DNA of 55,311 bases from a bacterium. Lineage in GTDB: Bacteria > UBP4 > UBA4092 > JAOAEQ01. The notes under the pieces were generated by a model. It had not been told where the DNA came from. It did not search any database and saw nothing but the letters and a program-made list of their open reading frames with translations. Position numbers and translations under genes: made by a program. Below, piece after piece: positions 1 through 55,311 of this stretch; within the stretch, counting starts at the first letter, position 1; every line of letters starts with the position of its first letter. Where the stretch lies: NCBI GenBank assembly GCA_041946755.1, contig JBHGBB010000001.1, forward strand, positions 1 to 55,311, read 5' to 3'.

Positions 1-2
1 TG

Positions 3-479
3 CAGCAGGAAAGTATCCAGAAAATCGATACCGCCCGAACTCCGGTACGCTGGGGTAGTTTTGAAGCAGAATTTACTCGCGTTCGCATCTTCGATGCCCA
101 ACAGCAAGAACGATATATTTTCTTACCGGGAGAGCAGATTGAAATCGAATTGGAATATATCGCCCATCGACCGATACCGAATCCTTATTTCGGAATTGGT
201 ATCGATACCGAAGATAAAATATATATTACCGGTGGAAATACCAAAATTAAAAATATGCCTGTCGGAACTATTTCCGGTAAAGGAAAACTACGAATAGTTT
301 ATCCCAAGCTTAATGTGACTGGTGGAAAATTTCTGGTTACTGCAGGTATATTCCGCGATCCGGATAACCAGGATTCGGCGTATGACTATTATATGAATTG
401 CGCTTCGTTTTTTGTTGATAGTTCTGAATTAAGAGATGAAGGAGTAGTGTTCAGTCCACAAACCTGGGAATTTAAATAG
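3..479 (+). CDS. ABC exporter ATP-binding protein, C-terminal Wzt_C-like carbohydrate-binding domain (5' end cut by window edge)
   Basis: Frame 3 is open from the window edge (QQESIQKIDTARTPVRWGSFEAEFTRVRIFDAQQQERYIFLPGEQIEIELEYIAHRP...). The RWGS..EA.I..V.I.D....F..GE.I.I.IEY pattern is typical of Wzt/TagH C-terminal domains. The M at 150 in the track is internal. Confidence 0.6.
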   Translation, partial: QQESIQKIDTARTPVRWGSFEAEFTRVRIFDAQQQERYIFLPGEQIEIELEYIAHRPIPNPYFGIGIDTEDKIYITGGNTKIKNMPVGTISGKGKLRIVYPKLNVTGGKFLVTAGIFRDPDNQDSAYDYYMNCASFFVDSSELRDEGVVFSPQTWEFK

Positions 480-736
480 AGTCTTGATTCTTAGCCCTAA
501 TTTCTCACCTATTTTCCAATCACAATATTGTATTTCGAGATACAATTTTGAACTCGATTTATCCTACCTGAATTAATAGATTATTTATAGTATCTTTTTA
601 TACCTTTGATTCTATTGGCATTATATATTAACTGTTATTATTACCTGATATTGCCTTATTTGGCATATATTGTGCTTTTTATTAATGCCGTAGCTTGTTT
701 GGAAGTAATTCAATATTTATGTGAAGGAGATAAAAT

Positions 737-913
737 ATGGATAAATTATTAACTACTAAAGAAGCAGCGGAATATCTGCGATTCAATCCACGATATCTAA
801 CTCGATTGGTTCGAGAAGGAAAGGTTCCCGCCCGGAAAATAGGTCATGAATGGCGATTTAAAATTGATGTTCTTGAAAAATGGGCTTGGACTGATCGACC
901 GTCAGATAATTAA
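737..913 (+). CDS. small helix-turn-helix DNA-binding protein (excisionase/MerR-superfamily HTH), 58 aa, below the ORF-track cutoff
   Basis: ATG at 737 follows GAAGGAGA. MDKLLTTKEAAEYLRFNPRYLTRLVREGKVPARKIGHEWRFKIDVLEKWAW fits the T.EAA.YL......L.R......P..K.G..WRF HTH pattern. TAA at 911-913, with a hairpin terminator downstream. Confidence 0.7.
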   Translation: MDKLLTTKEAAEYLRFNPRYLTRLVREGKVPARKIGHEWRFKIDVLEKWAWTDRPSDN

Positions 914-958
914 AAAAGAATATTGGCTATTGTGTGGAATGAGAGTATTTCGATTGCC

Positions 959-993
959 AAAAAAAACCGCCTTAGTTTCTCAGGCGGTTTTTT
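959..993. terminator. bidirectional intrinsic terminator
   Basis: A-run (959-966), stem AACCGCC (965-971) / GGCGGTT (983-989), T-run (988-993). Usable by the plus-strand HTH gene and by the minus-strand mini-unit. Confidence 0.7.
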
Positions 994-1035
994 ATACGAC
1001 TTAGATTAGAACTTATTTAATAGAAGTGTTCGATA

Positions 1036-1145
1036 TCACTTATTTCTTTTTTGCTTTTTTCTTTGCTTTCTTTTTCGCTGCCAAGGCGGACCGCCTCCTT
1101 TCATTTAGCTATTAAAATATTAGACGTAATTAAATAGCTTGTCAA
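1036..1145 (-). other. orphan mini transcription unit: consensus promoter plus a tiny lysine/arginine-rich ORF (14 aa from TTG 1084, or 22 aa from ATG 1104)
   Basis: On the minus strand: TTGACA (1145-1140), 17-nt spacer, TAATAT (1122-1117). Then ATGAAAGGAGGCGGTCCGCC-TTG. AAAGGAGG precedes TTG GCA GCG AAA AAG AAA GCA AAG AAA AAA GCA AAA AAG AAA TAA (1084-1040). The alternative frame gives MKGGGPPWQRKRKQRKKQKRNK (1104-1036). The unit ends at terminator 993-959. Confidence 0.35.
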
Positions 1146-1453
1146 GTAAAAAATGATTTAATCGGTGGAAATATTTTATTTATTTTTTTACCGGCAATTT
1201 CGATTTTTAGACGTTTTTGTTTATGAAATCCCGCTAATCCGCTCTGGATAAGGTTTTAAAAGCATTTTTATTCTTAACCTGCATCTTATTTCTCATTTCA
1301 TACATTATTAACGAAATAATATTTTTATAAATTATTTTATAAAATATTATTTTTTATTCTTTTATTCTTTTCTAATTATTCTCGCTAATAGGATCTTAAT
1401 TTGATACTTGATATTTTGGTAAGAATATTACCTTGCGGAAGATGATTCTTAAG

Positions 1454-1729
1454 TTAGCCCATAAAACTGGCCAATAGACTAATGATAATCCAGCGTAAAA
1501 CGGAGAGTAATAGAATCGCAATGATCGGTGAGAAATCAAACATCCCTGCTTGAAGAGGGACCAATCGTCGGATAAAATTCAGAAAGGGATCAGTAACTCG
1601 GCTTATCCAGCGTACAACCGGATTCCAGGGATTAGGATTCGTCCAGGATAATATGATGCGTATCAAAAAAATAAAAAGATAAATATTATATGCGAGACTA
1701 ACGATAGCTATGAGTTTCGGAATCAGCAT
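1454..1729 (-). CDS. yggT: YggT family membrane protein
   Basis: ILSWTNPNPWNPVVRWISRVTDPFLNFIRRLVP...FDFSPIIAILLL is the YggT signature. I chose ATG 1729 (MLIPKL) because the longer track start overlaps the upstream gene. Confidence 0.8.
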   Translation of the reverse strand: MLIPKLIAIVSLAYNIYLFIFLIRIILSWTNPNPWNPVVRWISRVTDPFLNFIRRLVPLQAGMFDFSPIIAILLLSVLRWIIISLLASFMG

Positions 1730-1736
1730 GATTAAA

Positions 1737-2735
1737 TTATAGTTTAATTTCCTTTTTCTCTTTTGCAGCACGATGTATTGCTTCAACGATTTTAGTTACA
1801 TAGGCTGCTTCTTCCAATTTAACCAGCGGATCAGTATCCAGCCGGATGTTATCGATAAACGCATCAACCATTTCCCGGCTATGCCCAAAAGGTTTTTGAT
1901 GTATCGGTCGGGCAACCGTTCCCGGATGAGTATAGGTTTTTGTCATCTTATGCACCATCTGATCTCGGAGGTCGATCGACATTGCTCCTTTTGTTCCGAT
2001 AAGCTCATATCGGAAATCATAAATGAGCGGCATACTCTCTGGATATATCCAACAGGAACGAAATGTACCTGCAGTTCCATCTGTAAAGGTTAAGGTGGTT
2101 ATCAGCCAATCATAAGTATCGATCCCAATATTTTTCAGTACTTTTTTCTGACCGACGGTATATACCGTAGCAACTTTTTTGCTTGTCAACCATAACGCCA
2201 TATCAATACAATGCGAAATCAAAAACCAGCCGGGAGTAGTATATTTCGCCCAACTTAACATTTTCGTTGGTACCCAAATAGTATCGTTCATGCAGGTATC
2301 GATATTGGTTATCGTACCTAATTCACCACGGTCGATTGCCTCTTTCGCTTCCAGAAATGGTGCATTCCATCGATTACCGAAAAGCACCATACATTTAACT
2401 CCGGCTTTTTTTATCGCAGCTACTATCGTATCCGCATCGCAGGTAGAAGTAGCCAATGGTTTTTCAACGGCAATATGCAATCCTGCCTGAGCCGCTAAAA
2501 GTACCGGTTCCCGATGCAGATGGTCGGGAGTAGCAACGATGATGGCATCTAATTGCTCCCGACGTATCATTTCACGATAATCAGAATAGGTAGCTACCTT
2601 AAGTTTTTTCGCTACATTCCGCGATTGCTGATTTATCTCTGATATTGCTACTACTTGCGCATAAACATTATGCTGAATTATTGCGGTAAAAGATTTTCCC
2701 CGAATCCCATAACCGATTAAACCAAACCGTAACAT
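1737..2735 (-). CDS. Gfo/Idh/MocA family NAD(P)-dependent oxidoreductase
   Basis: N-terminal Rossmann segment MLRFGLIGYGIRGK, EKPLA motif (AVEKPLATS), 332 aa. Confidence 0.8.
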   Translation of the reverse strand: MLRFGLIGYGIRGKSFTAIIQHNVYAQVVAISEINQQSRNVAKKLKVATYSDYREMIRREQLDAIIVATPDHLHREPVLLAAQAGLHIAVEKPLATSTCDADTIVAAIKKAGVKCMVLFGNRWNAPFLEAKEAIDRGELGTITNIDTCMNDTIWVPTKMLSWAKYTTPGWFLISHCIDMALWLTSKKVATVYTVGQKKVLKNIGIDTYDWLITTLTFTDGTAGTFRSCWIYPESMPLIYDFRYELIGTKGAMSIDLRDQMVHKMTKTYTHPGTVARPIHQKPFGHSREMVDAFIDNIRLDTDPLVKLEEAAYVTKIVEAIHRAAKEKKEIKL

Positions 2736-3037
2736 AAGGTAATCTCCCCAAATTTTATCGTATAATAACTGTCTCTTATAGATTATAGCGATTTCTTTCA
2801 GATTCCGTCAAGTAATACATAACCACCATTCTATCTTTTATTACTCGTAGTGATGTTCGATGGAATCACATTATGCTATTTAGAATATGATTAACTATAT
2901 TTATCTTTACGTGTAATACATAGTAATAATATTAAACCTAAATATGGAGAAATAGCGTTAATCAATGGAGATATGGGTACAACTAAGGTAGCGGATTGGA
3001 CTTACTATCTACATTAAGCTTCGAATAAAATGCGTTC

Positions 3038-3124
3038 TGGTGCCGAAGCGGGGATTTGAACCCCGACGAGGTTGCCCCCACTAGACCCTGAATCTAGCGC
3101 GTCTGCCAATTCCGCCACTTCGGC
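3038..3124 (-). tRNA. tRNA-Leu (anticodon CAG), class II with long variable arm, CCA encoded
   Basis: The reverse complement reads GCCGAAGTGGCGGAATTGGCAGACGCGCTAGATTCAGGGTCTAGTGGGGGCAACCTCGTCGGGGTTCAAATCCCCGCTTCGGCACCA. The 7-bp acceptor stem pairs. Anticodon stem CTAGA/TCTAG with loop TTCAGGG; T-arm CGGGG-TTCAAAT-CCCCG. Confidence 0.93.
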
Positions 3125-3321
3125 ATCTTATGAACCCTAGATATTAATAGGAAAATAAGTATATTCTAGAAATTTCTATCTATAAAAAATATCAGAAGAT
3201 GATAGAAGTGTCAAGTATCTTTATTTTAATGCACTTCGATACACACCTTAAAAATCGACAAAATTTCATTTTTTTATTGACAAGTTCAGCAAATCAAGGT
3301 AATTTATGGTAAAATATCATC

Positions 3322-3789
3322 GTGGGAGAGCAGGGATTTATTGAACGGATAATAACTGAGCATCGTCGGGCACGGCACGAATATCATATTCTAGAGACAA
3401 TCGAATGTGGGTTAGTTTTAACCGGCGGTGAAGTAAAATCGATTCGGGATGGAGCAATCAGCCTCGCAGATGGTTATGCTATTATTAAGAGTACCGAAGT
3501 TTTTTTGTTAAATGTACATATTGCACCATATAATCCTGCAAGCCGAACAAATCCGAATCCGCGTAGAACCAGAAAATTATTGCTCCATAAAAGAGAGATA
3601 TTTCGACTGCAAGGAAAACTGAACGCCGGAAATTTAACGTTAATCCCCTTGCGAGTTTACCTTAAATCAGGTAAAATAAAGATAGAAGTTGCATTAGTAA
3701 AAGGTAAAAAACTATACGATAAACGTGCTGCGATTAAACAACGGGAATTAGAACGGGAAAAGCAATCAGCGTTACGTTTATCTCGATAA
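3322..3789 (+). CDS. smpB: SsrA-binding protein SmpB
   Basis: HRRARHEYHILE, RTRKLLLHKREI and KGKKLYDKR motifs. GTG start; lies immediately upstream of tmRNA. Confidence 0.92.
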   Translation: MGEQGFIERIITEHRRARHEYHILETIECGLVLTGGEVKSIRDGAISLADGYAIIKSTEVFLLNVHIAPYNPASRTNPNPRRTRKLLLHKREIFRLQGKLNAGNLTLIPLRVYLKSGKIKIEVALVKGKKLYDKRAAIKQRELEREKQSALRLSR

Positions 3790-3824
3790 GAATTTATTAA
3801 TAAACAGTATCGCCGCTAATTCGA

Positions 3825-4176
3825 GGGGGCGAATTGGGTTCGACAGTAATCGAGGGTGTATAAGTGGCGTGTCGAGTTCTCTACCAGCTCGTTAAAACGG
3901 TGGAACAACATAGTCGCAAATCAAGAACTTGCATTAGCTGCCTAATTGAGTAGCTACGTCTTTCCGAGTTTACCTATCGACTTGGAAAAGGCGTCAAATA
4001 GATAGGAGTAGTAATTAATCTCTGCTCGAAGGATTAATTGCCAAATAATATTCGAGCTAGCATCAATCGAACCCGCCTGAGGTGCAGATTGATGTGAACT
4101 CAAATTTCAGGATACACACGTAGACATTTAGCATACTGGTTATTGGACGCGGGTTCAATTCCCGCCGCCTCCACCA
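3825..4176 (+). ncRNA. ssrA: transfer-messenger RNA (tmRNA, ssrA); tag reading frame 3916-3945 encodes ANQELALAA*
   Basis: 5' GGGGGCG pairs with 3' CGCCTCC-ACCA, including the G3:U pair. The T-arm is GCGGGTTCAATTCCCGC. The resume codon GCA is followed by AAT CAA GAA CTT GCA TTA GCT GCC TAA. Confidence 0.93.
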
Positions 4177-4220
4177 TAACATCAACAGGGTAACCGATTT
4201 CATATATTTACGGAGGAATA

Positions 4221-4934
4221 ATGGCAAATATTATTGACCAAAATCAATTAATCGAATTACTCCTGGAAGAAAAACTGCTTAATAAACGGCAACTCAAAAA
4301 TGCTCTAGCGGAACAAGAGAAAAGTAATAAAACACTTTCTCAAGTTTTAATTGACCAGAAACTGGTGACGAAAGGTATCCTTGCTGAACTAGAGGCTCGA
4401 ATTATGGGAGTTGAACAGGTTCGATTACTTGATCAACAATTAGATCCTGCGATTCTTAATCTTATTCCTCGACGCATGGCAGAACAATATCGCGCGGTCC
4501 CGATTCGATTATCCGGCGATGAGTTGCAGATCGCCATGGAAAATCCGACCGATGTTTTAGCGATCGATGATATTAAATTACATACCGGGAAAACCATTCG
4601 ACCAGTACTTTGTTCAAATAAAGATATCGATTTTGCATTAAAACATTATCCGGAAAGTGGCGAGATTACTCTGGCCGTCAAACGTTCACGACCGAAAGGG
4701 ATCCTAATCATAGCACAAGTGGTTCTGGGCCTGTTAATGATTATTCCGTTTATTATTATTGGTTGGTTGATTAGTGCCAATGCAAATATCGCGAAATGGA
4801 TTTCTGATTATAATAATTTATTTATTGTATTACTCTGGTGGGGATTCTACAGTATTATCCTCTATTGGGGTTATGGCATTTTCTTCGAAGAGAAAACCGA
4901 AAAACCGAAACCGAGTGAACCGGATGAACCATAA
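4221..4934 (+). CDS. membrane protein with N-terminal T2SS-E/MshEN-like (GspE_N) domain and C-terminal TM helices
   Basis: LIELLLEEKLLNKRQLKNALAEQ...LSQVLIDQKLVTKGILAELEA...IPRRMAEQYRAVPIRLSGDELQIAMENPTDVLAIDDIKLHTGKTIRPVL matches the GspE N-terminal fold pattern. The C-terminus has hydrophobic segments (ILIIAQVVLGLLMIIPFIIIGWLI, LFIVLLWWGFYSIILYWGYGIFF). Confidence 0.55.
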   Translation: MANIIDQNQLIELLLEEKLLNKRQLKNALAEQEKSNKTLSQVLIDQKLVTKGILAELEARIMGVEQVRLLDQQLDPAILNLIPRRMAEQYRAVPIRLSGDELQIAMENPTDVLAIDDIKLHTGKTIRPVLCSNKDIDFALKHYPESGEITLAVKRSRPKGILIIAQVVLGLLMIIPFIIIGWLISANANIAKWISDYNNLFIVLLWWGFYSIILYWGYGIFFEEKTEKPKPSEPDEP

Positions 4935-5012
4935 TCTGGATAGCAGTGTGCCGTATATACTCAGGTTAGTAGTTACCTTCCCCAGTCACCTAATTACCTT
5001 AACAGTATAACC

Positions 5013-6878
5013 ATGTTACCACATCGATTATTTGAAGAAGATTGGTTCGTTAAACGATACCGATTCATCATTGGATTAGTATTATTTTTTCTATTCCTAT
5101 TACTCCTTCGAGCATTCCAGCTTCAAATCTGGCAAGGGAAAGAATATCAACTACGCTCCGAAAATAATCGGGTTAAATTAATCAAAACCGGTGCGGCGCG
5201 CGGTATCATTTTTGATCGTAAAGGAGAACCACTGGCTACTAATCGCCGAGTATTTTCAGTGTTCGTCGATGCGACTGGTGTTGATGAAAGGCATATTCAT
5301 CATTCGGTTCATCTTTTAGCAAAAATTCTTAATGTTGAGCCGGATTCGTTAATCTCACAGCTTACTACGGCACGAAACCGACTCATTCGAAAACCATTAA
5401 AGATCGCGGAAGATGTTGATTTCCCGATTATAACCGCTATTCGAGAACAAACATTGGATTTACCGGGAGTATATGTAAAAGATGAATTCCGGCGATATTA
5501 TATTGAGAATAATCTAGCGCCACATGTATTGGGATATCTAGGCAGAATCAGTGGCGATGAAATGGATGAACCTGAATATGAGCAATATGATATCGACGAA
5601 TATATTGGTAAAGCAGGTTTAGAAAAAGTATATGAACCTATTCTCCATGGGACCAGCGGTGGCTGGGCGATTGAAGTCGATGTATATGGAAATAAACGCC
5701 GGGAATTGGGTACTGTCGAATCTATCGCCGGAAATAGTTTGGTTCTGAACCTGGATGCCAAACTTCAGAAGAAAGCCAATGAATTACTTACTGGAAAAAA
5801 AGGAACGATTATTGCCATGAATCCGAATACCGGAGCGATTCTGGCTTATATCAACAAACCTGATTTCGATCCCAATCAACTTACCGGAATTGTTCCTGCT
5901 AGCGTATGGAATAATATTTATTTCGATCCGAATAGTCCCTTGCAAAATCGTGCGATAACAGGTTTATATCCACCTGGATCGGTATTTAAGATTATTACCG
6001 CACTGGCTGCATTGGAAAAGAACGCGATTGAACCGACAACGCGATTTTATTGTTCTGGCGCGATGCATTTGGGTAATTGGACGTTTAACTGCTGGAAAAA
6101 AGAAGGGCATGGTTCGGTAGATTTAGTTACCGCAATTACTCATTCCTGTAATGTATATTTTTATAACGCTGCATTAAAAACCGATATCGACCCAATGGAA
6201 CAGATGGCGCATGAGTTTGGATTGGGTTCTCCAACTGGTATAGAGTTACTCGGTGAAAAAAGCGGGTTAGTCCCATCGCGTGCAATAAAGAAAAAATTAC
6301 TCCATGATAAATGGTATCCCGGAGATACCGCGCAAACCGGTATCGGTCAAGGTTTACTTTTAGTAACCCCATTACAAATGTTAAATGTCGTTTGTACCGT
6401 TGCCAATGGCGGAACGGTATATAAGCCCTATTTGGTGCAAGCGATTGAAACGAATGACGGAAAAGTAATCCAGCAATTTTATCCGGAACCGGTACATCAA
6501 CTGCCGGTTACTCCAGAAAACATCCAAATTATACGTAAAGGGATGTGGGGAGTGGTGAATGCACCGGGCGGAACCGCTGGCTTAGCTCGATTACCGAAAA
6601 TCGAACTAGCCGGGAAAACCGGTACTGCAGAAAATCCGCATGGTAGAACCCATGCCTGGTTCTGCGGATATGGTCCTTTCGAAAAACCGGAAATAGCGGT
6701 AATCGTTATGGTTGAAGAAGGAGGTTTTGGTGGTACTACCGCTGCCCCGCTGGCTAAACAGTTATTCAACTCCTATTTCAATCCTGGACCAGAACAGCCG
6801 TCAACACCGCCGCAGAAACCTTTTCCGCAAAAGAAACCGATTGGACCAGCTCCGGTAGTATCGATTACAACTACCTAA
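5013..6878 (+). CDS. mrdA: penicillin-binding protein 2 (elongasome transpeptidase)
   Basis: N-terminal TM helix, SVFK (SxxK), SCN (SxN) and KTGTA motifs, 621 aa; proline-rich C-terminal tail. Confidence 0.88.
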   Translation: MLPHRLFEEDWFVKRYRFIIGLVLFFLFLLLLRAFQLQIWQGKEYQLRSENNRVKLIKTGAARGIIFDRKGEPLATNRRVFSVFVDATGVDERHIHHSVHLLAKILNVEPDSLISQLTTARNRLIRKPLKIAEDVDFPIITAIREQTLDLPGVYVKDEFRRYYIENNLAPHVLGYLGRISGDEMDEPEYEQYDIDEYIGKAGLEKVYEPILHGTSGGWAIEVDVYGNKRRELGTVESIAGNSLVLNLDAKLQKKANELLTGKKGTIIAMNPNTGAILAYINKPDFDPNQLTGIVPASVWNNIYFDPNSPLQNRAITGLYPPGSVFKIITALAALEKNAIEPTTRFYCSGAMHLGNWTFNCWKKEGHGSVDLVTAITHSCNVYFYNAALKTDIDPMEQMAHEFGLGSPTGIELLGEKSGLVPSRAIKKKLLHDKWYPGDTAQTGIGQGLLLVTPLQMLNVVCTVANGGTVYKPYLVQAIETNDGKVIQQFYPEPVHQLPVTPENIQIIRKGMWGVVNAPGGTAGLARLPKIELAGKTGTAENPHGRTHAWFCGYGPFEKPEIAVIVMVEEGGFGGTTAAPLAKQLFNSYFNPGPEQPSTPPQKPFPQKKPIGPAPVVSITTT

Positions 6879-6960
6879 GAATGTATCCAGTTCAATAATT
6901 TTGACTTTATCGTAGCATTAAATTCATTATCGGTAAGCATGATTTCAGATTCAGTATTTT

Positions 6961-6990
6961 TTGACAAGCTACCTCAGTTTTCTGTATACT
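6961..6990 (+). promoter_or_regulatory. sigma-70-like promoter upstream of 7020 gene
   Basis: TTGACA (6961-6966), 18-nt spacer, TATACT (6985-6990). Confidence 0.4.
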
Positions 6991-7019
6991 GTATTTCTAT
7001 TTTTATATAGGGGGAATAT

Positions 7020-7598
7020 ATGAAAAACTATTCTTGGTTTAGCGCAATAGCAGTTTTAACCATACTCGCCTTCTTTCTTTCAATTACTTCGATTTGTGCT
7101 GAAGATAAATCTGCAAGTATAACTAATACCAAATCAAAACTAGCAGTAGTCGATTTCACTGTATTTGGTTCGGGAATTGATAAAGATTTAGGAAAAGCCG
7201 TGGCTGAACTAATGCGCAGTTGTTTTGTTGATACCGGAAAATATATTGTCATCGACAAAAATACGATGGATAAAACCATCTTGGAAAAAAGAATCACGGT
7301 TACCGAACAAACCGGAATCGAATTGGGTAAGTTATATAATGCTGATTTTGTGGTGGATGGTAGTATTCTTAAAATCGGACCGTCATACATCATGACTGGA
7401 AAACTAGCTGATGTTAAATCCGGAGAAGTGCTCAGTGGAAAAAATATTTCCGGAAAAGGGGACGATCAACTACCCGATATGGCAAAACAACTGGTCACCC
7501 AACTGATTAGCACCGAAAACACCTATACGGCAAAAACTACCGTCTCGATTATTTCAACTGTTACGGTTACCACCACTATCATCGAAATCAACAAATAA
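7020..7598 (+). CDS. secreted protein with CsgG/LpoB-like fold signature (function unknown)
   Basis: Signal peptide MKNYSWFSAIAVLTILAFFLSITSICA. KLAVVDFTVFG...LGKAVAELMRSCFVDTGKYIVIDKNTMDKILEK...GKLYNADFVVDGSILKIG...MTGKLADVKSGEVL resembles the CsgG/LpoB/FlgO-type periplasmic domain pattern. Confidence 0.4.
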   Translation: MKNYSWFSAIAVLTILAFFLSITSICAEDKSASITNTKSKLAVVDFTVFGSGIDKDLGKAVAELMRSCFVDTGKYIVIDKNTMDKTILEKRITVTEQTGIELGKLYNADFVVDGSILKIGPSYIMTGKLADVKSGEVLSGKNISGKGDDQLPDMAKQLVTQLISTENTYTAKTTVSIISTVTVTTTIIEINK

Positions 7599-7608
7599 TT
7601 TGTTATCT

Positions 7609-8802
7609 ATGGATACTCAACAAATAAAAGAATTGGCGGCAAAATATATTATGAACACCTACGGCATCAGAGATATCGCTCTGGTCCGAGGACAAGGAGT
7701 AAAGGTTTGGGATGCGGAAGGACAAGAATACCTTGATTTCGTTGGCGGAATTGCGGTCAATCTGCTTGGACATTGTCATCCAACGGTAGTAGAAGCTATT
7801 AATCAGCAGGCACAAACCTTGATTCATGTTTCTAATCTCTATTGTATCGAACCGCAGGTAAAACTGGCGGAATTACTCTGCCGGATTTCGTTCGCCGAAA
7901 AATGTTTTTTCTGTAATAGCGGTGCGGAAGCCAATGAAGCGGCAATCAAACTTGCCCGGAAATATGCGAAATTAAATATCGCTCCGGATAAATATGAGAT
8001 TATAACTATGCTCAATTCGTTTCATGGTCGTACCTTAGCAGCAATTACTGCTACCGGGCAGCCGAAGTACCAGCATGGATTTGAACCTTTAGTTCCGGGA
8101 TTTGTTTATGCGACTTTTAACGATTTAGCGAGCGTTAAAGAGAAAATCAATCAACACACCTGTGCGATTATGGTTGAACCGATTCAAGGAGAAAGCGGGG
8201 TCCATCCATCGACTCCGGAATTTCTATCCGGTCTCCGCCAATTATGCACTGAGCATAACTTACTATTAATTTATGACGAAGTCCAATGCGGATTGGGTAG
8301 AGTCGGAAAAATGTTTGGGTATGAACTTTATGGCATTCCGCCGGATATTATGACGTTATCAAAAGGATTAGGAGGCGGAGTCCCGATTGGTGCGACCCTG
8401 GCTACTGATAAAATTGCAGCCGCATTCTCACCGGGAAACCATGCATCAACGTTTGGCGGCAATCCATTAGCCAGCGCTGCAGCGATCGCTGCATTACAAA
8501 CGATTCTGGATCAGAAACTGGCCGAGAATGCTACTAAACAAGGAGCCTATTTCTATCAACAACTACTGGACTTAAAAAAGAAATATGATTTTATTACCGA
8601 TGTACGGGGTAAAGGGCTACTCCTCGGGCTCCAGTTAGATCGGGAAGGAAAACCGTTTGTCGTTAAGTGTGCTGAAAAAGGATTATTGATTAACTGCGCG
8701 GCAGAAAAAGTATTGCGGTTTCTCCCGCCATTAATAATCAATCAACAACATATCGATGAAGCGATATCGATTCTAGACCAAGTCTTTGCGGAGGTTAAGT
8801 AA
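7609..8802 (+). CDS. argD: acetylornithine aminotransferase
   Basis: Class III aminotransferase motifs: FCNSGAEANEAAIKLARKY, LIYDEVQCGLGRVGKMFGYE, SKGLGGG. ATG 7609 preferred over TTG 7600. Confidence 0.88.
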   Translation: MDTQQIKELAAKYIMNTYGIRDIALVRGQGVKVWDAEGQEYLDFVGGIAVNLLGHCHPTVVEAINQQAQTLIHVSNLYCIEPQVKLAELLCRISFAEKCFFCNSGAEANEAAIKLARKYAKLNIAPDKYEIITMLNSFHGRTLAAITATGQPKYQHGFEPLVPGFVYATFNDLASVKEKINQHTCAIMVEPIQGESGVHPSTPEFLSGLRQLCTEHNLLLIYDEVQCGLGRVGKMFGYELYGIPPDIMTLSKGLGGGVPIGATLATDKIAAAFSPGNHASTFGGNPLASAAAIAALQTILDQKLAENATKQGAYFYQQLLDLKKKYDFITDVRGKGLLLGLQLDREGKPFVVKCAEKGLLINCAAEKVLRFLPPLIINQQHIDEAISILDQVFAEVK

Positions 8803-8809
8803 ACAGAAT

Positions 8810-9742
8810 ATGAAGAAAGATTTAGTTTCTATCAATGATTTATCAGCAGCTGAGATTGAACAGATTATCACGGCCACCATGAAATTAAAGAAACGGCATC
8901 AATCCGGAGAAACGGTTCAGCCGTTAGTAGGTAAAACGCTAGGATTGATTTTTCATAAACCATCTGCCCGAACCCGGATTTCGTTTGAGGTCGGCATGTA
9001 TCAACTCGGCGGACATTGCGTTATCTTATCCGAAAAAGAAATCGGGATGGGTACCCGGGAATCGGTTAGCGATTTAGCGAAATTATTTTCACGATATATG
9101 GATGTTGTGATGGTTCGTACGTTCAGCCATGAACTGGTAAAAGATTTAGCGAAATATGGCTCTATTCCGATTATTAACGGTTTAACCGATTTCAGCCATC
9201 CCTGCCAAATCTTAACCGATTTGGTAAGTATCTATGAAAAAAAGGGGACGGTTAAAGGACTCAAAATCGCTTATATCGGGGATGGAAATAATGTCTGCAA
9301 TTCTTGGTTATTTGCTGCCGGTAAACTAGGATTAAATCTGGCGATTGCTTCACCGGCAGGATATTTACCTAAATCCGAGGTGGTTCAATTAGCGCAATCT
9401 TATAAAACCGGACATACTATTAGCTTAACCACCGATGCGAAAAAAGCGGCACAAGATGCGGATGTGATTTATACCGATGTTTGGGCCAGTATGGGGCAAG
9501 AAGCCGAACAGAAACATCGGCTATCAGTTTTCAAACCATTTCAACTAAATGACGATTTGATTAAATTGACCAAACCGGATGCATTGGTAATGCACTGTTT
9601 ACCGGCACATCGCGGTGAAGAGATAACCGATTCGGTTATCGACGGCCCGAAATCGATTGTGTTCGACCAGGCAGAAAACCGGATGCATACCCAAAAAGCG
9701 ATTTTGTGCTGGTTAGTTTCTCCAAATGGTTTAAATTTCTAA
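8810..9742 (+). CDS. argF: ornithine carbamoyltransferase
   Basis: SARTRISFE, HPCQIL, DVWASMGQE and HCLPAHRGEE motifs. ATG 8810 starts 8 nt after the argD stop. Confidence 0.9.
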   Translation: MKKDLVSINDLSAAEIEQIITATMKLKKRHQSGETVQPLVGKTLGLIFHKPSARTRISFEVGMYQLGGHCVILSEKEIGMGTRESVSDLAKLFSRYMDVVMVRTFSHELVKDLAKYGSIPIINGLTDFSHPCQILTDLVSIYEKKGTVKGLKIAYIGDGNNVCNSWLFAAGKLGLNLAIASPAGYLPKSEVVQLAQSYKTGHTISLTTDAKKAAQDADVIYTDVWASMGQEAEQKHRLSVFKPFQLNDDLIKLTKPDALVMHCLPAHRGEEITDSVIDGPKSIVFDQAENRMHTQKAILCWLVSPNGLNF

Positions 9743-9828
9743 TAGAGAGATATATACCGAATAGCAGCATCTATCTATGAAAGTAGAATTCGGATTATTT
9801 GCTGTCATTCGTTAAATTCGAATTTACT

Positions 9829-10521
9829 ATGTCTAATAAAACTCCTAGAAATCCAACGATTGTTGTTGACGGTAAAACCTACTTGCGGATTCCGGTAAAA
9901 ACCCATATTATTACTGATAAAGATAATATCACTGAAGTGGTTGCTAAATATACTTCCGGGCAGTTACAGCCGGGCGATATAGTAGTGATGAGCGAAAGTG
10001 TGGTTGCTATTACCCAAGGTCGGGCAATCCCAATCGATCAGATTCATCCGGGATTGGTCGCTCGATTTTTATGGCGGTTCGTGCGGAAAGTATCGTATGG
10101 TATCGGACTGCGGAGTCCGGAAAGTATGCAGTGTGCGGTAGATGAGGTTGGTCGAATCAGAATCTTGTTTGCGGCATTTGTTGGCATGTTAGGGAAATTA
10201 GTCGGCCGTCGCGGTGATTTCTATCGTATTGCCGGGATGCAAGCGGCAACAATTGATGCAGCGTTTACCACTCCGATCGAACCTTTTCATCATTGTGTTA
10301 TTAAAGGACCGAAAGACCCGGATAAAGTTACTCAGACCATTAAAGATACCGTTGGGGTTGAAAGTGCGATCGTCGATGTGAATGATATTGGCGGTTCCTG
10401 GGCACTCGGCGCTTCCGATGGAGTCGATAAACGGTTAGTCGAAAAAATCATGAAAGATAATCCACTCGGCCAATCGGATGAACAAACCCCGATTGGAATT
10501 ATCCGAAGGATAAACAGTTAA
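9829..10521 (+). CDS. F420-0:gamma-glutamyl ligase (CofE)-like domain protein
   Basis: PVKTHIITDKDNITEVVAKY...PGDIVVMSESVVAITQGRA resembles the N-terminal pattern of the F420_ligase family. Recognised by eye only. Confidence 0.5.
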   Translation: MSNKTPRNPTIVVDGKTYLRIPVKTHIITDKDNITEVVAKYTSGQLQPGDIVVMSESVVAITQGRAIPIDQIHPGLVARFLWRFVRKVSYGIGLRSPESMQCAVDEVGRIRILFAAFVGMLGKLVGRRGDFYRIAGMQAATIDAAFTTPIEPFHHCVIKGPKDPDKVTQTIKDTVGVESAIVDVNDIGGSWALGASDGVDKRLVEKIMKDNPLGQSDEQTPIGIIRRINS

Positions 10522-10548
10522 ATGGTTAAATAGTTAAATAGTTAAATA
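10517..10548. repeat. tandem octamer GTTAAAT(A/G) x4
   Basis: gttaaatg gttaaata gttaaata gttaaata. The first unit overlaps the stop codon of the CofE-like gene. Confidence 0.8.
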
Positions 10549-10688
10549 AGAGAACCACACGTATCGGATTTTGATTTAACTATATAATTATTCTCCTATC
10601 TAGTGATTCTTAAAATATTTTAGTTTTGACATTGATTTAAGCTTTGGGTTTTGAATTTTGAACTCATGAATTGGGGGTAACTAAGCTT

Positions 10689-11966
10689 ATGCCGAAGAAA
10701 AAACCGGTTACCGTTCCTTCCGTAGAAATCCAATCTACCTTAGAAAGACTGCATGAAGCCAAACAAGAATTAGAACGAAAAGTTCAAACCCTATATCGGG
10801 TGAACGATTTCATGGCGTCGGTAACCGATTTGAAGAAATTACTGACCCAGATCATGCAAGAAAGTAAAGATATTGTTGATGCGGAAGCGAGTTCGTTACT
10901 CCTTTACGATCCGAAGACTGATGAATTATATTTCGATATTGCAAAAGGTGGCACCGAAGAAGCAATTAAACAAATCCGATTGAAAATGGGGGAAGGCATC
11001 GCGGGAACGGTAGCGAAAAAACGGAAAGAGCTGGTAGTGCAAGATGTCAAGAAAGATAAACGGTTTGCGCAACGAGTCGATAAAACCACGAAATTTCAGA
11101 CTCGGAATATTCTTGCGGTTCCCATGATTCGGAAAGACCGATTGATTGGCGTGGTTGAAGTAATCAACAAGAAAAACCATGATCGTTTTTCTGAAGCCGA
11201 TACCGCGATATTACGAGTGCTTGCCGATTTGGCAGCAATCGCTATCGAAAATGCCCAGTTATATCGAGAGAAAGTTCAAGCGGAACGGCTCACGGCTATG
11301 GGTGAAGCGGTTGCCGGATTAGCCCATTATATCAAGAATGTTTTGTCCGGAGTTAAAGGTGGGATGGAATTGGTTGAAACGGCAATTAAGAACCAGAACC
11401 AAATGTTATTGCAAGAGAGTTGGGGTATCCTAAAAAACAGCAATCTGAAAATAGCGAAACTTATTGCGGATATGCTCACCTACTCTAAAGAGCGGCAACC
11501 GGAATATAAATTATGCTGTCTTGATCGGATTATTGAAGATACCGTGATGACCGCGCAGAAAAAAGCCCATGAACATAATGTCCAGCTATATTCGCACCTC
11601 GATCCGAAAATGCCGCCTGAAGTTTGTATCGACCCAATCGGAATCAATGATGTTCTATTAAATTTGGTGTTCAATGCGATCGATGCTATCCCGCATGAAA
11701 AGGGAAAGGTAACCATAATCTCGAAACACTATCCTTTAACGGAGCAATTCGAATTATCGGTTACGGATAACGGTTGTGGTATGCCACCGAATGTAGTCAG
11801 CCGGATTTTCGATCCTTTTTTTAGTACCAAAGGGTCTGGTGGCACCGGTCTCGGTCTAGCAGTAACCCAGAAAATTATTAATGAACATAAAGGAACCATT
11901 GCAGTCAAATCAGTGGTTAATAAAGGGACTACTTTCATAGTTACCATACCGGTAAAACGCAGCTAA
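10689..11966 (+). CDS. GAF domain-containing sensor histidine kinase
   Basis: GAF-like region (SLLLYDPKTDELYF...GEGIAGTVAKKRKELVVQDV...ILAVPMI...IGVVEVINK). H-box GLAHYIKN; ATPase boxes NLVFNAIDA, DNGCGMP, GGTGLGLAV. Confidence 0.85.
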   Translation: MPKKKPVTVPSVEIQSTLERLHEAKQELERKVQTLYRVNDFMASVTDLKKLLTQIMQESKDIVDAEASSLLLYDPKTDELYFDIAKGGTEEAIKQIRLKMGEGIAGTVAKKRKELVVQDVKKDKRFAQRVDKTTKFQTRNILAVPMIRKDRLIGVVEVINKKNHDRFSEADTAILRVLADLAAIAIENAQLYREKVQAERLTAMGEAVAGLAHYIKNVLSGVKGGMELVETAIKNQNQMLLQESWGILKNSNLKIAKLIADMLTYSKERQPEYKLCCLDRIIEDTVMTAQKKAHEHNVQLYSHLDPKMPPEVCIDPIGINDVLLNLVFNAIDAIPHEKGKVTIISKHYPLTEQFELSVTDNGCGMPPNVVSRIFDPFFSTKGSGGTGLGLAVTQKIINEHKGTIAVKSVVNKGTTFIVTIPVKRS

Positions 11967-12067
11967 ACCTCTAGAGCTTACCTTTACTCCATCATATTTT
12001 GCCTTTTCTAATCGTAACTCTTTTATTTACAATAATCTTGGTTTATATTTTGTATTTTATTGGTTTG

Positions 12068-12110
12068 GGAGTACAACCCGAATTGGTCGGACCAATTCGG
12101 GTTATACTCC
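12068..12110. repeat. 43-nt near-perfect palindrome (CCGAATTGGTC family)
   Basis: GGAGTACAACCCGAATTGGTC-G-GACCAATTCGGGTTATACTCC: 21-nt arms with one mismatch. A degenerate second copy lies at 38443-38468. Confidence 0.9.
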
Positions 12111-12409
12111 TTATAAAAAACATCTTCTAGGTTGTATCTTGCGCAAATTGAGTATAATACAACATGGGGGAGCATGTTTTGTCATTATGAAACTAGATGC
12201 TAATATCCAGGAAGTTGAATTATTCTCCAGCGGAGAAAAATTATTTCAAAATGGCATGGCTGTTATATCTTATTGATATATCGATAGTTACCAATTTGAG
12301 TTGAATTTTTGTCCATTGGACAATAATTCAACTTAAACGTCTAACTCTACTCTATATAAAAACCGGAAAAGAGCTATTCAGCTTGCGATTAATACAAGGA
12401 ACCAGGAAA

Positions 12410-14107
12410 CTACGGTTTCGGCAAAGTGGTATTCAGCCACGATTGAAATGGGTTGGTACCTAAATGGTAAGAATCAATAATTTGTTTATCCAGCATTAGA
12501 AACAGTTCAGATAATCCATGCAGCTCTATTTTCGAACTGGATAAATCGAGATACGGAGTTCCATCCGGAGCGATAATCAACTTAAATTGATGACAATTGA
12601 CCAGCTTATGTTCCGCATCATATTGGCAATCGAATAACCATTCGATATATTTACGCCATTCATGCGGATTAGTATATCCGGTAAATTTCGTGCATTGATA
12701 TGTTGGAATGACATTTGATAATGGTATCAGGCACTCATCTTTTTCGGTAAGATACTCTCTAGTAAAATGGCGGGTTTGATAAAAATCGAGCATCGGCACT
12801 TCAGCAGCAAATGCATTCTCCCGATTGAAATAATAGCGCAGATATTCCCGAACCGTATAATCAGTAAAAATAACACTCGTTTTGGGAACCAAAGCATCGA
12901 GTTTTACCGCTTCCTGATACAATGCCCCTTTTGAACGATGCAATGGTAAAATCGCTTGATTTAAGTTAACCACCATAATAATGATGATGATACCAAGCAC
13001 TATCTCCCCGATTATTTTTGTATTCAATTTCAGCTTGGTTCCAAACTCAGCAAAATCTTTTATCGCAATATATCCAAGACAGACGATGGGGAATAAAGTA
13101 ATTACTAACGGATGCGTATAGGTCGGCAGCCACCATAAAAAGAAGATGCTATATACTCCAAGCCAGATTAAGAGCATGATTCTGAATTGGCTCAATACTG
13201 CATGGCGATATATCCGCATAATATTCCAGATAACGATACCGGTAAGAATTACTCCGAAAATTGCTGCCGCATTTGATTGGAATCGGTCTGATATCACTAC
13301 CAAGTTCCATACCTGGCTGCGTAAAAAATGATAAACACCGGTATGACCAAAATGGGTAAACGTTCCCCAATCCGGTTGAGGATAGGTGGCATATAAAAAA
13401 CAGTATCGATAGAATTTCGCGAAGGTCCAGTTAGGTTTGGTAATAATAAACAGCAGAAAATAGGTTAAAAATACGATTATAGCTGCCAGGAGTAGTACTA
13501 GAACCATATTTCGAATTCTAAACTTACGATTGGTTACAAAGAGATAATACGCCAGCGGGATACAGAATAAGACATTAATCTGATGATTTAATATTGCTAA
13601 TGCTAGTAAAAGAGATAAGATAATGTTTTTCTTAATAGTCTGTTCTGTATCAGCAAACGCGGCCATTACCGTTACCAGTAATACCAGACTGCCGATAGCG
13701 GGTAAATAGACCGTATTCTGGGTAGCGATTTCCCAAATCCCGCGAGAGACTAACAGAAACACCGCAAATAGGAGTCCGAATATTGGCGAATTGAATAACC
13801 GCTGGATTAGAATAAACGAGGCCATAACGGTTACGATTGCCCATAAGATATTGTAGATTTGACCGGGGAATACTGCATTACCGGGTTCAATGATTCTTGA
13901 AGTTAACAGAAACAAAATCCGAACTACCGGATTATACAGCAGATGATGCGGATGGAATAATCCGGTACCGGTTTTTATCGAATATGCATACCCGATACTA
14001 TCTGCCGTTTGATATTCGGCCTTGAAAGTGAATAGAAGGATAAAAGAAAATAAACCGAGCGCTATAATAAACAGCTTTCTATTTTTCAACGATTGCGGTA
14101 AACCCAT
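12410..14107 (-). CDS. polytopic membrane protein, GT-C-like glycosyltransferase architecture (function unknown)
   Basis: About 12 hydrophobic segments over the first 390 aa, followed by a soluble C-terminal domain of about 170 aa. No specific motif recognised. Confidence 0.4.
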   Translation of the reverse strand: MGLPQSLKNRKLFIIALGLFSFILLFTFKAEYQTADSIGYAYSIKTGTGLFHPHHLLYNPVVRILFLLTSRIIEPGNAVFPGQIYNILWAIVTVMASFILIQRLFNSPIFGLLFAVFLLVSRGIWEIATQNTVYLPAIGSLVLLVTVMAAFADTEQTIKKNIILSLLLALAILNHQINVLFCIPLAYYLFVTNRKFRIRNMVLVLLLAAIIVFLTYFLLFIITKPNWTFAKFYRYCFLYATYPQPDWGTFTHFGHTGVYHFLRSQVWNLVVISDRFQSNAAAIFGVILTGIVIWNIMRIYRHAVLSQFRIMLLIWLGVYSIFFLWWLPTYTHPLVITLFPIVCLGYIAIKDFAEFGTKLKLNTKIIGEIVLGIIIIIMVVNLNQAILPLHRSKGALYQEAVKLDALVPKTSVIFTDYTVREYLRYYFNRENAFAAEVPMLDFYQTRHFTREYLTEKDECLIPLSNVIPTYQCTKFTGYTNPHEWRKYIEWLFDCQYDAEHKLVNCHQFKLIIAPDGTPYLDLSSSKIELHGLSELFLMLDKQIIDSYHLGTNPFQSWLNTTLPKP

Positions 14108-14175
14108 ATCGAATATGAGAAGGCTTCGTTCCTCTAAGCAGCTAATGGATTGTTATGGATAGAATATGCAGTCGA

Positions 14176-14238
14176 TAAAAAAGCCCAACCTTCTTTTGTC
14201 CCGACTATTACCATCGGAGATACCTAGAAGGTTGGGCT
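14176..14238 (-). terminator. intrinsic terminator downstream of trpB2
   Basis: On the minus strand: AGCCCAACCTTCT ... AGAAGGTTGGGCT (13-bp stem, long loop), followed by TTTTTTAT. Confidence 0.55.
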
Positions 14239-14253
14239 GTAGAACAACATGCT

Positions 14254-15609
14254 TTATTTAATCACCGGAAGTTCAGCTAAGGCTTTATCAACCATCTCTT
14301 TGGAATATTCGAAATCTTCCAGTTGTCCACTGAGATATTTCTCATACGCTGATAAATCGAAATGCCCATGACCGGTTAGATTGAATACGATAACTTTCTT
14401 TTCGCCTGTTTCCCGGCATCTGATCGCTTCATCAATCGCCGCTCGAATCCCATGCGCACTTTCTGGCGCCGGTAAGATACCTTCAACCTGCGAGAATAAC
14501 ACCGCCGCTTCAAAAACCGGGATTTGCTTAACCGCCCGCGCTTCAATAACGTTTGCATTTACCAACGCGCATAGTAACGGAGCATCGCCATGATACCGTA
14601 ATCCACCGGCATGGATTCCCGGCGGAACGAAACTATGGCCTAAGGTATGCATTTTCATTAGCGGAGTCATCTTAGCGACATCGCCATAATCATAGCGATA
14701 CTGCCCTTTAGTCAAACTCGGGCATGCGGTCGGTTCCACAGCAATAAACCGGACATTACTTTTCCCATCGAGTTTATCTTTAACAAACGGGAACACAAAC
14801 CCACCGAAATTACTACCGCCACCAACGCAACTGATCAGCATATCCGGTTTCTCATTAACCATTTCGAGCTGCTTTTTAGTTTCCAGACCAACGATCGTCT
14901 GATGCATTAATACATGGTTCAAAACGCTCCCTAACGAATATTTCGTATCGTCATGCGTTGCCGCATCTTCCACCGCTTCAGAGATCGCAATGCCTAAACT
15001 ACCCGGACTATCCGGATCCTGTTCAAGTACCGCTTGACCGGATTTGGTTAAACTCGTTGGTGATGGATGCACTTCAGAACCCCAAGTATGCATCAGCATC
15101 CGGCGGTATGGTTTCTGTTCATAACTCACTTTCACCATATATACGGTGCATTTCATGCCGAATAAACAGCAGGCAAATGCTAACGCGCTACCCCATTGTC
15201 CGGCACCAGTTTCGGTCGCAATCCGTTTAACTCCTTCTTGTTTATTATAATACGCTTGGGCAACTGAAGTGTTCGGTTTATGGCTACCGGCAGGAGAAAC
15301 ACTTTCGTTTTTATAATAAATCCGAGCCGGGGTTTTTAATGCTTCTTCCAACCGAAATGCGCGATGTAACGGAGTCGGTCGCCAGAGTTTCAGAACGTCC
15401 ATAATATCATCCGGTATCTCAATCCACCGTTCCTGGCTAACCTCCTGTTTAATTAATTCCATCGGGAAGATGGGAAGTAACGCTTCCGGACCGATAGGTT
15501 TACCATCCGGACCCAATGGCGGCGGAAGTGGCTGCGGTAAATCCGCCTGCATGTTGTACCACTGTTGTGGCATATCTTTTTGACTCAACAGAATCCGATA
15601 TTCATGCAT
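14254..15609 (-). CDS. TrpB2-type tryptophan synthase beta-like PLP enzyme
   Basis: [39 protein letters not shown] is a characteristic TrpB2 N-terminus. The PLP-lysine region is SPAGSHKPN, with GGGSNFGG also present. ATG 15609 follows AAGGAGGAG; the longer track start runs through the leader hairpin. Confidence 0.85.
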
Positions 15610-15636
15610 AGTCTTTCTTCTCCTCCTTAATAAAAT

Positions 15637-15692
15637 TACCAAGTATGAAGCACCAAACCTGAAAAATAGGGTTTGGTATTTGATACTTGGTA
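15637..15692 (-). promoter_or_regulatory. leader hairpin plus U-tract between a predicted promoter and the trpB2 RBS
   Basis: On the minus strand: TACCAAGTAT-CAAAT-ACCAAACC-loop-GGTTTGGT-GCTTC-ATACTTGGTA, then AATTTTATTAAGGAGG. Confidence 0.5.
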
Positions 15693-15697
15693 CTAAA

Positions 15698-15726
15698 TTT
15701 ATAACATATCTTGTATATTTTGGCAA
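15698..15726 (-). promoter_or_regulatory. sigma-70-like promoter for trpB2
   Basis: On the minus strand: TTGCCA (15726-15721), 17-nt spacer, TATAAA (15703-15698). Confidence 0.4.
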
Positions 15727-15753
15727 CCGAAAGAACCGAAAATAGGTATAACT

Positions 15754-16488
15754 TTAGATAGTAAACCTTTGGAGAAACATAAATTTACTCGCTAGATACT
15801 GGAGTTTATTCATTAAGATTAAAATACCAAACAAGATTAAAAATATCCCGGAAATGATTTCGATAACTCGCATATATTTTTTCAGCCAGTTGAATAATCC
15901 GAGAAAGGTATTAACCGTAATCGCGGCAATAAAAAAAGGAATTCCTAATCCCATCGAATAACCCAATAGTAATCCGATCCCTTGATATACGGTCTCCTGA
16001 GTACTGGCATAAAATAATATCGCCGCCAGTATCGGGCCGATACAAGGGCTCCATCCGAACGAAAATGCCATCCCAACCAATATGGTTCCCAGCCAGGATA
16101 ACGGTTTATTCTTGAAATGGAACCGCTCTTCATAGAGCAGAAATTTAAGTTTAAATATTCCGATGATATGCAATCCGAATATGATGATAATAACTCCGGC
16201 GATTTTACTTAATATCATCATTTTCGTTCTCAGGAATCCACCGATGAAGGTTGCTGACGCGCCGAGTAATATGAAAATGATCGAAAACCCGAGAATGAAT
16301 AGCAGCGAATTTATCGCGACTTTTTTAATCGCTTTCCGATGCAGGTGTTTATCCTGACTATTCCGGATTTCATCGAGCGATACTCCGGAAATAAACGATA
16401 AATATCCCGGGACTAACGGAAGTACACAGGGGGAAAGAAATGAAAGGAATCCGGCAATAAATGCGGTTAGGATCGATACTTGCTGCAT
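15754..16488 (-). CDS. ccdA: cytochrome c biogenesis / thiol-disulfide transporter CcdA (DsbD family)
   Basis: FLSFLSPCVLPLVPGYLSF and GWSPCIGPILAAIL motifs; six TM segments. ATG 16488 preferred over TTG 16509. Confidence 0.85.
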   Translation of the reverse strand: MQQVSILTAFIAGFLSFLSPCVLPLVPGYLSFISGVSLDEIRNSQDKHLHRKAIKKVAINSLLFILGFSIIFILLGASATFIGGFLRTKMMILSKIAGVIIIIFGLHIIGIFKLKFLLYEERFHFKNKPLSWLGTILVGMAFSFGWSPCIGPILAAILFYASTQETVYQGIGLLLGYSMGLGIPFFIAAITVNTFLGLFNWLKKYMRVIEIISGIFLILFGILILMNKLQYLASKFMFLQRFTI

Positions 16489-16531
16489 AAGATTAAATCC
16501 AAAGTCCAAAATCCTAATTTAGCCATTGAGT

Positions 16532-16589
16532 CACTGAGACACAGAGAAAGAATAATCTACCGAACCTCTGTACCTTTGTGCCTCGGTGG
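16532..16589. repeat. imperfect inverted tandem-repeat hairpin (CACAGAG family)
   Basis: CACTGAGACACAGAGAAAG ... CCTCTGTACCTTTGTGCCTCGGTGG. Neighbouring simple repeats are GTTTGGGATTTTGGATTT (16603-16620) and CTTCTGAATTCTAGCTTCTGACTTCTGG (16662-16689). Confidence 0.75.
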
Positions 16590-16719
16590 CATAGGAGTTT
16601 AAGTTTGGGATTTTGGATTTAAGTAACCTTTCTACTGACACCTGTCTATCGGTTTTGCTAACTTCTGAATTCTAGCTTCTGACTTCTGGTTTCTTTCCCT
16701 CGCATCTCACACCTTTTCA

Positions 16720-17844
16720 CTAGTCACTTAATTTTAACGCTTTATCGCGCGGGATATAATCCAGTCCGAAAGTATCGGCCACCGCTTTAATCGTCAGTTT
16801 ACCATTAATCATATTGAGCCCTTTAAGTAACGCTTGATCATCAAGCATGGCCTGTTTATATCTTTTATTCGCCAGCGCTAACATATAGGGGATGGTCGAG
16901 TTCGATAAGGCAAAGGTTGAAGTCCGCGGTACCGCACCCGGCATATTCGCGACACAATAATGGATTACTCCATTAACAATATATGTCGGATCAGCATGCG
17001 TTGTCGGATGGCAGGTTTCGATACATCCGCCCTGGTCGACTGAAACATCGACAATAACCGCACCTTGTTTCATCGAGTTTACCATCTGTTTAGTTACCAA
17101 TACCGGCGCTTTCGCTCCGGGGATAAGCACCGCTCCGATTAAGATATCCGCATGTTTAACTGCCACCCGCAGATTATGCGAATTCGAATGCAGGGTAACC
17201 ACATTTTTCGGCATAATATCTTCCAAATACCGGAGCCGGTCGATGTTGATGTCGAGAATAGTCACATTAGCACCTAATCCGGCAGCGATTTTCGCCGCAC
17301 TTTTTCCGACCACACCACCACCGATAATAATCACTTCTGCCGGTGCTACCCCGGGAACACCGCTTAATAATAGGCCGCGACCGCTAAACGGTTTCTCCAG
17401 ATATTTGGCTCCTTCAACCACTGCCAATCGACCGGCAACTTCACTCATCGGGGTTAGTAAGGGTAAGGTTCCGTCAGGAAGCTGAATGGTTTCATAGGCA
17501 ACGGCAACAATTTTTCGGGCGAGTACCGATTCGGTTAATTCCCGGCTGGAAGCGAAATGGAAATAGGTAAATACTACTTGACCCGGCTGTAGTAACGGAT
17601 ATTCTGATGCTAACGGCTCTTTAACCTTAACAATCAAATCCGCTTTTTCGAATATCGCTTTCGGTGTAACCAATATTTTCGCGCCGGCTTTTTCATATTC
17701 GGCATCCGGGATAGCGCTCGCTAACCCGGCATCTTTCTGAACAAAGACTTTATGGCCTCCAGCGACTAACGCTTCTACTCCGGCAGGGATCATTCCAACT
17801 CGAAACTCATTATTTTTAATTTCTTTCGGAATTCCGACTATCAT
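16720..17844 (-). CDS. ald: alanine dehydrogenase
   Basis: MIVGIPKEIKNNEFRVGMIPAGV N-terminus; NAD site VIIIGGGVVGKSAAKIAAGLGA; 374 aa. Confidence 0.9.
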   Translation of the reverse strand: MIVGIPKEIKNNEFRVGMIPAGVEALVAGGHKVFVQKDAGLASAIPDAEYEKAGAKILVTPKAIFEKADLIVKVKEPLASEYPLLQPGQVVFTYFHFASSRELTESVLARKIVAVAYETIQLPDGTLPLLTPMSEVAGRLAVVEGAKYLEKPFSGRGLLLSGVPGVAPAEVIIIGGGVVGKSAAKIAAGLGANVTILDINIDRLRYLEDIMPKNVVTLHSNSHNLRVAVKHADILIGAVLIPGAKAPVLVTKQMVNSMKQGAVIVDVSVDQGGCIETCHPTTHADPTYIVNGVIHYCVANMPGAVPRTSTFALSNSTIPYMLALANKRYKQAMLDDQALLKGLNMINGKLTIKAVADTFGLDYIPRDKALKLSD

Positions 17845-18079
17845 ACCTTTCCTCCTAGAAGATGATTTTTGATATTGAGAATAGCAATTATCGTGGATTA
17901 TTTATCCTCGGATTAAATATTCCGCGGTAATCACTTTCCCAAAATACTCTATAGGTTAACCGATAATGGAGTTAACCGTCAACCCAAAATGAAAATGACT
18001 GGTACCCATTGCGAGATTGACCGAAAATACGGTAAGATATCAGCCAAAATAGCCATTTCCATTGATATATAGATATATT

Positions 18080-18916
18080 ATGCGAAGGCTTACCGTTATT
18101 TTTCTGATTATCTTCGTTGTTATCACTGCCTATTCGCTGTCTGCTGCGAAGGATTATACCGTTTTCGATATTGTCGGCGATAGCATTTCAGCCGGAGTCA
18201 ATCCCGATTATAGCGGAGATTATGGCTGGGTACAAATGCTGTTTGGATTAGGTACTACCGGTTCCCCACCGAAATCGAATACCATCTATACCCTATGGTC
18301 AAATATCACGGTGTATAATAGCGCCCGGTCCGGGTCGACTGCTATCCAATGGTCAGCCGATTATAGTTCCTGGTTAACCGGGGTCAAGAACCATCATCCG
18401 GAGTTGGTAGTAGTCTATATCGGCGGCAATGATTTCTTGGCATATAGCGCTGCCGGGCCGATTACTGATACCGAATTCAATATCTATCGGAATAACTTGA
18501 GAACCATCATCGATGCCTTGCATAATAATACCCCGAATCCGGATATTATTCTGGTTAACTATTATGATTTATTCGATGGATATAGCAGAAATCTGCCTAG
18601 CGCATTTTCTACTTATACCTCGTTATCGGATATCGTTATTCGCGGGAATCAGGTGATTGAAGAGGTAGCTATTGAAAAAGGATGTTCGCTGGTAACGGTA
18701 TATCCCAACTTTATGCATCATTGCTATGGGGTAGATTTGATTCCCGGTGATACTCAGCATTTATCTCCTGACTTCGTTAAACGACCATTGCTTTCCAATT
18801 TCGATATCCATCCGAATACCAATGGGCATAATCAAATCTACAATAATGTTTACGCGCAGTTGGTTACCTTAAAGAATGCAACAACTTCAGTCGACCACTG
18901 GATGTTGTATCACTAA
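18080..18916 (+). CDS. SGNH/GDSL family hydrolase, secreted
   Basis: Signal peptide; block I DIVGDSISAG; block III GGNDF; block V DIHPNTNGH. Confidence 0.75.
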   Translation: MRRLTVIFLIIFVVITAYSLSAAKDYTVFDIVGDSISAGVNPDYSGDYGWVQMLFGLGTTGSPPKSNTIYTLWSNITVYNSARSGSTAIQWSADYSSWLTGVKNHHPELVVVYIGGNDFLAYSAAGPITDTEFNIYRNNLRTIIDALHNNTPNPDIILVNYYDLFDGYSRNLPSAFSTYTSLSDIVIRGNQVIEEVAIEKGCSLVTVYPNFMHHCYGVDLIPGDTQHLSPDFVKRPLLSNFDIHPNTNGHNQIYNNVYAQLVTLKNATTSVDHWMLYH

Positions 18917-18946
18917 AATCTTATCTATATATCGAGGTAATGAACT

Positions 18947-21220
18947 ATGAACGTGCTACCGACCGGCCCTTTAAAGAACAAACGGGATATTCGCACCTAT
19001 TTTAAAGATATGCAGCGGTGGAAGTTCGATGTCGCCTATGCAGGATACTATGCCTTCCCCTGGAAAGATACCGTTGGTAAATTCAAACCGTTCTATCAGG
19101 GTTTCGCAAAACAAGCGCATCAGCTGAAAATGAATGCGGTGATGCAGATTCAATCGACCGTAGCTTTCCTCGATGATGTCCCGTTAACCGAAGCGCAGTT
19201 GTATACCGATAACACCCCCCATCTATATACCCATTTCGCTGAATGGGGTAAAAAGAATTTCTTCGGCTCTTATGCTTCAGAAATCTGGCTGGAATACCTG
19301 ATGAAGTTAACCAAACTGTTTGTCCAGGAGTATAAGTATGACTGGATTGTGTTCGAAGAGCCGATGTATATTGTCGATATTCCGGGGACCAAAGACCGGT
19401 TCTATGAAGTATTCAAACAGCGATATCCGAACATCCCTTATCCTACCAAACATCTGGAAACAGTGGGCTATGTAAAAGTCCAGGAGCTGAAACAGGAATT
19501 GCAGCTGCGGTTCTATGACCGGCTGACCGCTTATGCGAAGAAAATCGGGGCGAAGAAAGTCGGGATCATGCCCTGGTTCTTTTCGCCTACTAACGAGAAT
19601 ACCCCGGCAGAAACCTTCCATACCGCTTGCAGTAACGGCCGGATGCTGATGCTGCCGAACCTGGATTTTGTAGTCGTCCGCATGCAGCCGGATAATATCT
19701 TAGCGGATGCGATGCTGAATACTTCCGGGGAAGCCTTACCCCGGCTGTATTATCTGGAGACCTTAGCGCATACGGTAGGCAAACCGGTGGTAGTAGTCGA
19801 TAATCCGACCAACGAGCATCCGACTCCCCAATATCCGAATGAACGGTTGATTCCTTTAGATTACTTCACCCGATGCACCTTAGCGTTAACCGCAGCCGCT
19901 CCGAATGGCATCACCCGGCATTGGTATGGCAAGAATTATAAACAGGAAGAACCGCAGATGGGGTTATATACCGCGGTGAACGAGTTTCTCCCTCGGTTAG
20001 GGTATCCGGAATCAGCGTTTGCGTTTGTTTATAGCCATCGGGCGAATTGGCATACCCTACCCTTGAAACCATTTGAGGTATGGAAGAACTATTGGCATCT
20101 CATGCGGGCGCTATTATACGATTATAAGTTCCCGACTCATACCTTTTATGCGGAATCGATAGGAGAATGTTTAGCCCGGAATCCGCAGGTTAAGGTATTA
20201 ATATTCAATGAATATTTCCCGTTAACCAAAGAAGAAACCGCGTTAGTCGATAAATGGTGGACTGAGAAACCGAACCGGATGCTGATTTATTTCGGGTCCG
20301 GTAATGGCTATTCTGCTGATAGCGATCGGAAAGGATGGAATCGGGATATATTAGATTCGCCTTGTATCTTAAAGCTGTTTGGCATCGAATCGCCGACTGA
20401 GACCAAGACCGAATTAGGGATATCTAGGTTCATCGAGTCGGAGATAACCGATTTTGGGATAGATTTAACCTTTACCGGCACCAATTATACCCAGGATGCG
20501 TTCTGGGGGAAAGAACTGAATATCGCTACCCCTCAGGTAGCGAAAGTTAAAACCAAAGAGCATGAATCGATAGAAACCTTTTATACCGGGAACGGCAACC
20601 TGCCTCTAGTCACTATGCGAACCAATAAACTGGGGAATCAAGCCCTGTTTATCGGATTAAGCTTATTATGGGAACGAGGGTTACCGCCGTTACGGGAAGT
20701 TATCCGGTATGCGAATAACCAGCTAAACCTGCATCGGTGGGTCACCAATCCGACCCAAGGGATATTATGGACCCGGAATAAATGGAATTATCTGGTGATG
20801 TCGAATCTGGATATCGACCCCGGCATGGCAACGATTCAACTGCCGAACCAAGGGAAACTATGGGAGGTTCGGGAGCATCGGTTTATGGTAGAAGAGACGC
20901 AGCGGAGCGAAAATATCCAGAAGACCCATATCGATATCCCGGGATATAGTTTCCGGATATTCCGGTTTGTTGATGCTGACGACCAGCTAATCGATATTTC
21001 CGGGATGATAACGATACAAGACCTGAGTTATACTGCTAAACAGCTTAAACTAAAACTGATGGCGAAAGACCCGATTTCGATAACTTTAAAATCTATGCCG
21101 GTTAAGGTTTGGGTGAATAAGAAACCTACCCGGCCGAAGGTAGAGAAAAAAGAACCGGTAGTTGAATTACACATTAAATGCCCGGTCGGTGAGAACGAGT
21201 TGGAATTGAAGTGGAAGTAG
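18947..21220 (+). CDS. large hypothetical protein, possible TIM-barrel glycoside hydrolase with GH42-like domain order
   Basis: 757 aa with no signal peptide. It contains WIVFEEPMY and a later KVLIFNEYFPLTKEE...MLIYFGSGNGY segment reminiscent of a GH42 catalytic domain plus trimerisation (flavodoxin-like) domain. This is weak, by-eye evidence. Confidence 0.3.
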   Translation: MNVLPTGPLKNKRDIRTYFKDMQRWKFDVAYAGYYAFPWKDTVGKFKPFYQGFAKQAHQLKMNAVMQIQSTVAFLDDVPLTEAQLYTDNTPHLYTHFAEWGKKNFFGSYASEIWLEYLMKLTKLFVQEYKYDWIVFEEPMYIVDIPGTKDRFYEVFKQRYPNIPYPTKHLETVGYVKVQELKQELQLRFYDRLTAYAKKIGAKKVGIMPWFFSPTNENTPAETFHTACSNGRMLMLPNLDFVVVRMQPDNILADAMLNTSGEALPRLYYLETLAHTVGKPVVVVDNPTNEHPTPQYPNERLIPLDYFTRCTLALTAAAPNGITRHWYGKNYKQEEPQMGLYTAVNEFLPRLGYPESAFAFVYSHRANWHTLPLKPFEVWKNYWHLMRALLYDYKFPTHTFYAESIGECLARNPQVKVLIFNEYFPLTKEETALVDKWWTEKPNRMLIYFGSGNGYSADSDRKGWNRDILDSPCILKLFGIESPTETKTELGISRFIESEITDFGIDLTFTGTNYTQDAFWGKELNIATPQVAKVKTKEHESIETFYTGNGNLPLVTMRTNKLGNQALFIGLSLLWERGLPPLREVIRYANNQLNLHRWVTNPTQGILWTRNKWNYLVMSNLDIDPGMATIQLPNQGKLWEVREHRFMVEETQRSENIQKTHIDIPGYSFRIFRFVDADDQLIDISGMITIQDLSYTAKQLKLKLMAKDPISITLKSMPVKVWVNKKPTRPKVEKKEPVVELHIKCPVGENELELKWK

Positions 21221-21274
21221 GGGCGAGTCACTGACTCGCCCGCTACATCGGGCGACCCCATGGGTCGCCCCTAC
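21217..21274. repeat. REP doublet (REPIN-like): GTAG-GGGCGAGTCA-C-TGACTCGCCC ... GGGCGACCC-CAT-GGGTCGCCC-CTAC
   Basis: Two GC-rich palindromes are bracketed by GTAG / CTAC. The outer GTAGGGGCGA and TCGCCCCTAC are reverse complements. The first GTAG overlaps the TAG stop at 21218-21220. A second copy lies at 38534-38595. Confidence 0.85.
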
Positions 21275-21281
21275 CATAATA

Positions 21282-21419
21282 AAAGCAAGTTTGCTATTAG
21301 CAAACTTGCTTTATAGACACCTCTTTTAAATAAGAAAAAGCAGATTTTCTAATAGAAAATCTGCTTTTTTATTGAGTGCTAAATCCTAGCTATATTCCTG
21401 AATTGGCTAGAGTTAAGAT
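21282..21419. repeat. 138-bp two-hairpin terminator module, copy A
   Basis: AAAGCAAGTTTGC-TATTA-GCAAACTTGCTTT, then AAAAAGCAGATTTTC-TAATA-GAAAATCTGCTTTTTT (21335-21370, bidirectional terminator), then ATTGAGTGCTAAATCCT..CCTGAATTGGCTAGAGTTAAGAT. It is repeated at 22932-23069. Confidence 0.9.
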
Positions 21420-21443
21420 TCGTTATTTTGGGCAACCGGAAAT

Positions 21444-22289
21444 TTATTTCTTAATTTGTTTTCTTTGAGTTATCGGAGGCAGATAATTTTCTCCGGTTAC
21501 TACGCTCTTACCGGTTTTCTGTTCCAGTTCAATTCGCGCTTTTTTAGCGATAGTGCCGCCTTTTTTCCCCGCGTCGGTATTTTCTGACATACCGGTAGCC
21601 TCGACACTTTCAGCAATCTGGCGGGTAGACAATTCCGCTAACGCAGTGAAAATTAATTCCGCTTCACTCATATGGTCTCGAAGATTCTGGGTTTTGAGTC
21701 CTTTCATATCCTTATGCTGTTTAACCGAAACCCCACTCCATTCCTGATGAATGATATTGGTTAGAATCGCATATTCCTCTTCCCCTTGAATCGCATGCTC
21801 TTTCCAATAATCGGTAAGTTTATTCCGGGTTTCCTGACCCATCATCCGCTGCTGAATCCATTTATCGCTTCTGCCATGCTGTTGCCAATATAATCGAGCG
21901 CGGTCGAGAGACCGGGCGGGATCGCTCATATCCTGGATGCGTTCATATCCTACTTTGGCTAACCAGAGTTTGATCGGTTCAGCTTTCGGACTGGGTACTG
22001 ATTGGATGAGACGTAATAGCGTTTCGGGATTGGCAGCATCAGTTACCCGCATTTTCCCATCTTCAGCCATCATTTTCAACTGGTGACAATTTGTCACCGT
22101 TTGACTGCCTTCCTTTTTAAGTCGTTCTTTTAACTTATTCCAATATTTCCGCGCAGTTTGATAATCCGGCTGCTGAATCAAAGCGGCGATTATATCCACT
22201 ACTGAAAAATACCACTGCTCTGATTTCTCGTCATATACTCGACGAATTTTATAACCTTCAAAGACTGCTAATGCTCGGTTATCATTCAT
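21444..22289 (-). CDS. Bro-N domain protein with DinD-like C-terminal region (prophage antirepressor-like)
   Basis: The N-terminus FEGYKIRRVYDEKSEQWYFSVVDIIAAL fits Bro-N. The C-terminal LRDHMSEAELIFTALAELSTRQIA resembles E. coli DinD (ILDHMGSTELAANLFRATQTEE). Confidence 0.65.
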   Translation of the reverse strand: MNDNRALAVFEGYKIRRVYDEKSEQWYFSVVDIIAALIQQPDYQTARKYWNKLKERLKKEGSQTVTNCHQLKMMAEDGKMRVTDAANPETLLRLIQSVPSPKAEPIKLWLAKVGYERIQDMSDPARSLDRARLYWQQHGRSDKWIQQRMMGQETRNKLTDYWKEHAIQGEEEYAILTNIIHQEWSGVSVKQHKDMKGLKTQNLRDHMSEAELIFTALAELSTRQIAESVEATGMSENTDAGKKGGTIAKKARIELEQKTGKSVVTGENYLPPITQRKQIKK

Positions 22290-22319
22290 ATTCGCCTCGA
22301 TTAAGAAGTAGTAGTTTCA

Positions 22320-22378
22320 GTCGATTACAATTTGTAACCGACTCAATTCACTAATACATTATACTATAAATTATTATA
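22320..22378 (-). promoter_or_regulatory. duplicated TAGTATAAT -10 boxes plus a palindromic operator-like site upstream of the Bro-N gene
   Basis: On the minus strand: TAGTATAAT twice (TATAAT at 22378-22373 and 22363-22358), followed by GTCGGTTACAA-A-TTGTAATCGAC (22342-20), 31 nt upstream of the ATG. Confidence 0.35.
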
Positions 22379-22404
22379 CTATGGAATAGCTGAATATAAG
22401 ATTT

Positions 22405-22439
22405 CCACGAAAGCACGAAAGATAAAAGACACGAAAGCC
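22405..22439. repeat. CACGAAA-array element, left arm
   Basis: CCACGAAAGCACGAAAGATAAAAGACACGAAAGCC. The inverse arm is at 22835-22867, on the other side of ORF 22472-22786. Confidence 0.8.
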
Positions 22440-22471
22440 AAGAATATCCAAAACCATTGAATTATATTTGG

Positions 22472-22786
22472 TTATTTAAGTCTTGCCCCGCAATGATTGC
22501 AATAGCTATTAATCCATGTTTGACATATTACAGGTATATTCTCTACATATAAGGTTACATAGAGACTTTTAGAACAATTCGGGCATTTTAACTTAAATAG
22601 ACCAAATCCTATATATAAATTAAACACTGCATACCCAAGCATAAAATAATCTAAGAGATTGTTAAATAGGTAGGAAACTACTAGGAAGTAGGGGATACCC
22701 CCTATTAAAACAGCAATGGTTTTTAGCCAATGTTTCCGAATCTTGGGACGCAACTGATTAAATTGGTCTCGGCAATCTTTTTCCAT
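22472..22786 (-). CDS. small membrane protein with C-terminal zinc ribbon (hypothetical)
   Basis: 104 aa with two hydrophobic helices (TIAVLIGGIPYFLVVSYLF, FMLGYAVFNLYIGFGLF), then CPNC-x29-CNHC. Confidence 0.5.
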   Translation of the reverse strand: MEKDCRDQFNQLRPKIRKHWLKTIAVLIGGIPYFLVVSYLFNNLLDYFMLGYAVFNLYIGFGLFKLKCPNCSKSLYVTLYVENIPVICQTWINSYCNHCGARLK

Positions 22787-22834
22787 TTTAGGTATACTTT
22801 ACCATAAAACCATGAATGAATTAAATGATGGTTC

Positions 22835-22867
22835 TTTTTGTGGTTTACATATTTCGTGGTTTCGTCT
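22835..22867. repeat. CACGAAA-array element, right (inverse) arm
   Basis: CTTTTGTGGTTTACATATTTCGTGGTTTCGTC. Confidence 0.75.
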
Positions 22868-22886
22868 GCCAGACCATTATGGTGTC

Positions 22887-22906
22887 ATTCCCGCGAAGGC
22901 GGGAAT
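22887..22906. repeat. short GC-rich palindrome ATTCCCGC-GAAG-GCGGGAAT
   Basis: Perfect 8-bp arms and a 4-nt loop. Confidence 0.8.
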
Positions 22907-22931
22907 CCAGTTTTCGAGTCTTGAGCCGATC

Positions 22932-23069
22932 AAAGCAAGTTTGCTATTAGCAAACTTGATTTATAGACACCTCTTTTAAACCAGAAAAAGCAAGTTCGCC
23001 TTAGACGAACTTGCTTTTTTATTGAGTGCTAAATCCTACATATATCCCTGAATTGGCTAAAGTTAAGAT
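22932..23069. repeat. 138-bp two-hairpin terminator module, copy B
   Basis: Same length as copy A. By manual alignment it has about 7 substitutions outside the second hairpin. The inner stem of that hairpin is replaced by AAAAAGCAAGTTCG-CCTTAGA-CGAACTTGCTTTTT (22985-23020), which is still perfectly paired. Confidence 0.9.
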
Positions 23070-23154
23070 ATATTATTGATGATTTTCCGACTAGCGCCTT
23101 TATTTCAGTTGGCAATTATTGTCTACAGTTCAACCTCTTTTTCGGGATTTATTA

Positions 23155-23227
23155 GTGACATTTTGTCACCGGTGCAAGTCCGGCTTCGGGAGTATGTTCT
23201 AAAATGGAACATGCTAAATTTTTCTTT
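23155..23227 (+). ncRNA. candidate small structured RNA or tRNA 3'-half-like relic (three hairpins plus U-tract)
   Basis: GTGACA-TTT-TGTCAC; CCGG-TGCAAGT-CCGG followed by CTTCGGG (compare the tRNA-Leu 3' end GGGG-TTCAAAT-CCCC-G-CTTCGGC); AGTATGTTC-TAAAATG-GAACATGCT followed by AAATTTTTCTTT. Confidence 0.3.
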
Positions 23228-23363
23228 AATTAATAAGAATTATAAAAAAATACAAACTGGTTTTGATTTTTTAATATTAAGAAGAGAATCTCTTTACGGA
23301 TAATACTAGAGTTGTATATAACTTGAATTAATGAAGATATATCAACCAATATTCGCCCGCATT

Positions 23364-25070
23364 TTAGGCAATTCCTGATTTCAGGGCATTCTTCAATGTA
23401 TCAACAAATACTTGATTGCGATAGAGACGTTTTGGTTTGAAGTTACCCTTTGACTGTTCAATATTAATAATAGTCCAAATACGATCAAGTTCAGCATTTG
23501 TGATAGTCTTATGGCTAATTCCAATAAGGACATCTCGGAAATAATCAGGTGTTCCTGAGACAATAGAGACCCATATAAAAGCAAAAAGACATCGATAATC
23601 AGTAGCAAATTTTTTTGATTGACTCCATGCAATACGCTTTGTGACTAAAGAATGCTCCATATGCTTAACAATATTGAGAACCGCTAGATAGATTCGGATG
23701 TCCATATGTGTGTCAAATAGTAGGTTATATTCTTTGTCGATACGCATGAACTTTGTTTTCATTTTAGCTGCTCGTGCTGGATTTTTTAACACAAGTGCCA
23801 TTATGCAACTAGCAAGATAAGAAGGAGAAATTATTCGATGCGTCGGGCGTCCTTGATTCTTGTGATAATTCTTACGTCTGTCGTAAAACCAATTGTCTCT
23901 AATTAAAATCTCTTCGATATCTCTCTGAATCTTTTCTGTTGCTCTAAGTGATGATAGTTCGACGCCAGTTTGATAATTGGTCGCCTTAATAATTCGATCT
24001 CGGACTTCGGGGTTTTGTGTAACAATTATCTTCACTAGCACTGCGCGATCATCATTATCATTAGGATGACTAATAAAGCGCCTATAGATAGTTTCCGTTG
24101 TCTGAAGACCATTAACAATCTGAATATTCTCAAGACTGATCTCTTTACCAGCAACGTTAGCCGCTGTTGCAATAATCGTAACACCGTTGTTCAACCACCA
24201 GAAATCACATTGATCAATTCGATTGGCATTAGCTAACGTCTGTTCGATATCTTCGTTTACCGGAACAGTACCAAGGTAGTCACGAACATTGGATTCAAAT
24301 AGATATGTGCGAAGAGCACCTTGGTCATCAGTGATAAACTTATGATAGTCAGGTAGAGTTGTCAGAATAATATAGTTGGTCTTGGCACGTGAAACATAGT
24401 TTTCAATAAAGGTTAACCGTAGTGTTCGGACACGCTGCTTGCGTGATAAATTTAGTAGTTCAGTAGCCCCAATAAACTGAAAATGGGTAACGCAATCACT
24501 AAAGAGTTCGTGCACTTGCTCTTCGATCAATCTAGCACGACCAATCACATTATCCGCAATTGAATTAGCATCACCTCTCGATACGTAAATAAATGTGAAA
24601 TGTAACGAGGGCTGACGAGCGGATAGTTCTCTGTATGCATCACAAAATAGCTGTCTTTGTTCAATCAAATCGTCATTGTATTCAGATGAAAACGAATCTG
24701 GCTTGCGTGAGAGATCAAATAATTCTGGTAGTGAAGCAAAGAGATTATTGAGTGGTACTTGCCGAAATGTAGTCTCATGTTTGCAAGTTATTATGATTAC
24801 TTCAACACTTGGGTGTTTGCGAACCATATCTTCTGTTGGCACTTCGGAGAGTGCTAGCCCGTCGAGGAAAACATAAAAACCATCTATCCCGCCATCGTCG
24901 CTTCCGTCTACCCAACCCTGTTCAATCTCGTCGTAGGACACGTCATGGTCTTTAAGCAGATTTTCGAAAGCGAACAGTTCAAATACCTCACTGATATTGG
25001 TAAGTTCTGGATATTCCGGTTTCTTTTTTTCTAAGAGTGCATCAAGAAGAATCAAATCATTCTTTGCCAT
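23364..25070 (-). CDS. AIPR family abortive-infection (phage resistance) protein
   Basis: 568 aa. The N-terminal GWVDGSDDGGIDGFYVF and the central FWWLNNGVTIIA...IVNGLQTT are hallmark AIPR (PF10592-like) motifs, recognised by eye. Confidence 0.75.
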   Translation of the reverse strand: MAKNDLILLDALLEKKKPEYPELTNISEVFELFAFENLLKDHDVSYDEIEQGWVDGSDDGGIDGFYVFLDGLALSEVPTEDMVRKHPSVEVIIITCKHETTFRQVPLNNLFASLPELFDLSRKPDSFSSEYNDDLIEQRQLFCDAYRELSARQPSLHFTFIYVSRGDANSIADNVIGRARLIEEQVHELFSDCVTHFQFIGATELLNLSRKQRVRTLRLTFIENYVSRAKTNYIILTTLPDYHKFITDDQGALRTYLFESNVRDYLGTVPVNEDIEQTLANANRIDQCDFWWLNNGVTIIATAANVAGKEISLENIQIVNGLQTTETIYRRFISHPNDNDDRAVLVKIIVTQNPEVRDRIIKATNYQTGVELSSLRATEKIQRDIEEILIRDNWFYDRRKNYHKNQGRPTHRIISPSYLASCIMALVLKNPARAAKMKTKFMRIDKEYNLLFDTHMDIRIYLAVLNIVKHMEHSLVTKRIAWSQSKKFATDYRCLFAFIWVSIVSGTPDYFRDVLIGISHKTITNAELDRIWTIINIEQSKGNFKPKRLYRNQVFVDTLKNALKSGIA

Positions 25071-25222
25071 GTTTAATTTCCACCTATTAAGCGTTTCGTT
25101 TTTTAGCGTTAGATAGAGAAACTTATCATCTGCTGGCGTTCTATACCGTCTTCTTTTCGTGTAATAAACTTATTAGGAGACTCCCCTACTTTTTCATGGA
25201 TGACATCATCATCAATTTCAAG

Positions 25223-25252
25223 ATTATAGTATGGATATAAAAGATATTGCAA
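25223..25252 (-). promoter_or_regulatory. sigma-70-like promoter for the AIPR gene
   Basis: On the minus strand: TTGCAA (25252-25247), 18-nt spacer, TATAAT (25228-25223). This would give a leader of about 150 nt. Confidence 0.35.
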
Positions 25253-25428
25253 CTTATTTTTTTTGAATTTAATAAAATAGAAAAATAGAATTATACTTCA
25301 TTAAGAAATATTAATTTACCTTTAATCTCAATTAGTGTCTAATTTTCATAAGGTTTTATAGACTCGATTGGGTATGCAAGTTGTCTGATAATGGTTCGGT
25401 AAAAAATCAAATTTAGAGCGGAGAGGAA

Positions 25429-25453
25429 CCAGAGCGGGTCAGACCCGCTCTGG
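25429..25453. repeat. GC-rich hairpin CCAGAGCGGG-TCAGA-CCCGCTCTGG
   Basis: Perfect 10-bp stem followed by TATTTATT, 37 nt upstream of the ATG at 25490. Confidence 0.8.
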
Positions 25454-25489
25454 TATTTATTCGCCATCAAATTTATTTAAGGAGCGATT

Positions 25490-26035
25490 ATGAAAAGGGA
25501 GAAAACCACTGAGTTACCGTATGTAACGTTAAGTATCCCGGTATCGAAGTTTATTGAACTAATCCAGAACCGGTTTCAGGATAATCTCAAGCAGTTGAAT
25601 CTTATTCCGGGACAAGAGCAACAGTTAGAATCAGCGTTAGAAAAAGCGGTTAATAGTATTCTGGTAGATAAGTTTGCGGTTGATGGAACTGTCGAATTAG
25701 TTCAGTTCCCGTTAGGGTCGATGGCCGCGAGTGGGAAATTCTCTGATCCGGATGCCGGTAATATCGTTTATGTTCCGGGTACCGGTTCCCATAAACCCTA
25801 TATCCGGAAATGGGTTATTCCCCCGAATATTAATTCCGATAAACAACAAGAACATCGAACCCGGTTTAAACTGGTTACCCAACAATGGAACCTAGAAACC
25901 CCTGAAATTAAATCGGAATGGGAATTAGCGGCGGAAAAAGTACCGGTATATTCCGGGCAGACGCTGTATATTAAGAGATGGTTTGAGGTGGGGAAAGAAT
26001 CTGGTAATTATCCGGGAATCGGATTTCAACCATAG
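25490..26035 (+). CDS. hypothetical protein (181 aa, no recognisable domain)
   Basis: AAGGAG RBS 7 nt upstream of the ATG; soluble, no TM segments; divergent from the AIPR gene. Confidence 0.5.
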   Translation: MKREKTTELPYVTLSIPVSKFIELIQNRFQDNLKQLNLIPGQEQQLESALEKAVNSILVDKFAVDGTVELVQFPLGSMAASGKFSDPDAGNIVYVPGTGSHKPYIRKWVIPPNINSDKQQEHRTRFKLVTQQWNLETPEIKSEWELAAEKVPVYSGQTLYIKRWFEVGKESGNYPGIGFQP

Positions 26036-26109
26036 AAAAGCTAACCGCAGAGGTCGCTGAGTATTATCGCAAAGCACGCAGAGAAAATATTGATGGTTCG
26101 AGACTGTCT

Positions 26110-26142
26110 AAAAAGCAGATTATCTATTAGATAATCTGCTTT
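26110..26142. terminator. hairpin terminator (U-tract on the minus strand)
   Basis: AAAAAGCAGATTATC-TATTA-GATAATCTGCTTT. It is related to the second hairpin of module A. Confidence 0.55.
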
Positions 26143-26294
26143 ACCTCAATAAAATCAATGGGATATAAAACCGAATGAATAGCCACTATCTTTAGATAGT
26201 GGACTATAGTATTGAGAAAAATGATGGACTTTAGTCTAGAATTTATAGCTATATTCTGGGTTAAAACCCTTCGGTTTTATTACCTTAATTCCCC

Positions 26295-26393
26295 GAGTTA
26301 AAACTCGGGGCTATTCATTGATCCGTCGGGTTAAAACTCGGGGCTATTCATTGATCCGTCGGATTAAAATTCGGCGCTATTCATCGATAATCT
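26295..26393. repeat. tandem repeat, 3 x 33 bp
   Basis: GAGTTAAAACTCGGGGCTATTCATTGATCCGTC (26295-26327) / GGGTTAAAACTCGGGGCTATTCATTGATCCGTC (26328-26360) / GGATTAAAATTCGGCGCTATTCATCGATAATCT (26361-26393). An inverted partial copy AAAACCGAATGAATAGCC sits at 26167-26184. Confidence 0.9.
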
Positions 26394-27690
26394 ATTTTTT
26401 TCTAAAAACGGTCTTATTCGCACCATCGACAACAATTATCTTCGCTTCCGAATCAGAAGCCAGCCATCGGTCGATCACCGCCTGCGGGTCGGTAATCTTT
26501 TTCATATGGATTTTTTCAACCGTTGCTGCCGATAGTTCGGTATATACCGATATCTTAACCTGTTTCATCAACTGGGCGAACTTATATGCTTTATGGGAAT
26601 ACAGTTTATACCCGGCAGCGATCTGTTGCATAACCTGTTCCGGAGTATCGGATTCGGCTAATAGCTCATAGAAATGCCGGTTCGCTTTCTGATTCGGGGC
26701 GATCCCTAAATCGCAAGGGACCAGCCATAAAATTTCGCCACCCGGCATAATCGCTTGTTTGGTTAATTCTAACCCGCGTTGCGCGTCATAGAGTTGGTCG
26801 CCATCAGGTTTCGGCCCGGGAGATATAACCAGATATTTCACCGGGTCGATTTCAAACGACATATTCCGGTCGTTAAACTCAAACGCGGCCGCACTCACTT
26901 CTTTAGGAGACCCGGATTTCGCCCAAACAATCCGGTTATTCGCGGTAACGACTGTTAGATTAACCGCTGCCTTATCCTTAACAATAAACCGAGTTACCGC
27001 TTCCAGCATATCCTCACTCAACGGCTGGGTTCTCTGGTTCGGGTCAGGATGCCAGGGATGCCTGCCGAAAGTAGATAATTCATCCAGCGCCAGACTATGG
27101 TTCTTTTCGATGGTTTCGAACGCGCAGGCGCCGGGAATGAAATGTTTTAGATAATTGCTATATCCGGCAAAATAATGATATTTGCAGTCGGAAATAACCA
27201 GATATACTTCCGCATCCAGAATCGACCGGTTAACCATAACCGGCGTTCCCCGGGAAGTGGTTCCAAGATTAACAAACGCCGAGGTATCGAAACAATCGTT
27301 TAAAACGATTCTAGATGCCGGTAACCCTACCCGATAGCTATTCTCTTCAATCCATCGAACGATATTCTGGGTTTTCGCCATCTGGGTATCATGAGAGCCG
27401 GTGGTGATAAAGAAAGTCACCTCTTTTGCCGGTTCAAGGTAGGGAACCATAACTTCAATCAGTTCCTGATGCGGTTCAGCCCGGGTACCATCAGCGATCA
27501 GCATACAAACCTTTTTCCCGGTAATTAACGAGGATAGCGATGGCTGCGCAGCATCAATCGCTCGTTGAATCGCAGCCTTCGTATCCGGGTCGGGTTTAAC
27601 CGCTGATGGAGAAAAATATCCCGCGAGGTTCTGGTCCGGTATCCGGATAGGGATAGTACCGGTACCATAGGATAATCTAAATTCTTTCAT
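26392..27690 (-). CDS. LarA-like (lactate racemase N-terminal domain / DUF2088) protein
   Basis: KKVCMLIADGTRAEPH (D-x-TR motif), about 430 aa. ATG 27690 chosen; the GTG at 27708 lies inside the CACGAAA element. Confidence 0.55.
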   Translation of the reverse strand: MKEFRLSYGTGTIPIRIPDQNLAGYFSPSAVKPDPDTKAAIQRAIDAAQPSLSSLITGKKVCMLIADGTRAEPHQELIEVMVPYLEPAKEVTFFITTGSHDTQMAKTQNIVRWIEENSYRVGLPASRIVLNDCFDTSAFVNLGTTSRGTPVMVNRSILDAEVYLVISDCKYHYFAGYSNYLKHFIPGACAFETIEKNHSLALDELSTFGRHPWHPDPNQRTQPLSEDMLEAVTRFIVKDKAAVNLTVVTANNRIVWAKSGSPKEVSAAAFEFNDRNMSFEIDPVKYLVISPGPKPDGDQLYDAQRGLELTKQAIMPGGEILWLVPCDLGIAPNQKANRHFYELLAESDTPEQVMQQIAAGYKLYSHKAYKFAQLMKQVKISVYTELSAATVEKIHMKKITDPQAVIDRWLASDSEAKIIVVDGANKTVFRKK

Positions 27691-27704
27691 AGATAAAAAG
27701 ATTT

Positions 27705-27799
27705 CCACGAAACCACGAAATTTTTAAAGCACGAAATAATAGAACTAAAACTAATTTAGGTTTTTTTTCGTGTTTTCTAACTTTCGTGTTTTCGTGGTA
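27705..27799. repeat. CACGAAA-array palindromic element (complete)
   Basis: CCACGAAACCACGAAA..AAAGCACGAAA - loop - TTTTCGTGTTTTCTAACTTTCGTGTTTTCGTGGTA. It ends 2 nt from the stop codon at 27802-27804. Confidence 0.9.
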
Positions 27800-27801
27800 G
27801 G

Positions 27802-28221
27802 TTACTTTATAATAAAATTCTCGGATTTGAAATGGCTATAATACCTTCCATTTTGTGCCGTGAACTTGAGCACACAATAATCCGGGTCGGTTACTCCCTT
27901 CGGATAATAGAGTTCATCGCCCGGTTTCCAAATCATTTTTTTGGTCTTACTATCTTTCAGGACTTTCATCGTCCCTTTCAGCATCGCCCCTCGATAGAAT
28001 CGGGGATCATAGAAATAGATACTTGATTTCGGATTCTTGAGATACTGGTTCACCCGCATTGAAGAGGTATTAGTCGTAAAATAGAACTGTTTGATCCCAA
28101 TCCGTTTCCGGGGTGGTAGCATCGCTTTAACGTTCGGGAACCCGGTTTCATCTACTGAGCTGATTATCGATACCTTAGCATTATCGATCAGATTCCCGAT
28201 CGTTTTGATTATATCTCGCAT
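27802..28221 (-). CDS. pyridoxamine 5'-phosphate oxidase-like FMN-binding protein
   Basis: 139 aa. GFPNVKAML......FYFTTNTSSMRVNQYLKNPKSSIYFYD...GAMLKGTMKVL fits the split-barrel general-stress-26-like pattern. Confidence 0.6.
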   Translation of the reverse strand: MRDIIKTIGNLIDNAKVSIISSVDETGFPNVKAMLPPRKRIGIKQFYFTTNTSSMRVNQYLKNPKSSIYFYDPRFYRGAMLKGTMKVLKDSKTKKMIWKPGDELYYPKGVTDPDYCVLKFTAQNGRYYSHFKSENFIIK

Positions 28222-28275
28222 ATAATTTCGCCTCTTATATATCGGTTAACTCGGTATCATTTATCTATAAAACAT

Positions 28276-28369
28276 TACCACGAAAGCACGAAAGGTAGAA
28301 AGCACTAAATAATCGACATACTACTCATTTAATTTTATTTCGTGGGTTCCAGTTTTCGTGTCTTCGTAG
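28276..28369. repeat. CACGAAA-array palindromic element (complete)
   Basis: TACCACGAAAGCACGAAAGGTAGAAAGCAC - loop - TTTCGTGGGTTCCAGTTTTCGTGTCTTCGTAG. It abuts the stop codon at 28370-28372. Confidence 0.9.
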
Positions 28370-28825
28370 TTAATTGAGTAGCTGGGATGCTACCTGGATT
28401 CTAGTTTTATATTCATTAAATATTTTATCTCCAAGTCTTTTTCCAATTAGTAGTGGAATATCTGGATTTTGTTTAAATCGTATTTTATAGAACTCAAATA
28501 TGAACATATCTTTCGTTTTTTCAATACTATGTATATCAAACCAAGGGATAAAAAGAGGTGGATGCGCAAACCTATATAGTGGGAAAACTGAGAAATATAT
28601 CCCTTCTTCATTGACTCCAATATTACAACCACCACAATGCACCATAAAACGCATTCCGAGACTTTTCATATAATATTTCTTACCGATAAATTTCCCGCGG
28701 AACCGGTAATTTTGGGCTAAAGCCCACCATCCGCTGAGTAATGAAAGAACCATTGAAATTAATAACCAAAATCCAATAAATATCGGAAAGAAATATGCGG
28801 GTAGTAAGTCTGGCTGATTCTCCAT
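28370..28825 (-). CDS. hypothetical membrane protein (151 aa)
   Basis: N-terminal hydrophobic hairpin (YFFPIFIGFWLLISMVLSLLSGWWAL); no recognisable domain. Confidence 0.45.
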   Translation of the reverse strand: MENQPDLLPAYFFPIFIGFWLLISMVLSLLSGWWALAQNYRFRGKFIGKKYYMKSLGMRFMVHCGGCNIGVNEEGIYFSVFPLYRFAHPPLFIPWFDIHSIEKTKDMFIFEFYKIRFKQNPDIPLLIGKRLGDKIFNEYKTRIQVASQLLN

Positions 28826-28839
28826 AGCTGAATTTGTAT

Positions 28840-28880
28840 GGTTTCTTTTCGTGTTTTCTATCTTTCGTGTTTTCGTGGTA
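28840..28880. repeat. CACGAAA-array element, half copy overlapping a CDS 3' end
   Basis: GGTTTCTTTTCGTGTTTTCTATCTTTCGTGTTTTCGTGGTA. The last residues (..LPRKHER*) of the 28858-29634 methyltransferase are encoded by it. Confidence 0.85.
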
Positions 28881-29634
28881 AAGCATACGGTTTAATGCAT
28901 CTAATGGTCGCCATATCAGAATCCGGTTTAACTTTCTTGTCGGATAACCAATCGAAAGCTTTAACACTTTTAAAACCCGCCTGATGTAGGAACTCGGCGA
29001 TTTCATCTATAGTATAAAACCGGAGTTTACCCAGGTCCTCTTCCGCGCCGACCAGAGCACCATTAACATATTTCTCGATAATCAATAGCCGGGATTGGAT
29101 ATGGGTCTCCGAATCATATTCGGTGAGATACCTTTTGGTATAAATCAGGGTATCATTGCATTGTTTCCAATCGCCTTGCCATCCGGTATCCGGTTTCCTG
29201 ATTTTGTTACTTAGATGGAGGATATCGAACATAAACGCAGCGCCGGGAAGTAAATGATGGTACACATTAGTAAACGTCTGCACCATTTCGTCATTCGTAA
29301 TGACAAAACTGAGCGTTCCATCCGGAATAAAAACGAAACTTAATTTATAGTGCAGTTTGAAGGTTTGTATCGATTGCTTGGTTAGCGCGGGTTTAAGATG
29401 CAATTTCCGGCATTTTGTTCGGCATCTATTGAGCATATCTTCCGAGGTATCGATGCCAATAATTTTTATTTTCTTTCTTAATAACGGAATTAATATTCTA
29501 CCGGTTCCGCAACCCATCTCAAGTATAGTTCCTTGAAGATGCTGCATCTGGTTAAGCCAAAATGATAATTCTCTTTCTGTAATATCCGGATATGCTAAAT
29601 CATAATATTCTGATAAGATTTTACCGTATCGCAT
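28858..29634 (-). CDS. class I SAM-dependent methyltransferase
   Basis: Motif I ILEMGCGTGRI; 258 aa. Confidence 0.75.
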   Translation of the reverse strand: MRYGKILSEYYDLAYPDITERELSFWLNQMQHLQGTILEMGCGTGRILIPLLRKKIKIIGIDTSEDMLNRCRTKCRKLHLKPALTKQSIQTFKLHYKLSFVFIPDGTLSFVITNDEMVQTFTNVYHHLLPGAAFMFDILHLSNKIRKPDTGWQGDWKQCNDTLIYTKRYLTEYDSETHIQSRLLIIEKYVNGALVGAEEDLGKLRFYTIDEIAEFLHQAGFKSVKAFDWLSDKKVKPDSDMATIRCIKPYALPRKHER

Positions 29635-30103
29635 GGTGGCTCCTACTCATCTCGATTTCTTTAAATCCTTTATCGTTCATATAGCTGAAACCGGTAGCAA
29701 CAAACCCCAGATTTGCATAAGTCCGAATCGCTGGAAGATTATCAGCCACCACCGTCAGCTTATATACTTCGCAACCGGCAATATCCATGATCGCTGATAC
29801 TAGCCGGCGGCCGATACTTTTCCCGCGATGCGGTGGATCGACCCAAACCGCAAAGATTTTACCGAAATCCGGGGTACGAACGCAACCGGTTATGCCAATC
29901 GGGTTATCTTTATCAAAAGCTAGAACCAGGTATAACTCATCCGATTCTGCAGCCTTTTTCGTCTCCTCTTGCCATCGGGTATCGCTATACTCTTTAACCT
30001 GTTCATAGGTTTGCCCGAATTGGTTCCCATTTTGCAATAGTGCGGCTAATCGCATCGATTTAAATATTTCCCAGTCTTGAGCTTTAATTCGCCTGATTTC
30101 CAT
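29621..30103 (-). CDS. GNAT family N-acetyltransferase
   Basis: Acetyl-CoA site VWVDPPHRGKSIGRRLV; 160 aa. It overlaps the downstream methyltransferase start by 14 nt. Confidence 0.75.
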   Translation of the reverse strand: MEIRRIKAQDWEIFKSMRLAALLQNGNQFGQTYEQVKEYSDTRWQEETKKAAESDELYLVLAFDKDNPIGITGCVRTPDFGKIFAVWVDPPHRGKSIGRRLVSAIMDIAGCEVYKLTVVADNLPAIRTYANLGFVATGFSYMNDKGFKEIEMSRSHHAIR

Positions 30104-30240
30104 AGGTACCTTGCGGAACGTTAATTAAGTAATCTTAATTAGTATCCTTTGTTGTTTTAGTGATTCAATGAAAAAAGGTTGATTTATTCTAGCAAGTTTG
30201 GCAGGTGAATGACAATGTAGATTGAATATTATTAAAAGAT

Positions 30241-30312
30241 TACCACAAAGGCACGAAATAAAATTAGGTAAGATCTCTTTTCATATTTTCGTTCTTTCGT
30301 GTCTTCGTGGTA
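30241..30312. repeat. CACGAAA-array palindromic element (complete)
   Basis: TACCACAAAGGCACGAAATAAAA - loop - TTTTCGTTCTTTCGTGTCTTCGTGGTA. It ends 6 nt from the stop codon at 30319-30321. Confidence 0.9.
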
Positions 30313-30318
30313 AAGGAG

Positions 30319-30849
30319 TTACATAGCATCTTTTTCCAGCGACTTCTGGAAATAAACCACATCGATAACCCGGCCGAATTTCTCGCCTACCCGTTTAAAA
30401 TACCCGCATTCTTGATATCCCAAATTCCGAAACAATTTAAGACTCGGTTCGTTCTCCCCGGAAATAGACGCGATAATGATCTTGAATCCATTCTTCTTCG
30501 CTACCTGTTCCAGAAACGGTATCGCCTGTTTCCCTAATCCTTGATGGGTATACTCCGGTTTAAGGTATATCCCGATTTCTACCGTCCGATCATAGGCAAC
30601 CAAATTCTTATATTGAGTCAGGAAACAGAATCCAGCGAGCTCGTTCCTATAATAAATCAGATATGCTTTATATTTGAAATGATTCAGATAGATAAATCCC
30701 CGCAGTTTATCCATCGGAATCGGTTCTAAATGAAACGTGGCAGTAGAAGTTAGAATATAGTAATTATAGATATCCAGAACTACCGATAAATCTTTTTCTT
30801 GTATATCTTTCAATACTATCTCTTCCATATCAATCTTTCTTATAACCAT
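30319..30849 (-). CDS. GNAT family N-acetyltransferase (phosphinothricin-acetyltransferase-like)
   Basis: IYLKPEYTHQGLGKQAIPFLEQVAKKNGFKIIIASI pattern; 176 aa. Confidence 0.7.
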   Translation of the reverse strand: MVIRKIDMEEIVLKDIQEKDLSVVLDIYNYYILTSTATFHLEPIPMDKLRGFIYLNHFKYKAYLIYYRNELAGFCFLTQYKNLVAYDRTVEIGIYLKPEYTHQGLGKQAIPFLEQVAKKNGFKIIIASISGENEPSLKLFRNLGYQECGYFKRVGEKFGRVIDVVYFQKSLEKDAM

Positions 30850-30941
30850 CGGTAGTCAGCATAGCTAATCAGAATCTCAATATCCATCCCCTAATTCCGA
30901 ACTTCAGATATGATCCGAATACCGCACGTAGGATTATCGGA

Positions 30942-31922
30942 TTAAGCCCGTTTTAGTTTAATCGATCCCGATTCTATATATCGAGTAGGGATAACGGTTC
31001 GATCTATATCGCCTTTTAAAGTCTCAAACAGATCGCGAGTGAAGATTTTATTCCCGATATGCCATGAATGATCGAAAGCCCCAACCGTTACCGGTTGATC
31101 TTCTTTTTTAACCGCTGCATCTGCCTGAAGTTTACCGAAATATTCGGTACAATCGATATTCACCGCCTTCTCCGGTGCATTGGATGGCAATCCGATCCGG
31201 CCAACCCGTGGAGCCATACCTAACCGTTTGGCATTCGATAACTTTAATACTGAATCGTATAAATTCGAGTAGTTGGTCAATCGAGTACAATGCCGATACA
31301 ACGATTCGGTAGAACTATTCCCGCTACTCAACGAGGCGGAAGAGATATCTCCTCCGATAAATACGACCTGACTTACTGCCCAGCCGTTATTAGCCAACCG
31401 CGCATCATCTGCATCGTCAAACGCTTCTCGAATTACATACGCGCCAGTTGAATGGCCGATGACATGGATATTGATGGTACAATCAGGCGTTTGTCGTTCC
31501 GATAACGCACTGATTCCATCGGTAACCAGTTGCATCGCGGTTTGTTTCGCATCATGTCTATCATCCAAGTAATTCAGGGCTTTGTTATCACTCGGCCAAT
31601 CGAACGACATGAGTTCTCCTTTATATCCTGCCTCGATCAAGTTTTGTTTGAGGGTAGCATGCCGCTGCATCATTACCTCCTGGGTGTTATCATATCCATG
31701 GATATAGATGAGTAAATCCCCGCGATCGAATTTAGGGTTTCTCGAATCCGGCCCCCAAATCGCAGCCTTTCGGAGTTTGTCCAGCCATAGCTTCGCCTTA
31801 ATCTTGTGTTCCGGCATCGGATGTTTTCCTTCCGGTACGATTAAGTATACCGTTTTACCAGGTTTGGGAACGAACTGACCATTTTCAACAGCACGAGTAC
31901 ACATAATAAATTGGTCTGCCAT
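30942..31922 (-). CDS. alpha/beta hydrolase, DUF900-like
   Basis: LLIYIHGYDN and nucleophile elbow IGHSTGAY; 326 aa. Confidence 0.6.
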   Translation of the reverse strand: MADQFIMCTRAVENGQFVPKPGKTVYLIVPEGKHPMPEHKIKAKLWLDKLRKAAIWGPDSRNPKFDRGDLLIYIHGYDNTQEVMMQRHATLKQNLIEAGYKGELMSFDWPSDNKALNYLDDRHDAKQTAMQLVTDGISALSERQTPDCTINIHVIGHSTGAYVIREAFDDADDARLANNGWAVSQVVFIGGDISSASLSSGNSSTESLYRHCTRLTNYSNLYDSVLKLSNAKRLGMAPRVGRIGLPSNAPEKAVNIDCTEYFGKLQADAAVKKEDQPVTVGAFDHSWHIGNKIFTRDLFETLKGDIDRTVIPTRYIESGSIKLKRA

Positions 31923-32174
31923 AAAAAACCCTCCTTAATCTATGAGACTTGATAAGATTGCGATAAATCGATTGAAGATGTAGCGTTTCGGTTTTCTAGC
32001 CATATACACCACCGTCTCGATTTCGAAAACCAAAATAATATTCAGGGATAAACCCTTATTCTTTGCTACTGATAGATAGTAAACGTTTCAAGGTAAGAGT
32101 TGCACTTAGCAGTATTATAGCGGATATACAATAAAACTACAAGTCTATTATGATGAATTTTAGAATATCGGATA

Positions 32175-32825
32175 TCAGTGTGGTTTTTCCGTTTTTAGCG
32201 GGACGGCAAAGAGGATATCTTCCATTTCAAATTCTATAGCCTTCTGTTCTTCTTGCTTCGGTACTAACGAAGCGATTTGCTTTCTAATTCGCTGCCATAA
32301 CGCGCGATATTGCATATAATCTTTGGTATCAGCCTTCAAGAAATCCTCTCTCGTTTTCCCATGCAACGCAGTCAATCCATAAGAAGCCGCGACAAGATTC
32401 GGATTCTGTTCGGCCAATTCATGCCAGGACCGGCTTAAGAAAGTATGAGTTCTATAAGAGAGATACATCCCCGTATAGAAGGAATCCGGGCCGAAATTGT
32501 TTTTTCGGATATATGGCGCGTTGAAGGTTTTATTCGGTTCCAGGTCGCGCAACGCTTTATCAAGCACCTTCGTATCGATTTGCCCCTGATAATAAGGTGG
32601 CCCGCCTTGGATACTGTCTTTCGACCAGATAATCTTCCCGTCCTGCCAGATAGCAGTGATGAGAAAAGGTCCTCTATTTTGAGTCTGAAGCCCCAAATCT
32701 TCACGCCAGACAGCGATTACCGGCCGAACCGTATCGCCATTAATCGTCGGTATTTGCTCGCTACCGAATACTACCGTACCCCCCAAAATAGCAATAATCA
32801 ATATCCATAGGATTTGTGGTCTCAT
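32175..32825 (-). CDS. hypothetical secreted protein
   Basis: ATG 32825 follows AGGAGAG; signal-like MRPQILWILIIAILGGTVVFG; no recognisable domain. Confidence 0.45.
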   Translation of the reverse strand: MRPQILWILIIAILGGTVVFGSEQIPTINGDTVRPVIAVWREDLGLQTQNRGPFLITAIWQDGKIIWSKDSIQGGPPYYQGQIDTKVLDKALRDLEPNKTFNAPYIRKNNFGPDSFYTGMYLSYRTHTFLSRSWHELAEQNPNLVAASYGLTALHGKTREDFLKADTKDYMQYRALWQRIRKQIASLVPKQEEQKAIEFEMEDILFAVPLKTEKPH

Positions 32826-32875
32826 ATTTACTCTCCTCATAATGAGATAACAAACCCAATCGGAAATATTCAAGG

Positions 32876-33640
32876 CTATCCTTTTTCAGCAATAACCAGC
32901 ATTTCAAAATCTTCGGTGGTCAACTTATCATTCCGGCTGAACGCACCGAGTTTCGCACCATAGATATCGATGGTTTTAAATCCCAGCGATTTTAGCATCC
33001 AGGTTATTTCGGATGGAACATAATACCGTTCATTGCATTGCAATTCTTTTTTATTCCCAAGATCATCTTCAATAGATAAAGTGTTCTGCTCTCGAAACGT
33101 CAAGATATCGAAGGTATTATTTCTCGGAACCGCATTCCCTTCTTTTTTTTGCGATTCCTGATATTCTTTAACCGAATGAAATAAAGGAAATAAACCGTTT
33201 AAGGTAGTAAAGATAAACTTCCCTTTAGGTTTCAAGGATTTGGCTGCACTCTGCAGAATCAGGAAATTCATCTCATCAGTTTCCATTAAAGAAAATCCAC
33301 CTTCGCAAAGCATAATCGCTAAATCAAACTCCCCTGAAAATGGAAGGGTTCTTGCATCATGCTGCTGGAAAGTAATATTCAGATTCAGGGCTGCAGCTTT
33401 CTCTTTCGCTCCGGCTAACTGCGATTCCGATAAATCTACTCCCAGAACCTGATATCCCCGTTTGGTTAACTCGATACTATGCCGGCCGGTACCGCAGCCG
33501 ATATCTAGTATCTTTATCGCTTTATTATGCTTAACCTCCTGTTCAATAAAATCGCATTCGCCGATGGTACCTTGTACATAACACTCAGCATCATACTTCT
33601 TCGCATAATTTTTAAATAACTCTTCATACCATTGTGGCAT
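32876..33640 (-). CDS. class I SAM-dependent methyltransferase
   Basis: Motif I ILDIGCGTGRHS; 254 aa. Confidence 0.75.
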   Translation of the reverse strand: MPQWYEELFKNYAKKYDAECYVQGTIGECDFIEQEVKHNKAIKILDIGCGTGRHSIELTKRGYQVLGVDLSESQLAGAKEKAAALNLNITFQQHDARTLPFSGEFDLAIMLCEGGFSLMETDEMNFLILQSAAKSLKPKGKFIFTTLNGLFPLFHSVKEYQESQKKEGNAVPRNNTFDILTFREQNTLSIEDDLGNKKELQCNERYYVPSEITWMLKSLGFKTIDIYGAKLGAFSRNDKLTTEDFEMLVIAEKG

Positions 33641-33665
33641 ATTATTTTATCCTTTTAATATATAG

Positions 33666-35561
33666 TTATGGAGTATAAACGAATCTCACTGCATCTGCAT
33701 AAGCCCGATATTCGAATGTATCGTTCGGTACCGTTTTCGTAGAAGAAGCATGTAAGGTTACGCTCCCTTTATCAGGATACTCTCCAGCATCGAATCGATA
33801 GGTACCGAGAGATATCCAGCGGTCATTATTCCTATCGGGAGTATTCGGCCGGCCGCGTTGGGATAGTTGCACCGTTTTCGTTCCATCAGCAGATTTGATT
33901 TCATAGTTGGTATCATCCGCATTCGCGCCATAAGAAAAGATAACATAGACTTCATAGTTCCCCGATTTCGGGAATTTCGGCAAGAACCTCGCATAAGCCG
34001 AGTCGGTTTTCCCGGGAGTAAACCGGGCTCCTTGGCCGATAAGTCTGGTATCATCAGATTTCGCATAGCTGTTAGTAAAATCAGCCGATTCGACATAATT
34101 CGGCGCTGGAGTTATGATACCATTAATATCTCGCGACTCCAGAACCATTTCATCGCCCGGCATGAACCCTCGATATCTCGCATTTTTCCGGGCAAAAGCA
34201 TATCTCGCCCGTTCCAGCATTTTCAAGGAAGCGATTGCCCTGCAGGGGATAGGATGATCATCATTGGTCGGTAAATCCATATTCGGCTGGAGATACTGTT
34301 TTTCTACCGGAATCTGGTTGATACAATCCTTCATTTTTTTGATTAAACTATCGATGCGGGTTAACTGTTCATCATTCGGCTGATTGATTCCTTGCGCATA
34401 AATGAGTAGACCATTAATCAGGATTTTCTGGTCTTCTGTTTCGGCGATAGGAATCAGTTTCTGCAGGTCTACTGCCGCGGTATCTTTTCCGGAATATGCG
34501 ATACCCCAGGCGGTTTGACTTATCAGCGAAGCGCGATCTTCACCTAATAACCGTTCTAGAACAGTAGGCAGAAGAGGAAACGCCGCGGTTGGCGGTTCCT
34601 GATACCAGAACGCTACCGAAGAGATATTATCCGCCCGGTCATTCTGGGTCCCATGTTCAATCGATACTTTAAGTTTCTTGCTAAACGGTATCGGGTCAAG
34701 AATATGAAACCGATACATGGAAGTTCTCTGCCCTGGGTTCGCAAACCCTTCACATACCGGCGCGCCATGCCATAAGGTTGCATATTGCCCCATGCCCCAG
34801 CCGTAACAGAAATAGTCTTCGGTCCCGGTACCATGCAATGCAGTATGAGTATCAGCTTCAATCAGGTCATCCCCTTCACCCCACCATTGCGGTTTGGTAC
34901 CCACGAAACTCATTACCGTCCCAACATAATGCCCTTTCCCCTGAGTTTCGAGAATAACATAGTTCCCCGGCATATTGGCTGGATATGCCTGCCGATATTG
35001 GGCATAAAACCGCTCTTTAGTAGGCAGCGGTTCTTCGAGCGCCAGATAATCGATATAATAATATAAGCCGACCGACTGTCCGTTTCCTTCATTGGAAATG
35101 GTTATCTTCGCGCCTTTAGCAAACGGCATCTGCCACCAGCAGTTTCGCGCTCTTCCTTTCGAAACAACAGTTATCGGGAACGAATTCATATCGGCTTCAA
35201 CGCCATTACCGACTCCAAAGAAATCTCCGAACGGAACTTCTACCGCCGGGCTAGATTCACCATCCCAATACATTCTGAGAATCAGGGTTCTGCCAATCGG
35301 GTCTTTGGCATTCGAGGTGAACCAGATATGCCGGATAATCCCGGTACCTTTAATCTCAGCCAGGACTTTGGTTTCACCCGGCTGGAGCCAGATACTATCG
35401 TTATTTGCGCCGGTAGTATCATAGCTGGAGAACCGCGCTGCATGCCCTTTCGTATTCCAAGCCCAGGTTAAATCAAACGGACTCCAGTTTTCTTTTGCCA
35501 CTTTCGCATAAGATAATCCGATCAGCATAAACAGCATGATAAACAAATATATTTTTTTCAT
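33666..35561 (-). CDS. DUF2961 / GH172 family protein with extra C-terminal beta-rich (carbohydrate-binding-like) domain, secreted
   Basis: Signal peptide. ARFSSYDTTGANNDSIWLQPGETKVLAEIKGTGIIRHIWFT is the DUF2961 N-terminal signature. About 170 additional C-terminal residues. Confidence 0.7.
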   Translation of the reverse strand: MKKIYLFIMLFMLIGLSYAKVAKENWSPFDLTWAWNTKGHAARFSSYDTTGANNDSIWLQPGETKVLAEIKGTGIIRHIWFTSNAKDPIGRTLILRMYWDGESSPAVEVPFGDFFGVGNGVEADMNSFPITVVSKGRARNCWWQMPFAKGAKITISNEGNGQSVGLYYYIDYLALEEPLPTKERFYAQYRQAYPANMPGNYVILETQGKGHYVGTVMSFVGTKPQWWGEGDDLIEADTHTALHGTGTEDYFCYGWGMGQYATLWHGAPVCEGFANPGQRTSMYRFHILDPIPFSKKLKVSIEHGTQNDRADNISSVAFWYQEPPTAAFPLLPTVLERLLGEDRASLISQTAWGIAYSGKDTAAVDLQKLIPIAETEDQKILINGLLIYAQGINQPNDEQLTRIDSLIKKMKDCINQIPVEKQYLQPNMDLPTNDDHPIPCRAIASLKMLERARYAFARKNARYRGFMPGDEMVLESRDINGIITPAPNYVESADFTNSYAKSDDTRLIGQGARFTPGKTDSAYARFLPKFPKSGNYEVYVIFSYGANADDTNYEIKSADGTKTVQLSQRGRPNTPDRNNDRWISLGTYRFDAGEYPDKGSVTLHASSTKTVPNDTFEYRAYADAVRFVYTP

Positions 35562-35592
35562 AATGTCTCTCCTCTAGTATAAAATAAGGTGA

Positions 35593-36690
35593 TTATTTAG
35601 GATTTGGCTTCATCAGGAAATCAAGTACCTTCTTATTTACCAATTCTGCCTGAACGATGGTTAAATCATGACCGGCATTGGGAATAATCTCCGTTTGTAT
35701 CTGTGGCGCAATGGTATTAAGCCGTTGAACCGCACTATTTGCAGAATATAGTTTCTCATGTTCTCCAACTAAAAAGAGGATTGGCACTTTAATACTTTGC
35801 AACTCTTGATTGGTTAATACGGTTGGAGTCACTGGCATCCGCATTTTAAAACATTTCAAACCGAGCATGGCATCATCAACCAGTTTATTTATTTGAGTTA
35901 CACTCACCGTATCTTTTCTTTTATTTAAATCCTCAAACAGCCAGGCGATCATATACTTTCGCATAAAATATCGATGCGGGATAGCGGATAAGATAGCGCG
36001 CCAAGCCCATTCTCCCGGTATATCTTCGATAGTTGCTACCGGAGCGACCCAGACCACCTTATTTAACCGATTAGGATGCGCTAATGTGTATTGGCTGGTA
36101 AGCCAACCACCAAATGAAAGCCCCATGAGATTTATATGGTCTCCCAGTTCAAGAGCGGTAAACAGTTCATCCAGCCAATTCGTCATATCCTGAGAAGTCT
36201 TAATGTTCTTCGTATTGATACTTCTTCCAAAATCATAGATATTATCGACTGCATAGACTCGGTATTGACCGGATAGCGATTTAATATTAGGAATCCAGAT
36301 CAGATGGGTTGCGCTGGTTGATGGTAATAGGACTAACGGCGGTGCGGTTTTCGGGCCGCTAATCCGAACAAACGTTTTCCCATACGAGGTTTCGACTAGT
36401 TTAGATTCCGAATCTACCGGCCATTCCCGGGCACGGGTATCATAATAGGCTAAATAGCGGGCTTTCGCTTTCGCCGATTTAAACGGATAGTATTCAGGTA
36501 TTTTCGATATATCGGGTGGAGTGAATAAAGAGGTTACAAACCAGGAGAAGGCAATAATAATGATAACGATAATTGCACCTAATCCGAGCAATACTTTTTT
36601 TAATATTGACCTCTTCCGGCGCGGCGCATTATTTGGATTGCTAATTTTAGACTGCATTTGGTTTAATTGTTCTCGATCATCATCTGGCAT
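35593..36690 (-). CDS. membrane-anchored alpha/beta hydrolase
   Basis: N-terminal TM helix (LLGLGAIIVIIIIAFSWFVTSLF), nucleophile elbow GLSFGGW, C-terminal NAGHD. Confidence 0.7.
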   Translation of the reverse strand: MPDDDREQLNQMQSKISNPNNAPRRKRSILKKVLLGLGAIIVIIIIAFSWFVTSLFTPPDISKIPEYYPFKSAKAKARYLAYYDTRAREWPVDSESKLVETSYGKTFVRISGPKTAPPLVLLPSTSATHLIWIPNIKSLSGQYRVYAVDNIYDFGRSINTKNIKTSQDMTNWLDELFTALELGDHINLMGLSFGGWLTSQYTLAHPNRLNKVVWVAPVATIEDIPGEWAWRAILSAIPHRYFMRKYMIAWLFEDLNKRKDTVSVTQINKLVDDAMLGLKCFKMRMPVTPTVLTNQELQSIKVPILFLVGEHEKLYSANSAVQRLNTIAPQIQTEIIPNAGHDLTIVQAELVNKKVLDFLMKPNPK

Positions 36691-36867
36691 AGATAATAGT
36701 TTACCATGAAGTATACTCCGAGGCTATCTCGGGGACATAAAAGAATTAAAGAATCATATCAAATTTATCCCTTTAATCCACCTTAGGCAGACTCAAGCTA
36801 AACATTTAGTATTTTGCAATGCTAAATTTACATTTTAAATTGATGTTTTTGCATTTGATGTATTCGC

Positions 36868-36896
36868 TATAATGAGAATAGATCATATTTTTTCTT
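36868..36896. repeat. 30-nt direct repeat, copy 1 (TATAATGAGAATAGATCATATTTTTTCTT)
   Basis: Copy 2 at 37259-37288 (TATAATGAGAATAAATCATACTTTTTTCTT) has one substitution and one indel. The two copies flank the 109-aa ORF. Confidence 0.85.
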
Positions 36897-37225
36897 TAAC
36901 CGCATTGAAAAACACTTATGGTTTCTAGGCAATCAAAACAGAAAAAAATGTAGATTATCCCAACATCTCCAAACATATACCGCTGATCGTCAGACAAACA
37001 ATCAACCGCATGGGGATTATGCGGTTCGTCATGTTCGATAGAATCAATTTGACCGATAAATGTCATCTTTTCATTGCAGGATGGGCATATGGGAGTTTCA
37101 TCATACTGTTCCCAATCAGGTTTGCCACCTAATTTACTGCGCAATCCAAGTTCTTTATGTTCTATTACCGGTTTATCTTCTATTATCGGGATAAATTGCA
37201 TTTCATATTGTCGAAGTGGTTTCAT
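36896..37225 (-). CDS. small zinc-ribbon protein, DUF1963/YwqG-like (hypothetical)
   Basis: SKLGGKPDWEQ....CPSC..KMTFIGQI.......GDVGIIYIFFCFDC resembles a truncated YwqG-type pattern. AAAGGAGAAG RBS. Confidence 0.4.
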   Translation of the reverse strand: MKPLRQYEMQFIPIIEDKPVIEHKELGLRSKLGGKPDWEQYDETPICPSCNEKMTFIGQIDSIEHDEPHNPHAVDCLSDDQRYMFGDVGIIYIFFCFDCLETISVFQCG

Positions 37226-37309
37226 GCTCTTCTCCTTTTTATAATCGATTAATAAGTATATAATGAGAATAAATCATACTTTTTTCTTCGCTGATTATGC
37301 AAACTAATC

Positions 37310-37395
37310 TACCACGAAAACGCGAAAGATATAAAGCTTGGAATATGCTTATATAATTTAGCTATCATCTCGATTTTGTTTTTCACGTTTTCGTC
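37310..37395. repeat. CACGAAA-array palindromic element (degenerate)
   Basis: TACCACGAAAACGCGAAAG - loop - TTTTTCACGTTTTCGTC. Confidence 0.7.
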
Positions 37396-37557
37396 TGTCA
37401 TGCAGAAGTAATCTATTTGTAGGTTGGTACAATTACTTTTGATTTAACTTTTGGATGGAAAGCTTTGCGATAGATAAAGAAAATTATTCTTTAGCTTTTG
37501 ATAAATATAGTATGAAACTCTAATAGGCAAATTCTATTATATTAGAATAAGTTATAT

Positions 37558-38037
37558 TCAACCTTTCTCCACAATTTGTCTTAAATGATTTTTAGATGAA
37601 TCTACTAATCCCTTTAAATCTGCCCAATCTGACGAATAAACAATCTTTTTATTTCGGATTATATCGCTCCATTTTTTATATTCTTTCTGCATATTATCGG
37701 CTTCGGTTTTATATATATCATTATGCCGCTGATAAAATCCTGAAATCTGAGATAAATAACCCAAGTAATCACCTGCTTCTTCCACACCTGATATAATTAT
37801 TGAATCTGCAACAATTTGTGCGTCTTTAATTAGAGTGTTATGTGCTTCTATTTTGATTTTCTCTACTGAATTTTTATGTTCATACCAGAAAATGAATCCA
37901 ATAGAGATAGATGAAAATAATAATGATATCACTATCAAACTTATTTTAAATTTGATTTTATCTCGTAAAAAAGAAATAATACTAATAATTCCTGCTGCTA
38001 AACTAATAATTGCTATAATAATATTTAATATAATCAT
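37558..38037 (-). CDS. hypothetical membrane protein in a very AT-rich segment
   Basis: 159 aa; two N-terminal TM helices and a predicted helical C-terminus; no recognisable domain. Confidence 0.4.
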   Translation of the reverse strand: MIILNIIIAIISLAAGIISIISFLRDKIKFKISLIVISLLFSSISIGFIFWYEHKNSVEKIKIEAHNTLIKDAQIVADSIIISGVEEAGDYLGYLSQISGFYQRHNDIYKTEADNMQKEYKKWSDIIRNKKIVYSSDWADLKGLVDSSKNHLRQIVEKG

Positions 38038-38533
38038 ATTATCTCTGGTGAATGATTATTCTATGCAATTCTGTAAATCACATAGATAACATTTGTTAGA
38101 AAATATACATTGTTATTTTATTTCTGACTTTTCCCTTCAAGATTATAATACGGAAGTTCAATAAAACGCAAAGTTTTTTCGGATTTTAAGGTTGCTTTTT
38201 AATGCGACAAAAAACCGGTTAAGGACAAAAAATAAGATAGAATAAAAAATCATTGTACCCTCTCTTCGACCCAACTTTAGTTAAGGGTTATTCCCGATTT
38301 ATCGGGATAAACAATTAATTATTATAAAGATGAACTAAAGTTCATAAACCGTAGGTTAAAACCTCGTCGAAAGTACCGTCATTAGTATAATCTTGCTCAA
38401 TGGTTTTTAGGAGGTTTTGGTGGGATTATCGGGAGTTTGATACGGAATTGGTCGGACCAATTCGGGTTGAAATCCGGGAGAAAGACATAATAGGACGCAG
38501 ATAGACCATAGATTTAGTAGATATATACGGAAA

Positions 38534-38595
38534 GTAGGGGCGAGTCAGTGACTCGACCGTAGAATATATCGGGCGACCCAATGGGTCGCCCCTAC
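38534..38595. repeat. REP doublet (REPIN-like), second copy
   Basis: GTAGGGGCGAGTCAGTGACTCGACC..ATCGGGCGACCCAATGGGTCGCCCCTAC. Confidence 0.85.
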
Positions 38596-38831
38596 CACCA
38601 TAATAAAATCAATAGTTTATACTAACGTTGACCTATTATCAAATTGAGAATAGGTCAAGATATAAGATTAAGGGTTCAAAAAATTGCGCCCCTACTCCAT
38701 AGCAAACTGCAAAATTTGCAGTTTGCTTAACTATAATATATATAATAGTTTATACCAACGTTGTATTATACGCCAATGGCGTAAAATACAAAATGGAAGA
38801 GGTAAATACGCAAAATTCGCTTAAATGGCGG

Positions 38832-40316
38832 TTAAAATATAAGTGGAGTACCAGTCATTTCAGCTGGCGGGGTAATACCAATCAGTTTTAAAATAGTAGG
38901 CGCAACATCTTCCAAGATACCGCTAGACCGTAGTTTTAATTGTTCTTGATAACCGATAATGATAAAAGGAGCATTGCTGCCCGATGTGAGTTGCGAAATA
39001 TGGGATGTGCGGGTACTGGTAATCAGAACCAATCCATGTTGCGCCAGGGTAGCATCAACTACTTGGCTAACGCAATCGTCAACAACTGCAATCGCTTTTT
39101 GATATGCTTCAAGGTTGCCGGTATGCGCTACCATAACCGGATTCGCATAAGTAATTAATATAAAGTCATAAGTCCCGGATTTAATCTTATCAACCGCTAC
39201 TTCGGTTAAAGGGATAGCGCTCATTTCCGGTTTCTTATCATAGGCATCGACTTTAGGGGAATGGATTAAAACCCGGTCTTCTTTTTTCCCCGGGTTATCC
39301 TGCATGCCGTTGAAGAAATAGGTTACATGCGCATATCGTTCGGTTTCAGCCAGCCGGAGTTGAGGTAATCTGTTTTCGCTCAGAACTTCGCCTAAGGTAT
39401 TCTTAAGTTCCGGTTTCGGGAATATCGATGGAATGCCGGTAATCCCTTCATAATCGGTTAAAGTCAGATATTCCGATTGTGGGATTCTCTCCCGGTTAAA
39501 CTCGGTAAACTCTAATACCGTTAGACTGGTCAATAGTTCTCGGCATCGGTCACCCCGGAAATTGAAGAAGATTACCAAATCCCCATCGTCGATAGTCGCT
39601 ACCGGCTCTTGAGTCCGGGTAGTCAGAACTGTCGGAGTAATAAATTCATCGGTCTCTTTATGTTTATAGGCATATTTCATTGCGCTAGCCGCGGTGGGGA
39701 AAGTTAATCCTTTTCCCATAACCAATGCCTGATAACTCTGATGAACGCGCTGCCATTGCTGGTTCCGGTCCATAGCATAATATCTGCCGAGGATAGTCGC
39801 TAATCGCCCGATACCCATTTCTTTAACCTTCGCTTCTACCGATTCGAGATACTGCATCCCGGATTTCGGATCGGCAGTATCTCTCCCATCCATAATTGCA
39901 TGGAGATATACCTTTTTCAAGTCCGATTGTTTCGCCAATTCTAATAAGGCATAGAGGTGGTTAAGATGGCTATGAATCCCGGCATCGGAAAAGAGCCCGA
40001 TTAAATGGAGTTTGGTCTTTTTCTCTTTAATCCGGTTGAAAGCGTCAAGAAGGGTTTGATTAGCAGCCAAGCTCCCATCGTCAATTGCTTTATTTATTCT
40101 CGCCAATTCGGTATATATAATCCGACCGGCACCGAGATTCAGATGGCCGGATTCGCTATTTCCCGGCTGCCCTTCAGGTAATCCCATATCGATACCAGCT
40201 ACTTTAAGCTCGGTATGCGGATACTCTTTTAGATACGCCTCTAAATGCGGCGCATTATTTATCGGTAATCCCAGACCATCAATATTAATCAGAACTAGAG
40301 GTTTATATTTATCCAT
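38832..40316 (-). CDS. gpmI: 2,3-bisphosphoglycerate-independent phosphoglycerate mutase
   Basis: NSESGHLNLGAGR, LIGLFSDAGIHSH and DGRD motifs. ATG 40316 preferred over TTG 40343. Confidence 0.88.
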   Translation of the reverse strand: MDKYKPLVLINIDGLGLPINNAPHLEAYLKEYPHTELKVAGIDMGLPEGQPGNSESGHLNLGAGRIIYTELARINKAIDDGSLAANQTLLDAFNRIKEKKTKLHLIGLFSDAGIHSHLNHLYALLELAKQSDLKKVYLHAIMDGRDTADPKSGMQYLESVEAKVKEMGIGRLATILGRYYAMDRNQQWQRVHQSYQALVMGKGLTFPTAASAMKYAYKHKETDEFITPTVLTTRTQEPVATIDDGDLVIFFNFRGDRCRELLTSLTVLEFTEFNRERIPQSEYLTLTDYEGITGIPSIFPKPELKNTLGEVLSENRLPQLRLAETERYAHVTYFFNGMQDNPGKKEDRVLIHSPKVDAYDKKPEMSAIPLTEVAVDKIKSGTYDFILITYANPVMVAHTGNLEAYQKAIAVVDDCVSQVVDATLAQHGLVLITSTRTSHISQLTSGSNAPFIIIGYQEQLKLRSSGILEDVAPTILKLIGITPPAEMTGTPLIF

Positions 40317-40371
40317 AACTGTAATAAGTAAATCGATAAACAAAAAAACAGCAGGAAACTAACGACAAAAT

Positions 40372-40500
40372 AAAATTCGAATACCAAAATCCGAAATCCG
40401 AAACAATAATACAAAAGGAAAATCAATTAAAACTTTAGTTTGTATTATTGTTGTTTCTCTTTTTACTTCGAATTTCGATATTCGATATTCGAATTTGCTT
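40372..40500. repeat. long imperfect hairpin built from CGAA(A/T)ATCGAA-type tandem units
   Basis: AAATTCGAATACCAAAATCCGAAATCCGAAACAATAATACAAA ... TTTGTATTATTGTTGTTTC ... CTTCGAATTTCGATATTCGATATTCGAATTT. A half copy is at 51036-51070. Confidence 0.8.
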
Positions 40501-40503
40501 CAC

Positions 40504-41445
40504 CTAATCATCTTTCTGTTTGGTAATATTATCCAGCAGTTTCCGGTCAAGGTCTTTTGCGGCATTATATCCCATGCGTTTCAAGCGCTGGTTCATCGCC
40601 CCGACTTCTACTAAGATGGAGATATTCCGACTCGGTCGAACCGGAATAGTTAATACCGGTATTTCTACTCCGAGAATTTCGATCGTTTTCTCCGATAATC
40701 CGGTCCGGTCATATTCTTTACTATCCGACCATTCTTCCAATTGGGTTACCAACGAAACCCGTTTCCGGGTACGTACTGAGCTAATCCCATATAAATGTTG
40801 GATATTGATGATACCCAACCCCCGGATTTCCATATGATATTTGATTACATCCGACCCATACCCCATCAAGACATTCCCGGCAATCAGATCGATATGCACC
40901 ACATCATCTGCTACCAGCCGATGTCCCCGATGGATCAATTCTAATGCCGTTTCACTTTTCCCGATACCTGAAGGACCCAGAATCAATACTCCGACTCCAT
41001 AAATATCGACTAAAACTCCATGCATGGTAATATGGGGAGCGAATTTCACTTCCAGATAGTTGGAAAGCAAACTAATAAATCTGGTAGTCGGTAAATGCGA
41101 CCGGAAGATGCAGGTGTTATACTTATTACCCAACTCAATCAACGCCGGTGGCGGCTCCAGTTCGGTAGTAACAATAAAACAAGGGGTTTTATCGGTAAAC
41201 AATCGCAAGAAGCGGTCATATCGTTCAGGTTCCGGTACGGTGTTAATATAGGTTATTTCAGTTATCCCAATAATCTGGATTCGTTCATGCGCGAAATGCT
41301 GCAGAAACCCGGATAACCCTAACTGCGGCCGGTTGATATCAGCAGAAGTAATCTTCTTCTGCAATCCGCCTTCTCCGGCAACCAAATCCAGTTCCAGCTC
41401 TTTCCCTTCTTCTCCGATAAGTTCTTTAACCGTTATTTCTAGCAT
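40504..41445 (-). CDS. hprK: HPr kinase/phosphorylase
   Basis: P-loop GPSGIGKSETALELI and LEIRGLGIINI-like MEIRGLGIINIQ. ATG 41445 chosen because the longer track start is encoded by the repeat element. Confidence 0.9.
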   Translation of the reverse strand: MLEITVKELIGEEGKELELDLVAGEGGLQKKITSADINRPQLGLSGFLQHFAHERIQIIGITEITYINTVPEPERYDRFLRLFTDKTPCFIVTTELEPPPALIELGNKYNTCIFRSHLPTTRFISLLSNYLEVKFAPHITMHGVLVDIYGVGVLILGPSGIGKSETALELIHRGHRLVADDVVHIDLIAGNVLMGYGSDVIKYHMEIRGLGIINIQHLYGISSVRTRKRVSLVTQLEEWSDSKEYDRTGLSEKTIEILGVEIPVLTIPVRPSRNISILVEVGAMNQRLKRMGYNAAKDLDRKLLDNITKQKDD

Positions 41446-41455
41446 AGTAAAGGCA

Positions 41456-41573
41456 GTCCTAAGTCTTAAGTCCAAAAACGAAAAATTATAAACTTCAAAC
41501 TGAAGTCCTAAGTCCGAAGTCTTAAGTCTAGAAACTTTTCCACCTTAGGATTTAGGACTAAAGCCTTAGGACT
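41456..41573. repeat. imperfect inverted tandem-nonamer hairpin (AGTCCTAAG family)
   Basis: AGTCCTAAGTCTTAAGTCC...GAAGTCCTAAGTCCGAAGTCTTAAGTC - loop - CCTTAGGATTTAGGACTAAAGCCTTAGGACT. Confidence 0.85.
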
Positions 41574-41579
41574 GATTTT

Positions 41580-42125
41580 CTACTCTCTGGTAATCAATCC
41601 GAAATTGCCGTCTTTCCGGCGATAGATAACATTTAATTCGTTGGTCTTATCATTTACAAAAACCACAAAAGTCTGGTTGGTTAAATCCATCTGCATCGCC
41701 GCTTCATCAATCGACATCGGTTTTACAGTCGATCGGCTGGACTTAATAATCTGCGGTTCTTCCTGCTCTTGTTCCAATTCTTCAGGTTCTATTACTTCAT
41801 AGAGGAATCCATATTCTTTCGTTCCCCGGTTCTTTTTCCGATGTTTGGTAATCCGTTCTTTATACCGGTTCAACTTCCGTTCCAGTTTATCGACCACATT
41901 ATCCACTGACGCAAGAATATCGGTGGTTTCTTCCTGCATGGCAACTTTCAAACCGTTAGCATCGATATTAACTTCTGCAATCTGCCGATGTTTTTCAGCG
42001 GTTAAGGTAACATGGACTTCCAGAATATGATTGAAATATTTTTCCAACCGCTGTATTTTCTTTTCGACATAGGTTTTAATCGGTTCGGTAATCTCTAAAT
42101 GCCGCCCGGTGATAACAATTTGCAT
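41580..42125 (-). CDS. hpf: ribosome hibernation promoting factor (long form)
   Basis: MQIVITGRHLEITEPIKTYVEKKIQRLEKYF N-terminus; C-terminal dimerisation domain KPMSIDEAAMQMDL...FVVFVN...NVIYRRKDGNFGLI. Confidence 0.9.
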   Translation of the reverse strand: MQIVITGRHLEITEPIKTYVEKKIQRLEKYFNHILEVHVTLTAEKHRQIAEVNIDANGLKVAMQEETTDILASVDNVVDKLERKLNRYKERITKHRKKNRGTKEYGFLYEVIEPEELEQEQEEPQIIKSSRSTVKPMSIDEAAMQMDLTNQTFVVFVNDKTNELNVIYRRKDGNFGLITRE

Positions 42126-42227
42126 AATGATTTATGCTCCCTTCACAAAATAATGTATTACCTTTATACTATTATATACTTTTGATATTTAAAATTGGGA
42201 TTTTATTTGGTATTGTTTCTATCTCTA

Positions 42228-42950
42228 TTATATATTAAATTTCTCACCTAAATAAATCTCGCGCGCTTTTTCATCGTTTAACAGTTTTTCCGCACTTCCT
42301 GCAACCAGTACTTTCCCCTGATGAATGATATATGCATGGTCGGTAATCGCCAAAGTATCCCGAACATTATGGTCGGTAATCAGAATCCCAATCCCTTGCT
42401 TTTTCAAATCCTGAATCAACGACTGGATTTCTGAAACCGTTATCGGGTCAACACCGAGAAATGGTTCGTCTAATAAAAAGAATGCCGGAGAACCGAGCAT
42501 CGCCCGGGCGATTTCCAATCGTCTTCGTTCCCCACCGGATAACGTTTCTGCTTTATTTTTCGCCAGATGCTCTAATCCCAGTTCAACCAGCGCATCGATC
42601 GCTTTTTGTCTCCTTTCACTAGCCGATAAATCCGAAAATTCCAAAATCGCTAAGAGATTCTGTTCTACCGTTAATTTCCGGAATATCGATGGCTCTTGCG
42701 AGAGAAATCCTAACCCGGCTCGCGCTCTTCGATGGAGCGGTAAATGGGTTACATCCTGCCCGCGTAACGTAATCGTCCCGGAATCGGGCTTGATAATCCC
42801 CATGATCATATGGAATGTAGTACTTTTCCCGGCACCGTTCGGTCCGAGTAACCCTACGATTTTCCCGGGTTCTACTTCGATATCAACTCCATCGACTACC
42901 CGCCGTTTCCGATATGTTTTAATCAATTGATGCGCTTGTAAGGTTTCCAT
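42228..42950 (-). CDS. lptB: LPS export ABC transporter ATP-binding protein
   Basis: Walker A GPNGAGKST, signature LSGGERRRLEIARA, Walker B FFLLDEPF, and the C-terminal ...REIYLGEKF typical of LptB. Confidence 0.85.
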   Translation of the reverse strand: METLQAHQLIKTYRKRRVVDGVDIEVEPGKIVGLLGPNGAGKSTTFHMIMGIIKPDSGTITLRGQDVTHLPLHRRARAGLGFLSQEPSIFRKLTVEQNLLAILEFSDLSASERRQKAIDALVELGLEHLAKNKAETLSGGERRRLEIARAMLGSPAFFLLDEPFLGVDPITVSEIQSLIQDLKKQGIGILITDHNVRDTLAITDHAYIIHQGKVLVAGSAEKLLNDEKAREIYLGEKFNI

Positions 42951-43846
42951 TATAGATTAAGATACTCGTTGGTAGAAATAATTCGATACCTGCTTGAGAT
43001 ATGGCTTAACATCCGCTGGAATAAATCTATTCTTTCTTCGACTGGTTTTAAAATCCATTTCAGTTTTGGGATCCGTAAATCTTCGAACCAGTCAACTAAA
43101 TCTACCCCATGAAAAACGAATACTAACGGTAGATTCAATCGCGATAACCAATTCACCGCAGAGGTAAAATACCACCAGCCGAACCGCATCGCAAAACTGC
43201 TATGGATCGGAGTTCGAATTAAAGGATAAACACTAATCGGTATTTCCCATACTTGCCTTGTCCCCGATTTCCAAATATACTCCGGGTCCGGATGATATTT
43301 ATTAAGTGGTGCTCTGCTATATTTAATTTTACCATAACTAGCATTAGATTTTGTATTTATCGCGGTTCCTCTTGATTCAAGGCTGCGGATTACACCCGAC
43401 CAGTATGTAGGAAAAATCGATGAATCGTATAGATAGCCGCGCTCCTGCAAAATGGATATGGTCTCACTATCGATAGCATACGATGGCGCCCGGAATCCGA
43501 TTACCGGTTGTTCTGTCAACCGGTTGATTAGCCGTTCCGCAATTTCTATTTCCCGCTGTTTTTCTGATAACGTTAATACCGAGAAATTCCGGGGATGCGT
43601 ATAACTATGGTTGGCGAGTTCATGTCCGGCATCCGCAATCGATTTAATTACCGCAGCTGATTGGGGTACTTCCAAATCACTGCCGACAATAAAAAAAGTC
43701 GACTCTAGATTAAACTCGCGAAATAATGAGAGAAACCGGGGAACACTTTGTTCAAAGACCGGATCTTTTGCATGCGATACTTCTATCCCATGATGCTGAA
43801 ATATCGTCCATATTCCATCAAGATCGACTTGGATGATTGCTTCCAT
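42950..43846 (-). CDS. polysaccharide deacetylase (NodB-like) family protein
   Basis: VDLDG... and ELANHSYTHP motifs. ATG 43846 preferred over TTG 43891. Confidence 0.65.
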   Translation of the reverse strand: MEAIIQVDLDGIWTIFQHHGIEVSHAKDPVFEQSVPRFLSLFREFNLESTFFIVGSDLEVPQSAAVIKSIADAGHELANHSYTHPRNFSVLTLSEKQREIEIAERLINRLTEQPVIGFRAPSYAIDSETISILQERGYLYDSSIFPTYWSGVIRSLESRGTAINTKSNASYGKIKYSRAPLNKYHPDPEYIWKSGTRQVWEIPISVYPLIRTPIHSSFAMRFGWWYFTSAVNWLSRLNLPLVFVFHGVDLVDWFEDLRIPKLKWILKPVEERIDLFQRMLSHISSRYRIISTNEYLNL

Positions 43847-43892
43847 TATAAATAAAAGCCGTTGGGGTCGATGGATACCAACCCCTCGCAAC

Positions 43893-44144
43893 CTATTCAG
43901 ATTTGGTTTCAGAACTCTTCTTTTCTTTTGAGCCCACTAATTGTATCAATGCTAAGGCAATCGCAAATAACAAACAGGTGTCGGTAAACCGTAACAAAGC
44001 ATCTGCACTTATACCCATAAACCAGGGTAGAACGGCTTTCCCATTAACCTGAAAATTCTGAATGCGCGCGATGACACTAAGAATAATGCAGATAACCGCT
44101 GCTCGAAGAAATATTTTTGAAAATATGCTACTTAATGATTCCAT
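43893..44144 (-). CDS. small hypothetical membrane protein
   Basis: 83 aa with two hydrophobic helices. Confidence 0.4.
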   Translation of the reverse strand: MESLSSIFSKIFLRAAVICIILSVIARIQNFQVNGKAVLPWFMGISADALLRFTDTCLLFAIALALIQLVGSKEKKSSETKSE

Positions 44145-44170
44145 CTTGTTATTCCCTCCCCTCTCAAAGC

Positions 44171-44257
44171 AGACTTCAGTCTTAAGTCCGAAGTCTTAAG
44201 CCCAAAAACCCAAAAAACATATTTTGCTTAGGACTTAGGACTATTTACTTGGGACTG
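44171..44257. repeat. imperfect inverted tandem-nonamer hairpin (AGTCCTAAG family), second locus
   Basis: AGACTTCAGTCTTAAGTCCGAAGTCTTAAG ... CTTAGGACTTAGGACTATTTACTTGGGACT. Confidence 0.8.
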
Positions 44258-44260
44258 TAG

Positions 44261-45091
44261 TTATAGTTCATCAACAAACTGGTCTTCGAAATGCCGGAAA
44301 ATGATTATGCCCACCCATAAGATTAAAAATGACATCAACGCGGTTATTCCAAGAAACGTAATCCATTCAGAAAATGAAGGGCCGAAGGTAATATTGGTAT
44401 TATAACTGTTTCCTAATAATATTTTGCGATATCCGGTAAATATCGGGACCAGCGGGTTTAATAGAAATATACGGTATACCGGTTCGGATAAATGCTGTTT
44501 CGCCAGGCTGATCGGATAAAATATCGGGGTTAAATAGAACCAGGCGGTCATAATCGCATCTAATATCGCGGCGGTATCCCGGAAGAAAACATTTAATGCT
44601 GAAGTAATCAAACCCAGGCCGGTAACGAATATCAGATGGATGAACAGTAATACCGGTAACCATACGATATATATAGTTATCGGCATCCGATAGATAACCA
44701 GAAAAATAAAGAGGATGATTAAGGATAATAATAGATTAATCAGTTCCGCGACTATCGCCGAAACCGGGAATATCTCGCGCGGGAGTTTAACTTTCTTTAT
44801 CAGATTCGCATTGCTGATTAACGAATTAGTCGCATTGTTCGTTCCGGTAATATGAAATCCCCAAGGCAGCAGCGCACATAATAAATATAACGGATAAGGA
44901 GTATTCATATCTATCGGAAATCGAAATACTACCGAAAACACAATAGTTAAAATAATCATGGTAAATAGCGGTCGCAATAAGGACCATAAGAAACCCAGAA
45001 CGGTAACTTTATATCGCGCCTTCAAATCCCGTTGTACCAGACTCCATAACAATTCCCGATAGTGGATCAACTGCCGTATCAAAGTAAACAT
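44261..45091 (-). CDS. ABC-2 type polysaccharide/O-antigen exporter permease (Wzm/TagG-like)
   Basis: YRELLWSLVQRDLKARYK..LGFLWSLLRPL N-terminal signature; six TM segments. Confidence 0.8.
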   Translation of the reverse strand: MFTLIRQLIHYRELLWSLVQRDLKARYKVTVLGFLWSLLRPLFTMIILTIVFSVVFRFPIDMNTPYPLYLLCALLPWGFHITGTNNATNSLISNANLIKKVKLPREIFPVSAIVAELINLLLSLIILFIFLVIYRMPITIYIVWLPVLLFIHLIFVTGLGLITSALNVFFRDTAAILDAIMTAWFYLTPIFYPISLAKQHLSEPVYRIFLLNPLVPIFTGYRKILLGNSYNTNITFGPSFSEWITFLGITALMSFLILWVGIIIFRHFEDQFVDEL

Positions 45092-45211
45092 ATATCGATT
45101 ATATTAACGAAATATGACTGGTTTATAGACAAAATCCTCGTACAAGATATATAATCTTACCAATCTCTGATATAATTTTATTTGATACAATTATAGTTAT
45201 TTTTTAAGATA

Positions 45212-46348
45212 ATGTCTATGCAAATCGATAAAAAAAAGAGTAAGATACCGGCGTCAAATCATAAAAAAATAATGGTTAAACTCGCCAAACGGAGTTATCC
45301 CATCTATATCGAGCCGGGATTGTTAACGCAAATCCATCGATATATCAAAAAACTATCCATCGGGAAACAGATTGCTCTCATCACCAATCCGACCGTCGGT
45401 AACCTGTATGCAGAAACGGTTAAATCAGAATTATGCCAAGCTGGATTGCAACCGGTTATCTTCGCTATCCCTGATGGCGAATGGTATAAAAATCTAGATG
45501 TGGTTCGCGACCTCTATTCGCGACTCCTCGAACAGGGATTCGACCGTAACTCCGCGATCGTTGCGCTTGGTGGAGGAGTAATTGGCGATCTTGCCGGATT
45601 CGTTGCCGCAACCTACCTGCGCGGGATACCATTCATTCAGATACCGACTACACTACTCGCTCAAGTCGATAGCAGTGTCGGTGGCAAAGTTGGGGTTAAT
45701 CTGTTGGAAGGAAAGAACCTGGTCGGCAGTTTCTATCAACCAATCCTGGTACTTATCGATCCAACCGTATTAACTACATTACCGGAACGCGAACTTAAAT
45801 CGGGGTTGGCTGAAGTAATCAAACATGGGGTCATATACGACACGGCATTTTTCGGTTGGCTAGAAAAAAACATTCCGCAAATCCTTGATCTCGATTTGCA
45901 ATGCTTAACTACTATCATCGCTCGGAGTTGTGAGATTAAAGCGGAAGTAGTCAGTCTAGATGAAATCGAACATGGATTACGAGCGATCTTAAATTTTGGG
46001 CACACCATCGGTCATGCAATCGAAACTTTGACCGGTTATGAACGCTATCGGCATGGAGAAGCAGTCGCTATCGGTATGGTTGCTGCCGGTAAACTTGCAC
46101 AATCTATCACCCGCTTTAATCCTCAAGAATCAATACGGCTAATTAATCTTATTAACGCTACCGGGCTGCCAACTGCTATTCCCAACTTGGCAATATCCAA
46201 GTTTTTAGATACAATATATCGAGATAAAAAAATTACTAATCATATGCTCCGGATGGTTTTACCGCAGAAACTTGGACAGGTTAAGATAATAAACGATATT
46301 TCCGAGAAACAAATTATCCAAACTATTCGAGCTTTAACAGCGAAATAA
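45212..46348 (+). CDS. aroB: 3-dehydroquinate synthase
   Basis: [40 protein letters not shown] and the metal-site motif NFGHTIGHA. Confidence 0.9.
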
Positions 46349-46355
46349 GGCAGTT

Positions 46356-46814
46356 ATGAAAAAACATAAAATACTGGTACTGCATGGTCCGAATTTGCAA
46401 TTATTAGGACAACGGGAAAAAGCAGTTTATGGCACCATCACCTTATCTCAAATCAATCGGGCATTAGAAAAACTTGCTGCAGAACTGAACTTAGAATTGA
46501 AATGTATTCAATCGAATCAGGAAGGTGAACTGGTAGAGATTATTGGAACGCTCGGTTCTACCTGGGCTGAAGGATTGCTCATCAATCCCGCAGCATATAC
46601 GCATACCAGTATTGCAATTCGGGATGCCATTGCGGCTATCTCGATTCCGGCTGTAGAAGTTCATATTTCCAATATTTATGCCCGGGATAAGTTTCGGCAT
46701 CATTCTTATATCGCTCCGGTCGCTATCGGTCAAATCGCGGGATTTGGTATCGAGAGTTACCTGTTGGGATTACGTGCCTTAGTCGCAAATATTCAAAAAC
46801 GAACCGCAAAATAA
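46356..46814 (+). CDS. aroQ: type II 3-dehydroquinate dehydratase
   Basis: [33 protein letters not shown] and [12 protein letters not shown] motifs. Confidence 0.9.
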
Positions 46815-46856
46815 AAATAAAAAGTAGCTTGGTAGATAGGTTTTAGTTTAAAATAG

Positions 46857-46885
46857 TTGACAAATGAGCTAGATTGGAGTAAGGT
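46857..46885 (+). promoter_or_regulatory. sigma-70-like promoter upstream of 46939 gene
   Basis: TTGACA (46857-46862), 17-nt spacer, TAAGGT (46880-46885). Confidence 0.3.
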
Positions 46886-46938
46886 ATCTAGCAGGAATAG
46901 AATTGGGATAAAAGAATATTTAACGATAATTTACGTCT

Positions 46939-48144
46939 ATGAAACTCGGTAAAACCGAAAAAACCGTTGCCGTTGCAGTAAGCGCTTTGGGATTAATTGC
47001 CGTAATCCATTTTATCTTATACCGTCCGCAATCAAGTGCCTTATCGGAAATCAACAAACAATGGTCGGCTGCGGCAGCGCAATATCAAGAGTTTTATAAA
47101 TATGATTTATCACAAAAAGAGATTCTCTCGATAGATTCGCAAGTTAATTATCTTGCTGCAAGTTATGATTCCGCCAAACATGTGCTCCAATTTTCTCAAA
47201 GCCTTGATGCCTCGAAAGGAAATCAAGCGATATTAGAGGCACTCCAGACTCTTAAACAAACCGAAAAAAATAGTGGCAAAACTTTAGTTAAAATTTTTGC
47301 TAATTGGAATATTACCGATGATGTTCCGGGTTTAGATCCACGCCGGATACCTGATTATCTCGATGACCTAAAAACCAAGAAAGCGGTTCTAAAACTACCC
47401 AATCTGGATCCGACACTCAAACAAGAGTTTACCGCTAAATATTATGATACCAAGAAAAAACTGGGATTTAATACCGCTGAATTAGGCCAGATGCCTCCAT
47501 TGGTCGCATATCTCAAGCAATTAAAAATATATAGTTATATCAAAACCAATCTAGGTGATAATTATCGGGTTTCTGATAAAGAATTATTCGATTTACTGGA
47601 ATTATCTTCGAAAGAGCAGAAAAATGTAGGAGATTATTTATTTATCTTAAAAAATGCTAATAATTTGGTGAAACTTGCTATCGATTGTGAAGTTGATGCT
47701 GTTAGTGCTTTGAATCTAAATCTGGAAGAACCAACATATCGGCCTTCAGATAAACCGGCAGCAACACCAGTCACCTCAACGATAACACAACCAGGTAGAT
47801 TTCCCGGAAGATCTCCGATGTTTGACGGTCCAGGGGCACCACCGCCAGAAATGGGTGGTCCACCACGCGGTATGGCACCGGTTGAAGGAGCCGGAGGTCC
47901 TATGTTTAGAGCACCAACACAAGTTGCTACTCCGGCAGCCCCTACAGCAAAACCAATTGCTACTGCTTGGCCAATCGAAATAAAAATTAAAGCGAATAAT
48001 CTGGCATTTAACAAATTCCTTTATGGAGTTTCAAATTCACCGGCCTTAGCCGAAATCAAAGAAATCGAAGTACAAGCCCTTGATGAAGGTAAAGTCCAAG
48101 TTCGGCTTAAAGTATATTATTATACCGGATTCACCGCAACTTAA
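46939..48144 (+). CDS. membrane-anchored protein with coiled-coil, Pro/Gly-rich linker and PilO/GspM-like C-terminal domain (hypothetical)
   Basis: N-terminal TM helix (VAVAVSALGLIAVIHFILY). Linker PGRFPGRSPMFDGPGAPPPEMGGPPRGMAPVEGAGGPMF. C-terminus WPIEIKIKANNLAFNKFLYGVSNSP.LAEIKEIEVQ.....KVQVRLKVYYY resembles the PilO-type ferredoxin-like fold. Confidence 0.35.
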   Translation: MKLGKTEKTVAVAVSALGLIAVIHFILYRPQSSALSEINKQWSAAAAQYQEFYKYDLSQKEILSIDSQVNYLAASYDSAKHVLQFSQSLDASKGNQAILEALQTLKQTEKNSGKTLVKIFANWNITDDVPGLDPRRIPDYLDDLKTKKAVLKLPNLDPTLKQEFTAKYYDTKKKLGFNTAELGQMPPLVAYLKQLKIYSYIKTNLGDNYRVSDKELFDLLELSSKEQKNVGDYLFILKNANNLVKLAIDCEVDAVSALNLNLEEPTYRPSDKPAATPVTSTITQPGRFPGRSPMFDGPGAPPPEMGGPPRGMAPVEGAGGPMFRAPTQVATPAAPTAKPIATAWPIEIKIKANNLAFNKFLYGVSNSPALAEIKEIEVQALDEGKVQVRLKVYYYTGFTAT

Positions 48145-48279
48145 TTCAAAAATTTTATTGGTTATTACTACCTCCCATTAACTCCGATATTTGTTCTGTA
48201 TTCCTAAATCACTCTATATCAATGCCATGAATTTAGGGTAGAATCATATCCATCATCTAAAAACGACTCAATTATTACT

Positions 48280-49833
48280 ATGTCTGCTGAACGGAAAAAA
48301 ATAGTGGTACGGAATTCGATCTATTCTGTAGTAAACGATTTGGTGAATATCCCATTAAAGTTAATTTTGATCGGATATATCATTTCGAAACTCGGAATTG
48401 CAGAATATGGTATCTGGTCGCTCGTCGGCGTTCTTGGCGGACAAATCGCGCAAATGACCCTCAGTATTCCTCAAGGTATTACCAAATATATCCCGGAATA
48501 TTTGGCTCAAAATCTGACTGATAAAGTTAATGCAGTTTTATCGACTGCGTTAGTTTTATATATTCTCGTTGGATTAATAATTTTAATCCTTGCATTTTTT
48601 CTGCAATTTAAGATTTTCATGTTTATTTTTCATCTTGCTCCGGAACAATATCATCGATATAATTTTATTTTTTGGGGGGTAGTATTGGTTTTTATCGGCA
48701 ATCATATTTTTGGCATTTATCCTTCCTTACTCAACGGATTGCAACGCATGGACCTTGTTTCCATGATCAGTATGATTTCTAATATTATTGAAGTTATCAT
48801 TTCATTACTGATTCTGCGGTTTAATGGCGGGTTAACCGGTCTGGTCTGGCTGATGATTTTTATCGATAGCGCCACGATATTGTCGTATATTATCTATTCC
48901 AAAGTATTATTTAACCCATTAAAAATCAGATTTAAGTTGTTCCGGTATGCAGAATTAAAAAAAATCTTGAAGTATAGTCTCCAATTACAGGTTAGCGGGT
49001 TTGCTAGTCAAGCGGTGGTCGATTTACCAAAAGTATTTATCAGTTATTTTTTAGGTACCAGCGCGACTGGATTATATGATGTCGCATTAAAGGTGGTCGT
49101 AATACTCCGAAAACTTTTAATGCGATTGATTAGTCCGATTATGCCGGTCGCATCTGAGTTATTTGCCTTGCAACAGAACCTGACCATTAAACGGCTTTTT
49201 TTACAGTCGTTACGTTATCTCTATTTAATCGGATTCCCGTTATTCGCATTTATCTTCGCTTTCGCTCCGCAATTAGTCCGATTCTGGCTGGGTCAAGGAG
49301 TAGACATCACCGCGGCTGCCTCAACCATGCGATGGCTCACTATTTGTTTCTGGATAAACCTTACCGTCGTTCCGGCATCATATTTATTAAACGGTATTGG
49401 GAAACCAAAATACGGTATGTACTCTGCCATGCTGACATTATTTCTCATGGTCATACTAACTCCTATTTCGATCTATTATCTGCATTATTTTGGGGCGGTA
49501 CTAGCGGTATTTATCTCCTGGGGATTAAGCTCTTTCATTCTTCATTATCAGTTTTTCAGAACCATGCAATTTTCGGTTCGCATCATTCCTTCAAAGACGG
49601 TAATAGCATATCCGGTGCAAATTGCGATTATTACCGGAATGTTTTATGGTATCGGTATGCTGCTGCCGATGCCCCGATTTTTATTTATCTTATTTTCAGG
49701 GATTATTTTTATTTGCTATTTCCTATTACTATTCTGGCAGAAGCATCTGGAATTATATGATCTTGAATTGATTAAACCATATATTCCAAATCGGATGTTT
49801 CTCATGTTTAAGAACATGATTGATCGCAATTAA
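48280..49833 (+). CDS. polysaccharide flippase (Wzx / MOP superfamily)
   Basis: 517 aa with about 14 TM segments; N-terminal NSIYSVVNDLVNIPLKLILIGYIISKLG pattern. Confidence 0.75.
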   Translation: MSAERKKIVVRNSIYSVVNDLVNIPLKLILIGYIISKLGIAEYGIWSLVGVLGGQIAQMTLSIPQGITKYIPEYLAQNLTDKVNAVLSTALVLYILVGLIILILAFFLQFKIFMFIFHLAPEQYHRYNFIFWGVVLVFIGNHIFGIYPSLLNGLQRMDLVSMISMISNIIEVIISLLILRFNGGLTGLVWLMIFIDSATILSYIIYSKVLFNPLKIRFKLFRYAELKKILKYSLQLQVSGFASQAVVDLPKVFISYFLGTSATGLYDVALKVVVILRKLLMRLISPIMPVASELFALQQNLTIKRLFLQSLRYLYLIGFPLFAFIFAFAPQLVRFWLGQGVDITAAASTMRWLTICFWINLTVVPASYLLNGIGKPKYGMYSAMLTLFLMVILTPISIYYLHYFGAVLAVFISWGLSSFILHYQFFRTMQFSVRIIPSKTVIAYPVQIAIITGMFYGIGMLLPMPRFLFILFSGIIFICYFLLLFWQKHLELYDLELIKPYIPNRMFLMFKNMIDRN

Positions 49834-49860
49834 ATTATATATTATTGGTATATATTATTT

Positions 49861-50985
49861 ATGATACGGGTATTACATCTAATCAGTTCTTCTAATATTG
49901 GCGGATCACCGAAACATACGTTACTCCTCTGCCAGGAATTGGATAAATTGGGCTGCGCTACCCTGATTATTTCACCGCCAGCCGGCTCATTTGAATCTGA
50001 AATCAAGCAAAGCGGTATCTCTTGGGAACCGGTTAATTTAAATTCAGCGTTCCGTTCCTCTCTCTATCCAGAGCTACTCCAGATAATAAATCAACATCAG
50101 ATAAACCTGATCCATACTCATGAATTGAAAGCCGATTATATCGGAATGCGGATAGCCAAGAAAACCGGGCTGCCTTTAATCACCACGATTCATAATATGA
50201 TTAATAAAGGACCATTACCGGTATGGAAAAAGATGATTTATATCCGACTAAGCCGGTATCTGGCTCAACGGCAGCATAAAATTATCGTAGTATCGGAAGC
50301 GGTCCGCCAGAATACTATCCACGCTTTACATATCCCAGCCGGAAAAATCATTACAGTCAGAAATGGAACGAAAATATATCCTTTGAATCCAAATCTGAAT
50401 ATAACTTCAATCCGGCAGCAATTAGGATTGAATCCACAAGCTCCGGTTATTGCATGTATCTCGCGACTGATTCCAGTACAAAAAGGGCATCGGTATCTTC
50501 TTCTAGCCGCGCAACAGGTGATTAAACAGAAACCGGAAGCACAATTCCTCATTGTCGGTGACGGAACGATTCGCAATGCATTAGTAGAATTAGCCACCCA
50601 ACTTAAGATACAATCGAATATTCATTTCACCGGCTGGCAGAGTAATATTCAAGATATTTTAGCGAGTATCGATATCTGTGCGGTCCCATCATTATGGGAC
50701 CCGTTACCTCGGATAGTTCTGGAAGCGATGGTTGCCGGGAAACCGGTAGTCGCCAGTAATATCGATGGGATACCGGAAGCAGTGGTTGATGGCGAGACTG
50801 GGATTCTGGTTCCGCCGGCAGACGAAAATAGCCTGGCAAAAGCGATTGTCGAATTATTAGAACACCTCGAGAAAGCTGAACAGATGGGAGAAGCCGGCCG
50901 GAATCGGGCGATAGCTGAATTTAGCAGCGAACGCCATGCGCAAGAAGTTCTGAAAGTATATCAAGAAATACTTTCCACTGACTGA
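49861..50985 (+). CDS. glycosyltransferase family 4
   Basis: MIRVLHLISSSNIGGSPKH N-terminus; C-terminal LEAMVAGKPVVASNIDGIPEAVVDGETGILV (E-x7-E). Confidence 0.85.
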   Translation: MIRVLHLISSSNIGGSPKHTLLLCQELDKLGCATLIISPPAGSFESEIKQSGISWEPVNLNSAFRSSLYPELLQIINQHQINLIHTHELKADYIGMRIAKKTGLPLITTIHNMINKGPLPVWKKMIYIRLSRYLAQRQHKIIVVSEAVRQNTIHALHIPAGKIITVRNGTKIYPLNPNLNITSIRQQLGLNPQAPVIACISRLIPVQKGHRYLLLAAQQVIKQKPEAQFLIVGDGTIRNALVELATQLKIQSNIHFTGWQSNIQDILASIDICAVPSLWDPLPRIVLEAMVAGKPVVASNIDGIPEAVVDGETGILVPPADENSLAKAIVELLEHLEKAEQMGEAGRNRAIAEFSSERHAQEVLKVYQEILSTD

Positions 50986-51035
50986 CACTGATCAAGAAAA
51001 CAGCTTAGCACTGATATTTTGAGTTAATTATTGTT

Positions 51036-51070
51036 TGTTTCGAATTTCGATATTCGATATTCGGATTTAT
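51036..51070. repeat. half copy of the CGAATATCGAA-type element
   Basis: TTTGTTTCGAATTTCGATATTCGATATTCGGATTT, just upstream of ATG 51077. Confidence 0.75.
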
Positions 51071-51076
51071 CATATT

Positions 51077-52240
51077 ATGCATATTTGCTTATTAACTCGG
51101 GCGTTACCTTCTCATCAATTCGGGGGACTAGAAACCCATACCCTAGCTTTAGCACAAGGGCTAGTCAGCCGCGGGCATAAGGTAACGATTATCTCTTCTG
51201 CCAAAGCGGTTACCGCTGAGTTTCGTTCTCTGTATTCGCAAATTAAGGTTGTTGAACTCCCAAAAACATTACCTGGGAAATATAGTTTATCTTTTTTCCG
51301 GGAATCAGTGAAATTGATTGATGAATTGGATAAACAAGAATCGTTCGATATCATTCATTCTCAGGGATTCGCGGCATTCGGTTATATGTTTTTTAAAGTT
51401 AAACCCTTAGTGGTTACCATCCATGGCACGTTAACATCGGAGACTATGTTATTTCCCAAGAAATTCTCGATTCCCAACCTCTGGAAATATCGGAAACGGT
51501 TAGGAATCAGCCCGTTATACCGGCAGTTATTATCTCGGGCGGATACCATTCTAGTTGATAGCCATTTCTCTGAACAGCTCTTATTACAAGAGAATGAAAC
51601 GCTTAATAAGAAACTAGCAGTAGTATATTTAGGAATCGATACCAATCACTTTATCTCTTCCGATAAAACCAAAGCGAAACCGCATTTTGGAATTGCCTCG
51701 GATTTCCTGATTTTAGCTTTCGGTCGGATTACGCATAGTAAAGGGTATCATATCCTTATCGAAGCATTGCGCAAGATTAATAATATTCCTTATCAGGTTA
51801 TCATCGCTGGAGATGGACCATATCGCAGTCAGTTAGAAAAGATGGTTAAACAGTATCATCTAGATCGCGTTACGTTTTTGGGGAAAGTAGCAGAATCTGA
51901 AGTTCCCGGTTTATATAGGGCGGCAGATGTTTTCGTTCATCCGGATTTAACCGCACCGGCGTTTGGATTAGTTGCGGCTGAAGCGTTATCGTGCGGCACC
52001 CCGGTGATCGCTTCTCATACCGGTGCGTTACCGGAAGTGGTAACCCCGGAAGTAGGGATAACCATACCACCGGGAGACCCGGAAACATTAGCCAGCGCTA
52101 TGCTCGAATTATATCTAAATAGTAAGCGAAGAAACCAGATGGGTATTGCTGCTCGGCAGCGAGCGGAATCGTTATTTACTTTAGAACGTATGGCAGCAGA
52201 AACAGAATCAGCATATCGAAAAACAGTAGCCAGTAGATAG
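51077..52240 (+). CDS. glycosyltransferase family 4
   Basis: MHICLLTRALPSHQFGGLETH; AAEALSCGTPVIASHTGALPEVV. ATG 51077 chosen because the track start at 51035 is encoded by the repeat. Confidence 0.85.
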   Translation: MHICLLTRALPSHQFGGLETHTLALAQGLVSRGHKVTIISSAKAVTAEFRSLYSQIKVVELPKTLPGKYSLSFFRESVKLIDELDKQESFDIIHSQGFAAFGYMFFKVKPLVVTIHGTLTSETMLFPKKFSIPNLWKYRKRLGISPLYRQLLSRADTILVDSHFSEQLLLQENETLNKKLAVVYLGIDTNHFISSDKTKAKPHFGIASDFLILAFGRITHSKGYHILIEALRKINNIPYQVIIAGDGPYRSQLEKMVKQYHLDRVTFLGKVAESEVPGLYRAADVFVHPDLTAPAFGLVAAEALSCGTPVIASHTGALPEVVTPEVGITIPPGDPETLASAMLELYLNSKRRNQMGIAARQRAESLFTLERMAAETESAYRKTVASR

Positions 52241-52305
52241 TAGTTGGAATCTAGGGTAAAAACTAGTTTTTCTCTATCTACTAGATGCTAGCTACAATTT
52301 GTACA

Positions 52306-53574
52306 ATGAATATTCTATATCTAACCTATAACAGCGTGATGAGATTAGGGATTTTGCGGTCGCAGGTAGAGACGTTATTAAAACTGCTTACTGCAAAATA
52401 TCCGAATGAGTTTAGGTTTACGCTGATTACGGTTGAACGATGGAAGGATTATAAAAATAAGCAGTTAAAATCTTCATTCCGGCAAGAGATGGCAGCAGCC
52501 GGGATTCGGGTTATTATTGTTCCAAAGCTTTTACCGGAGTTTCTTAGAATAGAAAGCGCTCAAACCTCGTTCTGGCAGCGGGTATATTCGAACTTAACCT
52601 TTCTTCTTGATTTTATACTCTTATTAAAAGTTACCGGCTATGTTATTCTGCGATACCAGATTCGGAGTATTCATACCCGGAGCTATGTTCCGGGAATAAT
52701 CGGTTTATTTTATAAACGATTGTTTAGAAAGAAATATATTTTCGACCCACGTGGCTTGATCCCGGAAGAACTCTTATTAGCGCAAGGCTGGTCGAAAACC
52801 AGCCGGAAATACCGAGTTTGGAAACGCATCGAACGATGGCTATTGAAAGGTGCGGATACCGTTTTCGTTCTCTCTCAACCATTTGCCAAACATTATCAGG
52901 AAATCATACCAACACTTCAACCGATTATCACTCCCTGTTGTGTCGATACCGATCAATTCAAGTATGATACTGATAAACGAATAGAATCAAGGAAAAAGTT
53001 CGGGGTTGAAAATAATCTGGTTGTAGTATTCACGGTCGGCGCGTTTGTCCCCTATCAGCAGCTTGACGGTGGAATAAACTTATTTCAGCAGATATTAACT
53101 CTTCGCCCCGATGCTAAACTATTCCTATTAACTCCCGATAAAGAGCAAATCGAAAAGTATATAGCAGGTAATTCCGCAATCCGCAATCCGCAATCTGCAA
53201 TTACTATTTATTCACCTGCATTTCAGGAGATGCCGGAATATTTGATGGTGAGCGATATCGCGATATTAGTTCGGGTGCCATCGGTAATCAGCGAAGTTGC
53301 ATCTCCGGTAAAATTCGCTGAATATTTAGCCTGCGGAGTACCGGTAATCGCATATCCGAATATCGGCGATACCCAACAGATTATTGAGCCAAATCAGGTG
53401 GGGATTATTATTGACCCGAAGAACGACAGTTATACCGAACAACAGTTACGCACACTACTTAACCAGTTTACCGACCGAGAAACACTATCACTCCGCTGCC
53501 GGGCTACGGCTATTGATCAACTTTCCTGGAATCACTATCTAGAAATATATTTCAAAATATATTCTCAAGTGTAA
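52306..53574 (+). CDS. glycosyltransferase (GT4-like)
   Basis: MNILYLTYNS... and the C-terminal KFAEYLACGVPVIAYPNIGD. It contains the heptamer repeat at 53173-53200. Confidence 0.7.
   Translation: MNILYLTYNSVMRLGILRSQVETLLKLLTAKYPNEFRFTLITVERWKDYKNKQLKSSFRQEMAAAGIRVIIVPKLLPEFLRIESAQTSFWQRVYSNLTFLLDFILLLKVTGYVILRYQIRSIHTRSYVPGIIGLFYKRLFRKKYIFDPRGLIPEELLLAQGWSKTSRKYRVWKRIERWLLKGADTVFVLSQPFAKHYQEIIPTLQPIITPCCVDTDQFKYDTDKRIESRKKFGVENNLVVVFTVGAFVPYQQLDGGINLFQQILTLRPDAKLFLLTPDKEQIEKYIAGNSAIRNPQSAITIYSPAFQEMPEYLMVSDIAILVRVPSVISEVASPVKFAEYLACGVPVIAYPNIGDTQQIIEPNQVGIIIDPKNDSYTEQQLRTLLNQFTDRETLSLRCRATAIDQLSWNHYLEIYFKIYSQV
53173..53200 (+). repeat. heptanucleotide tandem repeat TCCGCAA x3 plus TCTGCAA inside a CDS
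   Basis: tccgcaa tccgcaa tccgcaa tctgcaa, translated as ..NSAIRNPQSAI.. Confidence 0.9.
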
Positions 53575-53617
53575 TAAAAAGAGTATCAGTATAGTGAGAT
53601 AAATAATGCGGGATAAT

Positions 53618-53968
53618 TTAGTGGCGTAATTCGTTATGCACCTGCTGAATTTTCTTTTCCAAATCAGGAATATCTTCCTGAACTACTTTCCAGGTACGTT
53701 CTATATTTACTCCTGAATATTCATGAATTAATATATCACGTAATCCGGATATTTCTTTCCAAGGAATATCCGGATATTTAATTCGGACTTCTTCTGGAAC
53801 ATTTTTCACTGCTTCACCAATAATCTCCAATCGGCGGATCACCGCATCTTGAACTTGCTGATTATCGAGAAATGCTTCTATAGTTAACGCATGAGTATAT
53901 TCTTTAATCCGGTTGATGCAGTCTATAATATCTTCAATATACACTAGCAAATCGCGATGCGGCTTCAT
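53618..53968 (-). CDS. hepT: HepT-like (DUF86) RNase toxin, type VII toxin-antitoxin
   Basis: 116 aa; GLRDILIHEY contains the R-x4-H-x-Y motif. It overlaps the upstream antitoxin gene by 4 nt (ATGA). Confidence 0.8.
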   Translation of the reverse strand: MKPHRDLLVYIEDIIDCINRIKEYTHALTIEAFLDNQQVQDAVIRRLEIIGEAVKNVPEEVRIKYPDIPWKEISGLRDILIHEYSGVNIERTWKVVQEDIPDLEKKIQQVHNELRH

Positions 53969-54252
53969 AGAATAATTACTTGTTCGCTTAGGATGTAATT
54001 TCGGAGTTGCGGTTTGATGGCCGAATATTCAATCAAATCAACTTTTTTCCCGAGAGTCTGTTCTAATTCGAGTTTGATTTTAATAAATCCGAGTAGACTG
54101 ATATCTTTTTTAAGTTCTACCAGAATATCGATATCACTTTTCGGAGTAATGTCATCTCGTATAGAAGAACCAAATAATCCGGCTTTAGTCACCCCATACT
54201 GGATTAGTATAGGCAATATTTTTTGTTTTATTTTTTCTATGTTTGTCTTCAT
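53965..54252 (-). CDS. mntA: MntA-like minimal nucleotidyltransferase antitoxin
   Basis: 95 aa; GLFGSSIRDD and SDIDILV (G-S-x10-D-x-D) motifs. Confidence 0.8.
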   Translation of the reverse strand: MKTNIEKIKQKILPILIQYGVTKAGLFGSSIRDDITPKSDIDILVELKKDISLLGFIKIKLELEQTLGKKVDLIEYSAIKPQLRNYILSEQVIIL

Positions 54253-54319
54253 AAGATTTTCTGATATAAAAAGTATTATATATTATCTCAAGCCTCCCAA
54301 TCAAATATTAAGTCCCTAT

Positions 54320-55114
54320 TTAATACGGTAACTGCGAACCATTATCTTGCGGTTTGAACTGTTTCATTGCCATGGTTAGATAGATGACATAAACCGCAAT
54401 ATAAATCAAGATAATTAATGAATTCGGGCGCCCGACCAGCGAATAGATAATATCCAGGATAATCGGGGCAGTTAAAGCATAGATGCCGATTTTTAATAAT
54501 TGCGGATATTTCAGGTTGGTTTTCATGGAATTATTTAAACTTAAGGTAAACAAACTGAACAATATGATTTGGAACCATTTCGCGAATAATAAATAGAAAT
54601 AGGTTCCGATCGGTAAGATTATCCAGATGATCGTTTGCCCGATTTTCGACCATCGGGTAATCGAATCTTTATTCACCGTGACATTCGGGAATTGGGATAA
54701 TTCATATTGTTGAGTTCGCAATTCGTCCTGTTTCATAATCAATTTCGTTTGGGTTAATAGCGCGCCGGCTTTATAAATGGTATCAATCGAAGTATACTGG
54801 CCGGTAGTATCAATCAGGAAAATGAAATTTTCATCTTTCCAAACAGTGAATGGCTGCGGAACATCAACCTGCGTTTTCCCATCAACGATTCTTATTTCCG
54901 GCACATTTTTTATCTCCCAGTTTTTCACGATATCGATAACCTTATTGACTCTAATAATGTTTCCGATTGACATCAGCACCGCAGCGATGAGCAAAATCAG
55001 AAATATATAGAGTAATGCTTTTTTCATCGGCTGAACAGCAACTTCTTTATAGAACTGAAAATCGGTGCAACTTTGCGGGATCGAAGCGAAAAACCCTTTC
55101 GGTTCAGTATCCAT
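54320..55114 (-). CDS. DUF1189-like polytopic membrane protein
   Basis: FFASIPQSCTDFQFYKEVAVQPMKKALLYIFLILLI N-terminus followed by a soluble loop and 4-5 C-terminal TM segments. Recognised by eye. Confidence 0.45.
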   Translation of the reverse strand: MDTEPKGFFASIPQSCTDFQFYKEVAVQPMKKALLYIFLILLIAAVLMSIGNIIRVNKVIDIVKNWEIKNVPEIRIVDGKTQVDVPQPFTVWKDENFIFLIDTTGQYTSIDTIYKAGALLTQTKLIMKQDELRTQQYELSQFPNVTVNKDSITRWSKIGQTIIWIILPIGTYFYLLFAKWFQIILFSLFTLSLNNSMKTNLKYPQLLKIGIYALTAPIILDIIYSLVGRPNSLIILIYIAVYVIYLTMAMKQFKPQDNGSQLPY

Positions 55115-55281
55115 AGTATACTCCTCTAGTGTTATTTTAAGTAACGGTCAGATGGGTATCTTTTCTTTATATTGCGGGTATCATTATATCATAGGCTATA
55201 ATCGCACCTCTAGATTCTATTTCCTTCCCGGAACAACCCTATTCTTATCTCTCCTCCATAATTCTTTTCCACCGGAGTTGC

Positions 55282-55307
55282 ACCGAACGAGATCGATCTC
55301 GTTCGGT
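55282..55307. repeat. perfect 26-nt palindrome at the window edge
   Basis: ACCGAACGAGATC|GATCTCGTTCGGT. Confidence 0.9.
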
Positions 55308-55311
55308 ACAA

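Follow-up and report, generated by a model that had tools for sequence, protein, structure and literature searches.

An AbiU-family gene and a PDC-S13 gene as probable independent tenants of a small variable defence islet in an uncultured bacterium

AbiU (AbiUi/AbiU1) of Lactococcus lactis is the founding protein of the AIPR family (PF10592). It is treated as a single-component system that delays phage transcription and whose model resembles the FokI nuclease (review PMC13064643), and AbiU1/AIPR has been placed in a ParB-superfamily nuclease group (PMC3632139). An earlier interpretation of the locus described here, made from the letters of the DNA (the sequence-only reading), held that AIPR proteins have no defined partners. 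This needs a qualification: the catalogue entry for AbiU is that of a single-gene system (PMC13064643), and another AIPR branch, MzaE, does have defined partners.

We analysed a stretch of 55,311 nucleotides from an uncultured bacterium, referred to as the window, in which a compact group of three minus-strand genes with phage-conflict signatures and a divergent fourth gene had been proposed. All four open reading frames lie where they had been placed, with the gene for a 181-aa protein on the opposite strand to the other three, and the phage-conflict flavour was borne out, as defence models are matched by two of them (AbiU by one, the candidate family PDC-S13 by the other) and the slot varies among relatives. 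The segment from ∼21.2 to 25.4 kb is likely a small variable "defence islet" that holds two independent single-gene elements and one small gene, and not one system. The AIPR (AbiU) gene and the Bro-N gene are unrelated solo elements that happen to have come together where the genome is variable, and both belong to kinds already catalogued as single-gene, of which these are further members. Because the 104-aa and 181-aa proteins encoded alongside are not partners of AIPR or Bro-N, we read the locus as an ordinary small defence islet with no new multi-gene system. As for the hydrolase genes said to border it, the GDSL lipase was confirmed whereas the 757-aa "hydrolase" gave no match in a Pfam search.

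The gene at positions 23364 to 25070 (minus strand) encodes an AbiU-family AIPR protein of 568 aa. The motifs by which it had been recognized, DGSDDGGIDGF (residues 55 to 65), WWLNNGVTIIA (291 to 301), and NGLQTT (320 to 325), are all present, and Pfam PF10592 matches residues 258 to 508 significantly (E = 2.6e-39, 136.2 bits, cut-off 25). The PADLOC AbiU model is matched over its full length (4.5e-165, residues 4 to 564 aligned with model positions 1 to 535 of 537) and the PHROG match is to PHROG 1841, "Abi alpha-like". The AF2 model of the protein has a pLDDT of 90, and its fold matches in BFVD are a phage AIPR protein and GmrSD N-terminal, DndB-like, and ParB-like proteins.

Residue conservation was assessed over 109 AIPR sequences. 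In the N-terminal half, position 31 (Glu in our protein) is Glu or Asp in all 109 sequences, D59 and D63 are invariant, and (T/S)95-x-K/R97 is also conserved. The NNG...NGLQTTE signature of the C-terminal half is near-invariant, comprising N294-G296 and N320-E326 with exceptions at T324 (Thr in 107 sequences and Ser in 2) and E326 (Gln in one), while K309, K347, and R398 are invariant. We read the N-terminal half as nuclease-like; the C-terminal half is the AIPR (ParB/DUF262-like) domain. Pfam searches with the isolated N-terminal, middle, and C-terminal pieces gave no match, nor did an AIPR profile search against PDB sequences or, at E < 0.001, a Foldseek comparison of the model with the PDB, and phmmer with the N-terminal 150 aa against the PDB returned noise only. 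As the PDB and Pfam searches gave no support, we infer a Mrr/FokI-like nuclease from the motifs and the review, and the N-terminal domain is referred to here as a putative nuclease on the strength of motif reading and literature analogy. With a model of high confidence available, the invariant residues (D59 and D63, N294-G296, N320-E326 apart from T324 and E326, K309, K347, and R398) are targets for mutagenesis.

The 568-aa protein most likely acts alone. Its C-terminal domain would bind nucleotides as a ParB/DUF262-like module similar to those of GmrSD and DndB, and may either sense infection or be switched by it. The N-terminal domain, with its E...D..D...(T/S)xK pattern, would then cut nucleic acid as a PD-(D/E)xK-type nuclease, and the outcome would be a delay in phage gene expression like that reported for lactococcal AbiU.

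A different view, put forward in the sequence-only reading, is that the AIPR, 104-aa, and Bro-N proteins, and possibly the 181-aa protein, cooperate as one undescribed multi-component defence system. Co-occurrence had been set beforehand as the refuting test for this idea, and at a tblastn threshold of E ≤ 0.01 none of 81 AIPR loci carries a match to the 104-, 281-, or 181-aa proteins. These loci contain AIPR homologues with 37 to 86% identity, most between 37 and 50%, on contigs many of which are short (1 kb or more of downstream sequence is available for 51 loci, and of upstream sequence for 58). A scan of genome contigs with the single AIPR protein as the query yielded one locus, and an alignment would reach further. 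In no case is a neighbour family shared by more than 3 of the 81 loci, which is a single-gene organization, and no small ORF combining transmembrane segments with two CxxC motifs lies within 2 kb of any of them or near 20 Bro-N loci. The reciprocal test gave the same picture, with AIPR, the 104-aa protein, and the 181-aa gene found at 0 of 20 PDC-S13 loci. The closest relatives agree with this: at a locus with 84% nucleotide identity (L002), homology ends at the AIPR stop codon, and at another, where AIPR shares 64% amino acid identity (L001), the neighbours are unrelated.

The closeness of the genes (3.6 kb), the common strand of three of them, and a terminator module common to transcription units would all suit a joint system, and partners are indeed needed in certain AIPR branches, as exemplified by MzaE, to which the 568-aa protein has a weak NCBIfam match. 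That match, however, scores 31.8 bits where the cut-off is 1050, the genes are separated by long intergenic gaps that contain terminators, and elsewhere members of the 104-aa and 181-aa families are found with neither AIPR nor Bro-N. With co-occurrence missing, the multi-component proposal is largely refuted and we find it scarcely credible; a partnership that exists in this narrow lineage only is possible. Since no conserved neighbour was seen among the 81 loci, we regard AIPR as a solo gene, and this supports studying the present AIPR subfamily as a solo system.

The 104-aa protein (22472 to 22786, minus strand) does have the architecture first described for it, two hydrophobic transmembrane helices and then a C-terminal CPNC...CNHC ribbon, with Pfam zinc-ribbon matches that are sub-threshold only. 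A search of 5.8 billion proteins retrieved just three non-identical homologues, with 56 to 60% identity, and the co-occurrence statistics for this family are therefore thin. The homologues at L084 and L085 are surrounded by unrelated genes. The GC content of the gene is 0.337, against a mean of 0.423 for genes of the window. The protein represents a rare lineage-restricted family and is conserved as a partner of neither AIPR nor Bro-N; the gene would be a lineage-specific one that happens to sit between the other two.

The remaining minus-strand gene (21444 to 22289) encodes a protein of 281 aa whose N-terminal Bro-N domain, already noticed from the letters, is significant in Pfam (7.2e-10). 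PADLOC assigns the protein to PDC-S13 (PDLC04920) over its full length (1e-120, model positions 1 to 275 of 286), and it shares 42 to 52% identity with homologues from Bacteroidota and Arcobacter and from gut viral contigs; a search against PDB sequences gave no match. The likely ligand of its Bro-N domain is DNA or a phage protein. The contexts of PDC-S13 homologues are varied and include a type III restriction operon and a type I-B cas operon, where the gene is flanked by cas4 and cas1; further homologues adjoin HEPN/MNT genes. It is because of such restriction, cas, and HEPN/MNT surroundings that PADLOC lists PDC-S13. A 367-aa neighbour of the Bro-N homologue at L088 was guessed from its motifs to be SIR2-like, a guess that was dropped when Pfam gave no support.

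Calling the Bro-N gene a defence gene is provisional, PDC-S13 being a PADLOC candidate family for which a literature search found no published test. Bro-N is a typical regulatory domain of phages and viruses, and the 281-aa protein could instead be a prophage or mobile-element leftover, an antirepressor or regulator, which would make AIPR the only defensive gene of the islet. Its match to PHROG 15286 (6e-87), the homologues on IMG/VR viral contigs annotated "phage antirepressor", and the candidate status of the family speak for such an origin, but no other phage genes flank it within the window, and a leftover sits poorly with homologues embedded in restriction and cas operons or beside HEPN/MNT genes. 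We consider this explanation unlikely and favor one in which the Bro-N gene would be a mobile solo gene, seen beside many different defence genes.

Each transcription unit of the group had been said to end in the same 138-bp terminator module. A shared module does exist, although its length is ∼149 nt, in two copies on the minus strand that are 87% identical, module A at 21279 to 21427 and module B at 22929 to 23077, each made up of two AT-rich palindromic hairpins in tandem, with T-runs, and a further ∼60 nt. Module A begins 17 nt past the Bro-N stop codon, with a terminator-like site at 21369 to 21335 (minus strand). Between the AIPR stop codon and module B there are 287 nt, and the positions at which its second hairpin differs from that of module A preserve the palindrome. 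The 181-aa unit has a single related palindromic hairpin downstream (26110 to 26142), likely a bidirectional terminator, and not the whole module. The hairpin pattern has 4 matches in the window against 0 expected, the family being confined to this region of the 55 kb, and a scan of all fetched loci found no copies. We interpret the two modules as probable tandem intrinsic terminators that were locally duplicated. An integron-cassette or attC nature was considered for them and rejected, as there is no integrase and the ends are not conserved in an attC-like manner.

The two modules are direct repeats with a spacing of 1650 nt that bracket exactly the 104-aa and Bro-N genes, and for this reason both genes could have arrived, or could move, as one unit. 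They would then form a cassette (21428 to 22928) inserted or exchanged through recombination of the hairpin modules beside a pre-existing AIPR gene, a model with which the restriction of the hairpin family to this region, the low GC of the 104-aa gene, and the variability of the slot between relatives all agree. However, no recombinase or integrase lies nearby, simple local duplication can also produce duplicated terminators, and the one further locus with this arrangement, L086, comes from the same organism and is 100% identical. Elsewhere, 104-aa homologues are not beside Bro-N genes, nor Bro-N genes beside 104-aa homologues. Within the 182 nt that separate the two genes there is also a −10-like TATAAT, which suggests that they are transcribed separately. 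We find the cassette very doubtful. A further reading, in our view highly improbable, would make the slot by the conserved 181-aa gene a hotspot of cassette exchange, with the double-hairpin modules serving for recombination or as boundaries, and the 104-aa and PDC-S13 genes an unrecognised two-gene mobile defence cassette, perhaps cooperating with AbiU in this lineage only.

At the left side of the region, a pair of GTAG-headed GC-rich palindromes in inverted orientation (21217 to 21274) extends over the end of the 757-aa gene, including its stop codon. It is REP-like, having the GTAG-headed imperfect palindromes, inverted pairing, multiple copies, and intergenic location of RAYT-associated REP elements. 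The doublet had been taken to mark the left edge of an insertion; it is present, but a second copy at 38534 to 38595 (two copies in 55 kb) makes it a dispersed repeat and not a specific edge marker.

The 181-aa protein (25490 to 26035, plus strand) had been called an orphan with no recognisable domain. Pfam, NCBIfam, PHROG, and PADLOC indeed gave no domain, but the protein is no orphan, as 11 close homologues (51 to 90% identity, 45 invariant columns) were found together with ∼110 remote relatives in a profile search, some of them with DUF6266. Its AF2 model is poor (pLDDT 66) and has no significant PDB fold match by Foldseek; weak Foldseek hits of an anti-sigma-factor-like kind (TM about 0.23) were rejected as meaningless. 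The gene is conserved without AIPR at four loci (L082, L083, L110, and L111), in L082 among housekeeping genes and in L083 with retained synteny to a LarA-like neighbour. A long hairpin (25417 to 25465, plus strand), located 25 to 30 nt upstream of the start codon, is conserved in the window and at the same four loci. Covariation supports it, with compensatory double changes at 11 of its 23 predicted pairs, and an Rfam search returned no family at gathering score. This hairpin belongs to the 181-aa gene and marks where the variable region ends on the right. Gene, hairpin, and LarA-like neighbour would constitute a conserved backbone flanking the variable slot, outside the defence genes. The content of the slot differs between relatives, one of which has a different defence candidate, PDC-M14A-like, in this place.

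The locus has little significance beyond annotation. From an uncultured lineage it contributes one divergent member of the AbiU family and one of PDC-S13, as independent tenants of one variable slot.

As to known systems, the C-terminus called DinD-like in the sequence-only reading corresponds to a weak collinear similarity of the C-terminal half of the Bro-N protein to Escherichia coli DinD (residues 144 to 248, 25% identity over 108 aa, pairwise BLASTP E = 0.003), and an NCBIfam search with the 281-aa protein gave no family-model match, DinD included. The AIPR core is shared with MzaE of the five-gene MZA system (NCBIfam NF041935, E = 5.6e-8), but given 31.8 bits against an equivalog cut-off of 1050 and no MzaA-D-like genes alongside (PADLOC gave no matches for the neighbours), identification as MzaE was rejected. 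The AIPR core fold also resembles the DUF262/ParB-like modules of the type IV restriction systems GmrSD/BrxU and of DndB (BFVD E values of 5.6e-4 to 1e-2), and in our reading NGLQTT resembles DGQQR. The literature places AIPR in the same superfamily (PMC3632139). Unlike GmrSD/BrxU, the 568-aa protein has no DUF1524/HNH C-terminal nuclease, its putative nuclease being N-terminal, and it has no Pfam DUF262 match and no dnd or brx genes nearby. From AbiU itself it differs in its divergent C-terminal ∼100 residues, in its uncultured bacterial host, and in having no AbiUii-like HEPN gene downstream. In PDC-S13, the full-length HMM match and N-terminal Bro-N come with no notable difference. The likeness to AbiU extends to the single-gene organization catalogued by PADLOC, the full-length HMM match without a conserved partner, and the length class, with 568 aa here and 589 aa for the AIPR protein of L. 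cremoris plasmid pC42, a gene that may or may not be the original pND001 AbiUi and whose product shares 34% identity with ours over residues 4 to 461, a span that takes in the N-terminal and AIPR domains (E = 6e-72).

All four open reading frames that the sequence-only reading had joined into one multi-component defence module lie exactly where it placed them. The 568-aa protein (23364-25070, minus strand) contains the AIPR-type motifs quoted for it, and the PF10592 AIPR domain scores 136 bits against a Pfam cut-off of 25. It also matches the AbiU model of PADLOC-DB over the full length (E=4.5e-165, positions 1-535 of 537 in the model) and shares 34% identity over residues 4-461 with a 589-aa AIPR protein from Lactococcus cremoris plasmid pC42. 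By every test applied to its sequence and organisation, the gene is a member of the AbiU family; the public MAG record of the contig already names it "AIPR family protein". Membership of the MZA system was rejected, as the MzaE model in NCBIfam gave only 31.8 bits against a cut-off of 1050.

The sequence-only reading had named a lack of these neighbours beside AIPR homologues as grounds for refuting the module, and that lack was observed. We fetched 81 loci with AIPR homologues of 37 to 86% identity, with at least 1 kb of downstream sequence in 51 and at least 1 kb upstream in 58. Relatives of the 104-aa, 281-aa and 181-aa proteins were found in none of the 81 by tblastn (E<=0.01), and the other neighbours from the window were equally absent from these loci at that threshold, except for one marginal PNPOx-like match (E=0.003). 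When every ORF lying within 3 kb was clustered de novo, no neighbour family turned up in more than three loci, and a feature scan found no small ORF with transmembrane helices and two CxxC motifs within 2 kb of the homologues. In the locus of the closest relative, L002 (84% nucleotide identity), homology stops at the AIPR stop codon, and in an Acidobacteria MAG (64% amino acid identity) the AIPR homologue is surrounded by housekeeping genes and a gene for a DUF4258 protein.

Reciprocal tests agree. The 281-aa protein (21444-22289, minus strand) has the Bro-N N-terminus that had been read from its sequence (Pfam, 7e-10), while the DinD-like C-terminus attributed to it finds weak support (25% identity over 108 aa, pairwise E=0.003). 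An end-to-end match to the single-gene candidate PDC-S13 of PADLOC-DB (E=1e-120) places it, at the level of sequence, in that candidate family. Among 20 loci with PDC-S13 homologues, drawn from viral contigs, plasmids and "phage" records, none contained AIPR, relatives of the 104-aa or 181-aa proteins, or a small transmembrane zinc-ribbon ORF. The contexts are very diverse: one homologue lies within a type III restriction operon, one adjoins a DUF86/nucleotidyltransferase pair, and another (L105 6007-6903, 49% identity) sits between cas4 and cas1b of a type I-B CRISPR-cas operon on Arcobacter cloacae plasmid pACLO (NZ_CP053834.1). The 104-aa protein (22472-22786, minus strand, GC 0.337) does show two hydrophobic helices followed by CPNC...CNHC, with sub-threshold zinc-ribbon matches only in Pfam and no match in PADLOC-DB. 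A search of 5.8 billion proteins returned just three non-identical relatives, and the two with DNA available are surrounded by unrelated genes; the sole other 104-aa/Bro-N arrangement (L086) is from the same organism at 100% identity. The region is thus an ordinary small defence islet (~21.2-25.4 kb) whose members are of known or catalogued kinds, and not a multi-gene system.

The repeats of the islet were only partly as described. A terminator module recurs, but it is ~149 nt long rather than 138, and the third transcription unit, that of the 181-aa gene, ends in one hairpin of this type (26110-26142) instead of a whole module. The two copies (21279-21427 and 22929-23077) are 87% identical. 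In both, two perfect AT-rich palindromes precede T-runs on the minus strand, and the differences in the second hairpin preserve its palindrome. The copies begin 17 nt past the Bro-N stop codon and 287 nt past the AIPR stop codon, respectively. The hairpin pattern has four occurrences in the window, against 0 expected, all of them in this region, and none in the fetched loci outside the contig. As direct copies bracket the 104-aa and Bro-N genes, there is a small chance that these form a two-gene cassette or a site of hairpin-mediated exchange. The GTAG-headed palindrome pair at 21217-21274, taken as the left edge of an insertion, is real, but a near-identical pair recurs at 38534-38595, which makes it a dispersed REP-like repeat rather than an insertion scar. 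Further AT-rich hairpins follow the second copy (38700-38730).

A palindrome of the GTGACAnnTTGTCAC / TTACAATTTGTAA type is present three times, within the Bro-N gene (22074-22099), just upstream of its start codon (22315-22340) and downstream of AIPR (23146-23171); these may be operator-like sites. The window has 25 exact copies of the heptamer CACGAAA against ~7 expected. Intergenic arrays of two or three such heptamers at fixed spacing often face each other as inverted pairs (22406-22436, 27706-27736, 27766-27796 on the minus strand, 28279-28293, and 28338-28360 and 28847-28877, both minus), with degenerate copies near 22825, 30268 and 37301. The 104-aa ORF is flanked by one inverted pair. 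No such array is present in the related loci examined; the arrays may be a repeat specific to this genome or sites for a regulator.

The 181-aa protein (25490-26035, plus strand) indeed has no recognisable domain in Pfam, NCBIfam, PHROGs or PADLOC. It is no orphan: 11 close homologues share 51-90% identity with 45 invariant columns, and a profile search adds ~110 remote ones, a few small ones with DUF6266. The central segment of the family (~residues 51-104) aligns with 11-13 repeats within giant proteins of 1439 and 2316 aa (relatives noted: P0143, P0149, P0185 and P0166). A long hairpin at 25417-25465 (plus strand), 25-30 nt ahead of the start codon, is shared by all five loci (the window, L083 ~1514-1562, L082 ~7928-7976, L110 ~1464-1511 and L111 ~1937-1985), with compensatory double changes in 11 of 23 predicted pairs. 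It has no Rfam match and, lacking a T-run, was rejected as a terminator; it may act in the 5' UTR of the family as a regulatory element or a site bound by protein.

In L083 the 181-aa gene keeps its LarA-like neighbour (74% identity). Given this synteny and the conserved leader, the 181-aa gene, its hairpin and the LarA-like gene are the backbone, and the variable slot lies to the left of them, with defence-type genes in two of five relatives. The gene upstream in L083 (84-1091, minus strand) encodes a 335-aa double zinc-ribbon protein matching a further PADLOC candidate, PDC-M14A (8e-19), in the slot taken here by AIPR, which suggests a defence hotspot beside the 181-aa gene. This protein also carries an RHILSH (Rx4H, HEPN-like) motif. 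Upstream lie a DDE transposase in L111 and a protein without family assignment in L110, and in L082 the homologue stands amid housekeeping genes. The GC content of the islet (0.377) agrees modestly with a variable slot, as the long ORFs beyond the variable 21.2-30.9 kb stretch average 0.423 (sd 0.028). Genes for tRNA-Leu(CAG) (3038-3124) and tmRNA (3825-4176, tag ANQELALAA), classic integration targets, are 17 kb from the islet. A SAM-methyltransferase-domain protein (28858-29634, minus strand) partially matches mad2 of the MADS system in PADLOC (4.6e-12), probably through generic methyltransferase similarity.

AF2 modelled the AIPR protein with confidence (pLDDT 90, pTM 0.87), and the model matched nothing in PDB at E<0.001. 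In a viral structure library it matched a phage AIPR protein (2e-12) and, more weakly, GmrSD N-terminal (DUF262), DndB-like and ParB-like proteins (5.6e-4 to 1e-2), in agreement with the published assignment of AbiU1/AIPR to the ParB superfamily (PMC3632139). None of 109 homologues departs from D59 or D63, all have E or D at position 31, and 108 have K or R at position 97; these residues lie in an E...D..D...(T/S)xK pattern within the beta-rich N-terminal domain. The core shows no variation at NNG (294-296) or NGLQ-T (320-323, T325), T or S at position 324, and E at position 326 in 108 of 109. The closest relative (L002 527-1735, 86% amino acid identity) is without the N-terminal ~180 residues, the putative nuclease domain; flanked by unrelated DNA, it may be a decayed copy.

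On our best reading, the AIPR protein would be a solo Abi protein of nuclease type, whose PD-(D/E)xK-like nuclease, at the N-terminus, would be gated by a ParB/DUF262-like module. For this putative nuclease, Pfam and PDB sequence searches with the N-terminal piece gave no match. Lactococcal AbiU is handled as a single-component system in a 2026 review, which reports that its model resembles the FokI nuclease and that the protein delays phage transcription (PMC13064643).

Follow-up and report, generated by a model that had tools for sequence, protein, structure and literature searches.

A probable BIME-like palindrome mosaic duplicated around a Bro-N cassette in a palindrome-rich bacterial genome

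In our study, a module of about 149 bp was found twice in the window, the whole stretch of 55,311 nucleotides that was analysed. Judging from the sequence, we put the probability at roughly two in three that this module is a BIME-like mosaic of palindromes, probably working as a bidirectional terminator, which was duplicated around an imported Bro-N cassette, and that it is not a dedicated structured-RNA gene. The mosaic would be built of a pair of palindromic units (PUs), both members of a lineage-specific family of perfect 27–31-nt palindromes, a linker from the common vocabulary of the genome and a right arm of 50 nt. One copy lies on each side of a horizontally acquired cassette that carries the Bro-N gene and a 104-aa ORF. 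The mosaic is REP/BIME-like and makes no new category.

The two copies, A (21282–21419) and B (22932–23069), were ungapped direct repeats of equal length (138 bp), as the initial annotation had described them. A whole-genome search extended the homology to 149 bp (21279–21427 vs 22929–23077; 85% identity, E = 1e-41), and beyond both of these ends the identity fell to chance level within 20 nt. Over the 138 bp the copies differed at 21 positions. Fourteen of these fell within the hairpin 2 core of 19 nt (21343–21361), and the remaining 119 nt contained exactly seven substitutions, at 21309, 21331, 21332, 21389, 21390, 21396 and 21410, where about seven had been estimated before. The clustering of differences in the hairpin 2 core was significant (Fisher's exact test, p = 2e-10), and the linker and right arm were about 94% conserved between the copies. 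The core was indeed swapped with its pairing kept, both versions being paired within the common AAAAAGCA...TGCTTTTT frame. The genome contained two full copies of the module only; a diverged copy on contig C37 was 73% identical with the same PU-linker-PU-ATTGA...AGTTA layout, and a partial copy was present on contig C176.

Copy A (21279–21427) contained PU1, the linker, PU2 and the right arm, in that order. PU1-A (21282–21312) was a perfect 15+1+15 palindrome, AAAGCAAGTTTGCTA-T-TAGCAAACTTGCTTT, and its 27-mer occurred six times among the frame-pattern matches. The linker ATAGACACCTCTTTTAAATAAG (21313–21334) was a diverged form of the common PU-PU linker of the genome, and its TAGACAC(C)TCT motif was also found after PUs on contigs C185 and C37. 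PU2-A (21335–21369), AAAAAGCAGATTTTCTA-A-TAGAAAATCTGCTTTTT, contained a 27-mer identical to that at C307:4863; identical copies of both PU1 and PU2-A exist on other contigs. The right arm (21370–21427), TATTGAGTGCTAAATCC...CTAGAGTTAAGAT...TTATT, started and ended as in the ATTGA...AGAGTTA linker motif and contained about 30 extra nt. The right-hand 50 nt of the module, present in the two module copies, had no match anywhere else searched; part of the module is therefore not repeat vocabulary, which counts against the mosaic reading.

In copy B (22929–23077), PU1-B (22932–22962) differed from PU1-A only by a C→A substitution at 22959; hairpin 1, earlier called conserved, was present in both copies, but this substitution broke one of its outer pairs in copy B. 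PU2-B (22985–23019), AAAAAGCAAGTTCGCCT-T-AGaCGAACTTGCTTTTT, was unique in the genome and contained one central mismatch, its nearest relatives being at C79:19724 and C6:13466. The third variant of hairpin 2 that had been annotated at 26110–26142 was found there as a solitary PU, AAAAAGCAGATTATCTA-T-TAGATAATCTGCTTT, between convergent genes for a 181-aa protein (plus strand) and a LarA-like protein (minus strand), and its 27-mer was also found at C219:445.

Hairpins 1 and 2 and the hairpin at 26110–26142 were all members of a family of 27-nt odd palindromes, AGCARNYT-N11-ARNYTGCT. This 3.9-Mb MAG contained 95 occurrences of the pattern and the only other genome of the same taxonomic family 18, against 0–1 in each of 29 others; a reversed-pattern control gave 0–1 occurrences. 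The 95 copies represented 70 distinct sequences, nearly all self-complementary. The five core pairs, on which the pattern search does not condition, were complementary in 94, 86, 92, 87 and 75% of the copies, the last figure being that of the innermost pair. The innermost pair of an odd palindrome cannot form in a folded hairpin; because it was nevertheless complementary, the symmetry appears to be kept at the DNA level and not by selection on the RNA fold. Flanks of at least 90% identity around cores with 4–14 symmetric differences were also found at three or more other loci, C352/C35, C222/C330 and C313 among them, and hairpin 2, with 14 of 19 positions changed between 94%-identical flanks, was the most extreme core difference in the genome.

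The members of the family were mostly extragenic. A looser search placed 99 of 104 members outside ORFs in a genome that is 88% coding, and 37 of the 45 members with A and T tracts adjoined the 3′ end of a gene (median 72 nt), while about half of the family was devoid of such tracts. Another palindrome with a stem of at least 11 bp was found within 100 nt of 60 of the 95 units, the linker TTGAT-N9-GAGTTA abutted 15 units, and linker motifs were common to loci on different contigs. The genome as a whole contained 916 palindromes with stems of at least 11 bp (75 in a shuffled control), of which 493 had a 1-nt centre; they belonged to many families and were mostly intergenic and clustered. The AGCA-frame family was thus shown to be intergenic and clustered, with a fixed outer frame of 8 bp and a hypervariable symmetric core. 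Since about 95 such palindromes are dispersed in the genome and the module is a local doublet of these small palindromes, the swapped stem is ordinary behaviour of the family and not evidence for a structured RNA. A structure that is conserved between two copies while its sequence is swapped is, taken alone, no evidence for a functional RNA, and in a palindrome-rich genome a DNA-level process gives the same pattern.

The module may instead be a functional RNA cassette, a 3′UTR-derived small RNA or a dedicated terminator whose hairpins are under selection for RNA structure, with any sequence tolerated in hairpin 2 that still pairs. We consider this quite unlikely. Both copies lie 3′ of minus-strand genes. 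Each of the two strands folded far better than shuffled sequences (z -4.9 to -7.8), the linker and right arm are conserved as given above, and PU2 formed a predicted stable stem-loop of 15–17 bp in both copies, followed by UUUUUUAUU on the plus strand or UUUUUCU on the minus strand, so that a U-tract follows the stem on both strands. The module also weakly resembled TD-1 of Treponema denticola (RF03155), a multi-hairpin intergenic repeat whose first stem (GCGAGUUUGCC...GGCAAACAUCGC) is like PU1 and whose U-rich terminal hairpin is like PU2. However, the scores of 32.1 bits for copy A and 22.4 bits for copy B were at most half of the gathering threshold (64.5 bits), the middle hairpin of TD-1 is missing from the module and the organisms are unrelated; the Rfam search of the module returned sub-threshold matches only. 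Against such a cassette stand the symmetry up to the centre (75% at the innermost pair), which goes beyond what selection through RNA folding would keep, and the occurrence of the same hairpins about 95 times with unrelated flanks. A putative third hairpin in the right arm was present in copy A and broken in copy B. A promoter scan found no conserved or shared promoter at the module copies, and no coding potential supporting a dedicated RNA gene was found at the module. The dedicated RNA proposed before thus found no support in promoter, Rfam family or coding potential. What stood of the functional RNA or terminator cassette was the preserved pairing and a plausible terminator, both being properties of the whole family and not of one module. 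A reading of the linker and right arm as Sigma-70 or IHF sites was rejected, as the spacings and consensus did not fit by eye and no promoter was shared.

Termination at the PUs is plausible. PU2-A carries an A-tract at one end and a T-tract at the opposite end, and is therefore terminator-like on both strands. Against this, a scan with a terminator consensus listed only PU2-A, on the minus strand, and the stems are AT-rich. For the 757-aa, Bro-N and AIPR genes, the A/T-tract PUs would, when transcribed, act as bidirectional intrinsic terminators or 3′-end stabilisers. The likeness to bidirectional intrinsic (Rho-independent) terminators lies in a stem with an upstream A-tract and a downstream T-tract and in the position behind stop codons (median distance 72 nt), often between convergent genes. 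Ordinary terminators, in contrast, form no sequence family of fixed frame and fixed length and their complementarity does not extend across the loop, and the tracts are lacking in about half of the AGCA-frame family.

The initial annotation had proposed a search for the flanks across the genome and its relatives, and had named two copies only, with flanks not conserved in relatives, as the outcome that would speak for a simple local duplication; this is largely what was found, which also weighs against an RNA cassette. The specific flanks were found neither in 40 relatives nor in GTDB species representatives, JGI metagenome contigs and IMG/VR, in scans of the three collections from which records very near the window's genome were possibly left out. 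TTATTGAGTGCTAAATCCTA and the degenerate palindrome pattern had no match in GTDB genome contigs, and CCTGAATTGGCTANAGTTAAGAT had none in JGI metagenome contigs. Five metagenome matches of TTATAGACACCTCTTTTAAA and two IMG/VR matches of TTGAGTGCTAAATCCTA were rejected as chance, as they had no adjacent palindrome or extended similarity.

The genes around the module were as annotated before, with the Bro-N gene (22289→21444) and the AIPR gene (25070→23364) both on the minus strand. A conserved gene of 757 aa (18947–21220, plus strand), whose orthologue in the same-family genome is 74% identical, faces copy A with its 3′ end. Copy A follows this gene as well as the Bro-N gene and therefore sits between convergent genes. 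The Bro-N/DinD-like gene (21444–22289, minus strand; 281 aa) and the 104-aa ORF (22472–22786, minus strand) are enclosed by the two module copies; the ORF had only weak, sub-threshold matches to zinc-ribbon and membrane proteins. Copy B lies between the 104-aa ORF and the AIPR gene (23364–25070, minus strand; 568 aa), starting 295 nt after the AIPR stop codon and upstream of the 104-aa ORF. The Bro-N protein had thousands of homologues, and the best 120 listed, at 82–88% identity, were named from several phyla. Two homologue contexts were inspected; restriction-modification, reverse-transcriptase and toxin-antitoxin genes were present around the homologues, and the module was found at neither. 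The idea that the module travels with the Bro-N gene was therefore rejected, and the multi-phylum homologues and the two contexts without a module point to an imported cassette and a native module. A single close relative genome exists for comparison within the family; there the 757-aa and LarA-like orthologues were on different contigs with unrelated neighbours, so that no empty site could be defined.

Two direct copies that exactly bracket the imported Bro-N and 104-aa genes would also be expected if the module were an att- or attC-like site capturing gene cassettes, with the flanks as crossover scaffold and the variable hairpin specific to the cassette. Two further observations fit such a site: 15 of the 95 palindromes were within 150 nt of a contig end, where 2.8% were expected, and on one JGI contig a Bro-N homologue was also flanked by a 23-nt direct repeat. 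The contig-end excess may reflect population variation at such sites. Like integron attC sites, the module is structured, lies 3′ of cassettes, keeps structure above sequence and is of similar length (57–141 bp for attC). Such attC sites each form a single long, imperfect hairpin that contains R″/L″-L′/R′ boxes as well as extrahelical bases, and they lie beside an intI gene. The module, in contrast, consists of two separate perfect palindromes, its ends are not inverted repeats and have no R″/R′ motifs, and no recombinase gene, integrase or other tyrosine recombinase, was found on its contig, with only two tyrosine recombinases in the whole MAG. The seven substitutions between the copies argue against a site-specific duplication in the recent past. 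No second cassette is bracketed; on its other side the AIPR gene has no module, and past the next gene there is just a solitary PU. A dedicated site is not needed for this layout, as RecA-type recombination between dispersed repeats accounts for it, and we regard a capture site as improbable. In the BIME-like mosaic reading, the module would already have been present when the cassette came in, and duplication or homologous (Campbell-type) recombination at it would have produced the two copies.

REPs (PUs) and BIMEs of Enterobacteria and pseudomonads are extragenic palindromes, and the REP classes are nearly uniform in sequence (PMC2817692, PMC3116915, PMC3733652). The AGCA-frame palindromes share with them the short length, the extragenic position, the high copy number (about 100), the location mostly near gene 3′ ends or between convergent genes, and the restriction to a lineage. 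They also share the mosaic build, in which palindromic units are clustered and take turns with a few recurring linker motifs, and the presumed roles in termination, in mRNA stabilisation and as recombination substrates. The orientation of units that is used in BIMEs is undefined here because the AGCA-frame units are symmetric. Unlike REPs, the units are AT-rich and not GC-rich, form perfect odd palindromes whose symmetry reaches the centre, and combine an 8-bp outer frame with a hypervariable core (70 of 95 distinct) where REP classes are nearly uniform. The GTAG or CGTC tag of REPs was lacking among the 95 copies checked, with GTAG/CTAC within 8 nt of an end in two of them and AAAA as the commonest flank.

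The palindromes may also be REPs or REPINs moved by a Y1 (RAYT or IS200-like) transposase, hairpin 2 differing through independent insertions. The elements are multi-copy, extragenic and clustered, and the genome encodes one RAYT (C112:30126-30665; NF047646, 90.5 bits, cut-off 80) as well as two IS200-like TnpA proteins, one of whose genes (C313:8544-9038) lies 0.8–4 kb from three palindromes of the family. However, the RAYT was flanked by GCGGTAGTTCTACTACCGC and GCGAGAGTAGAACTCTCGC, which are different, GTAG-containing repeats, and no AGCA-frame palindrome was found beside it; linkage of the family to RAYT or IS200 was rejected, as no association was convincing. The tag was rare, as given above, PU2-A and PU2-B occupy exactly the same 27 nt of the module, which looks like replacement and not like insertion, and perfectly symmetric units offer no asymmetric guide for cleavage. 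Such transposition is very improbable in our opinion.

Within the BIME-like mosaic, the hairpin 2 difference would come from replacement of the whole PU by another family member or from a concerted change passing from arm to arm. Probably this occurs by strand switching on a hairpin template during replication, or by short-patch conversion; either would keep the palindromes perfect without selection on RNA. In quasipalindrome template-switch mutagenesis, one arm of an inverted repeat takes over a change that arose in its partner arm, which would give perfect palindromes and apparent compensatory changes without selection on structure; it is, however, known as a mechanism of mutational hotspots in E. 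coli and yeast and not as one that diversifies a repeat family (PMC7202029).

A further reading, which we hold to be rather unlikely, is that the AGCA-frame palindromes are an undescribed, self-perfecting hypervariable element. Its frame, the fixed 8 bp conserved across two genera, would be recognised by a lineage-specific factor, and its 11-nt core would vary with symmetry retained, or be swapped as a unit within conserved scaffolds, independently of RAYT. If this were true, the scaffolds would be portable homology with which the lineage shuffles cassettes of defence genes such as Bro-N and AIPR. The family is of moderate interest for its fixed frame and variable symmetric core, with no GTAG tag or linked transposase, and the lineage has hardly been sampled. 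The family is a possible case for studying how palindromes diversify and how terminators or recombination substrates are seeded near imported defence genes. A reading of the frame as an uptake sequence was dropped because the half-site AGCARNYT alone was not enriched (2084 observed vs 2104 expected), and GTGTCTA as a general tag beside palindromes was rejected, as only 8 of the 916 carried it. A GTAG-tagged, GC-rich REP doublet (GTAGGGGCGAGTC...TCGCCCCTAC; 21217–21274) abuts module A and belongs to a separate dispersed family, of which GTAGGGGCGA occurs 88 times; the order of a REP doublet followed by a PU1-like palindrome recurs on contig C176.

The segments at 21279-21427 (copy A) and 22929-23077 (copy B) were found, by sequence reading, a repeat finder and pairwise alignment, to be direct repeats with 149 bp of homology and no gaps; outside it, identity dropped to chance level less than 20 nt beyond each end. 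The initial annotation had described two modules of equal length, 138 bp (21282-21419 and 22932-23069), with about 7 substitutions outside the second hairpin, and our alignment confirmed them as ungapped direct copies, with the homology being wider. Inside the 138 bp, 21 differences were counted; hairpin 2 accounted for 14 of them, all within its 19-nt core (21343-21361), and the other 119 nt for 7, a significant clustering in the core (Fisher's exact test, p = 2e-10). The pairing of hairpin 2 was intact in both versions within the common AAAAAGCA...TGCTTTTT frame, as had been noted for the swapped core, and the third variant of this hairpin was present at 26110-26142. In the whole-genome search, the full module occurred only twice and each single hairpin matched many other contigs. 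The 50 nt of the right arm (21376-21427) were restricted to the two module copies. On these comparisons, the module is best described as a locally duplicated mosaic from a dispersed, lineage-specific palindrome family.

A single frame, AGCARNYT-N11-ARNYTGCT, describes all three hairpins of the window; it is an odd palindrome of 27 nt. It was present in 95 copies in the window's genome (a MAG of 3.9 Mb, 362 contigs and 41% G+C), in 18 copies in the sole same-family genome and in 0-1 copies in each of 29 others; the pattern read backwards, used as control, gave 0-1 matches. The 95 copies contained 70 distinct sequences. Hairpin 1 had an exact match at five other loci and hairpin 2 of copy A at C307:4863 (C denotes contigs of this genome), and hairpin 2 of copy B had no other copy in the genome; near relatives of it were found on C79 and C6. 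The search pattern left the five core pairs unconstrained; from the outside to the centre, they were complementary in 94, 86, 92, 87, and 75% of the 95 copies. The innermost pair would leave a loop of 1 nt and cannot form in a folded strand, yet it was complementary in 75%, which shows that the symmetry is maintained at the DNA level, not through selection on an RNA stem-loop. An uptake-type word was rejected, since the half-site alone was not enriched (2084 observed vs. 2104 expected) and the unit is thus the palindrome. Among 104 loosely defined members, 99 fell outside ORFs, and convergent spacers were over-represented whereas divergent spacers were under-represented. Where a member contained an A-tract and a T-tract, it adjoined a gene 3' end in 37 of 45 cases (median 72 nt); the palindromes probably serve as bidirectional terminators. 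Fifteen of the 95 copies (vs. 2.8% expected) were no more than 150 nt from the end of a contig; the arrays thus break the assembly.

The mosaic layout was also found elsewhere in the genome. A second long palindrome was present within 100 nt, often at 23-29 nt, for 60 of the 95 members, and the linkers contained common motifs, e.g., TTGATTTTAAAAGAGTTAA, of which the module linker ATAGACACCTCTTTTAAATAAG is a diverged form. TAGACAC(C)TCT directly followed palindromes on C185 and C37. The full layout of palindrome, ATAGACACTCT linker, palindrome, and ATTGA...AAGTTA was present at C37:6828-6960 with 73% identity, and C176 reproduced the left side of the module, with a GTAG-tagged REP doublet followed by a hairpin 1-like palindrome and a second palindrome.

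The stem swap of hairpin 2 is not special within this genome. We compared site pairs whose flanks abutted a family palindrome and were at least 88% identical over at least 28 nt; the cores differed at 6 (C352/C35), 4 (C222/C330), and 7 (C313:9837/10901) positions, and the changes were mirrored in both arms each time. Additional examples were found on C313 and C332. The module of the window was the most extreme, with 14 of the 19 core positions changed. Replacement of a unit by another family member, or concerted arm-to-arm change, thus appears to outpace flank divergence in this genome. Hairpin-templated strand switching, a process known for quasipalindromes (PMC7202029), may plausibly drive the core change. 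At C313:9800-13200, three paralogous sites contained the flanks GTGTCTA(A/T)AA on one side and TTTATGTTGATATATCTAGAGTTAT on the other, with a different palindrome enclosed in each; they precede CarboxypepD_reg and ankyrin genes, and an IS200-like gene is 0.8-4 kb away.

The module had been read as a functional RNA cassette in which one hairpin varies, and this reading was not supported. The only Rfam hit was TD-1, with 32 bits where the threshold is 64.5, and no promoter common to both copies was found. Searches of 40 relatives, the GTDB representatives, JGI metagenome contigs and IMG/VR did not recover the module flanks. The predicted third hairpin of copy A was disrupted in copy B. The observation of the initial annotation was thus correct, and its reading shifts from a functional RNA cassette to a duplicated palindrome mosaic.

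Judged by the criteria set out in PMC3733652 and PMC2817692, the AGCA-frame palindromes behave as REP/BIME elements do but do not pass two of the tests that define RAYT-type REPs. The GTAG tag was present on only 2 of the 95 units, and the repeats beside the RAYT differed from the AGCA-frame units. Besides two IS200-like genes, the genome contained one RAYT (NF047646, scoring 90.5 bits at a cut-off of 80). At the RAYT locus (C112:29900-30930), GTAG-containing repeats were present on both sides of the gene in two pairs (GCGGTAGTTCTACTACCGC and GCGAGAGTAGAACTCTCGC), as is typical of classical REPtrons, here in a lineage that has been little sampled. The GTAG...CTAC-tagged GC-rich REP doublet beside module A (21217-21274; about 15 contigs match) belonged to a separate family, GTAGGGGCGA, with 88 copies in the genome.

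The 757-aa gene (18947-21220, + strand) and the Bro-N/DinD-like gene (22289->21444, - strand) converge on copy A. Copy B was found 295 nt beyond the stop of the AIPR gene (25070->23364, - strand), with a 104-aa ORF (22786->22472, - strand; weak zinc-ribbon and membrane-protein matches only) on one side. The Bro-N/DinD-like protein had over 8000 homologues, and its identity to the best 120 was 82-88%, a degree of conservation that is unusual in an accessory gene; those named among the 120 were from Aminicenantes, Thermodesulfobacteriota, Nitrospirae, Hydrogenedentes, and Acidobacteriota. Two homologue contexts were looked up, one adjoined by reverse-transcriptase, methyltransferase, helicase, and toxin-antitoxin genes and the other by a DUF1016/YhcG gene, and the module was absent from both. 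Homologues across phyla and the absence of the module from both contexts show the Bro-N cassette to be imported and the module native to the genome. The direct repeats around the insert match what a Campbell-type crossover between homologous sequences would produce at a module already in place; no recombinase gene was found on the window's contig. Palindromes of the GTGACAATTTGTCAC type were present upstream of Bro-N (22315-22343), inside it (22074-22099), and beyond module B (23146-23171). L044, a JGI metagenome contig with an 88%-identical Bro-N, contained a matching upstream and internal pair (1828-1866 and 2070-2108) and a 23-nt direct repeat on both sides of Bro-N; together these look like an operator or mobile-cassette signature. 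The 104-aa ORF was bracketed by inverted CACGAAA-array arms (22395-22437 and 22836-22865), and similar arrays were found on C49, C89, C115, C195, and C32 and in the window at 27698-27736 and 28847-28881.

With a stem of at least 11 bp and at most one mismatch, the genome contained 916 palindromes vs. 75 in the block-shuffled control. A single centre base was present in 493 of the 916, which comprised many sequence families and formed 152 clusters of two to five. Examples of the families are AACCCGAATTGGTCSGACCAATTCGGGTT, GACGAGGGATATCSGATATCCCTCGTC, and TTGAAYTT...AARTTCAA; the hairpin TCATTCCCGCGAAGGCGGGAATCCAG at 22880-22912 belonged to another dispersed family, with matches on at least 15 contigs. 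Long palindromes were 5-6 times enriched at the contig ends.

Follow-up and report, generated by a model that had tools for sequence, protein, structure and literature searches.

CACGAAA palindromes in a bacterial accessory region belong to a dispersed family of hairpin repeats shared by many phyla

The CACGAAA palindromes of the window (the whole stretch of 55,311 nucleotides that was analysed) are copies of a dispersed hairpin repeat that occurs in many phyla, and not integron-like recombination sites. The individual loci are probably gene-less or decayed copies of a hairpin cassette with tandem-word arms that is linked to nucleases of the GxxExxY family (PF13366/TIGR04256, PD-(D/E)XK; about 120 aa in the complete cassette). 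For annotation this means that CACGAAA arrays should be labelled neither as operators, nor as attC sites, nor as plain terminators. In the literature we found no description of such arrays as a mobile family, nor of a link with GxxExxY.

A sequence-only reading had placed CACGAAA elements at seven loci, all of which are present, no more than a few bases away from the positions it gave (Table 1). Several points of its description had to be revised: 28847-28886 is a single arm, and the copies at 30234-30317 and 37308-37395 are degenerate (nhmmer E 0.01-5). Each arm is built not from two to three tandem units but from four 8-nt words (CACGAAAN CACGAAAN nnnnAAAN CACGAAA, the third word being degenerate), and the two loci at 22396-22436 and 22836-22867 are the arms of one single element that encloses a 104-aa ORF. 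Arms are capped by (A/T)ACC...GGT(A/T), two inverted arms flank a loop, and the copies in the window terminate in TACCAC/TTTCCAC ... GTGGTA/GTGGAAA. Inverted arms of tandem 7-9-nt words with ACC...GGT caps are a feature of the GxxExxY hairpin cassette, and this feature is present here. The flanking TA/AA..TT bases belong to the palindrome itself, where a direct duplication is indistinguishable from the palindrome ends.

Table 1. Copies of the CACGAAA element and associated genes in the window; E values refer to single arms, folds to RNA.
Feature	Position	Strand	Remarks
3' arm of ORF-bearing copy	22396..22436	-	E 4.5e-8; gene-sense end GTGGAAATCTTAT
104-aa ORF	22472..22786	-	C-terminal zinc ribbon (CxxC...CxxC); two membrane helices predicted
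Degenerate 5' arm of same ORF-bearing copy (22396-22867)	22836..22867	-	E 1.2; GGCAGACGAAACCACGAAATATGTAAACCACAAAAA
Gene-less full palindrome	27695..27801	-	3+3 exact CACGAAA words, 29-nt loop; arm E 1e-8 and 8.5e-7
Co-directional small-gene string	27802..30849	-	no DNA-level counterpart in the four nearest genomes
PNPOx-like gene	27802-28221	-	member of string
Gene-less palindrome	28269..28372	-	arms unequal, one strong and the other weak; fold -27.6 kcal/mol, z -3.5
Membrane protein of no assigned family (151-aa ORF)	28370-28825	-	member of string
Lone arm	28847..28886	-	E 3.8e-8; gene sense TTACCACGAAAACACGAAAGATAGAAAACACGAAA
Class I methyltransferase	28858-29634	-	member of string
GNAT	29621-30103	-	member of string
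Degenerate palindrome	30234..30317	-	nhmmer E 0.01 and 4.9; fold -22.5 kcal/mol, z -4.6
GNAT	30319-30849	-	member of string
Decayed palindrome	37308..37395	.	E 0.077; one arm recognisable

The word itself is clearly enriched: CACGAAA is found 25 times in the window against 8.0 +/- 2.6 times in shuffled sequence (maximum 15), and 331 times across the whole 3.9-Mb genome (G000). When arms of the family are compared, the words are conserved and the spacers are not. Compensatory pairing between the arms of a hairpin would be expected at the variable positions, and the opposite was seen, with 109 Watson-Crick pairs against 131.8 +/- 8.5 for shuffled partners. Because the arms pair less often than at the shuffled level, this deficit suggests sequence recognition instead of simple pairing. 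Comparison with Rfam gave only chance matches to long hairpins, far under threshold.

As had been claimed, the elements touch or overlap stop codons, namely those of the PNPOx-like, membrane-protein, methyltransferase and second GNAT genes. The full palindrome at 27695 sits in the gap from the PNPOx-like stop codon (27802) to the start of a LarA-like gene (ATG at 27690), ends in gene sense with GTGGAAATCTTTTT and folds at -30.6 kcal/mol (z -5.75). Its neighbour at 28269 runs into the stop codon of the 151-aa ORF, with 47 nt between it and the PNPOx-like gene downstream, and the degenerate copy at 30234 lies 1 nt past the stop of the second GNAT gene and is followed by a promoter-like site at 30215-30186. 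The hairpins rewrite gene ends: the lone arm, which ends 21 nt ahead of the next ATG, provides the methyltransferase with its seven C-terminal residues (LPRKHER) and its TAG stop codon, whereas homologues of this enzyme stop just past a conserved KP. The best relatives of this methyltransferase in a metagenome search reach at most 38% identity. Genome-wide, the core overlaps or starts within 10 nt of a stop codon in 11 arms, and several arms end 3-15 nt ahead of a start codon.

Within the window, the 5' arms at 27796, 28877 and 30309 are mutual nearest relatives, which speaks for local spread, and the second arm of the decayed palindrome at 37308 ends in TTTTCGTCTG, like the arm ending at 22867. 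In the ORF-bearing copy the 104-aa ORF occupies the place that the GxxExxY gene has in the complete cassette; as cargo it is an uncertain candidate. Three homologues of this ORF elsewhere are devoid of tandem-word arms, two of them having a simple GTTATGTG/CACATAAC inverted repeat. We do not claim the 104-aa and 151-aa ORFs as a cargo class, the homologues being few and not matched by tandem-word arms on both sides.

The link to GxxExxY comes from one complete CACGAAA copy in this genome (contig C49), where a TIGR04256 protein at 7649-8017 (143.9 bits) lies between CACGAAA arms. The other four GxxExxY genes of the genome show the same ACC...GGT architecture with different words. Proteins of the C49 type (52-62% identity) in four other genomes have CACGAAA arms in four of five cases, giving complete copies L179, L180, L181 and L182; the nearest relatives of the C49 protein, from Desulfobacterota and Planctomycetota, have such arms. 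One copy at 52% identity carries other words, as do GxxExxY copies at 38-44% identity to the C49 type. The C49-type gene is absent from five genomes that have no arrays, and also from one genome in which arrays are present (G043); the sample relating protein to word is small, and two of its genomes were picked because the gene had already been seen there. In the C49 protein the D..ExK residues are intact and its model (pLDDT 93.6) has the Cas4/MGME1/lambda-exonuclease group as nearest fold. A sequence search of solved structures gave no match. The window adds two observations: one GxxExxY subfamily goes with the CACGAAA word, and at spacer positions the arms of a hairpin avoid pairing with each other.

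Within the genome we count 60 arms, which make up about 40 loci; almost all of these lie between genes, and they are spread over more than 30 contigs. The genome has 29 copies of the sequence CCACGAAANCACGAAA and none of its reversed control, and in 40 other genomes the count is 0-1. Six or seven of the about 40 loci are clustered in a 15-kb part of the window, where about 0.15 would be expected. All copies had been thought to lie in the accessory region, which is correct for the window; elsewhere, however, elements flank core genes such as mutS. Some occupy divergent promoter gaps and some are lone arms just ahead of start codons. Along with dozens of sister families that have other words, these hairpins take up many gene junctions of this genome.

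At orthologous junctions of the sister genus (G001), which correspond to loci outside the window, a CACGAAA element was found in none of seven cases. Two of these junctions are more than 100 nt shorter and free of hairpins, and at a third the CACGAAA palindrome is nested in an older palindrome common to both genera. The LarA-like orthologue of the sister genus (76% identity) stands in a different context, its neighbours mapping to other contigs of the present genome. We saw neither a transposition event nor a target-site duplication, and no cleanly empty site either, the junctions of the sister genus holding other sequence and not a precise gap. An autonomous element with a known transposase and the same ends was not found either; the ORF-bearing copies carry only the GxxExxY nuclease (C49) or the 104-aa ORF.

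Beyond this lineage, an arm pattern of 21 specified bases matches more than 118 loci in MAGs, from Desulfobacterota, Planctomycetota, Acidobacteriota, Nitrospirota and others, with a chance expectation of about 0.3 by our own estimate. Most of the loci in other phyla are isolated single palindromes. The same words recur from Planctomycetota to Desulfobacterota. Among 2.9 million viral contigs the arm pattern matched once, and an alignment search of viral contigs for GxxExxY yielded just four distant matches; on these sequence searches phages are not an evident vehicle for the 8-nt-period CACGAAA family.

As to how such a repeat might spread, we infer, in analogy to RAYT/REP and Ssn/NTS, a sequence-specific recognition of the words, for which the cognate nuclease, working on extruded hairpins or single-stranded DNA, is the most likely agent. 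Activity of this nuclease would drive or maintain the spread, and the cluster in the window could stem from local spread into tolerant junctions of the accessory region. A more far-reaching proposal, built on the same analogies and put forward only tentatively, is that each GxxExxY subfamily is a site-specific nuclease with a 7-8-nt word of its own, which it reads in hairpins or in single-stranded DNA. For the C49-type enzyme, dispersed targets as well as mobile ends would then be provided by the CACGAAA arrays, and the whole might form a PD-(D/E)XK counterpart of RAYT/REP and Ssn/NTS that has naturally diversified its word specificity and moves between phyla as one unit. Fourteen genes of the unrelated PF05635 family are bracketed by arms of the same architecture; it may therefore be that the cargo protein does not recognise the arms.

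It might be argued that the elements are plain intrinsic terminators or 3'-end stabilisers which owe their origin to this function and were never mobile or selfish. The hairpin with U-rich tail that had been described is indeed present upon RNA folding: the stems reach -22 to -36 kcal/mol (z -3.5 to -6.3), a U-rich tail lies 4-7 nt past the stem, and the copy after the GNAT gene at 30319 precedes a promoter-like site. Of 11 independent loci of this genome, 10 have the tail GTGG(A/T)AATCTT on the downstream side of the preceding gene, but a polarity was not seen in other genomes, where the test was cruder. A role as terminator or stabiliser cannot explain why identical 7-nt words are conserved across many phyla. 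Moreover, 5-21 nt separate the elements at 27695-27801 and 28847-28886 from the start codon that follows, which leaves no room for a promoter, and therefore transcription must read through them. Elements are also found in divergent promoter gaps, as lone arms just before start codons and bracketing ORFs, and a simple consensus terminator scan makes no call at them. We therefore regard such an origin as unlikely, while a terminator or stabiliser effect of the elements is possible; once inserted, hairpins of this stability with their U-rich tail probably have a secondary influence on transcripts, either by terminating them in part or by stabilising their 3' ends.

A further alternative is that the arrays are bound by a nucleoid protein or by a DNA-binding regulator that acts globally, which was proposed for paired octa- and heptanucleotide arrays (classes 1-3) of Geobacter metallireducens without a reported link to GxxExxY (PMC2700814). 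The resemblance is close: there, too, a site has four tandem 8-nt words, sites form pairs on opposite strands with variable spacing, and copies per genome number in the dozens, although the words differ (GTTGCTYN and others). Conserved words with unconserved spacers, and arms without covariation, would fit binding sites as well. Nonetheless, the elements overlap stop codons and gene 3' ends, the neighbouring genes have no regulon-like set in common, the word families in this genome outnumber what a set of global regulators would need, and arrays bracket GxxExxY and PF05635 genes. Altogether this makes a regulator array quite improbable.

The sequence-only reading had also likened the layout to an integron, each small gene with its palindrome being a mobile cassette and the palindromes the sites of a site-specific recombinase. 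The compact co-directional string with a palindrome in four consecutive gene gaps, its cassette-typical gene types and the GTTRRRY-like cores (GTTAGAT, GTTAAGC) that end a few copies outside the window all invite this comparison. It fails for lack of an IntI and given arms on both gene sides and dispersed copies. The genome-wide check for IntI returned no integron integrase: this 95%-complete genome has only two tyrosine recombinases (contigs C114 and C330, neither being the contig of the window), which score 85.9 and 66.3 bits against an integron-integrase cut-off of 265 (TIGR02249/NF011946), and no recombinase flanks the gene string within 18.9-40.3 kb of the window. Cores of the attC type (RYYYAAC ... 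GTTRRRY, one per cassette) are not found in the window copies. In the complete C49 copy the arms bracket the gene on both sides instead of providing one site per gene, about 33 further loci are scattered singly, some beside core genes and some in gaps between divergent promoters, and the element stands alone and not in arrays when it occurs in other phyla. An integron-like array is hence very improbable. Equally hard to maintain are REP/REPIN elements moved by a RAYT or IS200-type Y1 transposase: palindromes are dispersed between genes and three Y1 proteins are encoded in the genome, but these are of the IS200/IS605 type, under the RAYT cut-off, and their genes are flanked by different hairpins of their own (GGGGCTATTCA type and others) on contigs without a CACGAAA arm.

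The hairpin repeat linked to GxxExxY can finally be placed among known systems. Integron attC sites are likewise imperfect palindromes (about 60-140 bp) directly after small co-directional genes, whereas the present elements have neither an R''/L''-L'/R' core organisation nor an array beside an integrase, IntI is absent, and the copies are dispersed genome-wide. MITEs such as the Correia elements of Neisseria are also small, non-coding and multi-copy, have terminal inverted repeats and lie next to or extend into gene ends; unlike for MITEs, we found no parent insertion sequence that encodes a known transposase, and no target-site duplication distinguishable from the palindrome ends. In the ORF-bearing 23S rRNA intervening sequences of Leptospira and Coxiella (S23p/PF05635) a long stem brackets a small ORF. 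In the present genome, tandem-word arms designed like those of the CACGAAA family stand on both sides of PF05635 genes, but the elements lie between protein genes and not in rRNA. With the REP/BIME/REPIN repeats and RAYTs of Enterobacteria and Pseudomonas the family has in common short imperfect intergenic palindromes, often just past stops and inside operons, a linked enzyme gene that is itself flanked by the repeat, and a probable secondary effect on the 3' ends of mRNAs. Of the sequence-only reading, the REP/BIME-like half therefore survives as far as a dispersed intergenic palindromic repeat with a linked enzyme gene is concerned, but the enzyme is a PD-(D/E)XK protein (GxxExxY) and neither a Y1 HUH transposase (RAYT, IS200) nor IntI, and four tandem 8-nt words that are common across phyla set the repeat apart. 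The Ssn GIY-YIG nucleases with their NTS/SRM repeats (PMC11893778) also comprise a small nuclease gene framed by a genome-dispersed hairpin repeat, a pairing that recurs across phyla with nuclease variants going with variant repeats. Fold (PD-(D/E)XK against GIY-YIG) and repeat design differ, and cleavage of the repeat by GxxExxY is putative. If the linked GxxExxY protein reads the words, it would represent a third, independent partnership of a nuclease and a repeat, as well as a source of small sequence-specific nucleases.

All seven loci that the sequence-only reading had listed are present in the window, both on direct reading and in a profile search with a model of the arm. The word CACGAAA occurs there 25 times, against 8.0 +/- 2.6 (maximum 15) in dinucleotide-preserving shuffles. 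The tandem structure proposed for the elements holds, but not the count of two to three units: each arm consists of four 8-nt words following the formula (A/T)ACC-ACGAAA N CACGAAA N(9) CACGAAA, in which the third word is degenerate (nnnnAAAn), and two inverted arms with a loop form one element. The intervening genes match that reading (one PNPOx-like, one for an unknown membrane protein, one class I methyltransferase and two GNATs), with a LarA-like gene downstream of the string and AIPR and Bro-N/AbiJ-like genes nearby. The lone arm at 28847-28886 encodes the last seven residues (LPRKHER) and the stop codon of the methyltransferase, whose C-terminal tail reads YALPRKHER; homologues end one to nine residues beyond a conserved KP. 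Bordering the repeat cluster, the Bro-N/AbiJ-like gene lies beside the AIPR (abortive-infection type) gene, a pair (21444-25070) that looks like a small defence island. Immediately next to the degenerate arm at 22867 is a small hairpin, CATTCCCGCGAAGGCGGGAATC (22880-22908), which has 15 copies in the genome, one of them beside another repeat on contig C315.

Repeat features of the window and how they were located
Feature	Position	Evidence
Arm-loop-arm palindrome	27695-27801	sequence reading and arm model
Arm-loop-arm palindrome	28269-28372	sequence reading and arm model
Arm-loop-arm palindrome	30234-30317	sequence reading and arm model
Lone arm	28847-28886	sequence reading and arm model
Two arms of a single element enclosing a 104-aa ORF	22396-22436 and 22836-22867	sequence reading and arm model
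Decayed element	37308-37395	sequence reading and arm model
Arrays of other tandem words, outside the CACGAAA cluster	10517-10547, 16608-16689, 40387-40493, 41460-41558, 51038-51086, 52224-52308, 53173-53267	

Ten variable arm positions were compared in 51 canonical palindromes from many genomes, using randomly paired arms as reference. Watson-Crick pairs at these positions are fewer than chance (109 against 131.8 +/- 8.5), and there are 154 mismatches where random pairing gives 129.8 +/- 7.6; none of 1000 shuffles produced so many. Given this lack of excess complementarity, the predicted hairpin amounts to three 7-bp helices split by mismatched spacers. The conserved feature is the word itself, and this points either to sequence-specific recognition or to counter-selection of perfect long palindromes; a generic stem is not indicated.

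Across the whole 3.9-Mb source genome (362 contigs) the word as such is not enriched: it has 331 copies, fewer than the median of 430 across the 105 distinct permutations of its seven letters. The arm model, in turn, finds 60 arms, which make up about 40 loci spread over more than 30 contigs. The 15-base core CCACGAAANCACGAAA is present in 29 copies (0 in a reversed control), against 0-1 per genome in 40 others, the only family-mate included. Confinement to the accessory region is true within the window but not genome-wide: an arm stands, for instance, at the stop of mutS on contig C302 and a palindrome at the start of this gene. The neighbouring genes are co-directional at most loci, convergent at some and divergent at four. 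The reported contact with stop codons applies to 11 arms, whose first word overlaps the stop or follows it within 10 nt (three times the terminal TAACC of the arm supplies the TAA); others end 3-15 nt before a start codon.

CACGAAA is one among many tandem-word families in this genome (including ATTTAAC, CGCAAAG, CGCAGAG, AAATCCG and TGCTAAA), several of which also occur in the window; several families have 30-70 loci each. The words of the other window arrays are GTTAAAT, AAATCCG, TTCGATA, TAAGTCT and CCGCAAT. Further repeats include a palindrome GATTGGCAG(G/C)CTGCCAATC with 38 copies (e.g. on C302 and C46) and hairpins GTCATTGCGAG...GCGAAGCAATC with 42 and 18 copies, one nested in the loop of a CACGAAA element on C179. 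At C89:955-3832 two inverted CACGAAA arms, one of the 5' and one of the 3' type, stand 2.8 kb apart and enclose ORFs of 380 (presumably methyltransferase-like), 178 and 247 aa; this is either one large cassette or two lone arms.

The cluster in the window is real: a 15-kb stretch has six or seven element loci, against an expectation of about 0.15. Since the 5' arms at 27796, 28877 and 30309 are mutually the closest among all arms of the genome, their similarity suggests that the cluster arose by local spread. At the DNA level nothing corresponds to the region in the four nearest genomes, which fits accessory DNA tolerant of insertions; its base composition is unremarkable. Metagenome contigs yielded no close relative. 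An ORF without Pfam match and the stretch downstream of it (25490-26035 and 25659-26320) recur at 69-84% DNA identity at at least five places in the sister-genus genome, which suggests a multi-copy element.

Comparison of 18 element loci with the sister-genus genome yielded seven junctions matched on both sides, all outside the window, since the two genera do not share gene order around the LarA-like gene. CACGAAA words are absent from the sister genus at all seven. On C58 the flanks align up to the element ends (…ATACCTT/TACCACG…CGTGGTA/ATGTTTATT…, slashes marking the borders) and 21 unrelated bases replace the 134-bp element; on C179 the sister-genus junction is 112 nt shorter, and neither of these two spacers contains a hairpin. 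On C354 a hairpin of other words occupies the same place in the sister genus, and on C302 the CACGAAA palindrome sits within the loop of an older CGAATAT-word palindrome common to both genera. The junction alignments show element turnover since the split of the genera; clean empty sites and target-site duplications were not found at them.

The arm pattern CACGAAA N CACGAAA N9 CACGAAA specifies 21 bases, for which about 0.3 chance matches were estimated in 596 Gb. It was found at more than 118 loci in MAGs; the matches listed include Desulfobacterota, Planctomycetota, Acidobacteriota, Nitrospirota, Ignavibacteria, Armatimonadota, Patescibacteria and an archaeon, and are usually single palindromes with a 12-100-nt loop and ends ATCACGAAA...TTTCGTGAT. 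Only one match occurs in 2.9 million viral contigs, and no Rfam family matches the element.

Five genes in the source genome encode PF13366 (PDDEXK_3) proteins. The one on contig C49 matches TIGR04256 'GxxExxY protein' with 143.9 bits and is flanked by one CACGAAA 5' arm and three CACGAAA 3' arms, the latter in tandem about 77 nt apart (C49:7446-7640). The remaining four have the same arm design and AACC...GGTT caps with other words (CACAGAG, CGCAAAG, CACCAAG), each wedged from the stop codon of one gene to the start of the next; around one of these cassettes the genes are what we take to be pstB (ending ...GRFG) and then phoU. Among the 118 foreign loci listed, CACGAAA arms adjoin two of four GxxExxY genes, and these two proteins share 53-58% identity with C49, whereas every other pair, paralogues in the source genome included, is at 39-48%. 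In five array-bearing genomes, a small sample in which two were picked since the gene had already been seen there, CACGAAA arms accompany four of five copies with at least 52% identity to C49, whereas five copies at 38-44% have other words (one with partial resemblance). No C49-type gene was found in array-bearing G043 or in five genomes without arrays (the sister-genus genome, G002-G004 and G032), the sole sister-genus copy being 47% identical. In this small sample the trend is for protein subfamily and arm word to travel together.

The C49 protein retains the catalytic D...ExK and the GxxExxY glutamate. The closest folds to its AlphaFold model (pLDDT 93.6) are those of Cas4, MGME1 and lambda-type exonucleases, at query-normalised TM-scores of only about 0.5; these enzymes act on single strands and DNA ends. 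Its sequence relatives include no solved structure. That the arms are read by the cargo protein should not be taken for granted, as most of the 14 PF05635 (23S rRNA IVS protein) genes (C345, C290, C187, C331, C361, C347 and others) are likewise bracketed by inverted tandem-word arms (TCAGAAG, AAGTACC, GGATTGC, AAATCCA, TTAAGAG). One histidine kinase/response regulator junction holds a GxxExxY cassette in both genera (C2:21449-21796, with an in-frame TGA, and L193, G001:C6:9562-9915), with CACCAAG and CGCAGAG arms, respectively; either the cassette is old and its arms changed in concert, or insertion was repeated at one site.

A REP-like reading stands in outline but with a different partner enzyme: the three Y1 proteins of the source genome are IS200/IS605-type and have hairpins of their own at their flanks instead of CACGAAA arms. 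How the elements spread is something that we infer. REP-like hairpins ending GGGGCTATTCA/GTGGCTATTCA occur in the window (26183-26202, 26291-26310 and about 26340) and also flank an IS200-like Y1 gene on C209; GGGGCTATTCA has 17 exact and 51 looser copies genome-wide, and these hairpins are probably a separate REP/Y1 system.

As to a terminator or 3' stabiliser, window elements fold in gene sense at -22.5 to -30.6 kcal/mol (z -3.5 to -5.8), the other strand being about equal. The tail variant GTGG(A/T)AATCTT is found 3' of the gene before it at 10 of 11 independent loci of the source genome; in other genomes no such polarity emerged from a cruder test. The best promoter-like site of the region comes after the element following the GNAT gene at 30319. 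Because the elements at 27695-27801 and 28847-28886 end 5-21 nt ahead of the next start codon, transcription has to pass through them; by analogy with REP/BIME, it is plausible that the elements act as partial terminators or stabilisers. The integron-like reading finds no support, given that the 95%-complete genome has only two tyrosine recombinases, on other contigs and far below integron-integrase cut-offs, with no recombinase gene between 18.9 and 40.3 kb of the window.

A literature search found no paper linking such arrays to GxxExxY genes. Among the nearest published matches are REP/REPIN sequences with RAYT, from which the present case differs in its partner enzyme; the paired arrays of four octanucleotide words in Geobacter metallireducens, interpreted as regulator sites (PMC2700814); and the Ssn GIY-YIG nucleases, which cut the NTS/SRM repeats framing their own genes (PMC11893778).
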